Source: an uncultured bacterium
Lineage (GTDB): Bacteria > Ratteibacteria > UBA8468 > B48-G9 > JAFGKM01
Length of the DNA stretch: 30,394 nt
NCBI GenBank assembly: GCA_964650875.1
Contig: CAZYYF010000001.1
Span: forward strand, 2,037 to 32,430
Direction: 5' to 3'
Shown here: piece after piece, positions 1 to 30,394 of the stretch
How the letters are laid out: every line of letters starts with the position of its first letter
Numbering within the stretch: position 1 is the stretch's first letter
The notes under the pieces: generated by a model
The model's database searches: none
Told to the model about the DNA's origin: nothing
The model's input: only the letters and a program-made list of their open reading frames with translations
Program-made: the position numbers and the translations under genes

Positions 1-74
1 TAGGTTTCAGTGGTGGATTTCAGTAAACACTTGCATACTCCATCTTTTAGCTCAGTTTCCCCATAAAATTTCAT
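1..74 (-). CDS. 5' part of a gene running off the window (MKFYGETELKDGVCKCLLKSTTET...); product uncertain, possibly TsaE-like
   Basis: The ATG at 74 overlaps the ptsI stop (ATGA) and the frame stays open to the window edge. The 'KSTTET' end loosely resembles the TsaE N-terminal 'S.EET', but 24 aa is too short to identify. Confidence 0.35.
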   Translation of the reverse strand, partial: MKFYGETELKDGVCKCLLKSTTET

Positions 75-1789
75 TTAAGGTTTTTCTGTAAATATCTGCA
101 AACTTCTTCATGATTATCAAAAGACATTGCTTTTTCAGCAAGTTTTTTTAACGTTGAGTAATCTGTTCTCCGAAGTTTCTCTTTTACAGCAGGTATAGCA
201 GCAGGCGCCATACTTAACTCTTGTGCCCCCAATCCCACAAGAAAACATGCTATTTCAGGTATAGAAGCCATTTCTCCACAGATACCTGTCCATATACCAG
301 CCTTGTGGCCATTTTCTATGGTCATCTTTATGAGTTTTAAAACAGCTGGATGACAGGGCTGATATAAGTGAGCAATTTTGGCATTGCCTCTATCAACAGC
401 CAGGGTATATTGAACAAGGTCATTTGAACCTATACTAAAAAAATCTACCTCTTTTGCAAGGGTGTCTGATATCAATGCCGCAGAAGGTACTTCAATCATT
501 ATACCGATACCTATATCTGGATTAAAAGGTATTTTTTCCTTTTTCAGTGAATTTTTTACTTGAAACAATATCTGCTTTGCCTGTTGTATTTCCTCAATCG
601 TTGATACCATAGGAAACATTATTTTCAAATTCCTAGATATCGCAGCTCTTAAAATTGCCCTTATCTGAGTTTCAAAAATATCTTTTCTCTCCAAGCAGAA
701 TCTTATACCTCTCCATCCGAGAAAAGGGTTTATTTCTCTTGAATATGAGGGTTCCGAAAGAAACTTGTCTCCCCCTATATCTAATGTTCTGATTATTATG
801 ATGGAATTTTTAGGTGTCTTATCACAAACCTTTTTATACGCGAGAAACTGTTCTTCTTCAGAAGGCAGGTCTTTTCTGTTGAGGTAAAGATATTCTGTTC
901 TATAAAGGCCTATTCCCTCTGCGCCATATTTTTCTGCTCTCTCAATTTCTTCGGGAAGCGCTATGTTTGCCTGGATCTTTATTTTTTTGCCATCTTTTGT
1001 TTCTCCCTGAAGATTCTTTATCTGCGACAGTTGTCTTATTTTTGACAAAAATTCTTTTTTCTTTTTCGTGTATTTTCTTACCAGATCAGGAGAAGGATCC
1101 TGAATAATGAGCCCTTCATCAGCATCTATAATAAGCAAATCATCGTTTTTCAATATTTCAGTTACATTTTCATCTGCAACAAGCGCAGGGATTTCAAGGG
1201 CTTTCGCAAGAATTGCTGTATGTGAAGTGATACTCCCCACCTCTGTAATAAATCCTATTATATGCTTTTTATCAAGAGCAACCGTCTGGCTGGGCGATAA
1301 GTCTCTGGCAACTATTATTTCATCCGCAAATGTTTTTATTTTTCTATCTGAAGGTTCCTCAAGTGTTATTATTATTTTTTCAACAATATCTACCAGATCT
1401 CTTTGCCTGCCTTTTATTAAATCACTGGGAGATTTTTTAAATTCTACAACTAAACTTTCTAGAACTTTTCTCAAAGCCGTTTCCACATTAACTCTTTCAT
1501 CTGTAATAACCTTTTTTATTTTTTCTATGAAAAATCTGTCGTTAAGCAAGGAAAGGTGAAACGAAAAAATATCAGCATATTGTTGTCCTGCTCTTTTTTC
1601 AATGTCCCTTTTTAAATCAATAATTTCATTTTCAGTTTTTTTCAGTGCATCTATAAATCTTGTAATTTCATCATCTATCTTATGCTTGGATATCGTGTAT
1701 TCAGGAACATTTAACAAATAATTTTTCCATATCCATGCTTTACCTATAGCAATCCCCGGTGATAAACCTACTCCTCTTATTTTTTTCAT
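71..1789 (-). CDS. ptsI: Phosphoenolpyruvate-protein phosphotransferase (PTS enzyme I), no GAF domain
   Basis: 572 aa with the phospho-His motif GSITSHTAILAKAL, plus GIGLYRTE, RTLDIGGDK, NPFLGWRGIR, MIEVP, SIGSNDL and GICGEMA. Confidence 0.97.
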   Translation of the reverse strand: MKKIRGVGLSPGIAIGKAWIWKNYLLNVPEYTISKHKIDDEITRFIDALKKTENEIIDLKRDIEKRAGQQYADIFSFHLSLLNDRFFIEKIKKVITDERVNVETALRKVLESLVVEFKKSPSDLIKGRQRDLVDIVEKIIITLEEPSDRKIKTFADEIIVARDLSPSQTVALDKKHIIGFITEVGSITSHTAILAKALEIPALVADENVTEILKNDDLLIIDADEGLIIQDPSPDLVRKYTKKKKEFLSKIRQLSQIKNLQGETKDGKKIKIQANIALPEEIERAEKYGAEGIGLYRTEYLYLNRKDLPSEEEQFLAYKKVCDKTPKNSIIIIRTLDIGGDKFLSEPSYSREINPFLGWRGIRFCLERKDIFETQIRAILRAAISRNLKIMFPMVSTIEEIQQAKQILFQVKNSLKKEKIPFNPDIGIGIMIEVPSAALISDTLAKEVDFFSIGSNDLVQYTLAVDRGNAKIAHLYQPCHPAVLKLIKMTIENGHKAGIWTGICGEMASIPEIACFLVGLGAQELSMAPAAIPAVKEKLRRTDYSTLKKLAEKAMSFDNHEEVCRYLQKNLK

Positions 1790-1802
1790 GTTAAGGTGAA
1801 TT

Positions 1803-2276
1803 TTAGGCAGATGTATTGGGTTTTTCGTCGTCTTCTTTTATTATCTGAAGGACCTCAGAAGGTGTTTTTGCATTGCGCAAGGCATTTCTGAAAGTTCTAT
1901 TTTTAAGAAGCCTTGCGATTTTTGCTAAAGCTTTTAAATGAAGTCCTATTGATTTAGTTGGAGCAATAATTAAAAATATGATATTTACAGGTTCTCCATC
2001 AAGTGAATCAAATGCAATACCACTGTTGGAAATTCCCACAGCGCCTACAAGATTTTCTATCTGATCGGTTTTTGTGTGAGGGACAGCTATCCCCTGCCCT
2101 ATTCCAGTAGAACCCAGTTTTTCCCTTTCTAGAATGGCTTCAAGTATTTCATTGCTATCTTTGATATAATTGTTGGTTTCCAAAAGTTTTAGAAGTTCGG
2201 ACAGTGCTCCTTTTTTTTCTCTACTTTTCATATTAATCACGATACAGTCTTCTTTTAAAAAATCTGTTATCATCAT
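1803..2276 (-). CDS. ptsN: PTS EIIA component, Ntr/fructose type
   Basis: EREKLGSTGIGQGIAVPH phospho-His motif, FDSLDGEPV and HLKALAKIARLL. AAGGAG RBS. Lies downstream of hpf. Confidence 0.92.
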   Translation of the reverse strand: MMITDFLKEDCIVINMKSREKKGALSELLKLLETNNYIKDSNEILEAILEREKLGSTGIGQGIAVPHTKTDQIENLVGAVGISNSGIAFDSLDGEPVNIIFLIIAPTKSIGLHLKALAKIARLLKNRTFRNALRNAKTPSEVLQIIKEDDEKPNTSA

Positions 2277-2321
2277 TTTGCCGCTCCTTTTTCTGTTATT
2301 TTTCTATTTAAGATGTTGGCT

Positions 2322-2615
2322 TTAATTGTATGTTTTTTTTGTGGTTTTATCGTGAAGTTTTCTTAACTGTCTCTTGGTCTTATCATAAAGAATTTCTATG
2401 CTTTTATTTAAATCATCTGCTTTTTTCTTTATAAATATAGTGGAATTTTTGACCATTACCTTGATTTCCGTCAGAAATAAATGCCCCTCTTTTTTTATGT
2501 ATATTTCAGCCTGACATTTATCGAAAACAAACTTGTCCAACCGGCTGAATTTATCTTCTATATATTCTTTAAACCTGCTATCAATTTCAATATTAGAGTA
2601 AATCTTTATATCCAT
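2322..2615 (-). CDS. raiA: Ribosome-associated translation inhibitor / short hibernation factor (RaiA/HPF)
   Basis: 97 aa with the pattern 'YIEDKFSRLDKF...DLNKSIEILYDKTKRQLRKLHDK'. AGGAG RBS. Canonical position next to ptsN. Confidence 0.8.
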   Translation of the reverse strand: MDIKIYSNIEIDSRFKEYIEDKFSRLDKFVFDKCQAEIYIKKEGHLFLTEIKVMVKNSTIFIKKKADDLNKSIEILYDKTKRQLRKLHDKTTKKTYN

Positions 2616-2628
2616 TTTTCGCTCCTGT

Positions 2629-3624
2629 TTATATGTTTTTTACATTCTCAAGAGTTTCCAATTGCAGGTCTTCAAAATAATAATGGAGTATTTCTCTGTA
2701 ATTTTTACCTTTTTGAGCCATTTGCCGTGCACCCCACTGGCACATTCCTACTCCATGTCCGTATCCTTTACCTATGAAGATTACATTGTTGCCTTCCTGA
2801 TGTATTTCGAAATTTGTTCCTGGTATTATGAATGGCTCGGTAAAAGCAATTTTGGACGCCTGGCTGTTAATTTGCATTCTGAATTTATGAGATGTTATGT
2901 AGGTTACATTACCATTTTTAGAAACAAGTTTCAAGTTTTTTACCCTGCCGCTTTTATGCCTTTCTGAAACAGTTATTTCATTGATATCAGGAATATTCAT
3001 CAATCTTGAAATTTGAGACTTTGTAAATATTTTCCTCCATTTGTAGTAAGGCGTATCTGCACAGTATGGATCATCAACAGATTTTAGGTAAGGATATACA
3101 CCACCCCATACTTCATCAGAGACAGCTGTTTTACCTCCACAGTTAGCATGAAAAAAAACCTGGACAATTGCTCCATTATAGGTTAAAATCTCACCCTTTG
3201 TGCTATATACTGCGTTTTCTATTTTTGTGGAGTTTGTCGTTCCGTATACCTGGTGGTAGATGGAATTTTCTATATCGTATGGAAGATTTTTACTCTTGTT
3301 TTCGTTTATTTTCCATATTGCCAAAGTACGCGAAACAACTGCCTGTGCCTTTAATGCTTCAACAGGCCATAGAGCATCCATTTCTTTTGCTAGTACACCT
3401 ACCAGGTACGACTCTATATCTAACTTATTGACAACTATGAATTCTTCTCCGCATCTTTCTATACTAAATTCCCCTTCGTATTTATTTCGAAACAAAGGAA
3501 GGTTTTCATGAGGATTACATCCTTTCCATAAACAAACCTTTATTTCCTGGGAAAAACAAGATGCCCCTGTAAAACAAAGTAAAAGTGTTAAAATTTTAGT
3601 CAGCAGGGATCTGGACATTGACAC
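2629..3624 (-). CDS. SpoIID/LytB-domain peptidoglycan lytic transglycosylase with N-terminal signal peptide
   Basis: YLVGVLAKEM..WPVEALKAQAVVSRT, HQVYG, FFHANCGG and GYGHGVGMCQWGA. Hydrophobic N-terminus. Confidence 0.9.
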   Translation of the reverse strand: MSMSRSLLTKILTLLLCFTGASCFSQEIKVCLWKGCNPHENLPLFRNKYEGEFSIERCGEEFIVVNKLDIESYLVGVLAKEMDALWPVEALKAQAVVSRTLAIWKINENKSKNLPYDIENSIYHQVYGTTNSTKIENAVYSTKGEILTYNGAIVQVFFHANCGGKTAVSDEVWGGVYPYLKSVDDPYCADTPYYKWRKIFTKSQISRLMNIPDINEITVSERHKSGRVKNLKLVSKNGNVTYITSHKFRMQINSQASKIAFTEPFIIPGTNFEIHQEGNNVIFIGKGYGHGVGMCQWGARQMAQKGKNYREILHYYFEDLQLETLENVKNI

Positions 3625-4150
3625 TTCCTTCTATTTTTAATGTGTTATCATCGAAATTGTAATAAATAATGTCTCCTGAAAATTTATTGCTACCGCTTTC
3701 TAAAAAAGGAGACCCTTCCATTATCAGCATTCTGTCAGCTTCAAGATAGGTGAGTTTTTTACAGGTCCCTTGCATCGTTATCTTTCCCGTGCTGCTTTCT
3801 TTGTACAATATTTTTACGTTACCTGTAAAAACAATTTTGTTTATTTTCCTTGTTTCAGGAACGAAATCAAATTCTCCCTTACCTTCTTTGCCTGTGGTTA
3901 TCTCTATATTTTCGGTGGCTGTTTTCAAAGATAAAGAAGGTTTTTTCACAGATGTATTATTTTTCTCTGATATCTCGGCTGATTCACCTGTAAGGGTAAA
4001 ACTCATTTTTTCCGCAAACTGCCTGAAAGTAAATTCCTTGATGTTTGTCTGGTCAGTTTTTCCCTGTGGGTTTTCTTTTTTAGAGGAACATCCATAGGTA
4101 ATGAACATCACAAACAGGATGCAAAAAACTTTTTTAAGGCGTCTTCCCAT
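3596..4150 (-). CDS. LptA/LptC (OstA beta-jellyroll) family LPS transport protein, probable lipoprotein
   Basis: Signal peptide ending ITYG-C. The C-terminal 'KKLTYLEADRMLIMEGSPFLESGSNKFSGDIIYYNFDDNTLKIEG' is OstA/LptA-like. Sits directly after kdsC, the usual lptC/lptA position. Confidence 0.7.
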   Translation of the reverse strand: MGRRLKKVFCILFVMFITYGCSSKKENPQGKTDQTNIKEFTFRQFAEKMSFTLTGESAEISEKNNTSVKKPSLSLKTATENIEITTGKEGKGEFDFVPETRKINKIVFTGNVKILYKESSTGKITMQGTCKKLTYLEADRMLIMEGSPFLESGSNKFSGDIIYYNFDDNTLKIEGSVNVQIPAD

Positions 4151-4629
4151 TTTTTATATTCCTTTAAAATTACTTCAACAGCTTCCCTGAAAGCCCCCTC
4201 TCCTCCTTTTTTTGAACAGATATAATCAGCTTTTTGCCGTATCTGCTCAGCAGCGTCTGCAGGAGCTATAGCAATACCTGCTTTTTCCATAACAACCATA
4301 TCCTGAAAATCATCTCCCATATAGCATATTTCTTCCCAGGAAGAACTATTGGCAGAAATGAATTTTTCTATCACCTTGGTTTTATTTTCTATGCCTTCAA
4401 AGTAGAAGTCTACGTCTAATTCTTTAAATCTTTTTTTAGTAGACTCAGATTTTTTCCCGCTTATGAGAACACTTTTTATCCCACTATTTTTTAAAAGATT
4501 GAAAGCCATGCCATCTTTTATATTAAAAAACCTGCACAGTTTGCCATTTATGTAAAAAATCCGCCCGTCGGTCAGGACTCCATCTATATCTGATACAAAA
4601 AATCTGATGTTTTTTACTTTTTTTCTCAT
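4108..4629 (-). CDS. kdsC: KDO 8-phosphate phosphatase (HAD)
   Basis: DIDGVLTDG, FNIKDG, YMGDD and KGGEGAFRE. Confidence 0.93.
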   Translation of the reverse strand: MRKKVKNIRFFVSDIDGVLTDGRIFYINGKLCRFFNIKDGMAFNLLKNSGIKSVLISGKKSESTKKRFKELDVDFYFEGIENKTKVIEKFISANSSSWEEICYMGDDFQDMVVMEKAGIAIAPADAAEQIRQKADYICSKKGGEGAFREAVEVILKEYKKWEDALKKFFASCL

Positions 4630-4644
4630 TTTGCATCTTTAGAT

Positions 4645-5640
4645 TTAATATTCAACCTTAAAATCTTTTTTACCAAGAAGGTCATGTAGATGAACAATGC
4701 CTTTGGGCGTTTTATCCTTATTCAGTATCACAAGACATGTTATTTCCATCTTTTCCATTATTTCCAGGGCTCTTATCGCAAGACTTTCTTCATCTATCGT
4801 TTGGGGATTAGTGGTCATACATTCATATGTATATGTATCGGATATATCTGTGGTTTTATTCAAATATCTTCTTATATCTCCATCTGTTAGAATACCCTTA
4901 ACTTTTCTGTTTTCGTCTACTATAAGAGTCAAACCAAGGTTTTTCTTGTTTATTTCTTTCACTGCATCTTTTAGCTTTGATTTTAAGTTTACAAGAGGTA
5001 TTTTCGTGCCTGTCTGCATGACATCTTTTACCTTGAGCATCAACCTTCTGCCAAGATTGCCTCCAGGATGAAAAAATGCAAAATCTTCTTTTTGAACACC
5101 TTTTATTGCCATAAGCGTAAGTGATAGAGCATCTCCTAACACAAGAGCACAGGTTGTACTGGAAGAAGGAATAATTCCAAAACTATCGGCTTCCTGTATT
5201 TCTCCGGTGGCTATTGTTATATCACTCTGGATTCCTATACAAGAAAGAGGAGAACATGTAAATGATATGATCCGTGCACCTATTTTTTTTATTGAAGGCA
5301 GTATTCTGATAATTTCTTCGGTCTGTCCACTATTAGATATAACAATGACGATATCATTTCTCGCTACCATCCCTAGGTCCCCGTGAACTGCTTCTCCAGG
5401 ATGCATGAAAATAGAAGGTGTTCCTGTGCTTGCAAGGGTAGCCGCTATCTTTCTTCCAATAATACCACTTTTACCTATACCTGTTACTATCACCTTGCCT
5501 TTACACAGATATAGCAGTTCTACAGCGTCTGCAAAACTTTCTCCAAGTTTTTCCCTCAAATACTGGAGATTTACACATTCAATCTCGATGACTTTTTGTC
5601 CATAAGACAACAATTTGTCTTTCTTATGTTTTGGCAGCAT
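4645..5640 (-). CDS. kdsD: Arabinose 5-phosphate isomerase (SIS + 2 CBS domains)
   Basis: TGIGKSGIIGRKIAATLASTGTP, HPGEAVHGDLG and FHPGGNLG, followed by a CBS pair. Confidence 0.95.
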   Translation of the reverse strand: MLPKHKKDKLLSYGQKVIEIECVNLQYLREKLGESFADAVELLYLCKGKVIVTGIGKSGIIGRKIAATLASTGTPSIFMHPGEAVHGDLGMVARNDIVIVISNSGQTEEIIRILPSIKKIGARIISFTCSPLSCIGIQSDITIATGEIQEADSFGIIPSSSTTCALVLGDALSLTLMAIKGVQKEDFAFFHPGGNLGRRLMLKVKDVMQTGTKIPLVNLKSKLKDAVKEINKKNLGLTLIVDENRKVKGILTDGDIRRYLNKTTDISDTYTYECMTTNPQTIDEESLAIRALEIMEKMEITCLVILNKDKTPKGIVHLHDLLGKKDFKVEY

Positions 5641-6442
5641 AGTATATCTCTTTAAGTTGCTTTAAGATTTCTTGAATCTCATTTAATTTTAGCATATTAG
5701 GTCCGTCAGATAAAGCATGTTCTGGGTCAGGATGAACTTCCATAAACAAACCGTCACATCCAACTGCAATAGCTGCTTTTGCCAGGTAAGGAACATATTC
5801 TTTATTTCCGCCCGAACAACCTCCAAGTTTACCTGGCTCCTGAACACTATGGGTAGCGTCGTAAAATACAGGGTATCCAAAATTTCTCATTATAGGTAGA
5901 GAACGGAAATCTGTAACAAGCGTATTATATCCAAAAGTTGTGCCTCTTTCAGTGATAAATACATCTTTATTCCCCGTAGAAATGACTTTTTCTATGATGT
6001 TTTTGACATCCCAGGGCGAGAGAAACTGACCTTTTTTTATATTTAGAGGTTTGCCTGTAGCTCCACTTTTTACAAGAAGGTCTGTCTGCCTGCATAAAAA
6101 TGCCGGTATTTGAATCGCATCTACTATTTTACTAACAATATCTACCTGGTTTACACAATGTACATCTGTAATTACAGGTAGACAAAATTTTTCTTTTACC
6201 TTGGACAATAATTCAAGTCCTTTGTTAATTCCAGGACCTCTGTATGAGTGAATTGATGTTCTATTGGCTTTGTCAAATGACGATTTAAATATAAAAGGAA
6301 TATTTTCTTCAAGACAGACTTTTTTCAAAAACTCAGCACTTTTAAAAAGGACATCCTCATTTTCTATTACACAGGGGCCTGCTATAAGGCAAAACATTTC
6401 ACTGCCAATTTCTATTGTGCCAACTTTTATTTTTCTTACCAT
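5624..6442 (-). CDS. kdsA: KDO 8-phosphate synthase
   Basis: IAGPCVIE, KSSFDKANRTS, QIPAFLCRQTDL, NIKKGQFL, DATHSVQ, EVHPDP and ALSDG. The start was moved to the ATG at 6442 (MVRKIKVG), which avoids overlap with the HIT gene. Confidence 0.96.
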   Translation of the reverse strand: MVRKIKVGTIEIGSEMFCLIAGPCVIENEDVLFKSAEFLKKVCLEENIPFIFKSSFDKANRTSIHSYRGPGINKGLELLSKVKEKFCLPVITDVHCVNQVDIVSKIVDAIQIPAFLCRQTDLLVKSGATGKPLNIKKGQFLSPWDVKNIIEKVISTGNKDVFITERGTTFGYNTLVTDFRSLPIMRNFGYPVFYDATHSVQEPGKLGGCSGGNKEYVPYLAKAAIAVGCDGLFMEVHPDPEHALSDGPNMLKLNEIQEILKQLKEIYYAAKT

Positions 6443-6462
6443 GTTGTATAATGTGCTTTTTA

Positions 6463-6801
6463 TTAACCTGGAGGCCAACTCATTGGTCTTCCACCCAAAA
6501 GATGTACGTGCAGATGTTCAACTGACTGTCCTGCATTTTTGTTTGTGTTTATTACAACCCTGTAACCCGACTGTTCAATCTGTTGTTGTCTGGCTATTTC
6601 AGACGTAAGACAGAGTAAAGAACCTAACATCACTTTATCTTTAGTTTCCGAAAGACTGGATATGTGTTTCTTAGGAATTATAAGTATATGGACAGGAGAT
6701 TGTGGGTTTATATCTCTAAAGGCAAGGAAATCTCCATCCTCATAAACTTTATTGCAAGATATTTCACCAGAAACCATTTTACAGAAAATACAATTTTTCA
6801 T
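6463..6801 (-). CDS. hinT: Histidine triad nucleotide-binding protein (HinT/PKCI-like)
   Basis: CIFCK, DINPQSPVHILIIPKKH, AGQSVEHLHVHLLGGR and C-terminal WPPG. Confidence 0.9.
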   Translation of the reverse strand: MKNCIFCKMVSGEISCNKVYEDGDFLAFRDINPQSPVHILIIPKKHISSLSETKDKVMLGSLLCLTSEIARQQQIEQSGYRVVINTNKNAGQSVEHLHVHLLGGRPMSWPPG

Positions 6802-6821
6802 TTTTTTCCATCTGCGGAAAA

Positions 6822-8786
6822 CTAAAGTTTTTTTGTAACCTTGACGTTCATATAAGACTGGATGATATCACCCTCTTCCAAATTATTGAAATGAGCAATG
6901 CCTATTCCACATTCTGTGTTTAATTTTACCTCCCGTACATTTTCCTTAAATCTTTTTAAGCTCGTTATGCTACCTTGATAAATAATTGCACCGTTTCTTA
7001 TGATCCTACAGGAGGAATTCCGTATTATCTTGCCTTCTGTAACTATGCATCCTGCTACTGTTGAATTATCCGAAAGCCTGAATACCTGTTTTACCATTGC
7101 CTGTCCTAAGAGAACTTCTTTTTCTTCTGGAACCAGCATGCCTTCCACAGCATTTTTAATGTCTTCTGCCAGGTCGTAAATGATTTTATACATACGGACC
7201 TCGACTTTTTCTGAACGGGCTATCTCTTCTACATTCTTTGTAAGAGGCACGTTAAATCCTATAACAATGGCATTTGCAGCAGACGCGAGAAGAATATCTG
7301 ATTCAGATATAGGGCCGGCTTCCGAATGGAGAATAGAAATTTTTACTTCGGTAGAAGGGATTTTTTCTATAACATTTTTTATAGCTTCTATAGAACCTAC
7401 ATAATCAGTTTTTATTATCAGTTTTATTTCCTTTACACTACCCTTTTGAATTTCTGCATAAAGGTCTTCTAATGTAATATTTTTTATTCCGGATGTTTTA
7501 CTCGCAGTCATTGATTGTATATCTTCAACCTTTTTTCGCGCTGTTTTTTCTGAATCAACAACATAAAACTTATCTCCTGGCCTTGTAATATTTTGTGCAC
7601 CGAGTATCTCTACGGGTGTTGAAGAACCCGCAGTAGACAATTTATTGTTCCAGTCATCTATCATAGCCCTTACCTTACCGTATGTTTTTCCTACGATAAA
7701 TGGGTCTCCTATTTTTAACTCGCCTTTTTGTATAAGCACTGTTGTGGTAGGGCCTTTTGCTTTATCCATGTAAGATTCTATCACGGTGCCTTCTGCTGGT
7801 CCCACACAGGAAGCTTTCAATTCCAGCATCTCTCCCATAAGAAGTATCATATCAAGTAGTTCTTTTATGCCTTGCCCAGTAATAGCAGAAACATTGACAA
7901 CTACAGTGTTTCCACCCCATTCTTCGGGGACAAGACCGTGTTCAGCAATCTGTTTTTTTACCCTGTCAATATTGATATTTGGTTTATCTATTTTATTTAA
8001 CGCTACTATAATCGGAACATCCGCAGATTTGGCGTGATTTATAGCCTCTATCGTCTGGGGTTTTACTCCATCATCAGCAGCTACTACCAGAACCACTATG
8101 TCTGTAATCATAGCTCCTCTTGCTCTCATTGCCGTAAAAGCCTCATGCCCTGGTGTATCAAGAAAAACAATAGAACCTTCCGGACGTTTAACCTTGTAGG
8201 CACCTATTTTCTGAGTAATCTGTCCAAATTCTTTTTCAGCTATGGCACTTTTTCTAACTGCATCAAGTATTGTTGTTTTTCCGTGGTCAACATGGCCCAT
8301 AAGGGTTACAACCGGAGCCCTCGGAACAAGATGCTCTTCTTTTACCTTTTCTTCAGCCCTGACAGGAATTTCGGGTTTTATTATTTCAGCTGTATATCCA
8401 AAGAATTTACAGATATTCTTTATGGTCTCTTTACCGGGAGATTGATTGATATTAGTTACCAGTCCCAGTGATAAAAGATATTTAAGTATATCTGAAGAAT
8501 CAACATTGAGTTTTTCAGCAAGAATTTTAATGTTTTCCGTACCTTCCAGCCTAATTTTTTTCTCTTCTGCTTTTTTTTTAACCAGTTTTTTCTCGGTCAA
8601 GGTTTTTTGACGACTAACCGCTTGGGAAGGTTTTGCTTCTTTTCTGAAAAATGTCTCTACAATTTCTGCTTCCTCTTCGGATAAACCGCTTACACTTTTT
8701 TTATTCTTTATCCCTGCTTGTTTAAGAATATCCAGAATCTCTTTGGCTTCTTTCTTATACTTTTTCGCTATCTGATATACTCTCAT
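6822..8786 (-). CDS. infB: Translation initiation factor IF-2 (654 aa)
   Basis: [33 protein letters not shown] and NKID. The likely start is the ATG at 8786 ([10 protein letters not shown]2_N domain), preceded by AAGGGAG. Confidence 0.97.
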
Positions 8787-9942
8787 TTTCTCCCTTATAG
8801 TGATTCTCCATATGCTGTTTTGCCTTTTGTTTAATTTCATAGGCTGTTTTTTCATCAATAGAAGATATCTTTTTCAACTGTTCAATGTCTGCTTCCGCCA
8901 GAGACTTTATTGAACTAAAACCGTATTTTGCCAGTTCGTCTGCCATTTGTTGGTCAAGGCCTTTTATCACCATGGTAGCAGGACGTTTTTCTGCTTCAAA
9001 TGTACTTTCTCTAAAAACTCTTATATCCCAACCTGTAAGTTTTGATGCCAGACGCACATTTTGTCCCTTTTTTCCTAGGGCAAGAAAGATCTGGCTGTCT
9101 TCTACTACAACAGAGGCTATTTTTTTCTGTTCTTGAAGTATGATTTTTTTGCATGTCGCAGGACTCATAGCATTTGCGATATATTTTTCGGGATTTTCAT
9201 CCCACAAAATGATTTCTATCTTTTCTCCATTGAGTTCTTTTGTTATATTCTTAATTCTTATTGCTTTGTCTCCTATACAGGTTCCCAAAGGATCTATATT
9301 TTTTTCGTTTGTGACAACTGCGATTTTTGTGAGATCTCCTGGAAATCTTGCTCTTTCCTTAATTGATACGAGCCCATCCCGTATTTCTGGAACCTCAAGT
9401 TCTATAAGTTTCTCCACAAAATATGGGTGTGTTCTTGAAACAATCAGCTGGTAAAATCCTTTGTTTGGTTTTCTCACCTCAAGCAGGTAAGCTTTTAGAT
9501 AGTCTCCTCTTCTAAAACAGTCATTGTATAACCTATGATGGTAAGGTAGCAAGGCTTCTGTCTTGTTGATAGAAATAACAATATTGTTATCTTCAAATCT
9601 CTCAACTTTACCGCTTACAATAGTTCCTTCTATCTTTTTAAACTCTTGGTATATAGTGTTTTTTTCAGCTTCTCTCAGCTTCTGAATAATGACCTGCCTT
9701 GCTGTTTGTGCAGCAATTCTTTGCCATTGAAAAGGAGGAGGAGGTATCTGTTGTCCTTTTTCGTTGATAAAAAGCACTTGTCCTGATTCAGGGTCTATCT
9801 TTATACTTATACCACTTTCTAATCCTGCCTTTTTCCTATAGACAGTAAGAAGTCCATTTTCAAGGGCGCTTATGAGAAAAACTCTATCAATTCCCTTTTC
9901 TTTTTCCCAGTAATTCAGCAGTGCTAACAATTCACTTTTCAT
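8755..9942 (-). CDS. nusA: Transcription termination/antitermination factor NusA
   Basis: RIAAQTARQVIIQKLREAE, S1 domain, VSRTHP, KH domains (ALGKKGQNVRLASKLTGWDI) and C-terminal HhH. AGGAGG RBS. Confidence 0.96.
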   Translation of the reverse strand: MKSELLALLNYWEKEKGIDRVFLISALENGLLTVYRKKAGLESGISIKIDPESGQVLFINEKGQQIPPPPFQWQRIAAQTARQVIIQKLREAEKNTIYQEFKKIEGTIVSGKVERFEDNNIVISINKTEALLPYHHRLYNDCFRRGDYLKAYLLEVRKPNKGFYQLIVSRTHPYFVEKLIELEVPEIRDGLVSIKERARFPGDLTKIAVVTNEKNIDPLGTCIGDKAIRIKNITKELNGEKIEIILWDENPEKYIANAMSPATCKKIILQEQKKIASVVVEDSQIFLALGKKGQNVRLASKLTGWDIRVFRESTFEAEKRPATMVIKGLDQQMADELAKYGFSSIKSLAEADIEQLKKISSIDEKTAYEIKQKAKQHMENHYKGENESISDSEKV

Positions 9943-9985
9943 CTAATAGTGCCTCCTTATGTCTTTTTGGAAATTTCTTTTAACT

Positions 9986-10014
9986 ATTTTATTAGATTTG
10001 CTATATAATGTCAA
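9986..10014 (-). promoter_or_regulatory. sigma70-type promoter for the nusA-infB-kds-pts run
   Basis: On the minus strand: TTGACA (10014-10009), 17 nt, then TAAAAT (9991-9986), about 44 nt upstream of the nusA ATG. Confidence 0.75.
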
Positions 10015-10129
10015 GTAATGTAAACTTTAAAAATCATTATTTTTATCTATCTAATCATAAAGGTATGAGATTTACACTAATCTCCATACTGGATAACGTA
10101 TCCTTTTAAAGAATGAAAAAGTTTTTTTC

Positions 10130-10157
10130 TTGACAAGTGGGAAAACCCTAATAGATA
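10130..10157 (+). promoter_or_regulatory. Possible promoter for the plus-strand arm
   Basis: Perfect TTGACA at 10130-10135. The best -10 is weak (TAGATA after 16 nt). A GGG-AAAA-CCC mini-palindrome lies in the spacer. Confidence 0.3.
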
Positions 10158-10161
10158 AAAA

Positions 10162-10542
10162 ATGAAGTGGATAAAATACGGAAACAGTCATACAGGAGAA
10201 AAAATAGTTACAATAAAAACATTGAGGCTACCTGACAATTCAAATGTTGTACGTAGATTTAGAACCTGTACGGTTTTTAAAGATTACAAAACTTTTTCCT
10301 CTATTCCTGCGCAGGCAAGGCTTTTCATGTCTGAAAACGGCTACATAGGTATTCTTATCACAGGAAAAAATGAGGGGTATGTAAAGGTGGGCAAAAACTG
10401 TGTTTTACAACGTAGTATCATAGTAGGATTTAATGCATTAAGTAAGAGAGCATTAAGAACGCTTATACATAAAACCAATATATACATAGTAGAATTTGAT
10501 GGAATGCTCGTAGGTTTGGAAAATGGAAAAGAAAAATTTTAA
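10162..10542 (+). CDS. Hypothetical basic protein, 126 aa
   Basis: Fills the space between the promoter and cca and overlaps the cca start by 20 nt. I recognise no motif. Confidence 0.65.
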   Translation: MKWIKYGNSHTGEKIVTIKTLRLPDNSNVVRRFRTCTVFKDYKTFSSIPAQARLFMSENGYIGILITGKNEGYVKVGKNCVLQRSIIVGFNALSKRALRTLIHKTNIYIVEFDGMLVGLENGKEKF

Positions 10543-11917
10543 GCCTGAAAATATCCTTGAAAAGATACGGATATTTGCTAAAAAAAAGAATATCCCCGTT
10601 TTTCTTGTAGGTGGGTATATACGGGACAAACTTCTCAGAAAAAAAAGTAAAGATATTGATATTGTTATGGAAACTGACGCCCTTGCTTTTGCACGAGAAT
10701 TTGCCTTTGAATATAGACTACCTCCTCCGATTTTTTATGGACGGTTCGGGACTGCAATGATTGAAACAGAAGGTATAAAAATAGAATTTGCAACTGCCAG
10801 GAAAGAAAGTTATCCTGATGAATCAAGAAAGCCTTTTGTTGAAAAAGCTACCTTGATAGAAGACTGTGCCAGAAGGGATTTTACAATCAATACTCTTATG
10901 GAGAATCTAGTAACTGGCGAAGTTATAGACTTGTTTTCCGGAAAACAGGATATAAAAAACAAGATTTTAAGAACTCCTGTCAGTCCTTTCATAACATTTT
11001 ATGATGACCCTTTAAGGATATTGAGGGGTATAAGGTTTGCTTCAAAGTTTCGGCTTACTATAGAACCCGAGACTATGAAAGGTATGAAAGAGAATGTTTC
11101 CAGACTTAAAATAATTAGTCAGGAAAGAATAACCGACGAACTCTTAAAAATTCTTGAATTGTCCGTTCCATCAAGAGGTTTTTATCTTATGGATACAACA
11201 GGAATACTTGATGTTATCTTGCCAGAGGTTGCTCTTCTAAAAAAACAAACTGCAGATAATTGTAAGGAAATTTTTCCTCACACTATGAAAGTTATGGACA
11301 ATGTAAGTAAGCATACAAAAAATTCCTATCTCAAACTGGCAGCTCTTTTACATGATATTGGCAAACCTAAAACTTTCAGAGAAGAAAAGGGGAAAGTAAG
11401 TTTCCATAGACATGAATTTGTTGGAGAAAAAATGGCTTATTATATCTGTAAAAGGTTCAAAATTTCAGAAGAAAATACAAAATTCATCTGCTTACTTATT
11501 AGATACCATCTAAGACCACATCTGCTTGCCAAGGAAAATCCCACAGATAGTGCTCTCAGAAGGTTTATAAAAGAAACAGGGAAGAATATAAAATCCCTTT
11601 TTATTCTTGCAAAAGCCGATATTACGAGCAGTAGTATAACAAGAGTCGCAAGGGCAGTTGAACAATTAGATATACTCCAAAAAAGGATGGAAGAAATCAA
11701 CAGGAAAGATAAACTTACATCTTTCCGTCTGGCGATTGACGGTTATAAGATTATGGAAATACTTGGATTACAGCCAGGCAGGCATGTGGGACTTGTGAAA
11801 GATTACCTTGAAAATAGGGTTGTTGACGGTCTTCTTAAAAATAAGAAAAGGGTTTTAATAAAAGAACTAAAGGAAAACAAAAATGTGATTTTACAAAGCA
11901 TTTCAGGAGCAAAATGA
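10523..11917 (+). CDS. cca: CCA-adding tRNA nucleotidyltransferase with HD domain
   Basis: LVGGYIRD...DIDI, EFATARKESY, RRDFTIN and DDPLRILRGIRF. HD module HTMKV...LLHDIGKP. A poly(A) polymerase specificity cannot be fully excluded. Confidence 0.85.
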   Translation: MEKKNFKPENILEKIRIFAKKKNIPVFLVGGYIRDKLLRKKSKDIDIVMETDALAFAREFAFEYRLPPPIFYGRFGTAMIETEGIKIEFATARKESYPDESRKPFVEKATLIEDCARRDFTINTLMENLVTGEVIDLFSGKQDIKNKILRTPVSPFITFYDDPLRILRGIRFASKFRLTIEPETMKGMKENVSRLKIISQERITDELLKILELSVPSRGFYLMDTTGILDVILPEVALLKKQTADNCKEIFPHTMKVMDNVSKHTKNSYLKLAALLHDIGKPKTFREEKGKVSFHRHEFVGEKMAYYICKRFKISEENTKFICLLIRYHLRPHLLAKENPTDSALRRFIKETGKNIKSLFILAKADITSSSITRVARAVEQLDILQKRMEEINRKDKLTSFRLAIDGYKIMEILGLQPGRHVGLVKDYLENRVVDGLLKNKKRVLIKELKENKNVILQSISGAK

Positions 11918-12417
11918 ATAAAAAAGATATATTGTGGGCTCCATGGCGCATAGGTTATGTAGCAGGAAACAAAACAAGAGGATGTTTTTTATGTAGTGTC
12001 TGCAAGTCAGAAAAAAATTACGAAAATCTGGTATTATATAAAGGTATATATGTATTCATTATCCTTAACCTTTATCCGTATAATAACGGACATCTGATGG
12101 TTGTGCCAAATAGACATATAAAAAACATAGAAAAACTGACAGCCGGCGAAGGGGATGAATGTACTGTTTTTATAAAAGCATCCCTTAAAATTTTAAAGAA
12201 GGTTTTGAAACCAGAAGGATTTAATATAGGCTTAAATGTGGGCAAATCAGCAGGAGCAGGAGTAGAAGGACACCTGCATTTCCATATAGTTCCCAGATGG
12301 ATAGGAGATACAAACTTCATGCCTGTTATTGCAGGAACAAAGGTAATTTCACAGTCGCTGCATGAATTGTATGTCCTTTTATCTAAGGAATACAAAACGG
12401 TTCTGGGGAAAAAATAA
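11914..12417 (+). CDS. HIT-domain protein, Fhit/Ap4A phosphorylase-like
   Basis: LWAPWR, CFLC, NLYPYNNGHLMVVP, GFNIGLNVG..AGAG and HLHFHIVPRW. Confidence 0.88.
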   Translation: MNKKDILWAPWRIGYVAGNKTRGCFLCSVCKSEKNYENLVLYKGIYVFIILNLYPYNNGHLMVVPNRHIKNIEKLTAGEGDECTVFIKASLKILKKVLKPEGFNIGLNVGKSAGAGVEGHLHFHIVPRWIGDTNFMPVIAGTKVISQSLHELYVLLSKEYKTVLGKK

Positions 12418-12511
12418 AAAGTATATGAATTTGACTTTGTATGTAGAGTTACTTAAGGAATAAGAAATACAGGGTTTGAAAACATTGTTTAATCTGGTTA
12501 AAGAGGTGGTT

Positions 12512-13741
12512 ATGTATATAGCAGATTTCCATATACATTCAAAATACAGCAGGGCTACGAGCAAAAATATGCAGCTTGATGAACTTGCCCGGTGGGCGGG
12601 TTATAAGGGAATAAATCTTCTTGGTTCTTCAGATTTCACTCATTTTCTGTGGTACCATGAATTGAAAGAAAAACTCAAAGAGACAGATAGAGAAGGCATA
12701 TATCATTACGGAGGCATAGCTTTTATTCTCACAACAGAAGTTTCTCATATCTACGAAAAGTATGGAAAGACAAAAAAGGTACACAACATTATTTTTATTT
12801 CTTCAATAGAACATGCTGGAAAATTAAACAGGGTTCTTGAAAGATATGCAGATTTAAACAGTGATGGGAGACCTATACTTCCTTTTGAGGCAAAAGAGAT
12901 TGTAAATATCGTTTCTGATGTGGATGAAAAAGGTTTTGTTGTCCCTGCCCATATATGGACCCCTCATTTTTCTCTTTTTGGTTCCAATTCAGGATTCGAT
13001 ACTATTGAAGAATGTTTTGAAGAAACAGTAAAAGAAATATTTGCTCTTGAAACAGGTTTAAGTAGCGATCCCGCGATGAACTGGATGGTTTCTGCTCTTG
13101 ATAAGTTTTCGCTTATATCTAACTCTGATGCCCATTCTCCATGGAAAATCGGCAGAGAAGCCAATGTTTTTGACTCTGCTTTTAGTTTTTCTGAATTAAA
13201 AAATATATTGAAATCTAAAGACCGCAAGAGGTTTCTTTTTACCGTTGAGTATTTTCCTGAAGAAGGGAAATACCATTTTGATGGACATAGAAATTGTAAT
13301 GTGTGTCTCTCTCCTGAAGAATCATTAGAAAAAAATAATTTATGTCCCGTATGCGGCAGGAAAATTACAATAGGTGTTTTGCATCGTGTACGGGATCTTG
13401 CTGACAGGGATTACGGGACAAAACACAAAGATAGCATACCTTTCAAAAAACTTATCCCTCTCTCTCAGATAATAGGTTTTGCTTTAAATAAACCTGCTGA
13501 TTCTATATCAGTAAGAAATAAACTGATTGAAGCTGTAAAAAGCATAGGAAGTGAATTTTCAATTCTTTTTGAAATCCCTCTTAATGAATTAAAAGGGAAA
13601 ATAGATGGAAATATTGTGGACCTGCTTTACAAGATGAGAGAAGGTGAGATACAAATAAAACCAGGTTATGATGGCGAATTTGGAACAATCAAAATTTCAG
13701 GTGAATCTAATCAAGATGCGGATATACAATCCCTTTTTTGA
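12512..13741 (+). CDS. PHP-domain endonuclease Q-like protein (TIGR00375-type) with Zn-finger
   Basis: ADFHIHSKYSRATS, PAHIWTPHFS, ETGLSSDP, SNSDAHSP, GKYHFDGH, CPVCG and PGYDGEFG. The start was moved to the ATG at 12512 (after GAGGTGG). Confidence 0.82.
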   Translation: MYIADFHIHSKYSRATSKNMQLDELARWAGYKGINLLGSSDFTHFLWYHELKEKLKETDREGIYHYGGIAFILTTEVSHIYEKYGKTKKVHNIIFISSIEHAGKLNRVLERYADLNSDGRPILPFEAKEIVNIVSDVDEKGFVVPAHIWTPHFSLFGSNSGFDTIEECFEETVKEIFALETGLSSDPAMNWMVSALDKFSLISNSDAHSPWKIGREANVFDSAFSFSELKNILKSKDRKRFLFTVEYFPEEGKYHFDGHRNCNVCLSPEESLEKNNLCPVCGRKITIGVLHRVRDLADRDYGTKHKDSIPFKKLIPLSQIIGFALNKPADSISVRNKLIEAVKSIGSEFSILFEIPLNELKGKIDGNIVDLLYKMREGEIQIKPGYDGEFGTIKISGESNQDADIQSLF

Positions 13742-14774
13742 TTTTTTTTACGAGAGGTTTATCTACCGTAAAAAATCCCTTGTTTTCAAAACTCTTTCAT
13801 TTTTGTTGATACCCTTTTCTTTGTTTTATCTACTAACTATAAGCCTTATGAAATTGTTCATACGTCCTAAAAAGTATTCTTTTCCTATTATCAGTGTGGG
13901 AAATATAGTAACAGGAGGAACAGGAAAAACCCCTTTGGTAACCTATCTTTCCGAAAGATTCATAAGAGATAATTTTAAGGTTATAGTATTATCTTCTGCC
14001 GCAGAAAAAAGTATAAAAAAATATTCTTCAACTGAAAGGGATGATGAACTCCGTATGCTTAAAGAGCAACTGCCAGGTATAATAGTAGAATCTAAACGTA
14101 GAGATAAACTTATAAGCGTAGAAAAAATCGCGTACAGCAACAAAGTTATAGCTATTATTGACGATGGTTTCCATTCACATGCTATTAAAAAAGATGTTGA
14201 TATTCTCATAATTGACGCCTCCAATCCATTTGACAATCACCTCATTATACCATCAGGACTTTTGAGAGAACCTGTATATTTTGCGAAAAGGGCAGATGTT
14301 TTTGTGCTTTCTCACCCTTATATGGTTCCAAGAGAACAGTTAGATAAGATTGCTACAAAATTGAAAGGGTTCGGTAGACCTGTTTTTGTTATGGACTATG
14401 AGATAAAAGGATTGAAAAGTGATAAAGGCTCTCTGCCTTGTCTTGAGATAGACGGTAAAGAAATTATAGGGCTGGCAGGATTGGGTAACCCAAGAAACTT
14501 TTTTTACTTGCTGACTAAACTTAACCCAGTGAAAATTCACCCTATAGTCTATCCTGACCATTTTTCTTACAGAACCGAGGATATTGAGCGGATTGCTCTC
14601 GCACGTTCAAAAAATAATGCTTCCTATATCATTACTACTGCAAAGGATTATGTGAAGTTGAAAAAAATTGTCGGAGAGTTACCTGTTTTTTATCTGGATA
14701 TTAGAAGCAAAATGGAAAATTTCTACGAAAAAAAAGATTTTGACAGATTTATACGTTCTATGTTAAAATTATAA
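13716..14774 (+). CDS. lpxK: Tetraacyldisaccharide (lipid A) 4'-kinase
   Basis: ISVGNIVTGGTGKTP, IIDDGF, PSGLLREP, YPDHF and TTAKD. Likely start is the ATG at 13716. Confidence 0.9.
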   Translation: MRIYNPFFDFFYERFIYRKKSLVFKTLSFLLIPFSLFYLLTISLMKLFIRPKKYSFPIISVGNIVTGGTGKTPLVTYLSERFIRDNFKVIVLSSAAEKSIKKYSSTERDDELRMLKEQLPGIIVESKRRDKLISVEKIAYSNKVIAIIDDGFHSHAIKKDVDILIIDASNPFDNHLIIPSGLLREPVYFAKRADVFVLSHPYMVPREQLDKIATKLKGFGRPVFVMDYEIKGLKSDKGSLPCLEIDGKEIIGLAGLGNPRNFFYLLTKLNPVKIHPIVYPDHFSYRTEDIERIALARSKNNASYIITTAKDYVKLKKIVGELPVFYLDIRSKMENFYEKKDFDRFIRSMLKL

Positions 14775-14799
14775 AAATCTTTTAGATATTTCTAACACC

Positions 14800-14823
14800 T
14801 AAAACATCAAATAAAACATCAAA
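14800..14823 (+). repeat. Perfect tandem 12-bp direct repeat TAAAACATCAAA x2 upstream of guaA
   Basis: Copies at 14800-14811 and 14812-14823, about 13 nt before the AGGAGG RBS. An 11/12 copy lies at 15784-15795. Confidence 0.85.
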
Positions 14824-14847
14824 CAGAATTATCAGAAGGAGGTTTAT

Positions 14848-15783
14848 ATGGGATTTGGACCTGCCAAATTTATAAGGGAAAAAATAAAAGAGCTGGATAA
14901 AAAGACTGAAGGGCAAAAAGTAATTGTCGCGACATCAGGTGGAGTTGACAGTATGACCTGTGCTATGCTTACATTCAAAGCCATAGGCAACAGACTCATA
15001 GTGCTATATCTGGATAATGGATTGATGAGACAGGGAGAAACCGAAGAAGTAAACAATTTTTTTGCTAAAATGGGTATAGAATTGCAGATATGGGATGTTA
15101 AAGAGAAATTTTTTGATGCCCTTAAAGGTAAGAAAGACCCTGAAGAAAAAAGAATAGCGTTCAGGGATATTTTTTATAAAACCCTCAGACAGGCAATAAA
15201 AAGTTATTCTGCTGAATTTCTTGTGCAGGGAACAATCGCAGCAGATATAGTAGAGACACAAAAGGGCATTAAAACCCAGCATAATGTGCTTTCTCAGATA
15301 GGAATAAATCCTGCCACTTATGGACTGAAAATTATTGAACCTCTGAAGGAACTATATAAACCACAAGTAAGAATGGTGGCAAAACAGCTTGGGTTGCCGA
15401 AAAAAATTTATGAAAGGAAACCTTTTCCTGGTCCAGCGTTAGCTACAAGAATTATCGGAGAAGTTGTCCCTGACAGAGTAGAAAAGGTGAGAATTGCGAC
15501 TATGATTGTAGAAGATTTAATCAAAGAAAGAAATGTGTTTCAGGTTTTGGCTGTCCTTTTGTCTGATAAAGCCACAGGTAACATAGACGGCAAAAGAATT
15601 TATGGGGATATTATTGCAATAAGGGCAGTTGAATCAAAAGATGCTATGACTGCTACACCGTGTAAACTTCCGTGGACAAAGCTTGAAAAAGTTAGAAATA
15701 AAATCCTTGCAGAGGTTCCAGGAGTGGTGAAGGTTGTCTATGATATTACTCCAAAACCACCAAGCACTATTGAATATATCTGA
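14848..15783 (+). CDS. guaA: GMP synthase, ATP-pyrophosphatase subunit only (subunit B type, no glutaminase domain)
   Basis: The PP-loop ATSGGVDS lies about 30 aa from the start. Also LVQGTIAAD, KTQHNV, EPLKELYK, PFPGPALA and YDITPKPPSTIEY. Length 311 aa, versus about 510-525 for fused GuaA. Confidence 0.93.
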   Translation: MGFGPAKFIREKIKELDKKTEGQKVIVATSGGVDSMTCAMLTFKAIGNRLIVLYLDNGLMRQGETEEVNNFFAKMGIELQIWDVKEKFFDALKGKKDPEEKRIAFRDIFYKTLRQAIKSYSAEFLVQGTIAADIVETQKGIKTQHNVLSQIGINPATYGLKIIEPLKELYKPQVRMVAKQLGLPKKIYERKPFPGPALATRIIGEVVPDRVEKVRIATMIVEDLIKERNVFQVLAVLLSDKATGNIDGKRIYGDIIAIRAVESKDAMTATPCKLPWTKLEKVRNKILAEVPGVVKVVYDITPKPPSTIEYI

Positions 15784-15829
15784 TAAAACATTAAAAATAC
15801 CTATATTATTTTTCAAAGGAGCAGGTTCA

Positions 15830-17170
15830 TTGGAAAATCCGCGAATATTGAATGAAAACTGTGGGATATTTGGTTTATATGCCGTAGATACATCAAGCAC
15901 AGTGGCAAAAAACATATATTACGGTATTTTTAAACTTCAGCATCGAGGACAAAAATACTGTGGCATAGCTTCTTATGGTAATGATATAAATCTAATAACC
16001 CATAAGGGTTTTGTAAGGCATACATTTTCTTCAGATGACCTTGATTCCATGGACGGTAATTTTGGTATAGGACATACAAGTTTGAAAGAAAGGCAGCCAA
16101 TAATCCTTATATCAAAAATAGGGAAGTTTGCAATAGCTTTTAGTGGCAATATCATTAATGGAATGCAACTACGTAAAGAATTAGAGCAAAAAGGACATTC
16201 TTTCAGTACGGAATCTGATATTGAGCTTTTAGGTAAACTTATTGCCTGCTATGATAATTTCGGTGAAGGTATATTCCAGTTGAGCAATAAGATAAAGGGT
16301 TCATACAGTCTGGTAATACTTTCAAAAGATGGTATATATGCTGCAAGAGACAAGAACGGTTTTAAACCGCTTATCCTCGGTATGAATAAAAACCATTTTG
16401 CTGTTTCTTCCGAATCAAGGTCATTTGACTTGCTGAAGATTGATATCTTAAGAGATGTTAAACCTGGAGAAATAGTCTTTATAGATAAAAAAGGTATCCA
16501 GACAATAGCAAATGTTGAGTGTCATAAACCGGCTTTTTGTGCTTTTGAATGGGCATATATCGCATCAATAGATTCAGTGATAGAAGGCATACCTGTAATA
16601 GAAGCGCGAGAAAATTTCGGAAGTAAACTTGCTTCTTATGATAAAAACATTGAAGCAGACATTGTTGCCCCAGTGCCTTTTTCTGGAATAGGATGCGCTC
16701 TTGGATATCACAAAACATCAGGTATCCGATATGAAGAGGTTTTTCTTATAGACAGGTTTGCCAGCAGGAGCTACACCCCTTTGACACAAGAAAGTAGAGA
16801 CGAAGAAGCTAAAATTAAACTTTCTGTAATAAAATATAACGTCAAGGGGAAAAAAATCATTTTGTGTGACGATTCTATTGTAAGAGGAACACAAATAAGG
16901 TTTAAGGTTAAAGAATTGAAAGAAGCAGGTGCAAAAGAGGTTCATGTAAGGATTGCCTGTCCTCCACTTATAGCACCATGTTTTTACGGTATTTCAACCC
17001 GTTCGTATAATGAACTTGCCGCCAGGAAATTTTCTGTAGAAGAGATAAGAAAAAAAATTGGGGCGGATACCTTGAAGTATAATTCCCTTGAAGATTTTAT
17101 TTCATCTATAGGATTACCTGCAGATAAACTCTGTTTATCCTGCTTTACAGGACAAATGGTAGAGGAATGA
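15830..17170 (+). CDS. purF: Amidophosphoribosyltransferase (Fe-S type with propeptide); divergent glutaminase domain
   Basis: TTG start after AAGGAG gives MENPRILNEN-CGIFG. Also LQHRGQ, ARDKNGFKPL, DDSIVRGT, and Fe-S cysteines (CAFE, PCFYG, CLSC). Confidence 0.9.
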   Translation: MENPRILNENCGIFGLYAVDTSSTVAKNIYYGIFKLQHRGQKYCGIASYGNDINLITHKGFVRHTFSSDDLDSMDGNFGIGHTSLKERQPIILISKIGKFAIAFSGNIINGMQLRKELEQKGHSFSTESDIELLGKLIACYDNFGEGIFQLSNKIKGSYSLVILSKDGIYAARDKNGFKPLILGMNKNHFAVSSESRSFDLLKIDILRDVKPGEIVFIDKKGIQTIANVECHKPAFCAFEWAYIASIDSVIEGIPVIEARENFGSKLASYDKNIEADIVAPVPFSGIGCALGYHKTSGIRYEEVFLIDRFASRSYTPLTQESRDEEAKIKLSVIKYNVKGKKIILCDDSIVRGTQIRFKVKELKEAGAKEVHVRIACPPLIAPCFYGISTRSYNELAARKFSVEEIRKKIGADTLKYNSLEDFISSIGLPADKLCLSCFTGQMVEE

Positions 17171-18216
17171 GAAAAAGTAAAATAGTTTTTGAAACTGGAG
17201 AGTGTGTAGAAGGATATCAGATTCTTAATCCTCTTAAAGAAAAGATAGAAAGGGTTATTTTTGATACAAGAATAGTAGGATATGAGAAGACATTGAGCTG
17301 TCCAGAATATAAAGATAAAATTGTCTGTTTATCATATCCCCTAATTGGCAACTATGGTATTAGTTATCAGGATATTGAAACAAAGGATGTTTTCCCATCA
17401 GTACTCATCATATCAGAGTTAAGTAGTATTGCAAGTAATTATAGGAGTAATATTCCATTTGCAGATTTTATCTTAAAAACAAAAATCTCGGTTATTTCCA
17501 AAATAGATACTCAATATATTACTAAAATAGTTAGAGACAATTGTAACCTGTGGGCATCTATTGTGTCTTTTGACGCAGATGTGAAAAAAGTCCTTTGTGA
17601 AATTAAAGAAAAAAAACAATCTTTCTCAGAGGAAAAGGTTCCCTTTTATGTACCAGAAAAAAGAGCCTCTGTTATGGGTTTAAGGAAACATAATATAGCC
17701 GTTTTGAACCTCGGTTTGAAAAATACCGAGATGTTTCATCTTGCATCTTCAGGTTACGGGATAAAAATAATAAATCCAGCAGACGGGGATGCAAAACAAC
17801 AGATTCTTTCTTCAAATGCCCTCTATATCACATCAGGACCATCTCATAAGATTCTTATCTCTCAGATGGCGGCTTTTCTAACAAACATCCTTGGAAAACT
17901 GCCTGTTTTCGGTGTGGGTATAGGCCATTTAATTCTCGGAAAAGCACTTGGAGGAAAAATTGCCAACAGTACTGTGAATCATTATGGTGTGAACCATCCT
18001 GTTGTGAATCTCAAGAAAAAGAATTGTATTATTACCGAACAGATGCACAGCCTGATATTACAGAGAGAAGACCTGCCTGAAGATATAATAGAAACCATCC
18101 ACATGCATGATGGAACAGTTGAGGGGTTATTCCACGAAGAGATGAAAGCTTTTTCTGTCAGTTTCATCCCACAGGAAGAACATTTCCAGAGGTTTTTTTC
18201 ACTGATAGAGGAATAA
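17167..18216 (+). CDS. carA: Carbamoyl-phosphate synthase small subunit homolog lacking the catalytic Cys/His/Glu
   Basis: N-domain [11 protein letters not shown]...YPLIGNYG, plus NHPV and DGTVEGL. Coupled to purF (ATGA) and directly upstream of carB. Active-site motifs read GVGIGHL and SVSFIPQ. Confidence 0.88.
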
Positions 18217-18217
18217 A

Positions 18218-21200
18218 ATGCCAGGAACAAAAGATATTCACAAAATAATGATAATAGGTTCAGGCCCAATAATTATAGGACAGGCTTGCGAGTTTGACTA
18301 TTCAGGTTCGCAGGCATGCAAGGCTTTGGAAGAAGAAGGATATCAGGTGGTACTTGTCAATAGTAATCCTGCGACTATTATGACAGACCCTGATATGGCT
18401 GAACGTACATACCTTGAACCTCTTACTGTAGATATGCTTAAAAAGATAATAGAAAAAGAAAAACCTGATGCCATACTTCCTACTCTCGGAGGACAAACAG
18501 GATTGAATCTGGCAACATTTCTTTATAGAGACGGAATTCTTGAAAAGTACAATCTAAAGGTTATAGGAGCTGACATTAAGAGTATTGCTATTGCCGAGGA
18601 CCGTGAGATTTTCAAAAATACTATGTTAGAGATTGGTATAAAGGTTCCAGAAAGTGTACTTGCTTATGATTTGCAAGAAGGAATAAATGCAGCGAAGAAG
18701 ATTGGTTTTCCCTTGATCTTGAGACCTGCCTACACACTTGGAGGTACAGGAGGTTCTGTTGCTTATAATCTGGAAGAACTTGAAAAAAAACTTGAGTATG
18801 GCCTGGAAACAAGCCCTATCCATGAGGTCCTTGTAGAACAGTCTGTTTTAGGATGGAAGGAGATAGAATTTGAAGTTATGAGAGATTGCCGTGATAACGT
18901 CATCATAATAACATCTATGGAAAACGTTGACCCAATGGGTGTTCATACCGGAGATAGTATAGTTGTTGCCCCTGCACAAACACTTAGCAGAAAAGAATAC
19001 GAAAAACTAGTTGATTATTCCAAAAAAATTATAAGAACAATAGGGGTAGTTGGAGGTTCTAACATACAGTATGCTGTAAATCCTGAAAATGGTGAAGTTG
19101 TTATCATAGAAGTCAACCCGAGAGTCTCAAGAAGTTCGGCTCTTGCTTCGAAAGCTACAGGGTTCCCTATAGCCCGTATTGCTTCCAAACTTGCAGTTGG
19201 ATTCACCCTTGATGAGGTTACGAATCATCTGGTGGGAAATACAACCTGTTTTTATGAACCTACTGTTGATTACTGTGTTTTTAAAATACCAAGGTTTACT
19301 TTTGAAAAATTTCCGACGGCAGAAAAAACTATAGGCACTTCAATGAAAGCCGTAGGAGAATCTATGGCCATTGGTAGAAATTTCCGCGAAGCCTTGCAGA
19401 AAGGAATAAGGTCACTTGAAATAGGCAGGTATGGTCTTGGCTGTGATGGAAAAGATAGATGGAATACATCACACAAGTTTACTGAAGATGAAAAAGAACT
19501 GATAAAAAAGAGGATATCCATTCCAGATGATGAAAGACTTTTTTATGTCAGATACGGCCTTCTTGCTAATCTACCGATTGAAGAAATTCATAGTCTTTCG
19601 AACATAGATATGTGGTTTCTGCATAATATAAAGAAAATTGTAGATATGGAACAAAAACTTTATAAATATGGAGATATCAATAAATTGCCTGATACATTGC
19701 TCTATGAGGCAAAAAAAACAGGTTTTTCAGACCATCAGCTGGCGATACTTTTCAAAACAACAGAGAAAGCAGTTAGAGAAAAAAGAAAAGAAAAGAATAT
19801 TTTAAACGTTTTCAAGCTTGTAGATAGCACAGCAGGTGAATACAAAGCTGAAAAGCCATACTATTACTCTACATATGAAAAGTATGATGAAGGTAGATAT
19901 TCCCAAAAGAAGAAGGTTATCATATTAGGAGGAGGACCTAACAGGATAGGCCAGGGTATTGAGTTTGACTATTGTTGTGTCCATGCTTCTTTTGCTCTAC
20001 GTGAAGAAGGATATGAAAGCATTATGGTTAACTGTAATCCTGAAACTGTCAGTACCGATTATGACACCTCTGACAGATTGTATTTCGAACCTGTAACCGT
20101 TGAAGACGTGATGAATATCATAGACAAAGAAAAACCTGAAGGGGTAATACTACAGTTTGGAGGCCAGACACCTCTAAATCTTGCCATTTCCTTACAGAAC
20201 GAAGGTGTCAATATTCTTGGAACTAGCCCTCAAGCCATTGACATTGCAGAAGACAGAGAAAAATTCAGACAACTTCTTGAGAATCTCTCTATCAAACAGA
20301 CACAAAATGCGACAGCCATTTCGTTCAAACAGGCAGAGGCTATCGCTGCCCGTATAGGTTATCCAGTTCTTGTAAGACCTTCATACGTTCTTGGAGGCAG
20401 GGCAATGGAGATTGTCTATGACAGTAATTCTCTTAAATCTTTTATGCAGAAAGCAGTAGATATTTCTCCCGAACATCCTGTGCTGATAGATAAATTTCTT
20501 ACGGATGCAATAGAAGTGGATGTTGATGCTATCTGTGATGGAAAGATATGTGTTATAGGCGGAATTATGGAACATATAGAAGAAGCAGGGGTTCATTCCG
20601 GAGATAGCGCAATGGTACTGCCCCCTTATAGCCTGAGCAAAAGTGTTATATCCGAAATCGAAGAATCAACTAAAAAGATTGCCCTTGAACTCAACATAAG
20701 AGGGCTTCTGAATATACAGTACGCTGTAAAAAACAGTGATGTTTATATACTGGAAGTCAATCCCCGCGCCTCAAGAACAGTACCTTTTGTAAGCAAGGTT
20801 ATAAACGTTCCCCTCGCCAAACTTGCAACAAAGATAATGACCGGTAAGACACTTATACAGATCGGATTTACGCAAACAGTTAGTCCCAACTTCTTTGCAG
20901 TTAAAGAATCTGTTTTCCCCTTTACAAGATTTCAAGGCATAGATGCTACTTTGGGTCCTGAAATGAGATCTACAGGAGAAGTTATAGGTATTGACCGAAA
21001 TTTTGAGATGGCCTATGCGAAAAGTCAGATTGCAGCAGGGCAGAAACTGCCTATTGCAGGAACTGTTTTTATCAGCGTAAAAGATAAAGATAAGCCTGCT
21101 GTTGTTCCTATTGCAAAAGGCTTTCGTGAAATAGGATTTGAGATTTTTGCCAGTTCAGGCACAGGAAAATTTTTGTTTGAAAAGGGATTAGATGTCAAAA

Positions 21201-21478
21201 TAATACCTAAGGTTTATGAAGGAACAAGACCAAATATTGTTGATTATATGAAAAATAACAAAATTTCTCTCATAATCAACACTCCTTCTGGTAAAAAAAC
21301 ACAAAAGGATATCGTATCAATGAGGAGTATTGCAGTCAACAGAAATATTCCACTTATAACTACGATACCTGGTGCTAAATCTACGCTGGTTGCTATAAAA
21401 AAAATAAAGGAAGATGATATTAACGTTAAAAGTATCCAGGAGTACCATGCAGAATTAAAAATAAATAGGTGCGGATAA
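18218..21478 (+). CDS. carB: Carbamoyl-phosphate synthase large subunit
   Basis: [17 protein letters not shown], two ATP-grasp domains (GVHTGDS, GVHSGDS; [18 protein letters not shown]) and an MGS-like C-terminal domain. Confidence 0.98.
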
Positions 21479-21530
21479 TGTTCTCATTTCGTTTATCTCT
21501 ACCTGAATTATTAATCTTCCTGGGTGGGGA

Positions 21531-22160
21531 GTGAAATTGACAGGAATCGTTAATTATGGAGTAGGCAATATATACAGTGTGGTTTCCGCAGTGAAAAAAT
21601 GCGGAGAAGAATCTTTTATCATTGAAAAACCATCTGATTTTTTAAAAGCGGATAAGATTATACTGCCAGGAGTTGGAGCCTTCGGTAAAGGTATACAACA
21701 CCTACAAGAATCTGGTATTAAGACCGCGCTTTTTGATATAATAAAAACAGGAAAGCCTTTCCTTGGAATATGTCTTGGGATGCAGATTCTGTTTTCTTAT
21801 AGTGAAGAAGGAGACTGCGAAGGATTAAATCTTATCAAAGGAAATGTTAGAAAGTTTGTTTTTCAACCGTTTCATAAGATGAAAGTCCCTCATATGGGTT
21901 GGAGTATTGTAAAAATAATAGAGCCAGGTAAAAAACTTTTTAATAATATACCAGATAATATGTGGTTCTACTTCGCCCATTCCTATTATGTGATACCTGA
22001 AGAATCAACAGTAATTGCCGCTACAACTAACTATGGTTATAGATTTGTTTCCGCAGTCAAGATGAACAATATAGTGGGGGTGCAGTTTCACCCTGAAAAA
22101 AGCGGGGATTGTGGATTAATATTTCTGAAGAACTTTCTGGAGGGAAGATGGCTACTGTAA
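21531..22160 (+). CDS. hisH: Imidazole glycerol phosphate synthase glutaminase subunit
   Basis: GTG start. [19 protein letters not shown] (Cys intact), VPHMGW, YFAHSY and QFHPEKS (His/Glu intact). Confidence 0.95.
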
Positions 22161-22906
22161 GGATTATACCATGTCTTGATGTAAAAGAAGGTAGTGTAGT
22201 AAAGGGTATCCATTTTGAAAATCTCATACAGGCAGGAGACCCTGTCGAACAGGCGGCATTTTACAGTAAAGAAAAAGCGGATGAGATTGTCTTTCTTGAT
22301 ATAAGTGCAACCATAGAAGGCAGAAAAACAATGGTGGATGTTGTGAAAAAAGTTGCAAGCGCAGTTTTTATACCTCTTACTGTTGGTGGAGGTATTAACA
22401 GCATAGGTGATATAGAAGATCTTTTAAAAGCAGGTGCAGACAAAATTTCGATAAATACCGCCGCGGTCAAAAATCCTTCATTGATAAAAGAAAGTACAGA
22501 TAAATTTGGGAGCCAGTGTATTGTTATAGCAATAGATGGCAAAAAAGTCGGCCCCGAAAAATGGGAAGTGTATATTGAAAGTGGGAAGACTCCGACGGGA
22601 AAAGATGTTGTTGAATGGGCAAAAAAGGTTGAAAAACTTGGAGCAGGAGAAATTTTACTTACCAGTATAGATATGGATGGTACCCAGAAAGGATACGACA
22701 TTGAAATGACCAGATCTGTTTCTAAAAACATCAGCATACCTGTAATTGCTTCGGGAGGAGCAGGTACTCTTGACCATCTTTATAAAGTCATAAAAGAAGG
22801 TGGAGCTGACGCTATTCTTCTTGCTTCTCTTTTACATTTCAGGAAGTATACCATATCAGAAATAAAACAGTATTTGAAAGACAAAGGACTGGATGTCCGC
22901 CTATAA
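22148..22906 (+). CDS. hisF: Imidazole glycerol phosphate synthase cyclase subunit
   Basis: [38 protein letters not shown] and PVIASGGAG. Likely start is the ATG at 22148. Confidence 0.96.
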
Positions 22907-23032
22907 TAAACGTTTTTTGTATAAAAATCTTCCAGGAAAACCAATTAGAAATAAAAAATGTTCTTTTGTTTCGGTTCTCTTTCAAGTGAAGAAAATGGTT
23001 AAGGTGAGAAAAATATATGAGGATTTACCAAG

Positions 23033-24106
23033 ATGGATATACTTGTTCTGGATGATGGTTATAAAGGAAATTTCAATCAGTCATACGGCATAGCTACATC
23101 TTTTGCTTCCAGCCATATTCAAATATTAAGAGTATCCCTGAAAGGTCCCTCTTATAGATTATTTAGAAGGAAGGGTTTTTACCCTTTATATAGCAAAGTT
23201 CTTGCTATTATATGTAGTATAAAAACATGGTCTCTGGGTAAAAGGCTTCTGAAAATTTTCTGGGGTGGAACTGTGAAAATCCCTGAAAAAACAATAGATA
23301 TTGTAATATCCGCAGGGGCTACACTTGCACCTGTTAATCTTATACTGGCAAAAAATATAAAAAATGCTAAGTCCGTAAATATTATGGTACCATCACTATT
23401 ACCCTTAAAATCTTTTGATTTTCTTGTTGTTCCTTACCATGATTACCTGAGGATGAAAAAGAAAAAACTTAAAAACCTTATAGTGACACTTGGAGCGCCA
23501 AATTGTCTTACGGATGATTTTTTAAAACAAGAAAAAGAAAGGCTTTCAAAGGTTTTAAGGATAGATGGAAGTAAAAGAACACTTGGGGTTTTAATAGGCG
23601 GTGATGACCAGAATTATACGGTAAGCCTCAATTTTATACAAAAACTTATTGGTTTTCTTTTCAATGAGAAACAACAGTACAATTTCATTTTTACCACATC
23701 TAGAAGGACTTCTTTATCCGTTGTGAAGTATCTTCAGGAGTACATTAAAAAACAACCGTCGGTGATATATTCAGAGTTTCCCGACTATTCTGAAGTATCT
23801 TTCTATCCTGGCATATTGAGTTTATGCGACTTTATTTTAGTAACAGAAGACAGTATAAATATGATATCGGAAGCTGCAAGTATTGGTGTACCTGTAGTAG
23901 TATTAGGTGTAGAGCGGAAAAATCGCAAAAAACTCATTTTTGATTTTACTATTGCTAAACTTGTAGAAAAAGGTTATGCTGAATACATTACCGAAGAAGA
24001 ACTCAACACTCTGCATGCGACAATATCTCTTGCGAACAACCGTGTTTACAGAAAACTTAGAGAGTCGGAAAAATGTGCCCAAGAAATATCAAAGAATCTG
24101 ATGTAA
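23033..24106 (+). CDS. ELM1/GtrOC1 (DUF1022) family putative glycosyltransferase
   Basis: DIVISAG, VPYHD, LIGG, TSRRT and CDFILVTEDSINMISEAASIGVPV. GAGGA RBS. Confidence 0.8.
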   Translation: MDILVLDDGYKGNFNQSYGIATSFASSHIQILRVSLKGPSYRLFRRKGFYPLYSKVLAIICSIKTWSLGKRLLKIFWGGTVKIPEKTIDIVISAGATLAPVNLILAKNIKNAKSVNIMVPSLLPLKSFDFLVVPYHDYLRMKKKKLKNLIVTLGAPNCLTDDFLKQEKERLSKVLRIDGSKRTLGVLIGGDDQNYTVSLNFIQKLIGFLFNEKQQYNFIFTTSRRTSLSVVKYLQEYIKKQPSVIYSEFPDYSEVSFYPGILSLCDFILVTEDSINMISEAASIGVPVVVLGVERKNRKKLIFDFTIAKLVEKGYAEYITEEELNTLHATISLANNRVYRKLRESEKCAQEISKNLM

Positions 24107-25095
24107 AGAAAATTCTTATAATAGGAGGTAACAACCTGCCGGACAACCTTCTTTTAACCCCAGCAGTGAAAAGGATAAAAGAATCCTTCCCTAATGCGGA
24201 TATGGATATTATTGTAGGACATGAATCATCTGATTTTATTTTTGAAAATTCCCTCTTTTCCCAACATATGATTTACAATAAGGTAATAAACCTACTGGGA
24301 CTTATAAAGAAAGCCCGTCAGAAAAGGTATGATTTGATTGTGGCTTTCAGAAGTTTTTACCTTCCTTTTTTTCTAAGAGGAAAATTCAAGCTGTCATTTT
24401 TCTGGCAGGACTTGTTTTCAGAAAAAATATTCACACATGAAAGTGAACGGATGTTAAGTTTCCTTAAACCCTTTATCGGTATGCCGGAAGGCAAAACCAA
24501 TTTTTACTTTCCTGTTTCCAAAAAAAATAGGGAGACTGTTGAAGAGTATCTCAAGTCTGCTGGCATAAAAAATTCAGATACCCTAATTGTGGTAAGTCCC
24601 GGGTTTATATCATCCAGCAAAAGATTCAGCAATGTAATGTATGCCAGAGTTATCAAAGAGTTGATAAAAATATACGATGCAAAGGTAATTCTTACTGGAA
24701 CAACAAGAGATAAAGATATAGTTCAAGATATCATTGCTATGGTAAACAATAACAGCGTCTTTGATTTCACTGGTACTTTAAGATTAAAGGAATTAACAGC
24801 CCTTCTGGAAAAGACTGACCTGCTTATTACACAAGATCTTACTTCTATATACCTTGCATGCTCTGTACAATGTCCTATCATCGCAGTTTTTGGGCCAGGT
24901 AATTCCTATAGATACGGACCGCTTGGAACGAAAAATCTTGTTGTACATAGCAACTTAGACTGTTTTCCATGCAACATAAACGGGAGATGCAAAAATAACT
25001 ATGTATGTCTGGATAAAGTTACCCCAGAGCAGATTGCAAAATCAGCAATGCTCTTGCTTGATGAAAAAGAACAACCTTTTCTGTTTGATCTGTAA
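24073..25095 (+). CDS. Glycosyltransferase family 9 (LPS heptosyltransferase-like), divergent motifs
   Basis: KKILII...D.LL.TP...IK..FP.A start, FTGTLRLKELTALL, IAVFGP and a C-terminal CFPC...C...C. Confidence 0.8.
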   Translation: MCPRNIKESDVKKILIIGGNNLPDNLLLTPAVKRIKESFPNADMDIIVGHESSDFIFENSLFSQHMIYNKVINLLGLIKKARQKRYDLIVAFRSFYLPFFLRGKFKLSFFWQDLFSEKIFTHESERMLSFLKPFIGMPEGKTNFYFPVSKKNRETVEEYLKSAGIKNSDTLIVVSPGFISSSKRFSNVMYARVIKELIKIYDAKVILTGTTRDKDIVQDIIAMVNNNSVFDFTGTLRLKELTALLEKTDLLITQDLTSIYLACSVQCPIIAVFGPGNSYRYGPLGTKNLVVHSNLDCFPCNINGRCKNNYVCLDKVTPEQIAKSAMLLLDEKEQPFLFDL

Positions 25096-25098
25096 ACG

Positions 25099-26151
25099 AT
25101 GAAAATACTCAGGATTTTACCTGCAATGGATTTCGGGGGAATAGAAAGAGGAGTCAGGGACTTTTCCCTAAAAGCAGCAGAGATGGGGCATAATGTTGTT
25201 ATTGCCTCAGGTAATGGAAGGTTTATCGGTACTTTAAAAGAAAAAGGCATAAAATTCTATGATGTACCTATGGAAAAGAAGAGTATCTCTACCTTTTTTA
25301 AGTCCTTCCACAGGTTAAGTGAAATAATCGTAGAAGAAAACCCTGATATTCTACACGTACAGAGCCGTTTTCCCTGCTGGATAATGTATCATGTTATGAA
25401 AAACTTCCCGAATAGACCGTGGGTTACAAGCATACATAGTTTTAATAGATTCAGATTTTATAGTATGTCTGAGGGGAAAGGGGATCTTGTAATAGTAGTA
25501 AGCAAGGCATTAAAAAAACATGCTATAGAATATCTCAAGGTTTCTGAAGAAAAAATCCGGGTTGTTTACAATGGTATATCTACTGAATTCTGTGGTCTTA
25601 AAAAAAAACATAAAAATGTCATTTGTATAGGTATGATAGCCCGTTTCAGTTTATACAAGGGCCATTACTATTTTTTGCAGGCTATGAAACTCTTGAAAGA
25701 TAATACCTCTATAAATGCACTTATCGTGGGAAGTGGAAGCGCCTCTTATAGGAAAAAACTTGAGAAGTGGATATCAAACAACAGGTTGACAGAAAGAATA
25801 AAGATCGCTAATATAGATGGTAAAGAGGCCCTAAAAAATATTGATATTCTTGTTGTTCCTTCTTTTGAGCCTGAGGGTTTTGGAAGAACAGTTGTGGAGG
25901 CCCAGATGTCAATGACACCAGTTATAGGAACCAATATAGGGGCAATTCCTGAGCTTATTGAAGATGGTAAAACTGGATTTCTTGTTGAACCGAGAAATCC
26001 CCATCAGATAGTGGAAAAGATTAAATATATTATTCAACATCCTACAACAACAAAAGAAATTGTTCAAACTGCTTATAAAAACGCTCTTGACAATTTCACA
26101 GTAGAGATGATGGTGCAAAAAACCTTGCAGGTCTATCAAGAAATTCTTTAG
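25099..26151 (+). CDS. Glycosyltransferase family 4
   Basis: GGIERG, HVQSR, VVYNGI, IGMIARF, KGH, EGFGRTVVEA and GAIPELIEDGKTG. Confidence 0.9.
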   Translation: MKILRILPAMDFGGIERGVRDFSLKAAEMGHNVVIASGNGRFIGTLKEKGIKFYDVPMEKKSISTFFKSFHRLSEIIVEENPDILHVQSRFPCWIMYHVMKNFPNRPWVTSIHSFNRFRFYSMSEGKGDLVIVVSKALKKHAIEYLKVSEEKIRVVYNGISTEFCGLKKKHKNVICIGMIARFSLYKGHYYFLQAMKLLKDNTSINALIVGSGSASYRKKLEKWISNNRLTERIKIANIDGKEALKNIDILVVPSFEPEGFGRTVVEAQMSMTPVIGTNIGAIPELIEDGKTGFLVEPRNPHQIVEKIKYIIQHPTTTKEIVQTAYKNALDNFTVEMMVQKTLQVYQEIL

Positions 26152-26319
26152 AGTTTGGCATAAAAAGTTCTTATTTATTTCTTCTCTTCCTTTACGGTAG
26201 GGATAGAAAACAATAACATTATCTTGAACAAGGAACCAACAAGAAAAGGTAAAATCTGACAGACAAGAGGTAAGAAAGTAAGAGAGGCTTTTTTAAGTGA
26301 AAAAATAGGGAGAGGTAAA

Positions 26320-27852
26320 ATGGAAAGAGTAATAATTTTTGATACAACCTTAAGAGATGGTGAACAGTCGCCTGGGGCAAGTCTTACAAGTGAAGAAAAG
26401 ATAAAGATAGCCGAACAGCTTGAAAGACTTGGGGTTGATGTAATAGAAGCAGGTTTTCCCATTGCTTCAGAAGATGATGCAAAAGCCGTAAATCTTATAG
26501 GACAGAAAATAAAAACACCCATTATCTGTGCACTGGCAAGATGTATAGACAAAGATATTGAAGTGGCTCTTAAATCTCTTGAAAAAACTGCCAAGCCAAG
26601 GCTCCACATATTTCTTGCTACTTCTGAGATACACCGACAGTACAAGCTGAAAAAAGCCAAAGATGAGATAATAAAAATTGCTGTTGAAAAAGTCCGTTTT
26701 GCCAGAAAATATATAGACGATATAGAGTTTTCACCAGAAGATGCTTCACGGACAGAACCTGATTTTCTTCTTGATGTTGTAAAAGCAGTGGTGGCGGAAG
26801 GAGTAAAAACGGTAAATATCCCTGATACTGTAGGATATGCAGCACCTTTTGAATATGCTTCCTTGATAAAATTTCTGCGAGAAAATCTGCCAGCAGACGT
26901 TGTTATAAGCGTCCATTGCCATAATGACCTTGGATTGGCGGTGGCAAATTCCCTTGCAGCGATAACCAGTGGAGCAAGACAGGTAGAGTGTACAATAAAC
27001 GGTATAGGAGAGCGAGCAGGAAGTGCTGCCCTTGAAGAAATAGTTATGAATCTTATAGTCAAAAAAGCCTTTTACAATATGGAAACAGGTATAAACACAA
27101 AAGAGATTTTCAGAACAAGCAGGATGGTTTCTTCACTAACAGGCATTCCTATACAACCCAATAAGGCAATTATAGGGGAAAATGCCTTCAGACACGAATC
27201 GGGAATACACCAGGATGGAATTCTAAAACACAGAGAAACATATGAAATTATAAATTCAGAAACAATAGGAATACCTGCAAGTGAACTGGTGCTCGGTAAA
27301 CATTCAGGAAGGCACGCGTTAAAAGCAAGGATAGAGTCTCTCGGATTTAACCTTGAAGAATCAAAACTGGACGTGGTTTTTGATAAATTCAAAAAACTTG
27401 CCGATAAAAAGAAAGAGATAACAGACATAGACCTGATAGTATTAATAGAGGAAGAAGACGTTAAAACCCAGGAACCGACTTACATACTTGACTATTTCCA
27501 TATACTTTCAGGTTCTTCTACAATACCAAGTGCAACCGTAAGAATCAAAAAGGGAGATGAAGTCTATGAAGACGCTTCAAGGGGAGATGGCCCGGTAGAT
27601 GCTATCTACAAAGCTATAGATAGAATAACAGGCATAACGCCTGTGCTTAAAGAGTACAAGATAAATGCAATAACAGGAGGCAAAGACGCACAGGGTGAAG
27701 TAATAGTTGCTATAGAGATAGATTCTATCAGGGTAGCCGATAAAGGATACAGCACAGATATCATTGAAGCCAGTGCAAAAGCCTATATTAACGCCATCAA
27801 CCGTTACATTGTAAGGAAAAACATCACTAAAGCAAAATATGAAGGCACATAG
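26320..27852 (+). CDS. leuA: 2-isopropylmalate synthase with regulatory domain
   Basis: [46 protein letters not shown] and GDGPVDA. Heads the leu cluster. Confidence 0.95.
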
Positions 27853-27858
27853 GAATTT

Positions 27859-29127
27859 ATGGAGAAGAAAATGACTATAAGTGAGAAAATTATATCTGTA
27901 CACGCGGGAAAAGAATTTGTTGAGCCTGGAGAATTTGTTGAAAGCAGTGTTGACAGGATACTGGCTAATGATATTACGGCCCCGTTTGCCATTGAAGAAT
28001 TTCTTAAATCAGGAGTCAAAAAGGTATTTGATGCCAGCAAGATAGTACTTGTACCTGATCATTTTACCCCTTGTAAAGATATTAGAAGCGCTGAGACGGT
28101 GAAAACACTCAGGGAATTTGCAAGAATATACGGAGTGAGATTTTATGAGATTGGCAGGGTGGGAATTGAACATGCTCTTCTGCCAGAAGAAGGATTAACC
28201 ATGCCGTATGATTTAATTATCGGAGCAGATAGCCACACATGTACATATGGGGCTGTAGGGGCCTTTTCCACTGGCATGGGAAGCACCGACATTGCCTCTG
28301 CCATGATTACTGGTAGGGTATGGCTTAAGGTTCCATCCTCAATAAAATTCAACTACTACGGCAAAAGAAACAGATATGTAGGAGGAAAAGACCTCATTTT
28401 ATATACCATAGGTAAGATAGGAGTAAATGGAGCATCTTATAAATCAATGGAATTTACAGGTGAAATAATAAACAACCTACCTATGGATGACAGATTTACA
28501 ATATGCAACATGGCCATAGAAGCAGGGGCAAAAAACGGGATAATACCCCCTGACGATATTACAGAAAATTTCATAACACATATCTGTCCTGATGCTCAAA
28601 TCTGTTTTACGACAGATTATACCAAAGCAGACTATGAGAAGGTAATAGATATAGACGTTTCCAGAATAGAACCCCAGGTTGCTGCTCCTCATCTCCCAAG
28701 TAATACAAAAGATGTAAGGATGTATTCAGAGGTGAAGATTGACCAGGTAGTTATAGGTTCATGTACTAACGGTAGAATAAGTGACTTGAGAAAAGCTGCA
28801 GCCATATTAAATGGAGAGACTATAAACAGCAATATTCGCTGTATTATAATACCAGCAACCCCTATGATTTATAAACAGGCAATAAAAGAAGGACTGATAG
28901 ACATTTTTATCTCTGCTGGTTGCGTAATAAGTCCTCCGACATGCGGACCATGTCTTGGTGGACATATGGGAGTTCTCGGTAAAGATGAAGTTGCCATTGC
29001 TACTACAAACAGAAATTTTATAGGGAGAATGGGACATATTGAAAGCTATGTTTACCTTTCAGGACCAGAGGTCGCAGCAGCTTCTGCCATAAAAGGCAAG
29101 ATATGTCACCCGGAAGAAATTAAATAA
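27859..29127 (+). CDS. leuC: 3-isopropylmalate dehydratase large subunit (compact, homoaconitase-like type)
   Basis: DH, GADSHTCTYGA, GSCTNGR and CGPCLGGH (three Fe-S Cys), plus TTNRNF.GRMG. Confidence 0.95.
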   Translation: MEKKMTISEKIISVHAGKEFVEPGEFVESSVDRILANDITAPFAIEEFLKSGVKKVFDASKIVLVPDHFTPCKDIRSAETVKTLREFARIYGVRFYEIGRVGIEHALLPEEGLTMPYDLIIGADSHTCTYGAVGAFSTGMGSTDIASAMITGRVWLKVPSSIKFNYYGKRNRYVGGKDLILYTIGKIGVNGASYKSMEFTGEIINNLPMDDRFTICNMAIEAGAKNGIIPPDDITENFITHICPDAQICFTTDYTKADYEKVIDIDVSRIEPQVAAPHLPSNTKDVRMYSEVKIDQVVIGSCTNGRISDLRKAAAILNGETINSNIRCIIIPATPMIYKQAIKEGLIDIFISAGCVISPPTCGPCLGGHMGVLGKDEVAIATTNRNFIGRMGHIESYVYLSGPEVAAASAIKGKICHPEEIK

Positions 29128-29205
29128 AAAGGATAACTATAGACATCCACAATAAAAAATCTGACTAATTTCTCGGTTAACCCGTATATTGCCCTTTCCT
29201 CTTGC

Positions 29206-29319
29206 ATGACTGATTATGATAGAGAGAAGGAGAACAAAAACTACTGGATATTTACTAAATCTCATTGTAACCCGTTTTGGCATAAACAACCGGATGTGGA
29301 GGATATAAAATGGAAGTAA
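29206..29319 (+). other. Candidate small ORF (37 aa) between leuC and leuD, overlapping the leuD start
   Basis: MTDYDREKENKNYWIFTKSHCNPFWHKQPDVEDIKWK*. The frame is open from 29143. There is no RBS before the ATG at 29206. Confidence 0.25.
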
Positions 29320-29804
29320 GAGGGAAAGTATGGAAGTTTGGTGACCATATTAATACAGATGATATTATCGCTGCAAAATATCTTGATACCACTGACAAAA
29401 AAGAGCTTTCTTCTCATTGCATGGAAACCTTTGACGCAGACTTCTCAAAAAAAGTTCGTAAAGGGGATATTATAGTGGCAGGCGAAAATTTTGGCTGTGG
29501 TTCAAGTAGAGAACATGCACCTATATCTATAAAGGAATGTGGTATTTCTGCTGTTATAGCAAAAAGTTTTGCGCGCATATTTTTAAGGAATGCCATAAAT
29601 ATAGGTCTGCCTGTAATTGAACTGAAAAATACCGACGAAATCAGGCAAGGAGATGAACTTGAAATTGATTTTGAAAACGGAATCATAAACAATGTTACAG
29701 GAAACCAAAAATATATATTTGCAAAATATCCTGAATTTTTACAGGAAATTATAAAAAACGGAGGACTGATGAAATGGGTAGCACAAAAAAAAGTTATAAG
29801 ATAG
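29310..29804 (+). CDS. leuD: 3-isopropylmalate dehydratase small subunit
   Basis: KFGDHINTDDII, AGENFGCGSSREHA, AKSFARIFLRNAINIGLP and GGL. GGAGGA RBS. Confidence 0.95.
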   Translation: MEVRGKVWKFGDHINTDDIIAAKYLDTTDKKELSSHCMETFDADFSKKVRKGDIIVAGENFGCGSSREHAPISIKECGISAVIAKSFARIFLRNAINIGLPVIELKNTDEIRQGDELEIDFENGIINNVTGNQKYIFAKYPEFLQEIIKNGGLMKWVAQKKVIR

Positions 29805-30394
29805 CTGTAATACCCGGAGATGGTATTGGCAGAGAAATAATAGCAGAAGGAATGAAGGTTATCAGGGCAGTTGGAGAAAGATACGGCTTTGGACTGGAAA
29901 CAAAGGAGTATGATTTCGGAGGAGAAAGATATCTGAAAACAGGAGAAACTCTTCCCGATTCAGCGATATCGGAATTTCAAAAATTTGATGCTATATATCT
30001 TGGTGCAGTAGGACATCCAGATGTTGCTCCTGGTATACTGGAAAAAGGCATTCTGTTGAAAATAAGGTTTGAATTGGATCAGTACATAAATCTGAGACCT
30101 GTAAAACTTTATCCCGGAGTCTGGCATCCCCTGAAAGATAAAGGTCCAGAAGATATAGACTATGTGGTTGTGAGGGAAAACACTGAAGGAGCATACAGTG
30201 GGATAGGAGGTAGTGTAAAAAAGGGCACAACAGACGAGATAGCCACACAGCTTGATGTAAACACAAGAAAAGGGGTTGAAAGGTGCATTAAGTATGCCTT
30301 TGAGTATTCAAGAAAAAGAAACAGGCAAAGAAAACTCACCGTAGTAGATAAAGCCAACGTACTTACATTTGCTGGAGACCTTTGGAGGCGAACT
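29774..30394 (+). CDS. leuB: 3-isopropylmalate dehydrogenase, 5' part (truncated by the window end; absent from the ORF track)
   Basis: My translation from the ATG at 29774: MGSTKKSYKIAVIPGDGIGREII...AIYLGAVGHP...YINLRPVKL...VVRENTEG...VDKANV. No stop before the window end. Confidence 0.93.
   Translation, partial: MGSTKKSYKIAVIPGDGIGREIIAEGMKVIRAVGERYGFGLETKEYDFGGERYLKTGETLPDSAISEFQKFDAIYLGAVGHPDVAPGILEKGILLKIRFELDQYINLRPVKLYPGVWHPLKDKGPEDIDYVVVRENTEGAYSGIGGSVKKGTTDEIATQLDVNTRKGVERCIKYAFEYSRKRNRQRKLTVVDKANVLTFAGDLWRRT

What the first reader, a model, noticed from the sequence alone, without database searches (positions are those of the whole stretch)
14848..22906. Amidotransferase gene block in which three of four enzymes lack a working glutaminase
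Seen: six tightly packed co-directional genes, guaA-purF-carA-carB-hisH-hisF (gaps of 47 bp or less, several overlaps). They serve four different pathways (GMP, IMP, pyrimidine/arginine, histidine) and share only the need for an NH3 donor. GuaA has no GATase domain, CarA has lost Cys/His/Glu, and PurF has lost its Q-loop and oxyanion Asn, whereas HisH is intact. Established: the synthase halves of these enzymes can use free NH3 in vitro; HisH is normally activated only by HisF; from memory, purF-carA-carB clustering also occurs in Bacteroides. Inference: three parallel losses in one locus suggest either (A) a dedicated free-ammonia-dependent nucleotide biosynthesis module for ammonium-rich anoxic habitats, saving the ATP spent by glutamine synthetase, or (B) one shared glutaminase (HisH or an unlinked one) feeding several synthases. 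I do not know of either being described as an operon-level system.
Basis: partly seen in the sequence, partly recalled or inferred. Interest (0 to 1): 0.82.

Follow-up and report, generated by a model that had tools for sequence, protein, structure and literature searches.

The report
Amidotransferase operon with dead CarA glutaminase
A bacterial operon for the first nitrogen-adding steps of purine, pyrimidine/arginine, GMP and histidine synthesis encodes a carbamoyl-phosphate synthetase whose glutamine-splitting subunit is catalytically dead; the pattern recurs in many uncultivated anaerobes, which suggests, but does not prove, that they feed these steps with free ammonia.

Summary
The six-gene block is real: guaA (ATP-pyrophosphatase part only), purF, carA, carB, hisH and hisF lie on one strand behind one promoter-like site. 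Every sequence claim checks out. CarA has Cys269->Gly, His353->Ile and Glu355->Gln. PurF has an 8-residue Q-loop deletion and Asn101->Ser. HisH is intact.

The three "losses" are not equivalent, and they are not local events.
- CarA is a true pseudo-glutaminase. It keeps the CarA fold, its GATase domain evolves about twice as fast as normal, and it has lost the tunnel-lining PGP loop. Triad-less CarAs turn out to be common in metagenomes and are not described in the literature I could search.
- PurF belongs to a large, old subfamily found in bacteria and archaea. Its N-terminal Cys1 is invariant and its N-domain is as constrained as in canonical PurF, so it may still be catalytic.
- GuaA is the known archaeal-type subunit B, whose glutaminase partner is normally encoded elsewhere.

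In relatives the same gene set is reshuffled together with gdhA, glnA, purL and nagB, usually without hisH. Every carA found beside a variant purF is dead (17 of 17 metagenome loci). Free-ammonia dependence is well supported for CPS and plausible for the other enzymes. A HisH shared between synthases is not supported. The test for paralogs elsewhere in the genome could not be run.

The parts
14740..14769 (+). Best sigma-70-like promoter match in the region (TTGACA, 18 nt spacer, TAAAAT, with an extended TG). It lies in the last codons of lpxK, about 80 nt upstream of guaA.
   Evidence: 11 of 12 hexamer positions match, the top hit of the scan. This is a consensus match only.
14848..15783 (+). 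guaA subunit B: the ATP-pyrophosphatase plus dimerisation part of GMP synthase, 311 aa, with no GATase domain.
   Evidence: PF00958 and the PP-loop; TIGR00884 scores 321.7 against a cutoff of 338.75; the best solved relatives are the archaeal two-subunit GMPS subunit B (6jp9, 2dpl; E about 6e-80), ahead of fused bacterial GuaA (1e-61). The SGGVDS PP-loop is present.
15830..17170 (+). purF of the variant subfamily. It has a 10-residue propeptide (MENPRILNEN) followed by Cys1 (codon 15860-15862). The Q-loop is shortened by 8 residues to SLKERQP, and Asn101 is replaced by Ser. The HRGQ motif, the Asp127 equivalent, the PRPP motif and the 4Fe-4S cysteines are kept.
   Evidence: TIGR01134 scores 345.3 against a cutoff of 350. 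The AlphaFold model has mean pLDDT 89, and the N-domain is above 90.
17167..18216 (+). carA*: a carbamoyl-phosphate synthetase small subunit with a dead glutaminase site (Cys269->Gly, Gln273->Leu, His353->Ile, Glu355->Gln; the PGP tunnel loop is deleted). Its start overlaps the purF stop by 4 nt.
   Evidence: TIGR01368 scores 200.6 against a cutoff of 307.35. The model has pLDDT 87, with TM 0.86 to E. coli CarA 1jdb and 0.82 to the human CPS1 N-terminal moiety.
18218..21478 (+). carB: the large, synthetase subunit, full length and highly conserved.
   Evidence: NF003671 scores 1620 bits against a cutoff of 599. It is 78-83% identical in relatives whose CarA* is only 39-48% identical.
21531..22160 (+). 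hisH: the glutaminase subunit of imidazole glycerol phosphate synthase, with an intact Cys-His-Glu triad.
   Evidence: TIGR01855 scores 220 against a cutoff of 105; GICLGMQ and FHPE are present.
22148..22906 (+). hisF: the cyclase subunit of imidazole glycerol phosphate synthase. The start at [12 protein letters not shown] overlaps hisH by 13 nt.
   Evidence: TIGR00735 scores 356 against a cutoff of 294. The WbuZ model falls below its cutoff (290 against 299.7).

Best explanation
WHAT IT IS
The block is one transcription unit. It gathers the enzymes that insert the first amide or ammonia nitrogen into four products:
- purines (PurF);
- pyrimidines and arginine (CarA*/CarB);
- GMP (GuaA subunit B);
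- histidine (HisH/HisF).
It is a lineage-specific version of an amidotransferase supercluster that is widespread in anaerobic bacteria.

HOW IT LIKELY WORKS
- CPS. The small subunit has become a pseudo-glutaminase. It is kept as a structural partner of CarB but cannot hydrolyse glutamine. The enzyme must therefore take up free NH3, as vertebrate CPS I does (inferred).
- GMP synthase. Only the archaeal-type ATP-pyrophosphatase subunit is present. It can aminate XMP with NH4+ on its own. It may or may not have an unlinked glutaminase subunit (not testable here).
- PurF. This is a distinct, ancient subfamily with a remodelled glutamine pocket. I consider NH3-dependent PRA synthesis the most likely activity in vivo. 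The invariant Cys1 means that a retained, altered amidohydrolase activity is nearly as likely.
- IGP synthase. It remains an ordinary glutamine-dependent HisH/HisF pair in this clade.

SHOWN VERSUS INFERRED
- Shown: gene content, residue changes, conservation patterns, co-occurrence across lineages.
- Inferred: use of free ammonia, and the physiological rationale (an ammonium-replete anoxic niche).
For: 1. All three CarA triad residues and Gln273 are lost. The same holds in all 16 members of its clade, where the Cys position is G, T, A, S or F.

2. At matched CarB identity (0.75-0.90), triad-less CarAs are 0.59 (N-domain) and 0.45 (GATase domain) identical. Canonical CarAs are 0.75 and 0.77. 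Constraint is therefore relaxed mainly on the glutaminase half, yet the ORF and fold are kept (pLDDT 87; TM 0.86 to 1jdb).

3. The PGPxD loop that includes E. coli Gly359 is deleted. Gly359 is the residue mutated in structure 1m6v (G359F). The loop is kept in 65 of 70 triad-intact CarAs and lost in 62 of 80 triad-less ones.

4. Precedents:
- Human CPS1 has an inactive glutaminase-like domain and takes ammonia from the environment.
- E. coli tunnel-blocked mutants use ammonia but not glutamine (PMC4655335, read; titles of Huang & Raushel 2000).

5. Co-occurrence in 80 metagenome loci carrying the variant purF:
- all 17 carA genes present are triad-less and none is canonical;
- 18 further loci have carB next to the variant purF and no carA-like ORF within 10 kb;
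- all 16 guaA genes present are subunit-B-only.

6. The same set is reshuffled in distant lineages, together with ammonia-assimilating enzymes:
- L087: gdhA-glnA-purFv-carA*-hisF-guaAB-carB;
- L093: hisF-guaAB-gdhA-purFv-carA*-carB-purL-nagB-trpE-trpG;
- L107, L110, L129 and L153.

7. One strong promoter-like site lies upstream of guaA. Gene spacing is tight or overlapping, and no terminator-like site follows hisF.
Against: 1. No whole genome of this lineage could be searched. A canonical carA, a guaA subunit A, or a purQ elsewhere in the genome cannot be excluded.

2. The PurF N-domain shows no relaxed constraint: N-domain identity is 0.524 against 0.547 for canonical PurF, and 0.597 against 0.620, at matched C-domain identity.

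3. PurF Cys1, HRGQ and the new SLK[ED]RQP loop are invariant or nearly so. This is what a still-catalytic domain would show. It is the opposite of the pattern seen in CarA*.

4. glnA lies inside several related clusters, and trpG and hisH glutaminases are intact there. These cells therefore make and use glutamine.

5. Canonical versions of the same cluster exist, so the clustering is not itself evidence for ammonia use.

6. Habitat ammonium was not examined.
Confidence: 0.55

Rival explanations
1. Glutamine dependence is preserved through unlinked partners. Under this reading:
- a canonical carA, a guaA subunit A and other glutaminases lie elsewhere in the genome;
- the variant PurF still hydrolyses glutamine with a re-engineered pocket;
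- CarA* is an accessory or regulatory paralog.
The operon would then be an ordinary co-regulated amidotransferase cluster.
For: - Two-subunit GMP synthases normally have an unlinked subunit A. This is established for archaea, and the best matches here are the archaeal subunit B structures 6jp9 and 2dpl.
- PurF Cys1 is invariant and its N-domain is fully constrained.
- Canonical clusters of the same genes exist in related phyla.
- glnA is part of some variant clusters.
Against: - carA* is the copy that is translationally coupled, between purF and carB, in four divergent lineages (window, L087, L093, L095).
- No canonical carA was seen beside any variant purF (0 of 17), and 18 loci have carB with no carA within 10 kb.
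- PurF has lost the Arg73, Tyr74 and Asn101 equivalents. In much of the subfamily the Asp127 equivalent is also replaced by Gln.
Confidence: 0.22
2. One glutaminase serves several synthases. The candidates are:
- HisH in this clade;
- a TrpG/PabA-type subunit in others;
- the Cys1-containing N-domain of the variant PurF, which would deliver NH3 to CarB through the CarA* scaffold.
For: - Related superclusters collect many synthase halves (pabB, hisF, guaAB, purL, trpE, carB) with a single intact class-I glutaminase at the end (L093).
- purFv and carA* are translationally coupled. Where carA is absent, purFv directly abuts carB.
- Sharing of TrpG/PabA between two synthases is established in B. 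subtilis (from my own knowledge).
Against: - hisH is absent from most related clusters.
- The L093 glutaminase is a plain TrpG/PabA next to trpE.
- CarA* occupies the glutaminase docking site of CarB.
- carB-purF adjacency also occurs with canonical enzymes.
Confidence: 0.1
3. The degenerate features come from decay or are artefacts: pseudogenes in a reduced genome, or assembly or frameshift errors.
For: CarA* evolves fast, and its NCBIfam score is below the cutoff.
Against: - The ORFs are intact in every relative.
- The same substitutions appear in independent assemblies from NCBI, JGI, ENA and Logan.
- 44 columns are invariant across the CarA* clade, and the fold predictions are confident.
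- The PurF variant is highly conserved.
Confidence: 0.02

Closest known systems
Vertebrate mitochondrial carbamoyl-phosphate synthetase I (CPS1)
   Same: - It keeps a glutaminase-like domain that cannot hydrolyse glutamine.
- It must take free ammonia (PMC4655335).
- The CarA* model superposes on the CPS1 N-terminal moiety (TM 0.82).
   Different: - CPS1 is a single fused polypeptide. It depends on N-acetylglutamate, is eukaryotic, and has lost only the Cys (replaced by Ser).
- Here the subunit is separate and bacterial. All three triad residues, Gln273 and the PGP loop are gone.
- Ammonia use is inferred here, not measured.
E. coli CarAB tunnel or active-site mutants (C269S in 1c30; G359F in 1m6v)
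   Same: - The positions affected are the same: Cys269, and the loop containing Gly359.
- The engineered mutants lose glutamine use but keep ammonia use (titles cited in PMC6245113 and PMC4655335).
   Different: Those are laboratory mutants. Here the changes are natural, conserved across a clade, and accompanied by relaxed evolution of the whole GATase domain.
Crenarchaeal PurF' (Brown et al. 2011, PMC3261824)
   Same: - It is a PurF-family protein with a disabled glutamine site.
- It is clustered with nucleotide genes.
- It was proposed to be an ammonia-dependent PRPP aminotransferase.
- In archaeal loci the variant here also sits next to a canonical-site PurF paralog (L094, L137, L142, L154).
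   Different: - PurF' lacks the N-terminal Cys.
- The subfamily here has an invariant Cys1 and a conserved replacement loop, SLK[ED]RQP.
- In the bacterial loci it is the only purF seen.
Archaeal two-subunit GMP synthase (GuaAA/GuaAB; M. jannaschii 6jp9, P. horikoshii 2dpl)
   Same: The GuaA here is a stand-alone ATP-pyrophosphatase subunit. Subunit B of these enzymes is its best match (272 bits).
   Different: The host is bacterial. No subunit A gene was seen in any of about 25 related loci, and its presence elsewhere is untested.
Canonical amidotransferase superclusters (carA-carB-purF-guaA, hisH-hisF-carA-carB-purF, with glnA)
   Same: The gene themes and often the order are the same in Omnitrophota, Planctomycetes, Desulfobacteraceae and Ruminococcaceae loci (L025, L033, L051, L062, L013, L075, L054).
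   Different: Those loci carry triad-intact CarA (except L062), Q-loop-intact PurF and fused GuaA.

Membership tests
Glutamine-hydrolysing CPS small subunit CarA (TIGR01368 / PRK12838) | N-terminal CPSase small-chain domain plus a class-I GATase fold, encoded next to carB | tested here: met
   PF00988 scores 90 bits and PF00117 scores 61 bits. TM is 0.86 to 1jdb_F. carB starts 1 nt after the stop.
Glutamine-hydrolysing CPS small subunit CarA (TIGR01368 / PRK12838) | Cys269-His353-Glu355 catalytic triad, and Gln273 | tested here: not met
   The four positions are Gly, Ile, Gln and Leu respectively. The triad is absent in all 16 clade members.
Glutamine-hydrolysing CPS small subunit CarA (TIGR01368 / PRK12838) | Score at or above the curated family cutoff | tested here: not met
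   200.6 against 307.35, and 200.5 against 221.
Ammonia-specific CPS (CPS I-like) | A retained but catalytically dead glutaminase module attached to a complete synthetase | tested here: met
Ammonia-specific CPS (CPS I-like) | Carbamoyl-phosphate synthesis from free NH3 and not from glutamine | not testable with these tools
   This needs an enzyme assay.
Glutamine PRPP amidotransferase PurF (TIGR01134), B. subtilis type | Propeptide plus N-terminal Cys1, the PRPP-binding DDSIVRGT motif, and four [4Fe-4S] cysteines | tested here: met
Glutamine PRPP amidotransferase PurF (TIGR01134), B. subtilis type | Glutamine-site residues Arg73 and Tyr74 (Q-loop), and the oxyanion residue Asn101 | tested here: not met
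   The 8-residue deletion removes the Arg and Tyr, and Asn101 is Ser. The deletion is present in all 120 nearest clusters.
Glutamine PRPP amidotransferase PurF (TIGR01134), B. subtilis type | Score at or above the curated cutoff | tested here: not met
   345.3 against 350, a marginal miss.
Crenarchaeal PurF' | Absence of the N-terminal catalytic cysteine | tested here: not met
   Cys1 is present and invariant.
Two-subunit GMP synthase, subunit B | PP-loop ATP-pyrophosphatase plus C-terminal dimerisation domain, with no GATase domain | tested here: met
Two-subunit GMP synthase, subunit B | A separately encoded GATase subunit A in the same genome | not testable with these tools
   None was found in the window or in about 25 related loci. 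No whole genome was available.
Imidazole glycerol phosphate synthase HisH/HisF | HisH Cys-His-Glu triad; HisH and HisF above the curated cutoffs; genes adjacent | tested here: met
   The genes overlap by 13 nt.

The most novel reading that the evidence does not exclude
The variant PurF is a new class of Ntn amidotransferase. Its features are an invariant Cys1, a conserved SLK[ED]RQP loop replacing the Q-loop, a gene translationally coupled to carA*, and direct adjacency to carB where carA is missing.

Either it uses an amide donor other than glutamine, or it supplies NH3 to CarB as well as to its own PRPP site, functionally replacing the lost CarA glutaminase.

Together with GuaAB, HisF, PurL, NagB, GDH and the recurrent DUF1846 protein, it would form a previously unrecognised nitrogen-incorporation system in Omnitrophota-like bacteria, Desulfobacterota and some archaea.
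Probability: 0.12. Interest if true: 0.85.

Novelty: new variant of a known kind. Interest (0 to 1): 0.6.

Why it matters
A review of CPS structure states that glutamine is used by all types of CPS except CPS1 (PMC4655335).

The data here point to natural bacterial CPSs with a dead glutaminase subunit:
- 80 of the 150 best-matching 50%-identity clusters lack at least one triad residue.
- One belongs to a cultured species, Desulfonispora thiosulfatigenes.
- Databases label them 'glutamine-hydrolysing'.

If these enzymes are ammonia-dependent, three things follow:
- A whole set of nucleotide and amino-acid entry steps in abundant uncultivated anaerobes would draw on free ammonia rather than the glutamine pool. 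That changes metabolic reconstructions and nitrogen-budget models.
- The enzymes would be natural experiments on ammonia tunnels and on the evolution of pseudoenzymes.
- A systematic annotation error would be flagged.

The PurF subfamily poses a clean, testable question: what does an invariant Cys1 do once the glutamine-binding residues are gone?

Tried and rejected
1. Species-genome scan for the dead-CarA clade.

2. Rfam scan of the window for riboswitches or leaders: no hits.

3. Literature searches for bacterial triad-less CarA, pseudo-glutaminase, and Omnitrophota or Ratteibacteria nitrogen metabolism. They returned only the CPS1, E. coli mutant and archaeal PurF' precedents.

4. HisH as a shared glutaminase: rejected, because hisH is missing from most related clusters.

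5. HisH/HisF as the glycosyl-amidation pair WbuY/WbuZ, considered because LPS genes flank the block: rejected. HisF passes its own cutoff and WbuZ does not.

6. Gene decay or assembly artefact: rejected.

7. 'PurF N-domain is a decaying remnant': rejected by the matched-divergence comparison.

It was rerun with alignment A4.

9. Taxonomy. Only source labels of the nearest PurF relatives were obtained: Candidatus Omnitrophica/Omnitrophota, Candidatus Ratteibacteria, or 'bacterium'. The window contig itself (GCA_046128215.1) carries no name.

Full report
**1. What is in the window**

Positions 14848-22906 hold six co-directional ORFs. Pfam and NCBIfam identify them as follows:
- the C-terminal (ATP-pyrophosphatase plus dimerisation) part of GMP synthase, 311 aa, with no GATase domain;
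- PurF;
- CarA;
- CarB (1620 bits against a cutoff of 599);
- HisH (220 against 105);
- HisF (356 against 294).

Flanking genes:
- Upstream on the same strand: cca, a HIT protein, a PHP-like protein and lpxK.
- Downstream: an ELM1-like gene, GT9 and GT4 LPS glycosyltransferases, then leuA and leuC.

The DNA places the likely purF start at TTG 15830, 8 nt after AAGGAG. This gives a 10-residue propeptide before Cys1. Intergenic spacings are +46, -4, +1, +52 and -13 nt.

The best promoter-like site of the region lies at 14740-14769, just upstream of guaA: TTGACA, 18 nt, TAAAAT, with an extended TG. No terminator-like site follows hisF. No Rfam family matches the window.

**2. The residue claims**

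*CarA, aligned to E. coli CarA structures*
- Gly replaces Cys269. The numbering is fixed by the C269S chain 1c30_B.
- Leu replaces Gln273.
- Ile replaces His353 and Gln replaces Glu355. The numbering is fixed by the G359F chain 1m6v_B.

*PurF, aligned to B. subtilis PurF 1AO0*
- It lacks eight residues of the Q-loop: GHVRYATAGGGGYENVQP becomes GHT--------SLKERQP.
- FSGN replaces HNGN, so Asn101 becomes Ser.
- It keeps Cys1, the HRGQ motif, the Asp127 equivalent, the PRPP motif and the four Fe-S cysteines.

*HisH* keeps its triad.

**3. CarA is a conserved pseudo-glutaminase**

- A protein search found a distinct clade of 16 clusters at 34-99% identity. The next hits are canonical CarAs at 33% identity or less.
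- All 16 lack the Cys (G, T, A, S or F instead) and the His/Glu. All have an 8-residue deletion of the xSPGPxD segment after the former HPE motif.
- 44 columns are nevertheless invariant, mostly in the CarB-binding N-domain and around NHYGxNxPV.
- The AlphaFold model is confident (pLDDT 87). It superposes on E. coli CarA (TM 0.86) and on the N-terminal moiety of human CPS1 (TM 0.82).
- At matched CarB identity (0.75-0.90), triad-less CarAs are 0.59 (N-domain) and 0.45 (GATase domain) identical. Canonical CarAs are 0.75 and 0.77. The protein is retained, but constraint on the glutaminase half is relaxed.

A profile search of 1.84 billion representatives gave two results:
- This particular clade is small: three 50%-identity clusters score above 500 bits, and the next scores 317.
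- 80 of the best 150 representatives lack at least one triad residue, with Cys->Gly the commonest change.

Examples of triad-less CarAs elsewhere:
- a CarA of cultured Desulfonispora thiosulfatigenes DSM 11270 (WP_084053652.1);
- a Planctomycetota MAG protein labelled 'glutamine-hydrolyzing';
- a rumen Clostridia group.

The PGP loop is kept in 65 of 70 triad-intact representatives and lost in 62 of 80 triad-less ones.

**4. PurF is not a local loss**

- All 120 nearest clusters (55-100% identity) carry the same deletion. Source labels are Omnitrophica/Omnitrophota, Ratteibacteria or 'bacterium'.
- The family extends to Deltaproteobacteria/Thermodesulfobacteriota MAGs and to contigs with an archaeal gene context (L094).
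- Within it, Cys1 is present in every complete sequence.
- HRGQ is invariant. The replacement loop SLK[ED]RQP is nearly invariant.
- The Asn101 position varies (S, N, T, A, G, E). The Asp127 position is D or Q.
- At matched C-domain divergence the N-domain is as conserved as in canonical PurFs: 0.524 against 0.547, and 0.597 against 0.620.
- The model is confident throughout the N-domain.

This is the opposite of the CarA pattern. The N-domain still does something that requires Cys1, or it is constrained for another reason such as processing, the channel or allostery.

**5. GuaA**

The best solved relatives are subunit B of the archaeal two-subunit GMP synthases (6jp9, 2dpl; E about 6e-80). 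Fused bacterial enzymes score 1e-61. This architecture is known, and its glutaminase subunit A is a separate gene. Lack of the domain is therefore not evidence that a glutaminase is absent.

**6. Comparative context**

*Close relatives.* Relatives with 39-48% CarA identity keep the whole neighbourhood, cca through to the LPS genes.

*L087, the most distant clade member (two cold-seep-series MAG assemblies).* It has different flanks and a different order: gdhA-glnA-purFv-carA*-hisF-guaAB-carB, without hisH.

*L093, an Omnitrophota MAG locus.* The gene order is:
- a GAF-ANTAR regulator, mnmG, pabBC and DUF1846;
- hisF, guaAB, gdhA and purFv;
- carA* (Gly, Tyr and Ala at the triad positions) and carB;
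- purL, nagB and trpE;
- trpG with an intact triad.

*L095.* It has purFv-carA*-carB.

*Metagenome scan with a variant-PurF alignment: 80 loci.*
- All 17 carA genes present are triad-less. Eight have the ATGA stop/start overlap with purF.
- 18 loci have carB next to purFv and no CarA-like ORF within 10 kb (phmmer E < 1e-3). One of these, L155, is clearly bacterial (RuvAB).
- All 16 guaA genes are subunit-B-only.
- hisH occurs in only six loci (L097, L101, L103, L104, L111, L120), always directly upstream of hisF and with an intact triad.
- gdhA, glnA, small purL and DUF1846 recur.

*Canonical versions of the cluster.* With triad-intact CarA, full Q-loop PurF and fused GuaA, the same cluster occurs in other Omnitrophota, Planctomycetes, Desulfobacteraceae, Deltaproteobacteria and Ruminococcaceae loci.

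The supercluster is therefore a general theme. The degenerate or variant forms co-occur as a package.

**7. Interpretation**

*CPS.* The most economical reading is that CPS in this lineage is ammonia-dependent. CarA* would be a scaffold, a prokaryotic analogue of CPS I. CPS1 cannot use glutamine because of an incomplete triad and takes ammonia from the environment. E. coli variants with a blocked tunnel still use ammonia (PMC4655335; reference titles).

*GuaAB.* It can in principle aminate XMP with NH4+. This is established for GMP synthetase ATP-pyrophosphatase units, and I state it from my own knowledge.

*Association with ammonia enzymes.* The association with GDH, GS and NagB in relatives fits a regulon for direct ammonia incorporation.

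*PurF.* I lean to ammonia use, but a retained, altered amidohydrolase function is nearly as likely.

- glnA inside the clusters, and intact TrpG and HisH, show that the cells still make and use glutamine. 'Saving GS ATP' is therefore not a sufficient rationale.
- HisH is not a constant partner, so the shared-HisH idea fails.

**8. Limits**

- No genome of the lineage could be scanned for paralogs, because the genome-collection scan was consumed.
- Habitat ammonium was not assessed.
- No activity can be measured here.

**9. Novelty and score**

Each element has a precedent:
- CPS I;
- crenarchaeal PurF', proposed to be NH3-dependent (PMC3261824);
- two-subunit GMPS.

No paper in the searchable library describes triad-less bacterial CarAs or their packaged co-occurrence with this PurF subfamily. 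I rate it a new variant of a known kind, with interest 0.6.

Noticed in passing
L093:593-21228 (Omnitrophota MAG GCA_034717435.1, JAYELI010000043.1): A one-strand supercluster: GAF-ANTAR regulator, mnmG, pabB/pabC fusion, DUF1846, hisF (no hisH), guaA subunit B, gdhA, variant purF, triad-less carA, carB, small purL (no purQ or purS adjacent), nagB, trpE and an intact TrpG/PabA glutaminase. Nearly all the synthase halves of the glutamine amidotransferases sit together with a single glutaminase.
   Followed up: partly
L093:5318-6847; also L107, L108, L110, L138, L149, L153, L166: A DUF1846/UPF0371 protein recurs inside or beside the variant purF/guaAB/hisF clusters, in L093 and in 7 of the 80 scanned loci. 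Structures 7f00 and 3bh1 exist without an agreed function. The S. pneumoniae homolog was reported as hemin-binding (PMC9238395). It may be a missing component of these pathways.
   Followed up: partly
L094:10001-12984; also L137, L142, L154: On contigs with archaeal neighbours (Pelota, ABCE1, ELP3, Hjc), the variant PurF (Cys1 present, Q-loop deleted) is directly followed by a second, 527-aa PurF paralog with a canonical glutamine site (GHLRYATSG, FNGN, VDTE). This recalls the PurF/PurF' pairs of Crenarchaeota.
   Followed up: partly
L141, L145-L147, L149, L152, L155, L159, L161, L165-L168, L170, L171, L173, L175: carB is immediately followed by the variant purF, and no CarA-like ORF is detectable within 10 kb (phmmer E < 1e-3). 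L155 is bacterial (RuvA/RuvB). These may be CPSs with no small subunit at all.
   Followed up: partly
L060:16368-17807 and L007/L060 carB copies: Omnitrophota UBA10183 has a PurF-like gene with Ser in place of Cys1 (FMSGIFG) plus a Q-loop deletion. It lies after a canonical carA and two tandem carB genes. L007 (Planctomycetia) also has two tandem carB genes.
   Followed up: no
P0321 (WP_084053652.1), P0416 (MCX5656451.1), P0032/L091:10001-15079, L062:928-2145: Triad-less CarAs occur in cultured Desulfonispora thiosulfatigenes, in Planctomycetota and rumen Clostridia MAGs, and in an Omnitrophota MAG that has a canonical PurF. In the Clostridia locus the gene sits next to an OTCase gene and a 1344-aa CarB. 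Several are annotated 'glutamine-hydrolyzing'. The L093 copy even scores above the TIGR01368 cutoff (309.6 against 307.35).
   Followed up: partly
L084:15690-16562 and 18695-19309 (also L085, L086): In a relative, an IS200-type Y1 transposase gene is inserted between hisF and the ELM1-like gene. A MazE/PIN toxin-antitoxin pair is inserted among the LPS glycosyltransferase genes. The six-gene block itself is untouched.
   Followed up: no
window:9900-10200: GC skew and AT skew both change sign at about 10 kb. Gene orientation switches at the same point: nusA/infB and the kds/lpt genes are on the minus strand, and cca onward is on the plus strand. This could be a replication-related strand switch or simply the divergent gene orientation.
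   Followed up: no
window:12476-13741: A 421-aa ORF between the HIT gene and lpxK has PHP-like N-terminal motifs but no Pfam hit at E <= 1e-4. Only a weak MJ0043_C hit is recorded for its orthologs. It is conserved in all relatives of the clade.
   Followed up: no

Follow-up and report, generated by a model that had tools for sequence, protein, structure and literature searches.

What a full-length CarA does once its glutaminase site is dead is the question raised by carA*, a gene for a two-domain CarA homologue found in the window analysed here (the whole stretch of DNA, 30,394 nucleotides). We give a probability of about 70% to the reading that CarA* is a pseudo-glutaminase, retained as a structural partner of a CarB that would make carbamoyl phosphate from free ammonia.

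The carA* Locus

The carA* open reading frame (ORF) opens with an ATG and runs uninterrupted to its stop codon, so that the intact gene described in the first-pass annotation is borne out. The motif coordinates given there, re-derived from the ORF translation, were all exact (Table 1), and the N-terminal YPLIGNYG motif said to be kept is found at residues 57-64. The coupling to purF and carB also holds: the purF stop and the carA* start share an ATGA (17167-17170), and the carA* stop (18214-18216) is followed by carB (start at 18218) after a gap of one nucleotide.

Table 1. Features of the carA* locus (positions in the window; residues in CarA* numbering unless E. coli is named).
Feature	Coordinates	Strand	Remarks
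guaA, ATP-pyrophosphatase part alone	14848..15783	+	311 aa, without GATase domain; member of the conserved cluster
purF, amidophosphoribosyltransferase	15734..17170	+	N-terminal Cys retained (NCGIFG)
carA*, full-length two-domain CarA homologue, dead glutaminase site	17167..18216	+	349 aa; ORF/translation, Pfam, AF2
CPSase small-chain domain, N-terminal (PF00988, CPSase_sm_chain)	17185..17559	+	Residues 7-131; Pfam E=1e-25
Class-I GATase-like domain (PF00117), catalytically degenerate	17743..18165	+	Residues 193-333; Pfam E=1e-16
SGPSHK for NGPGDP	17833..17850	+	Residues 223-228; second Gly (E. coli G243) and P245 lost
Former nucleophile elbow GVGIGHL	17911..17931	+	Residues 249-255; G251 (17917-17919) for C269, L255 for Q273
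NHYGVNHPV for GH(R/H)GGNHPV	17977..18003	+	N271 and Y273 clade-specific; V275 at E. coli G293
EQMHS for SQNHG	18037..18051	+	Residues 291-295; Q310 and H312 (E. coli) retained, N311 lost and variable
SVSFIPQ for SVQ(Y/F)HPE	18154..18174	+	Residues 330-336; I334 for H353, Q336 for E355
Site of 8-residue deletion	18180..18181	+	Between E338 and H339, from alignments; E. coli P358-G359-P360-H361 loop removed
Shine-Dalgarno-like AGAGGAA for carB	18207..18213	+	Within the carA* 3' end, 4-6 nt upstream of the carB start
carB, canonical full-length large subunit	18218..21478	+	1086 aa; NCBIfam PRK05294, 1620 bits vs cut-off 599
hisH and hisF	21531..22906	+	Same cluster, downstream; HisH Cys-His-Glu intact (GICLGMQ ... 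FHPE)

This gene order is largely shared with the relatives of carA*. All of them retain the purF-carA* order, and carA* and carB are adjacent in the five other clade loci of the window's type that extend beyond carA* (5/5). The most distant clade member shows the arrangement gdhA-glnA-purF-carA*-hisF-guaA(C-terminal part)-carB. A horizontal transfer of carA* was considered and dropped, its GC content being that of its neighbours and the synteny being conserved.

The clustering of purF, carA*, carB, hisH and hisF with a guaA reduced to its synthetase part also bears on another source of nitrogen, namely that ammonia reaches CarB in trans from HisH or from a stand-alone GATase, with CarA* acting as an adaptor on CarB. 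The cluster contains a single live class-I glutaminase, HisH, and carB overlaps hisH by 4 nt in two relatives (L085 and L090). However, the most distant clade member has no hisH in its carA*-carB cluster, common nitrogen regulation could explain the clustering, and we know of no precedent for a HisH that serves CarB. This supply in trans is judged very improbable.

A Dismantled Glutaminase Site

Residue correspondences with E. coli CarA (PDB 1c30_B/1m6v_B) come from a HMMER alignment. The first-pass annotation had the whole catalytic triad replaced, and this alignment agrees: C269, H353 and E355 of E. coli correspond to G251, I334 and Q336, and the triad is likewise lost in all 16 protein clusters of the clade to which CarA* belongs. 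The glutamine-binding residues fare no better, with S47 replaced by E47, Q273 by L255, N311 by M293, and G243 by S226; at these four positions, all 91 triad-intact relatives keep the canonical residue, while the clade has lost it or is variable. D45, Q51, P245 and Q351 (E. coli numbering), invariant in canonical CarAs, are gone as well.

The manner of the loss differs from one position to the next. At the elbow, the geometry motif G-x-G-x-G-H is retained with a Gly in place of the Cys, and this Gly is found in 15 of the 16 clade members. Where the His and the Glu once stood, the clade shows 9 and 10 different residues, respectively; both sites are hypervariable, and no substitute residue has therefore been selected there. 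The 8-residue deletion is common to all 16 clade members and to a Clostridia lineage (P0032/P0078). Of the residues that replace canonical ones nearby, E291, at E. coli A309, is a Glu conserved specifically in the clade, and V275 takes the place of G293, which is a tunnel residue in E. coli (PMC4655335).

A conserved alternative nucleophile was looked for in the 16 clade members and none was found, the sole invariant Ser, Cys or Thr of the GATase domain being S223, at the position of E. coli N240. At the level of sequence, the refutation foreseen by the first-pass annotation, a substitute nucleophile, thus has no conserved candidate. With nucleophile, general base and partner acid all missing, and most of the residues that bind glutamine lost too, CarA* should be unable to hydrolyse glutamine.

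Fold and Clade-Specific Residues

CarA* scores below the cut-offs of both NCBIfam equivalog models for CarA (TIGR01368 and NF009475; 200.6 bits for a cut-off of 307.35, and 200.5 bits for a cut-off of 221). It is predicted with confidence to adopt the CarA fold (AF2 model, pLDDT 95.4, pTM 0.93). The best Foldseek matches in the PDB are E. coli CarA (TM 0.85-0.88, with ~24% sequence identity) and the N-terminal moiety of human CPS1 (TM 0.81-0.84).

The clade possesses 15 invariant residues of its own, among which are D33, R35, E40, K51, Q116, E188, S223, N271, Y273 and E291. D33, R35 and V36 are invariant in the clade where canonical CarAs have N33, S35 and M36. Retained in the clade are H272, H290, N294, Q310 and H312, together with P296 (E. 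coli numbering). These clade-own and retained residues seem to exceed what a pure scaffold needs, and a new ligand site could be present.

One may then ask whether the remodelled pocket performs a new chemistry, hydrolysing glutamine or another amide in a non-canonical way, or binds a metabolite that regulates CarB. Several clade-specific residues lie at, or close to, the former site and the tunnel (R35, S223, N271, Y273 and E291), and the first five retained residues listed above would also fit such a role. Against this, the domain holds no conserved Cys and a lone conserved Ser, that at the E. coli N240 position, the general-base position is hypervariable, and S47, Q273 and N311, which contact glutamine, are lost. 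We consider a new activity or ligand of this kind improbable.

Clade, Selection and Evolutionary Rate

The triad loss is common to a monophyletic clade whose 16 protein clusters are 34-58% identical and share 44 invariant columns. Its members come from wastewater, anaerobic digester, landfill, activated sludge and biogas metagenomes. The bacterium that bears carA* is Omnitrophota/Ratteibacteria-like. GTDB genomes were scanned with the clade alignment; the matches listed, dominated by the generic YPLIGNYG motif, included no clade member and were all of canonical type with at most 33% identity. A search of RNA runs returned none containing carA*.

Synonymous sites are saturated in clade pairs (pS of at least 0.72), so that pairwise dN/dS values are upper bounds only. 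For the closest informative pair, dN/dS is at most 0.115 for carA* and 0.038 for carB, the latter gene lying at about 0.03-0.04. A value near 1, which the first-pass annotation took as the sign of simple decay, is hence not observed. Compared with 99% identical relatives, carA* carries 5 codon differences (3 synonymous and 2 nonsynonymous), too few for a strain-level dN/dS. At a CarB identity of 78-80%, CarA* proteins are 39-47% identical, whereas canonical CarAs average 67% (minimum 59), which corresponds to an evolution about twice as fast at equal CarB divergence. Within the clade, the N-terminal domain is better conserved and the GATase domain more relaxed. carA* is under purifying but relaxed selection.

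The accelerated amino-acid evolution relative to canonical CarA, and the fact that 5 of the 17 strain-level differences are located in carA*, might suggest a decaying pseudogene or an artefact of sequencing or assembly. This reading is refuted, and we leave it next to no weight: 16 clusters, as little as 34% identical, have an undisrupted ORF, dN/dS does not exceed 0.12 with saturated dS, and the fold is predicted with confidence. Furthermore, four independent studies (wastewater, anaerobic digester, landfill and activated sludge) yielded contigs with this gene, free of indels and with only synonymous variants in the elbow motif, so that it is not an assembly artefact.

A specialised paralogue deserves more consideration. 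A canonical glutamine-hydrolysing carA might lie elsewhere in the genome, CarA* being an alternative or regulatory small subunit used, for instance, at high ammonia. Two CPS sets are present in many bacteria, our view spans 30 kb rather than a whole genome, and a redundant copy would be consistent with the faster evolution of CarA*. Yet CarA* occupies the ancestral carA position, and its translation is coupled to that of the one carB observed. Within +/-10 kb, none of 7 clade loci has another carA or carB, and the carA*-carB arrangement persists at deep divergence, with CarB identity down to 73-78%, under sustained purifying selection on carA*. A paralogue is accordingly held to be unlikely, although less so than the other alternatives.

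CarB, the Proposed Partner

At its gate and tunnel positions (I18, I20, A23, E25, E217, T232, A251 and Y261), CarB has the residues of related canonical CarBs. An altered tunnel or gate in the clade was envisaged and rejected, T232 being typical of the phylum. Only 14 fixed CarB differences are specific to the clade, none of them at known tunnel positions, and no adaptation to ammonia use was identified among these 14. A K968G change in the clade, suspected of hitting K954, the UMP/IMP-binding residue of E. coli, maps instead to K963, and K954 is conserved. CarB carries a bacterial-type, MGS-like allosteric domain (PF02142). For ammonia, the Km of the E. coli enzyme is poor. A dedicated ammonia CPS would need adaptations in CarB, and this point counts against the ammonia reading.

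Proposed Function

The first-pass annotation saw in CarA* a retained partner subunit, and the preserved fold, coupling to carB and purifying selection support that view. In the mechanism we propose, CarA* would keep the whole CarA fold without hydrolysing glutamine and would be translated together with a canonical CarB. With its glutamine-splitting site destroyed, the enzyme most likely accepts ammonia directly, and CarA*-CarB would form carbamoyl phosphate from free ammonia drawn from the medium. Such a use of ammonia would suit an anaerobe of ammonia-rich digesters, wastewater and landfill, and by skipping glutamine the cell would save the ATP of glutamine synthetase.

The old ammonia path of the small subunit appears to have been rebuilt, S35, G293 and A309 being replaced by Arg, Val and Glu, respectively, and the loop with P358-G359 deleted. 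Since this path is probably no longer the original one, the point at which ammonia enters may be remodelled or altogether different, the unchanged CarB section of the tunnel being used thereafter. The lost catalytic residues, the preserved fold, the selection, the gene coupling and the habitat are established here; the formation of the CarA*-CarB complex, its use of ammonia and this route of entry we infer.

Other Triad-Defective CarAs

Triad-defective CarAs are found in 77 of 147 representative relatives. Clostridioides difficile 630 CarA (Q181J3, from a cluster of 231 sequences) has its Cys replaced by Gly and its His by Ile, and is encoded directly upstream of carB (pyrF-carA-carB). In contrast to CarA*, it keeps NGPGNP, GHQ and SQNHG, has no loop deletion and scores 424 bits, above the cut-off; judging from these motifs, its loss looks much younger or milder than that of CarA*. 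Its database label is "glutamine-hydrolyzing". Further cases occur in Rikenellaceae (L038), in another Omnitrophota lineage (L059), and in rumen and gut Clostridia MAGs (L093). In a rough tree, C. difficile and the other triad-defective CarAs form independent lineages.

Literature searches returned no paper on a bacterial CarA without its triad or on a bacterial CarAB restricted to ammonia. CarA* is not unique and is part of a recurrent and, it seems, undescribed phenomenon. The CarA* clade and the dozens of triad-defective lineages suggest that bacteria may have repeatedly switched to free ammonia. A bolder generalisation, which seems doubtful to us, is that CarABs with a dead small subunit might constitute a large, unrecognised ammonia-dependent class, with many origins among anaerobes from settings rich in ammonia (digesters, rumen and gut, including C. 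difficile). For the present case, it would add that the dead domain, with its 15 new invariants and its deleted tunnel loop, was rebuilt as an ammonia port or a nitrogen-status sensor and is not a mere scaffold.

If the switch to ammonia is true, nitrogen-flow metabolic models of digesters, rumen and gut would need revision. A systematic annotation error is also exposed, as C. difficile CarA passes a "glutamine-hydrolyzing" model without its nucleophile. Triad-less CarAs offer natural experiments on the roles of the small subunit other than making ammonia and on the entry of ammonia into the tunnel, for which C. difficile, being cultivable, can serve as a test system.

Comparison with Known Systems

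With E. coli CarA (PDB 1jdb, 1c30, 1a9x), CarA* shares the two-domain fold, the YPLIGNYG region and the position of its gene directly upstream of carB. It differs by the replacement of C269, H353, E355, S47, Q273, N311, G243 and Q351, and by the absence of 8 residues where E. coli has P358-G359. One of the replacements is identical to that of the E. coli C269G mutant, and G359, the residue changed in the "leaky tunnel" mutant G359F (PDB 1m6v), belongs to the loop deleted in CarA*. These E. coli variants are laboratory point mutants, whereas CarA* reached its state in nature, at many sites, and selection has maintained it throughout a deep clade. The E. coli mutants C269G, C269S and H353N, as well as the isolated large subunit, reportedly keep NH3-dependent synthesis, the glutamine-dependent activity of the three mutants being lost.

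The other point of comparison is vertebrate CPS1 (PDB 5dou/5dot), in which an inactive N-terminal glutaminase-like module, domain S2, with a replaced catalytic Cys also stands beside an active synthetase. In human CPS1, Ser replaces the Cys, external ammonia is used, and a Gln at the E. coli G293 position blocks the old tunnel (PMC4655335). This Gln318 is, like V275 of CarA*, bulkier than the Gly it replaces, and external ammonia would be the substrate common to both systems. CPS1 is, however, a single fused polypeptide of ~1500 residues where CarA* (349 aa) and CarB (1086 aa) are separate; it keeps the His and Glu and needs N-acetylglutamate, whereas the entire triad of CarA* is gone and its loop deleted. 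The stated view is that all CPS types except animal CPS1 use glutamine (PMC4655335). The inactivation of CarA* is of independent, bacterial origin, and CarA*-CarB would represent a bacterial, two-subunit functional counterpart of vertebrate CPS1.

The carA* gene and its lost glutaminase site

The carA* gene, which encodes the triad-less CarA homologue (CarA*) upstream of carB, is an intact, full-length ORF, and the motifs and coordinates reported for it in the first-pass annotation are all exact. An alignment made with HMMER against structures of E. coli CarA bears out replacement of the whole catalytic triad, placing G251, I334 and Q336 at the positions of C269, H353 and E355, and L255 at that of Q273. 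CarA* scores ~200 bits against both NCBIfam CarA equivalog models, under their cut-offs of 307 and 221. The gene is not an artefact, because identical or nearly identical copies, without indels, are found on contigs from four unrelated studies; among these contigs, elbow-motif variants are synonymous only. An AlphaFold2 model of CarA* (pLDDT 95.4, pTM 0.93, 78-sequence alignment) has its best PDB matches in E. coli CarA (TM 0.85-0.88) and human CPS1 (N-terminal moiety, TM 0.81-0.84), and predicts that the CarA fold is retained in full.

The closest named CarB relatives belong to Candidatus Omnitrophica/Omnitrophota and Ratteibacteria MAGs, and the LPS genes of the window (lpxK, kdsA/C/D, lptA, GT9) identify the source as a diderm. 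Runs with the locus come from wastewater, anaerobic digester, landfill, activated sludge and biogas metagenomes, all of them ammonium-rich habitats.

Coordinates of the features discussed
Feature	Location	Strand	Remarks
carA*	window 17167-18216	+	349 aa
CPSase_sm_chain	CarA* residues 7-131		Pfam
Class-I GATase	CarA* residues 193-333		Pfam
carA* variant cluster	window 17820-17929		110 bp
carB	window 18218-21478
guaA	window 14848-15783	+	311 aa, ATP-pyrophosphatase/dimerisation part of GMP synthetase only
purF	window 15734-17170	+	NCBIfam 345.3, narrowly below cut-off 350
Conserved 409-421-aa protein	window 12476-13741	+	weak MJ0043_C match; position between HIT protein and lpxK conserved across the clade relatives
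PTS enzyme I (572 aa) beside EIIA-2 (PtsN-like) protein	window 71-2276	-
carB/hisH 4-nt overlaps, two relatives	L085 14278-14281; L090 12718-12721
Cluster of the most distant clade member	L088 1-9606; also L089		GCA_030607955.1, JAUWIZ010000004.1
C. difficile CD160 carA	L025 9998-11041		AVHW01000111.1; pyrF-carA-carB
Second triad-less lineage (P0032 cluster, 45 members)	L093 9042-15061		Clostridia MAG scaffold, ERZ28654157

A clade sharing the loss

A search of 5.8 billion proteins sets 16 protein clusters sharply apart (773 to 208 bits, 99-36% identity), ordinary CarA following at 181 bits or less. A profile search over 1.84 billion representatives reproduces this gap, with three at 500 bits or more and the next at 317. 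All 16 members lack the Cys, replaced by Gly in 15, as well as the His-x-Glu motif, directly after whose former site they share an 8-residue deletion; nine different residues occupy the former His position and ten the former Glu position. Nine residues found in 100% of 91 triad-intact relatives are lost (S47, D45, Q51, R116, G243, P245, Q273, N311, Q351), and 15 new ones are fixed (D33, R35, V36, E40, K51, S86, F101, Q116, E188, Y220, S223, G251, N271, Y273, E291). The 16 also carry motifs of their own, GxGH(L/I), NHYG(V/I)N(H/Q)PV and ITEQxHS.

Selection on carA*

Synonymous sites between clade members are saturated (pS 0.72-0.82, four-fold-site identity ~0.3), and despite this 44 protein columns are invariant. 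In the least diverged informative pair, dN/dS is at most 0.115 for carA* and 0.038 for carB, hence not near 1, the value that the first-pass annotation had tied to simple decay. Together with the invariant columns, this rules out a decaying gene: carA* is under purifying selection. Constraint is nonetheless relaxed. Where CarB identity is 78-80%, CarA* identity within the clade is 39-47%, against a mean of 67% (minimum 59%) for canonical, triad-intact CarA; where it is 80-90%, the values are 47-58% and 80% (minimum 75%). Within CarA*, constraint has loosened more in the GATase domain than in the N-terminal one; in canonical pairs the two are equal. CarA* has lost its glutaminase apparatus but retains the scaffold, and its gene stays coupled to carB and under selection.

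At a finer scale, of the 17 differences that separate the window from its 99.9% relative L081 (18.5 kb compared), five lie within one short carA* segment, two of them non-synonymous (A235S, L242I). Both alleles of this segment are present together in sequencing run X6, and the cluster may reflect a small recombination patch or local relaxation of constraint.

CarB and the proposed path of ammonia

CarB is canonical (1620 bits), with only 14 clade-specific fixed differences and with tunnel and gate positions the same as in related CarBs paired with a normal CarA. Four of the 14, at residues 968, 969, 983 and 1032 (K->G, L->F, A->G, E->I), all fall within the allosteric (MGS-like) domain at the C-terminus, G983 adjoining the E. 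coli T977 nucleotide-site region; to judge from these substitutions, allosteric control may be altered.

CarA* would probably bind CarB in the manner of its E. coli counterpart, giving an enzyme that would run on free ammonia. A second carA elsewhere in the genome, beyond the 30-kb window, is a less likely alternative. As to an ammonia-dependent CarA*-CarB enzyme, the small-subunit positions of the ammonia path are all changed (S35->R, M36->V/I, G293->V, A309->E, N311 variable, P358-G359 deleted); S35, M36, A309 and G359 are E. coli CarA tunnel residues according to the work of Raushel and Holden. G293 is a further tunnel residue, the CarB gate being formed by C232/A251/A314; human CPS1 has a Gln in place of G293 that obstructs the ancestral tunnel, and an alternative ammonia entry has been proposed for it (PMC4655335). 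V275/E291/R35 of CarA* may block the old tunnel in the same way. Alternatively, the loop deletion may open an ammonia port, since G359F is a known "leaky tunnel" mutant (PDB 1m6v).

Gene neighbourhood

The purF stop and carA* start overlap as ATGA, and 1 nt separates the carA* stop from the carB ATG, with AGAGGAA within the carA* 3' end. Relatives with no more than 39-58% CarA* identity conserve the order cca-HIT-MJ0043_C-lpxK-guaA(C-terminal part)-purF-carA*-carB-hisH-hisF-Elm1-GT9. The window has a 52-nt gap between carB and hisH, which overlap in L085 and L090, where translational coupling may extend over carA*-carB-hisH-hisF as a single unit. In the most distant clade member the genes form a nitrogen-assimilation and amidotransfer cluster, gdhA-glnA-purF-carA*-hisF-guaA(C-terminal part)-carB, from which hisH is missing. 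This string unites genes for glutamate dehydrogenase and glutamine synthetase with those for three synthases that partner class-I glutaminases; its sole class-I GATase-like gene is the dead carA*, which overlaps hisF by 8 nt.

The N-terminal Cys of PurF and the Cys-His-Glu of HisH are kept, so the organism has not given up glutamine chemistry in general. The listed TTG start of purF overlaps guaA and the catalytic Cys (...NENCGIFG) lies ~42 residues in, which makes the listed start tentative and a propeptide conceivable; its phosphoribosyltransferase domain gives a weak Pfam match (E=0.007). GuaA (TIGR00884 321.7 bits, slightly below the cut-off of 338.75) has no glutaminase domain or subunit visible in the cluster, and this glutaminase-less form is conserved in every clade relative (L084, L085, L088, L090, L091, L092). 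Either a separate glutaminase subunit is encoded elsewhere, as in archaeal-type two-subunit GMP synthetase, or free ammonia feeds this step as well. The window contains no sugar permease, and its PTS pair could be a nitrogen-type regulatory PTS.

Other triad-defective CarAs

One or more triad residues are missing from 77 of the 147 next-best representatives of the profile search; 72 have no Cys, mostly by Cys->Gly, and several keep His-Pro-Glu. A rough neighbour-joining tree gives at least 18 state changes and 26 separate all-defective groups; given a crude tree and a query-enriched sample, these counts are orders of magnitude only. Triad losses among CarA relatives look recurrent. Among named genomes, triad-defective carA lies directly upstream of carB in Clostridioides difficile, a Rikenellaceae MAG, another Omnitrophota MAG, and rumen/gut Clostridia MAGs. 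The C. difficile cluster (231 sequences, including strain 630, UniProt Q181J3) has G at the Cys position in all 15 members listed, and the His position is I in each of these except a truncated one without the His region; its motifs read TGIGLGHQ and SVQYIPE. At 424 bits it is above the NCBIfam cut-off and is labelled "glutamine-hydrolyzing". The P0032 cluster shows C->G, H->E and the same 8-residue deletion as the clade; its locus reads OTCase/ATCase-family gene-carA*-carB, with an unusually long CarB (1344 aa vs about 1070-1090).

Comparison with known systems

A full-text literature search found no description of a bacterial CPS with a triad-less small subunit, and all CPS types except CPS1 are stated to use glutamine (CPS1 structure paper, PMC4655335). 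CarA* descends from CarA but fails its functional definition on three counts: model cut-off, catalytic triad and glutamine site. CarA*-CarB resembles CPS1 in its dead glutaminase module and in ammonia as the probable substrate; it falls outside the CPS1 family, however, because it consists of two subunits, lacks the whole triad, and is of independent bacterial origin.

What the first reader, a model, noticed from the sequence alone, without database searches (positions are those of the whole stretch)
15830..16230. PurF keeps Cys1 but has lost the glutamine-binding Q-loop and oxyanion Asn
Seen: the propeptide and Cys (NEN-CGIFG) are present. The conserved GHVRY(S/A)TAG...(N/E)xQP is shortened by about 8 residues to GHTSLKERQP (16070-16099), and HNGN is FSGN (16139-16150). 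The PRT-domain motifs also drift (VPFSG for VPDSG; LIDRF for IKNRY). Established: Arg73/Tyr74, the 73-84 loop and Asn101/Gly102 are needed for glutamine use in E. coli PurF, and such mutants keep NH3-dependent activity. Inference: an ammonia-dependent or otherwise re-specialised PurF, with Cys possibly kept for autoprocessing.
Basis: partly seen in the sequence, partly recalled or inferred. Interest (0 to 1): 0.62.

Follow-up and report, generated by a model that had tools for sequence, protein, structure and literature searches.

The report
Glutamine-blind PurF paralog in ammonia cluster
This gene is a conserved second copy of PurF, the first enzyme of purine synthesis, that has lost its glutamine-binding residues; it sits in a duplicated gene cluster whose other enzymes have also lost glutamine use, so it probably works from free ammonia, though no member of its family has been tested.

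Summary
The ORF (best start TTG 15830, end 17170) is a two-domain, Fe-S-type PurF. It keeps Cys1 behind a 10-residue propeptide. The glutamine loop is shortened by 8 residues (GHTSLKERQP, 16070-16099) and the oxyanion Asn is Ser (FSGN, 16139-16150).

This is not a one-off loss.
- All 120 closest homologs share the short loop.
- Short-loop PurFs form one well-supported branch apart from canonical PurFs.
- In this small phylum, 25 of 42 genomes carry both a canonical PurF and this paralog ("PurF2"), 11 only the canonical one, and 5 only PurF2.

Relatives have two parallel clusters.
- Cluster A is purF-carA-carB-guaA, all canonical, often with purQ beside purF.
- Cluster B, this window, is guaA without its GATase domain, purF2, carA' with a dead Cys/His/Glu triad, and carB'.

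PurF2 keeps the PRPP loop, the flexible-loop Arg and all four Fe-S cysteines, and is under strong purifying selection.

Best reading (about 0.55): an ammonia-dependent phosphoribosylamine synthase in an ammonia-type isozyme cluster. The role of the invariant Cys1 is unresolved. The canonical cluster is missing from this 83%-complete assembly, and I could not tell loss from a gap.

The scan has met this family before on other DNA, mostly as Cys-less forms. No biochemistry exists.

The parts
14740..14769 (+). sigma-70-like promoter (TTGACA-18-TAAAAT with TG) ahead of cluster B
   Evidence: Best consensus match in the region, 11 of 12. It is a pattern match only and is not shown to be functional.
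14848..15783 (+). guaA-C: GMP synthase ATP-pyrophosphatase part only, with no glutaminase domain
   Evidence: TIGR00884 guaA_Cterm scores 321.7 bits, and NF000848 matches only positions 196-511. Relatives also carry a full-length guaA of about 505 aa elsewhere.
15830..17170 (+). purF2: short-glutamine-loop PurF paralog (446 aa from TTG 15830)
   Evidence: TIGR01134 scores 345.8 bits against a cut-off of 350. Best PDB match is 1ao0, E 1e-89. The AF2 model has pLDDT 89.6 and TM 0.88 to 1ao0. AAGGAG lies 8 nt before TTG 15830.
15830..15859 (+). predicted 10-residue propeptide (M)ENPRILNEN
   Evidence: Translation. The nearest homologs also have 10 residues before Cys. Removal of the propeptide is not shown.
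15860..15862 (+). Cys1 codon (Ntn nucleophile position)
   Evidence: Invariant in 45 aligned clade members. It aligns with Cys1 of B. subtilis PurF.
15935..15952 (+). LQHRGQ (Arg26/Gly27 motif), kept
   Evidence: Invariant in the clade.
16070..16099 (+). shortened glutamine loop GHTSLKERQP; Arg72, Tyr73, Thr75 and Gly78 (B. subtilis numbering) are deleted
   Evidence: 8-residue gap against 1ao0. The same gap is present in 120 of 120 homologs. It is modelled as a tight, confident hairpin between strands 72-78 and 85-89.
16139..16150 (+). FSGN in place of HNGN (oxyanion Asn to Ser)
   Evidence: Alignment. Across the clade the position is S 92, N 15, T 6, A 5 of 120.
16214..16225 (+). SDIE: the Asp127 equivalent is kept here but is not conserved in the clade
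   Evidence: Across the clade the position is Q 58, D 38, H 15, Y 6 of 120.
16538..16540 (+). first of the four [4Fe-4S] ligand cysteines; the others are at 16979-16981, 17132-17134 and 17141-17143
   Evidence: They align with B. subtilis C236, C382, C437 and C440 and are kept across the clade. C231 is nearly invariant, and C378, C429 and C432 are invariant, across the wider short-loop family.
16556..16576 (+). YIASIDS in place of YFSRPDS
   Evidence: F243/R245/P246 are at least 92% conserved in 132 canonical PurFs. In PurF2 they are I/T, S and V/M/I. From memory, this motif belongs to the nucleotide feedback site; I did not test that.
16673..16687 (+). VPFSG in place of VPDSG
   Evidence: Asp282 is Phe/Met/Asn in the clade.
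16745..16786 (+). PRTase flexible loop LIDRFASRSYTPLT
   Evidence: Arg311 is kept, while Phe313 is Tyr, Ile314 is Thr and Pro316 is Leu. This is the only region of the model with pLDDT below 50 (residues 303-311), as expected for a mobile loop.
16865..16894 (+). PRPP-binding loop CDDSIVRGTQ
   Evidence: D346-G351 are kept. The last Thr is an invariant Gln, a signature of the short-loop family.
17167..18216 (+). carA': CPS small subunit with a dead glutaminase triad
   Evidence: GVGIGH stands for GICLGH and SFIPQ for QFHPE (Cys269 Gly, His353 Ile, Glu355 Gln). The same state is found in all cluster-B copies of relatives. Its start overlaps the purF2 stop by 4 nt.
18218..21478 (+). carB': full-length CPS large subunit
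   Evidence: NF003671 scores 1620 bits. Relatives have a second carB in the canonical cluster.
21531..22906 (+). hisH (intact GICLGMQ) and hisF
   Evidence: TIGR01855 scores 220 bits and TIGR00735 scores 356 bits. The catalytic Cys motif is intact. The pair is linked to cluster B in families f1 and f3 but not in G027 or f4.

Best explanation
The gene encodes PurF2, a member of an old short-glutamine-loop branch of the PurF family. I read it as an active [4Fe-4S] phosphoribosyltransferase that makes phosphoribosylamine from PRPP and free ammonia rather than from glutamine.

It is co-transcribed, and probably translationally coupled, with carA'-carB', a carbamoyl-phosphate synthetase whose small subunit is catalytically dead. 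That arrangement resembles vertebrate CPS I. It also lies just downstream of a GMP synthase that lacks its glutaminase domain.

Together these form an ammonia-type copy (cluster B) of a canonical glutamine-type cluster (cluster A: purF-carA-carB-guaA) that most relatives also carry.

Shown:
- the sequence changes;
- their conservation;
- the paralogy;
- the two clusters;
- purifying selection on both domains;
- retention of the PRTase and Fe-S residues.

Inferred:
- use of ammonia;
- the physiological logic (skipping the ATP cost of glutamine synthetase when ammonium is plentiful, or separate regulation);
- the role of Cys1, which may only remove the propeptide.
For: 1. Glutamine site. Among residues at least 85% conserved in 132 canonical PurFs, the PurF2 clade deletes Arg72, Tyr73, Thr75 and Gly78. 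It varies Asn102 (S/N/T/A) and Asp127 (Q/D/H/Y). Variation within the clade indicates relaxed constraint rather than a rebuilt pocket. In E. coli PurF, Arg73 and Thr76 hold the DON carboxylate, and Tyr74 touches Ile335 across the channel (PMC7953260).

2. The synthase half is intact. The PRPP loop D346-G351, Arg311, Arg321, Lys328 and all four Fe-S cysteines are kept. The model has pLDDT 89.6 and TM 0.88 to 1ao0.

3. Selection. In 36 matched genome pairs, PurF2 identity is 0.60 (Ntn domain) and 0.74 (PRTase domain). For the canonical PurF of the same genomes it is 0.59 and 0.66.

4. Context. guaA-C, purF2, carA' and carB' are syntenic across family f1, and the purF2-carA'-carB' core persists in G027 and family f4. 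CarA' lacks Cys, His and Glu in every copy. Relatives hold a separate canonical purF-carA-carB-guaA cluster, often with purQ beside purF.

5. Sufficiency. G027 (93% complete, 40 contigs) has only PurF2, CarA' and GuaA-C, yet has PurD and PurQ. Its PurF2 lacks Arg72, Asn102 and Asp127, and also the Arg of RQP.

6. carB is linked to a short-loop PurF in an Elusimicrobia contig as well.

7. The organism is not glutamine-free. GlnA, HisH and a TrpG-like GATase are intact. The losses are therefore specific to this cluster.
Against: - No enzyme of this branch has been assayed.
- Cys1 and LQHRGQ are invariant in this clade. By contrast, many Cys-less relatives have let Arg26 drift. This argues that the Cys1/Arg26 apparatus still does something. 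A pure ammonia enzyme would not need it: E. coli Cys1 mutants keep ammonia activity, as summarised in PMC3261824.
- Several conserved, clade-specific changes lie in the PRTase half (D282F, T353Q, D387S, F313Y). They could mean a changed reaction rather than only a lost channel.
- Eleven of 42 genomes in the phylum do without PurF2.
- I could not inspect model coordinates, so geometric compensation in the pocket is not excluded.
Confidence: 0.55

Rival explanations
1. PurF2 still uses glutamine, or a smaller or different amide donor, through Cys1. The pocket would be rebuilt, with other residues such as Arg82 or Lys80 of the short hairpin replacing Arg73.
For: - Cys1, Gly2, LQHRGQ and Gly103 are invariant in the clade.
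- Arg82 is at least 90% conserved in 45 clade members.
- The Ntn domain is as conserved as that of the canonical PurF in the same genomes.
- Short-loop members without a propeptide (MCG...) also keep Cys.
Against: - Arg82 is Pro in same-genus G003, and Met in G027, where PurF2 is the sole PurF found.
- Among Cys-bearing short-loop representatives, that position is S, P, P, P, P, K or R.
- Asn102 and Asp127 positions vary within the clade.
- The lid loop and the channel pair Tyr74/Ile335 are missing.
- The neighbours CarA' and GuaA-C have lost glutaminase function outright.
Confidence: 0.13
2. PurF2 is a non-catalytic or regulatory paralog. It would form mixed oligomers with canonical PurF, or sense a metabolite through the altered Ntn domain and the altered nucleotide site.
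For: - It coexists with canonical PurF in 25 of 42 genomes and lies in tandem with one on an archaeal-like contig.
- The YFSRP motif is replaced. From memory, that motif belongs to the nucleotide feedback site.
Against: - The PRPP loop, flexible-loop Arg and Fe-S ligands are kept, and the PRTase domain is more conserved than in canonical PurF.
- Five genomes, including G027 at 93% completeness, have PurF2 as the only PurF. PurD is present in G027, G016 and G000 but was not found in G017; G052 was not checked.
- Its neighbour carA' has its own carB', so cluster B encodes enzymes rather than regulators.
Confidence: 0.12
3. PurF2 catalyses a different PRPP-dependent reaction. It would use another nucleophile or product, possibly coupled to CarB' (for example to a carbamate- or carbamoyl-phosphate-derived nitrogen).
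For: - The PRTase active-site region carries invariant clade-specific substitutions: T353Q, F313Y, D387S and D282F/M/N.
- carB-purF' linkage recurs across phyla.
- The gene is not in a pur operon here.
Against: - In PurF2-only genomes the rest of the purine pathway is present, and no other PRA source is evident.
- I can name no chemistry that has a precedent.
- The linkage is equally explained by shared regulation of ammonia-using enzymes.
Confidence: 0.1
4. Decaying pseudogene or assembly artefact.
For: The MAG is 83% complete in 178 contigs. TIGR01134 scores just under its cut-off.
Against: - The frame is open and full length.
- The same features occur in 120 of 120 homologs and in 30 of 42 genomes of the phylum.
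- Purifying selection is strong.
Confidence: 0.01

Closest known systems
Glutamine PRPP amidotransferase PurF, [4Fe-4S] type (B. subtilis, PDB 1ao0/1gph; Arabidopsis 6lbp; NCBIfam TIGR01134; EC 2.4.2.14)
   Same: - Ntn plus type I PRTase architecture.
- A propeptide followed by Cys1.
- LQHRGQ, the PRPP loop and four Fe-S cysteines.
- About 37% identity, TM 0.88.
   Different: - The glutamine loop is 8 residues shorter, without Arg72/Tyr73/Thr75.
- Asn102 is Ser, and the Asp127 position is not conserved in the clade.
- Flexible-loop Phe313/Ile314 are Tyr/Thr.
- YFSRP is YIASI.
- RGTT is RGTQ.
- It scores below the family cut-off.
- It sits with carA'B' and guaA-C rather than with pur genes.
PurF' of Crenarchaeota (Brown et al. 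2011, Biol Direct 6:63, PMC3261824)
   Same: A second PurF-like gene beside or alongside the true PurF. The authors proposed that it is an ammonia-dependent PRPP aminotransferase, which has not been tested.
   Different: PurF' is defined by lacking the N-terminal Cys, whereas this protein keeps it. I could not obtain crenarchaeal PurF' sequences, so I do not know whether they belong to the same short-loop branch. Cys-less (Ser1/Gly1/Ala1) members do fall inside that branch.
Ammonia-dependent carbamoyl-phosphate synthetase I of vertebrates (PDB 5dot, 6uel)
   Same: It keeps a glutaminase-like domain with a dead active site as a structural part of an ammonia-using synthetase. This is the same logic as CarA' next door and, by inference, as the Ntn domain of PurF2.
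   Different: It belongs to a different enzyme family, and its ammonia dependence is proven, whereas here it is inferred.
Paired glutamine- and ammonia-dependent isozymes (AsnB/AsnA; glutamine- versus NH3-dependent NAD synthetase NadE; stand-alone archaeal GuaAB ATP-pyrophosphatase)
   Same: One organism, or related organisms, carry both a glutamine-dependent and an ammonia-dependent route to the same product. This comparison rests on my own knowledge.
   Different: Here three such pairs are arranged as two parallel gene clusters that look like a single block duplication. AsnA is not homologous to AsnB, whereas PurF2 is a PurF homolog.

Membership tests
PurF, glutamine PRPP amidotransferase (EC 2.4.2.14, TIGR01134 equivalog) | Two-domain fold: N-terminal Ntn glutaminase domain plus C-terminal type I PRTase domain | tested here: met
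   Pfam GATase_7/GATase_6 plus Pribosyltran. The AF2 model has TM 0.88 to 1ao0 over 447 columns.
PurF, glutamine PRPP amidotransferase (EC 2.4.2.14, TIGR01134 equivalog) | N-terminal Cys nucleophile (after Met or propeptide removal) | tested here: met
   Cys at 15860-15862 aligns with Cys1 and is invariant in the clade. Processing itself cannot be tested here.
PurF, glutamine PRPP amidotransferase (EC 2.4.2.14, TIGR01134 equivalog) | Glutamine-binding residues Arg73, Thr76 and Asp127, and oxyanion Asn101 (E. coli numbering) | tested here: not met
   Arg and Thr are deleted and Asn is Ser. Asp is present here but is Q/D/H/Y across the clade.
PurF, glutamine PRPP amidotransferase (EC 2.4.2.14, TIGR01134 equivalog) | Glutamine loop (73-84) and hydrophobic channel contact Tyr74-Ile335 | tested here: not met
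   The loop is 8 residues shorter, Tyr is deleted and the Ile335 equivalent is Thr. The roles of these elements are taken from PMC7953260.
PurF, glutamine PRPP amidotransferase (EC 2.4.2.14, TIGR01134 equivalog) | PRPP-binding loop and flexible-loop Arg | tested here: met
   CDDSIVRGTQ at 16865-16894. Arg311 is kept.
PurF, glutamine PRPP amidotransferase (EC 2.4.2.14, TIGR01134 equivalog) | Score at or above the curated cut-off of the equivalog model | tested here: not met
   345.8 bits against 350. Paralogs in relatives score 314-361 bits and canonical copies 460-527 bits.
PurF, glutamine PRPP amidotransferase (EC 2.4.2.14, TIGR01134 equivalog) | Glutamine-dependent PRA synthesis | not testable with these tools
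   Needs an enzyme assay.
B. subtilis-type [4Fe-4S] PurF subclass | Four cluster-ligand cysteines (C236, C382, C437, C440) | tested here: met
   All four align and are conserved.
Archaeal PurF' (Brown et al. 2011) | Lacks the N-terminal Cys | tested here: not met
   Cys is present and invariant. PurF' is defined in PMC3261824.
Archaeal PurF' (Brown et al. 2011) | Second PurF-like gene coexisting with a true PurF | tested here: met
   25 of 42 genomes of the phylum carry both. In this assembly the canonical copy was not found.
Short-glutamine-loop PurF branch (unnamed; defined here) | 10-residue loop between GH and QP, RGTQ in the PRPP loop, and placement on the short-loop side of the tree | tested here: met
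   (99% SH-aLRT split).
Ammonia-dependent synthetases with a dead glutaminase module (CPS I-like logic) | Glutaminase residues lost while synthase residues are kept and under selection | tested here: met
   for PurF2; for CarA'.
Ammonia-dependent synthetases with a dead glutaminase module (CPS I-like logic) | Activity with NH3 and not with glutamine | not testable with these tools
   Needs an enzyme assay.

The most novel reading that the evidence does not exclude
Cluster B is a switchable, ammonia-fed nucleotide-synthesis module (GuaA-C, PurF2, CarA'-CarB') that runs in parallel with a glutamine-fed module. Within it, PurF2 is not a simple ammonia enzyme. Its invariant Cys1/Arg26 apparatus would act on a new nitrogen donor, or PurF2 would work physically with CarB'. 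That would account for the carB-purF' linkage that recurs across Ratteibacteria-like bacteria, Elusimicrobia and, according to earlier notes of this scan, syntrophs.
Probability: 0.12. Interest if true: 0.85.

Novelty: new variant of a known kind. Interest (0 to 1): 0.55.

Why it matters
PurF is a textbook glutamine amidotransferase, and it is the committed, feedback-controlled step of purine synthesis. This large, widely distributed branch is annotated everywhere simply as 'amidophosphoribosyltransferase'. If it really runs on free ammonia, three things follow.

- Metabolic reconstructions of many uncultured anaerobes mis-state their nitrogen and ATP budgets.
- The family offers a natural experiment on what the Ntn domain and the ammonia channel are for once glutamine is no longer used.
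- The paired clusters found here (glutamine-type purF-carA-carB-guaA against ammonia-type guaA-C, purF2, carA', carB') would be an unusually clean case of a whole set of amidotransferases being duplicated and converted together.

The Cys1-retaining form in this window is the most informative member for experiments. It separates the question 'is the nucleophile needed?' from the question 'is glutamine bound?'.

Tried and rejected
- Sole, decaying PurF: rejected by the paralog count in relatives and by purifying selection.
- Arg82 as a stand-in for Arg73: not supported by conservation. I could not test the geometry because model coordinates are not exposed to the Python box.
tblastn of the assembly finds single copies only. 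This stays open.
A profile search gave names instead.
- Riboswitch or other known RNA upstream of the cluster: no Rfam match in the whole window.
- HisH as a shared glutaminase for the cluster: considered unlikely. hisH-hisF is absent from cluster B in G027 and family f4, and G002 has lost hisH.
- Earlier-note idea that CarA' hides a frameshifted QFHP motif: not needed. All CarA' copies in relatives also lack HPE, and all lack the Cys, which lies far upstream of that site.
- Literature search for this paralog in Omnitrophota or Ratteibacteria, or for an ammonia-dependent PurF: nothing beyond Brown et al. 2011.
Full report
**What is at the locus**

The ORF covering the finding runs to 17170 on the + strand. 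Two in-frame TTG codons precede the Cys codon (15860-15862). TTG 15830 has AAGGAG 8 nt upstream and gives a 10-residue propeptide, (M)ENPRILNEN. The nearest homologs have the same propeptide length. I take 15830-17170 as the gene. Residue numbers below count from TTG 15848 (M-N-E-N-C5), as in the tool outputs.

The family matches are as follows.
- Pfam finds GATase_7/GATase_6 and a weak Pribosyltran match.
- NCBIfam TIGR01134 (purF) scores 345.8 bits, just under its cut-off of 350.
- The best solved relatives are the [4Fe-4S] PurFs of B. subtilis (1ao0/1gph, E 1e-89) and Arabidopsis (6lbp).
- An AlphaFold2 model from 45 clade sequences is confident (pLDDT 89.6). It superposes on 1ao0 with TM 0.88.

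**Check of the observation**

The PDB alignment shows an 8-residue gap where B. subtilis has GHVRYATAGGGGYENVQP. The window has GHT--------SLKERQP at 16070-16099. FSGN (16139-16150) stands opposite HNGN. VPFSG and LIDRF are also as described.

It is not noise. All 120 nearest database homologs (55-81% identity) carry the same 10-residue loop, GH[VT]SL[KR][DE]RQP. Where a source names them, they are MAGs labelled Omnitrophica, Ratteibacteria or 'bacterium'.

**What has changed and what has not**

I aligned three sets: 132 canonical PurFs (30 from relatives of this genome, 102 database representatives), 120 members of this clade, and B. subtilis PurF. I then listed the positions that are at least 85% conserved in the canonical set.

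Kept in the clade:
- Cys1, Gly2, LQHRGQ (Arg26/Gly27) and Gly103;
- the PRPP loop D346-G351;
- flexible-loop Arg311, plus Arg321 and Lys328;
- all four Fe-S cysteines.

Changed in the clade:
- Arg72, Tyr73, Thr75 and Gly78 are deleted.
- Asn102 is S 92, N 15, T 6, A 5 of 120.
- Asp127 is Q 58, D 38, H 15, Y 6 of 120.
- Phe243/Arg245/Pro246 of the YFSRP motif are replaced.
- Asp282 is F/M/N.
- Phe313 is an invariant Tyr, Ile314 is Thr or Leu, and Pro316 is replaced.
- Thr353 is an invariant Gln, and Asp387 is Ser.

In E. coli PurF, Arg73 and Thr76 hold the carboxylate of the glutamine analogue DON. Gly102 contributes to the oxyanion hole. The glutamine loop (73-84) and the PRTase flexible loop (326-350) close together, with Tyr74 against Ile335, to form the ammonia channel (PMC7953260).

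Every side-chain contact of glutamine is therefore missing or unconstrained in the clade, and both halves of the channel lid are altered. The synthase half is intact. In the model the short loop is a tight, confident hairpin. The only disordered stretch is the PRTase flexible loop.

**It is a paralog, not the organism's PurF in decay**

The window's genome is a 1.29-Mb MAG of 178 contigs, 83% complete, and this is the only PurF in it. Its relatives tell a different story. Among 42 genomes of the phylum that are at least 85% complete:
- 25 carry both a canonical PurF (about 430-527 bits) and this form (about 314-361 bits);
- 11 carry only the canonical one;
- 5 carry only this form (G000, G016, G017, G027, G052);
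- 1 carries neither.

The canonical copies of relatives have a normal GHVRYSTTGSS..NIQP loop and HNGN.

A maximum-likelihood tree of 99 sequences puts all short-loop proteins on one side of a branch with 99% SH-aLRT support. The single exception is an N-terminally truncated fragment. The relatives' canonical PurFs sit inside the canonical side. Identity between the two paralogs of one genome is about 36-41%, no higher than to B. subtilis. The split is therefore old.

The short-loop side also contains many branches that have lost Cys1. One is a large Ser1 group (MSG..., loop GIGVIS...QP, EDSIVRGTQ). Its members are annotated 'amidophosphoribosyltransferase' in Planctomycetota, Omnitrophota, Elusimicrobia, Firmicutes and archaeal MAGs.

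**Two parallel clusters**

The neighbourhood of this gene is conserved across the family. The order is cca, a TIGR00375-family gene, lpxK, guaA-C, purF2, carA', carB', hisH, hisF and LPS genes.
- guaA-C is the ATP-pyrophosphatase half of GMP synthase with no GATase domain.
- carA' has Gly for Cys269, Ile for His353 and Gln for Glu355.
- Every cluster-B carA' examined in relatives, up to class level, also lacks the Cys and the HPE motif.
- purF2 and carA' overlap by 4 nt, and carB' starts 2 nt after carA'.

In the same relatives, the canonical purF is followed directly by a canonical carA (GICLGHQ, QFHPE, about 480-515 bits). Next come a second carB and a full-length guaA (about 505 aa, 690-754 bits). 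purQ is often on the other side of purF, and glnA is often nearby.

So a block of amidotransferase genes exists twice. In one copy, all three glutaminase modules are deleted or inactivated. The core purF2-carA'-carB' persists in G027 and in a sister family. In family f3, carA'B' are absent and purF2 is followed by hisH-hisF.

Outside the phylum:
- An Elusimicrobia contig has an orphan carB, a 246-aa unknown gene and a Ser1 short-loop PurF in a row.
- A contig with archaeal marker genes has a Cys-bearing PurF2 directly upstream of a canonical PurF.

**Is PurF2 functional?**

I compared nine genomes that carry both paralogs, giving 36 pairs. Mean identity of PurF2 is 0.60 in the Ntn domain and 0.74 in the PRTase domain. 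For canonical PurF it is 0.59 and 0.66. Both domains of PurF2 are therefore under purifying selection, and its PRTase half is the more constrained of the two enzymes.

G027 (93% complete, 40 contigs) has PurF2, CarA' and GuaA-C but no canonical PurF, CarA or full-length GuaA. It still has PurD and PurQ. Its PurF2 lacks Arg72, Tyr73, Thr75, Asn102 and Asp127, and has Met where this window has the Arg of RQP. This is the best available argument that PurF2 alone can feed the purine pathway, and that it does so without a recognisable glutamine site.

The window's genome has PurD (491 bits) and a PurM-like gene. It has GlnA, an intact HisH (GICLGMQ) and an intact TrpG-like GATase. The organism therefore makes and uses glutamine. 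The losses are specific to cluster B.

**Most likely mechanism**

PurF2 is an active Fe-S phosphoribosyltransferase that takes free NH3 instead of NH3 tunnelled from glutamine. Three independent lesions in one co-directional, tightly packed cluster are most simply explained by one selective regime: domain deletion in GuaA, triad loss in CarA, and loop deletion plus ligand loss in PurF. That regime would be synthesis from ammonium. It saves the glutamine-synthetase ATP, and it allows regulation separate from the glutamine-type cluster. CarA' would be retained as a structural subunit, as in CPS I. The Ntn domain of PurF2 would be retained for folding, oligomerisation or regulation. These steps are inferred, and none has been assayed. 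I give this reading about 0.55.

**What does not fit**

Cys1 and LQHRGQ are invariant in this clade. Among Cys-less short-loop representatives, the Arg of HRG is kept in only about 6 of 15. The Cys1/Arg26 pair therefore seems to be selected as a unit.

However, some short-loop proteins keep Cys directly after Met.

The alternatives are:
- a residual or novel amidase activity;
- a regulatory role;
- a changed PRTase reaction, hinted at by the invariant T353Q, F313Y and D387S substitutions.

The conserved Arg of RQP is not a convincing replacement for Arg73. It is Pro in a same-genus relative, Met in G027, and varies among Cys-bearing representatives.

**Open point about this genome**

Canonical purF, carA, the second carB, full-length guaA and purQ were all not found in G000. 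In relatives these genes lie together. One missing contig in an 83%-complete MAG would explain all five absences, and so would one deletion.

**Comparison with what is known**

The closest characterised enzymes are the Fe-S PurFs (1ao0, 6lbp). The closest described concept is PurF' of Crenarchaeota: a Cys-less second PurF, proposed but never tested as an ammonia-dependent enzyme (PMC3261824). This protein fails the PurF' definition because it keeps Cys. It also fails the glutamine-site features of PurF proper.

I found no paper on the short-loop branch, on the two-cluster arrangement, or on Ratteibacteria or Omnitrophota purine synthesis.

Earlier notes of this scan describe Cys-less PurF paralogs and 'orphan carB plus glutamine-blind PurF' operons in other genomes. 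These are unreviewed AI notes. I independently confirmed the existence of Cys-less branches and one carB linkage outside the phylum.

**Verdict**

- The protein is a new variant of a known kind of enzyme.
- Interest is moderate. The family is large, mis-annotated and untested, and this Cys-retaining member, in a cleanly duplicated cluster, is a good experimental entry point.
- The scan has met the family before, and the ammonia-dependence idea has been in the literature since 2011.

Noticed in passing
window 17167-18216: CarA' has Gly, Ile and Gln in place of the Cys269/His353/Glu355 triad. The same dead state is found in every cluster-B CarA' of relatives, up to class level, and each has its own CarB'. 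This is a bacterial counterpart of the CPS I arrangement.
   Followed up: partly
window 14848-15783: Stand-alone GMP synthase ATP-pyrophosphatase without a GATase domain. Relatives also have a full-length guaA in the canonical cluster, and G027 has two GuaA-C copies and no full-length one.
   Followed up: partly
L077 (G002:C13) 6341-8390: In a same-genus genome (97% complete), cluster B has carA' and guaA-C adjacent with no purF2 between them, and hisH is missing between carB' and hisF. PurF2 can therefore be lost from the cluster.
   Followed up: no
L078 (G006:C4) 4174-7303: In the canonical cluster of some relatives, carB is split into two ORFs of about 520 aa each. Cluster-B carB' is a single gene of 1086 aa.
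   Followed up: no
L084 8001-10984: On a contig with archaeal marker genes (Pelota, RLI/ABCE1, ELP3, TYW3, Hjc), a Cys-bearing short-loop PurF2 (57% identical to the window's) lies directly upstream of a canonical 527-aa PurF.
   Followed up: partly
L085 3902-9410: On an Elusimicrobia contig, an orphan carB (no carA), a 246-aa protein with no family match and a Ser1 short-loop PurF lie in a row. carB-PurF' linkage thus recurs outside this phylum.
   Followed up: partly
G003:C201:1467-2462 (in L053): The CarA' of a same-genus relative has an in-frame TAG. This could be a pseudogene, a sequencing error or recoding.
   Followed up: no
G000:C25:8021-9013 (L008): The PurM-like gene of this genome scores 206.5 bits, below the TIGR00878 cut-off of 236.
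   Followed up: no
window 21531-22906: hisH and hisF follow carB' with no other his genes nearby and are followed by LPS glycosyltransferases. HisF also scores close to the WbuZ (glycosyl amidation) model, 290 bits against a cut-off of 299.7, so the pair may serve LPS modification rather than histidine synthesis.
   Followed up: no
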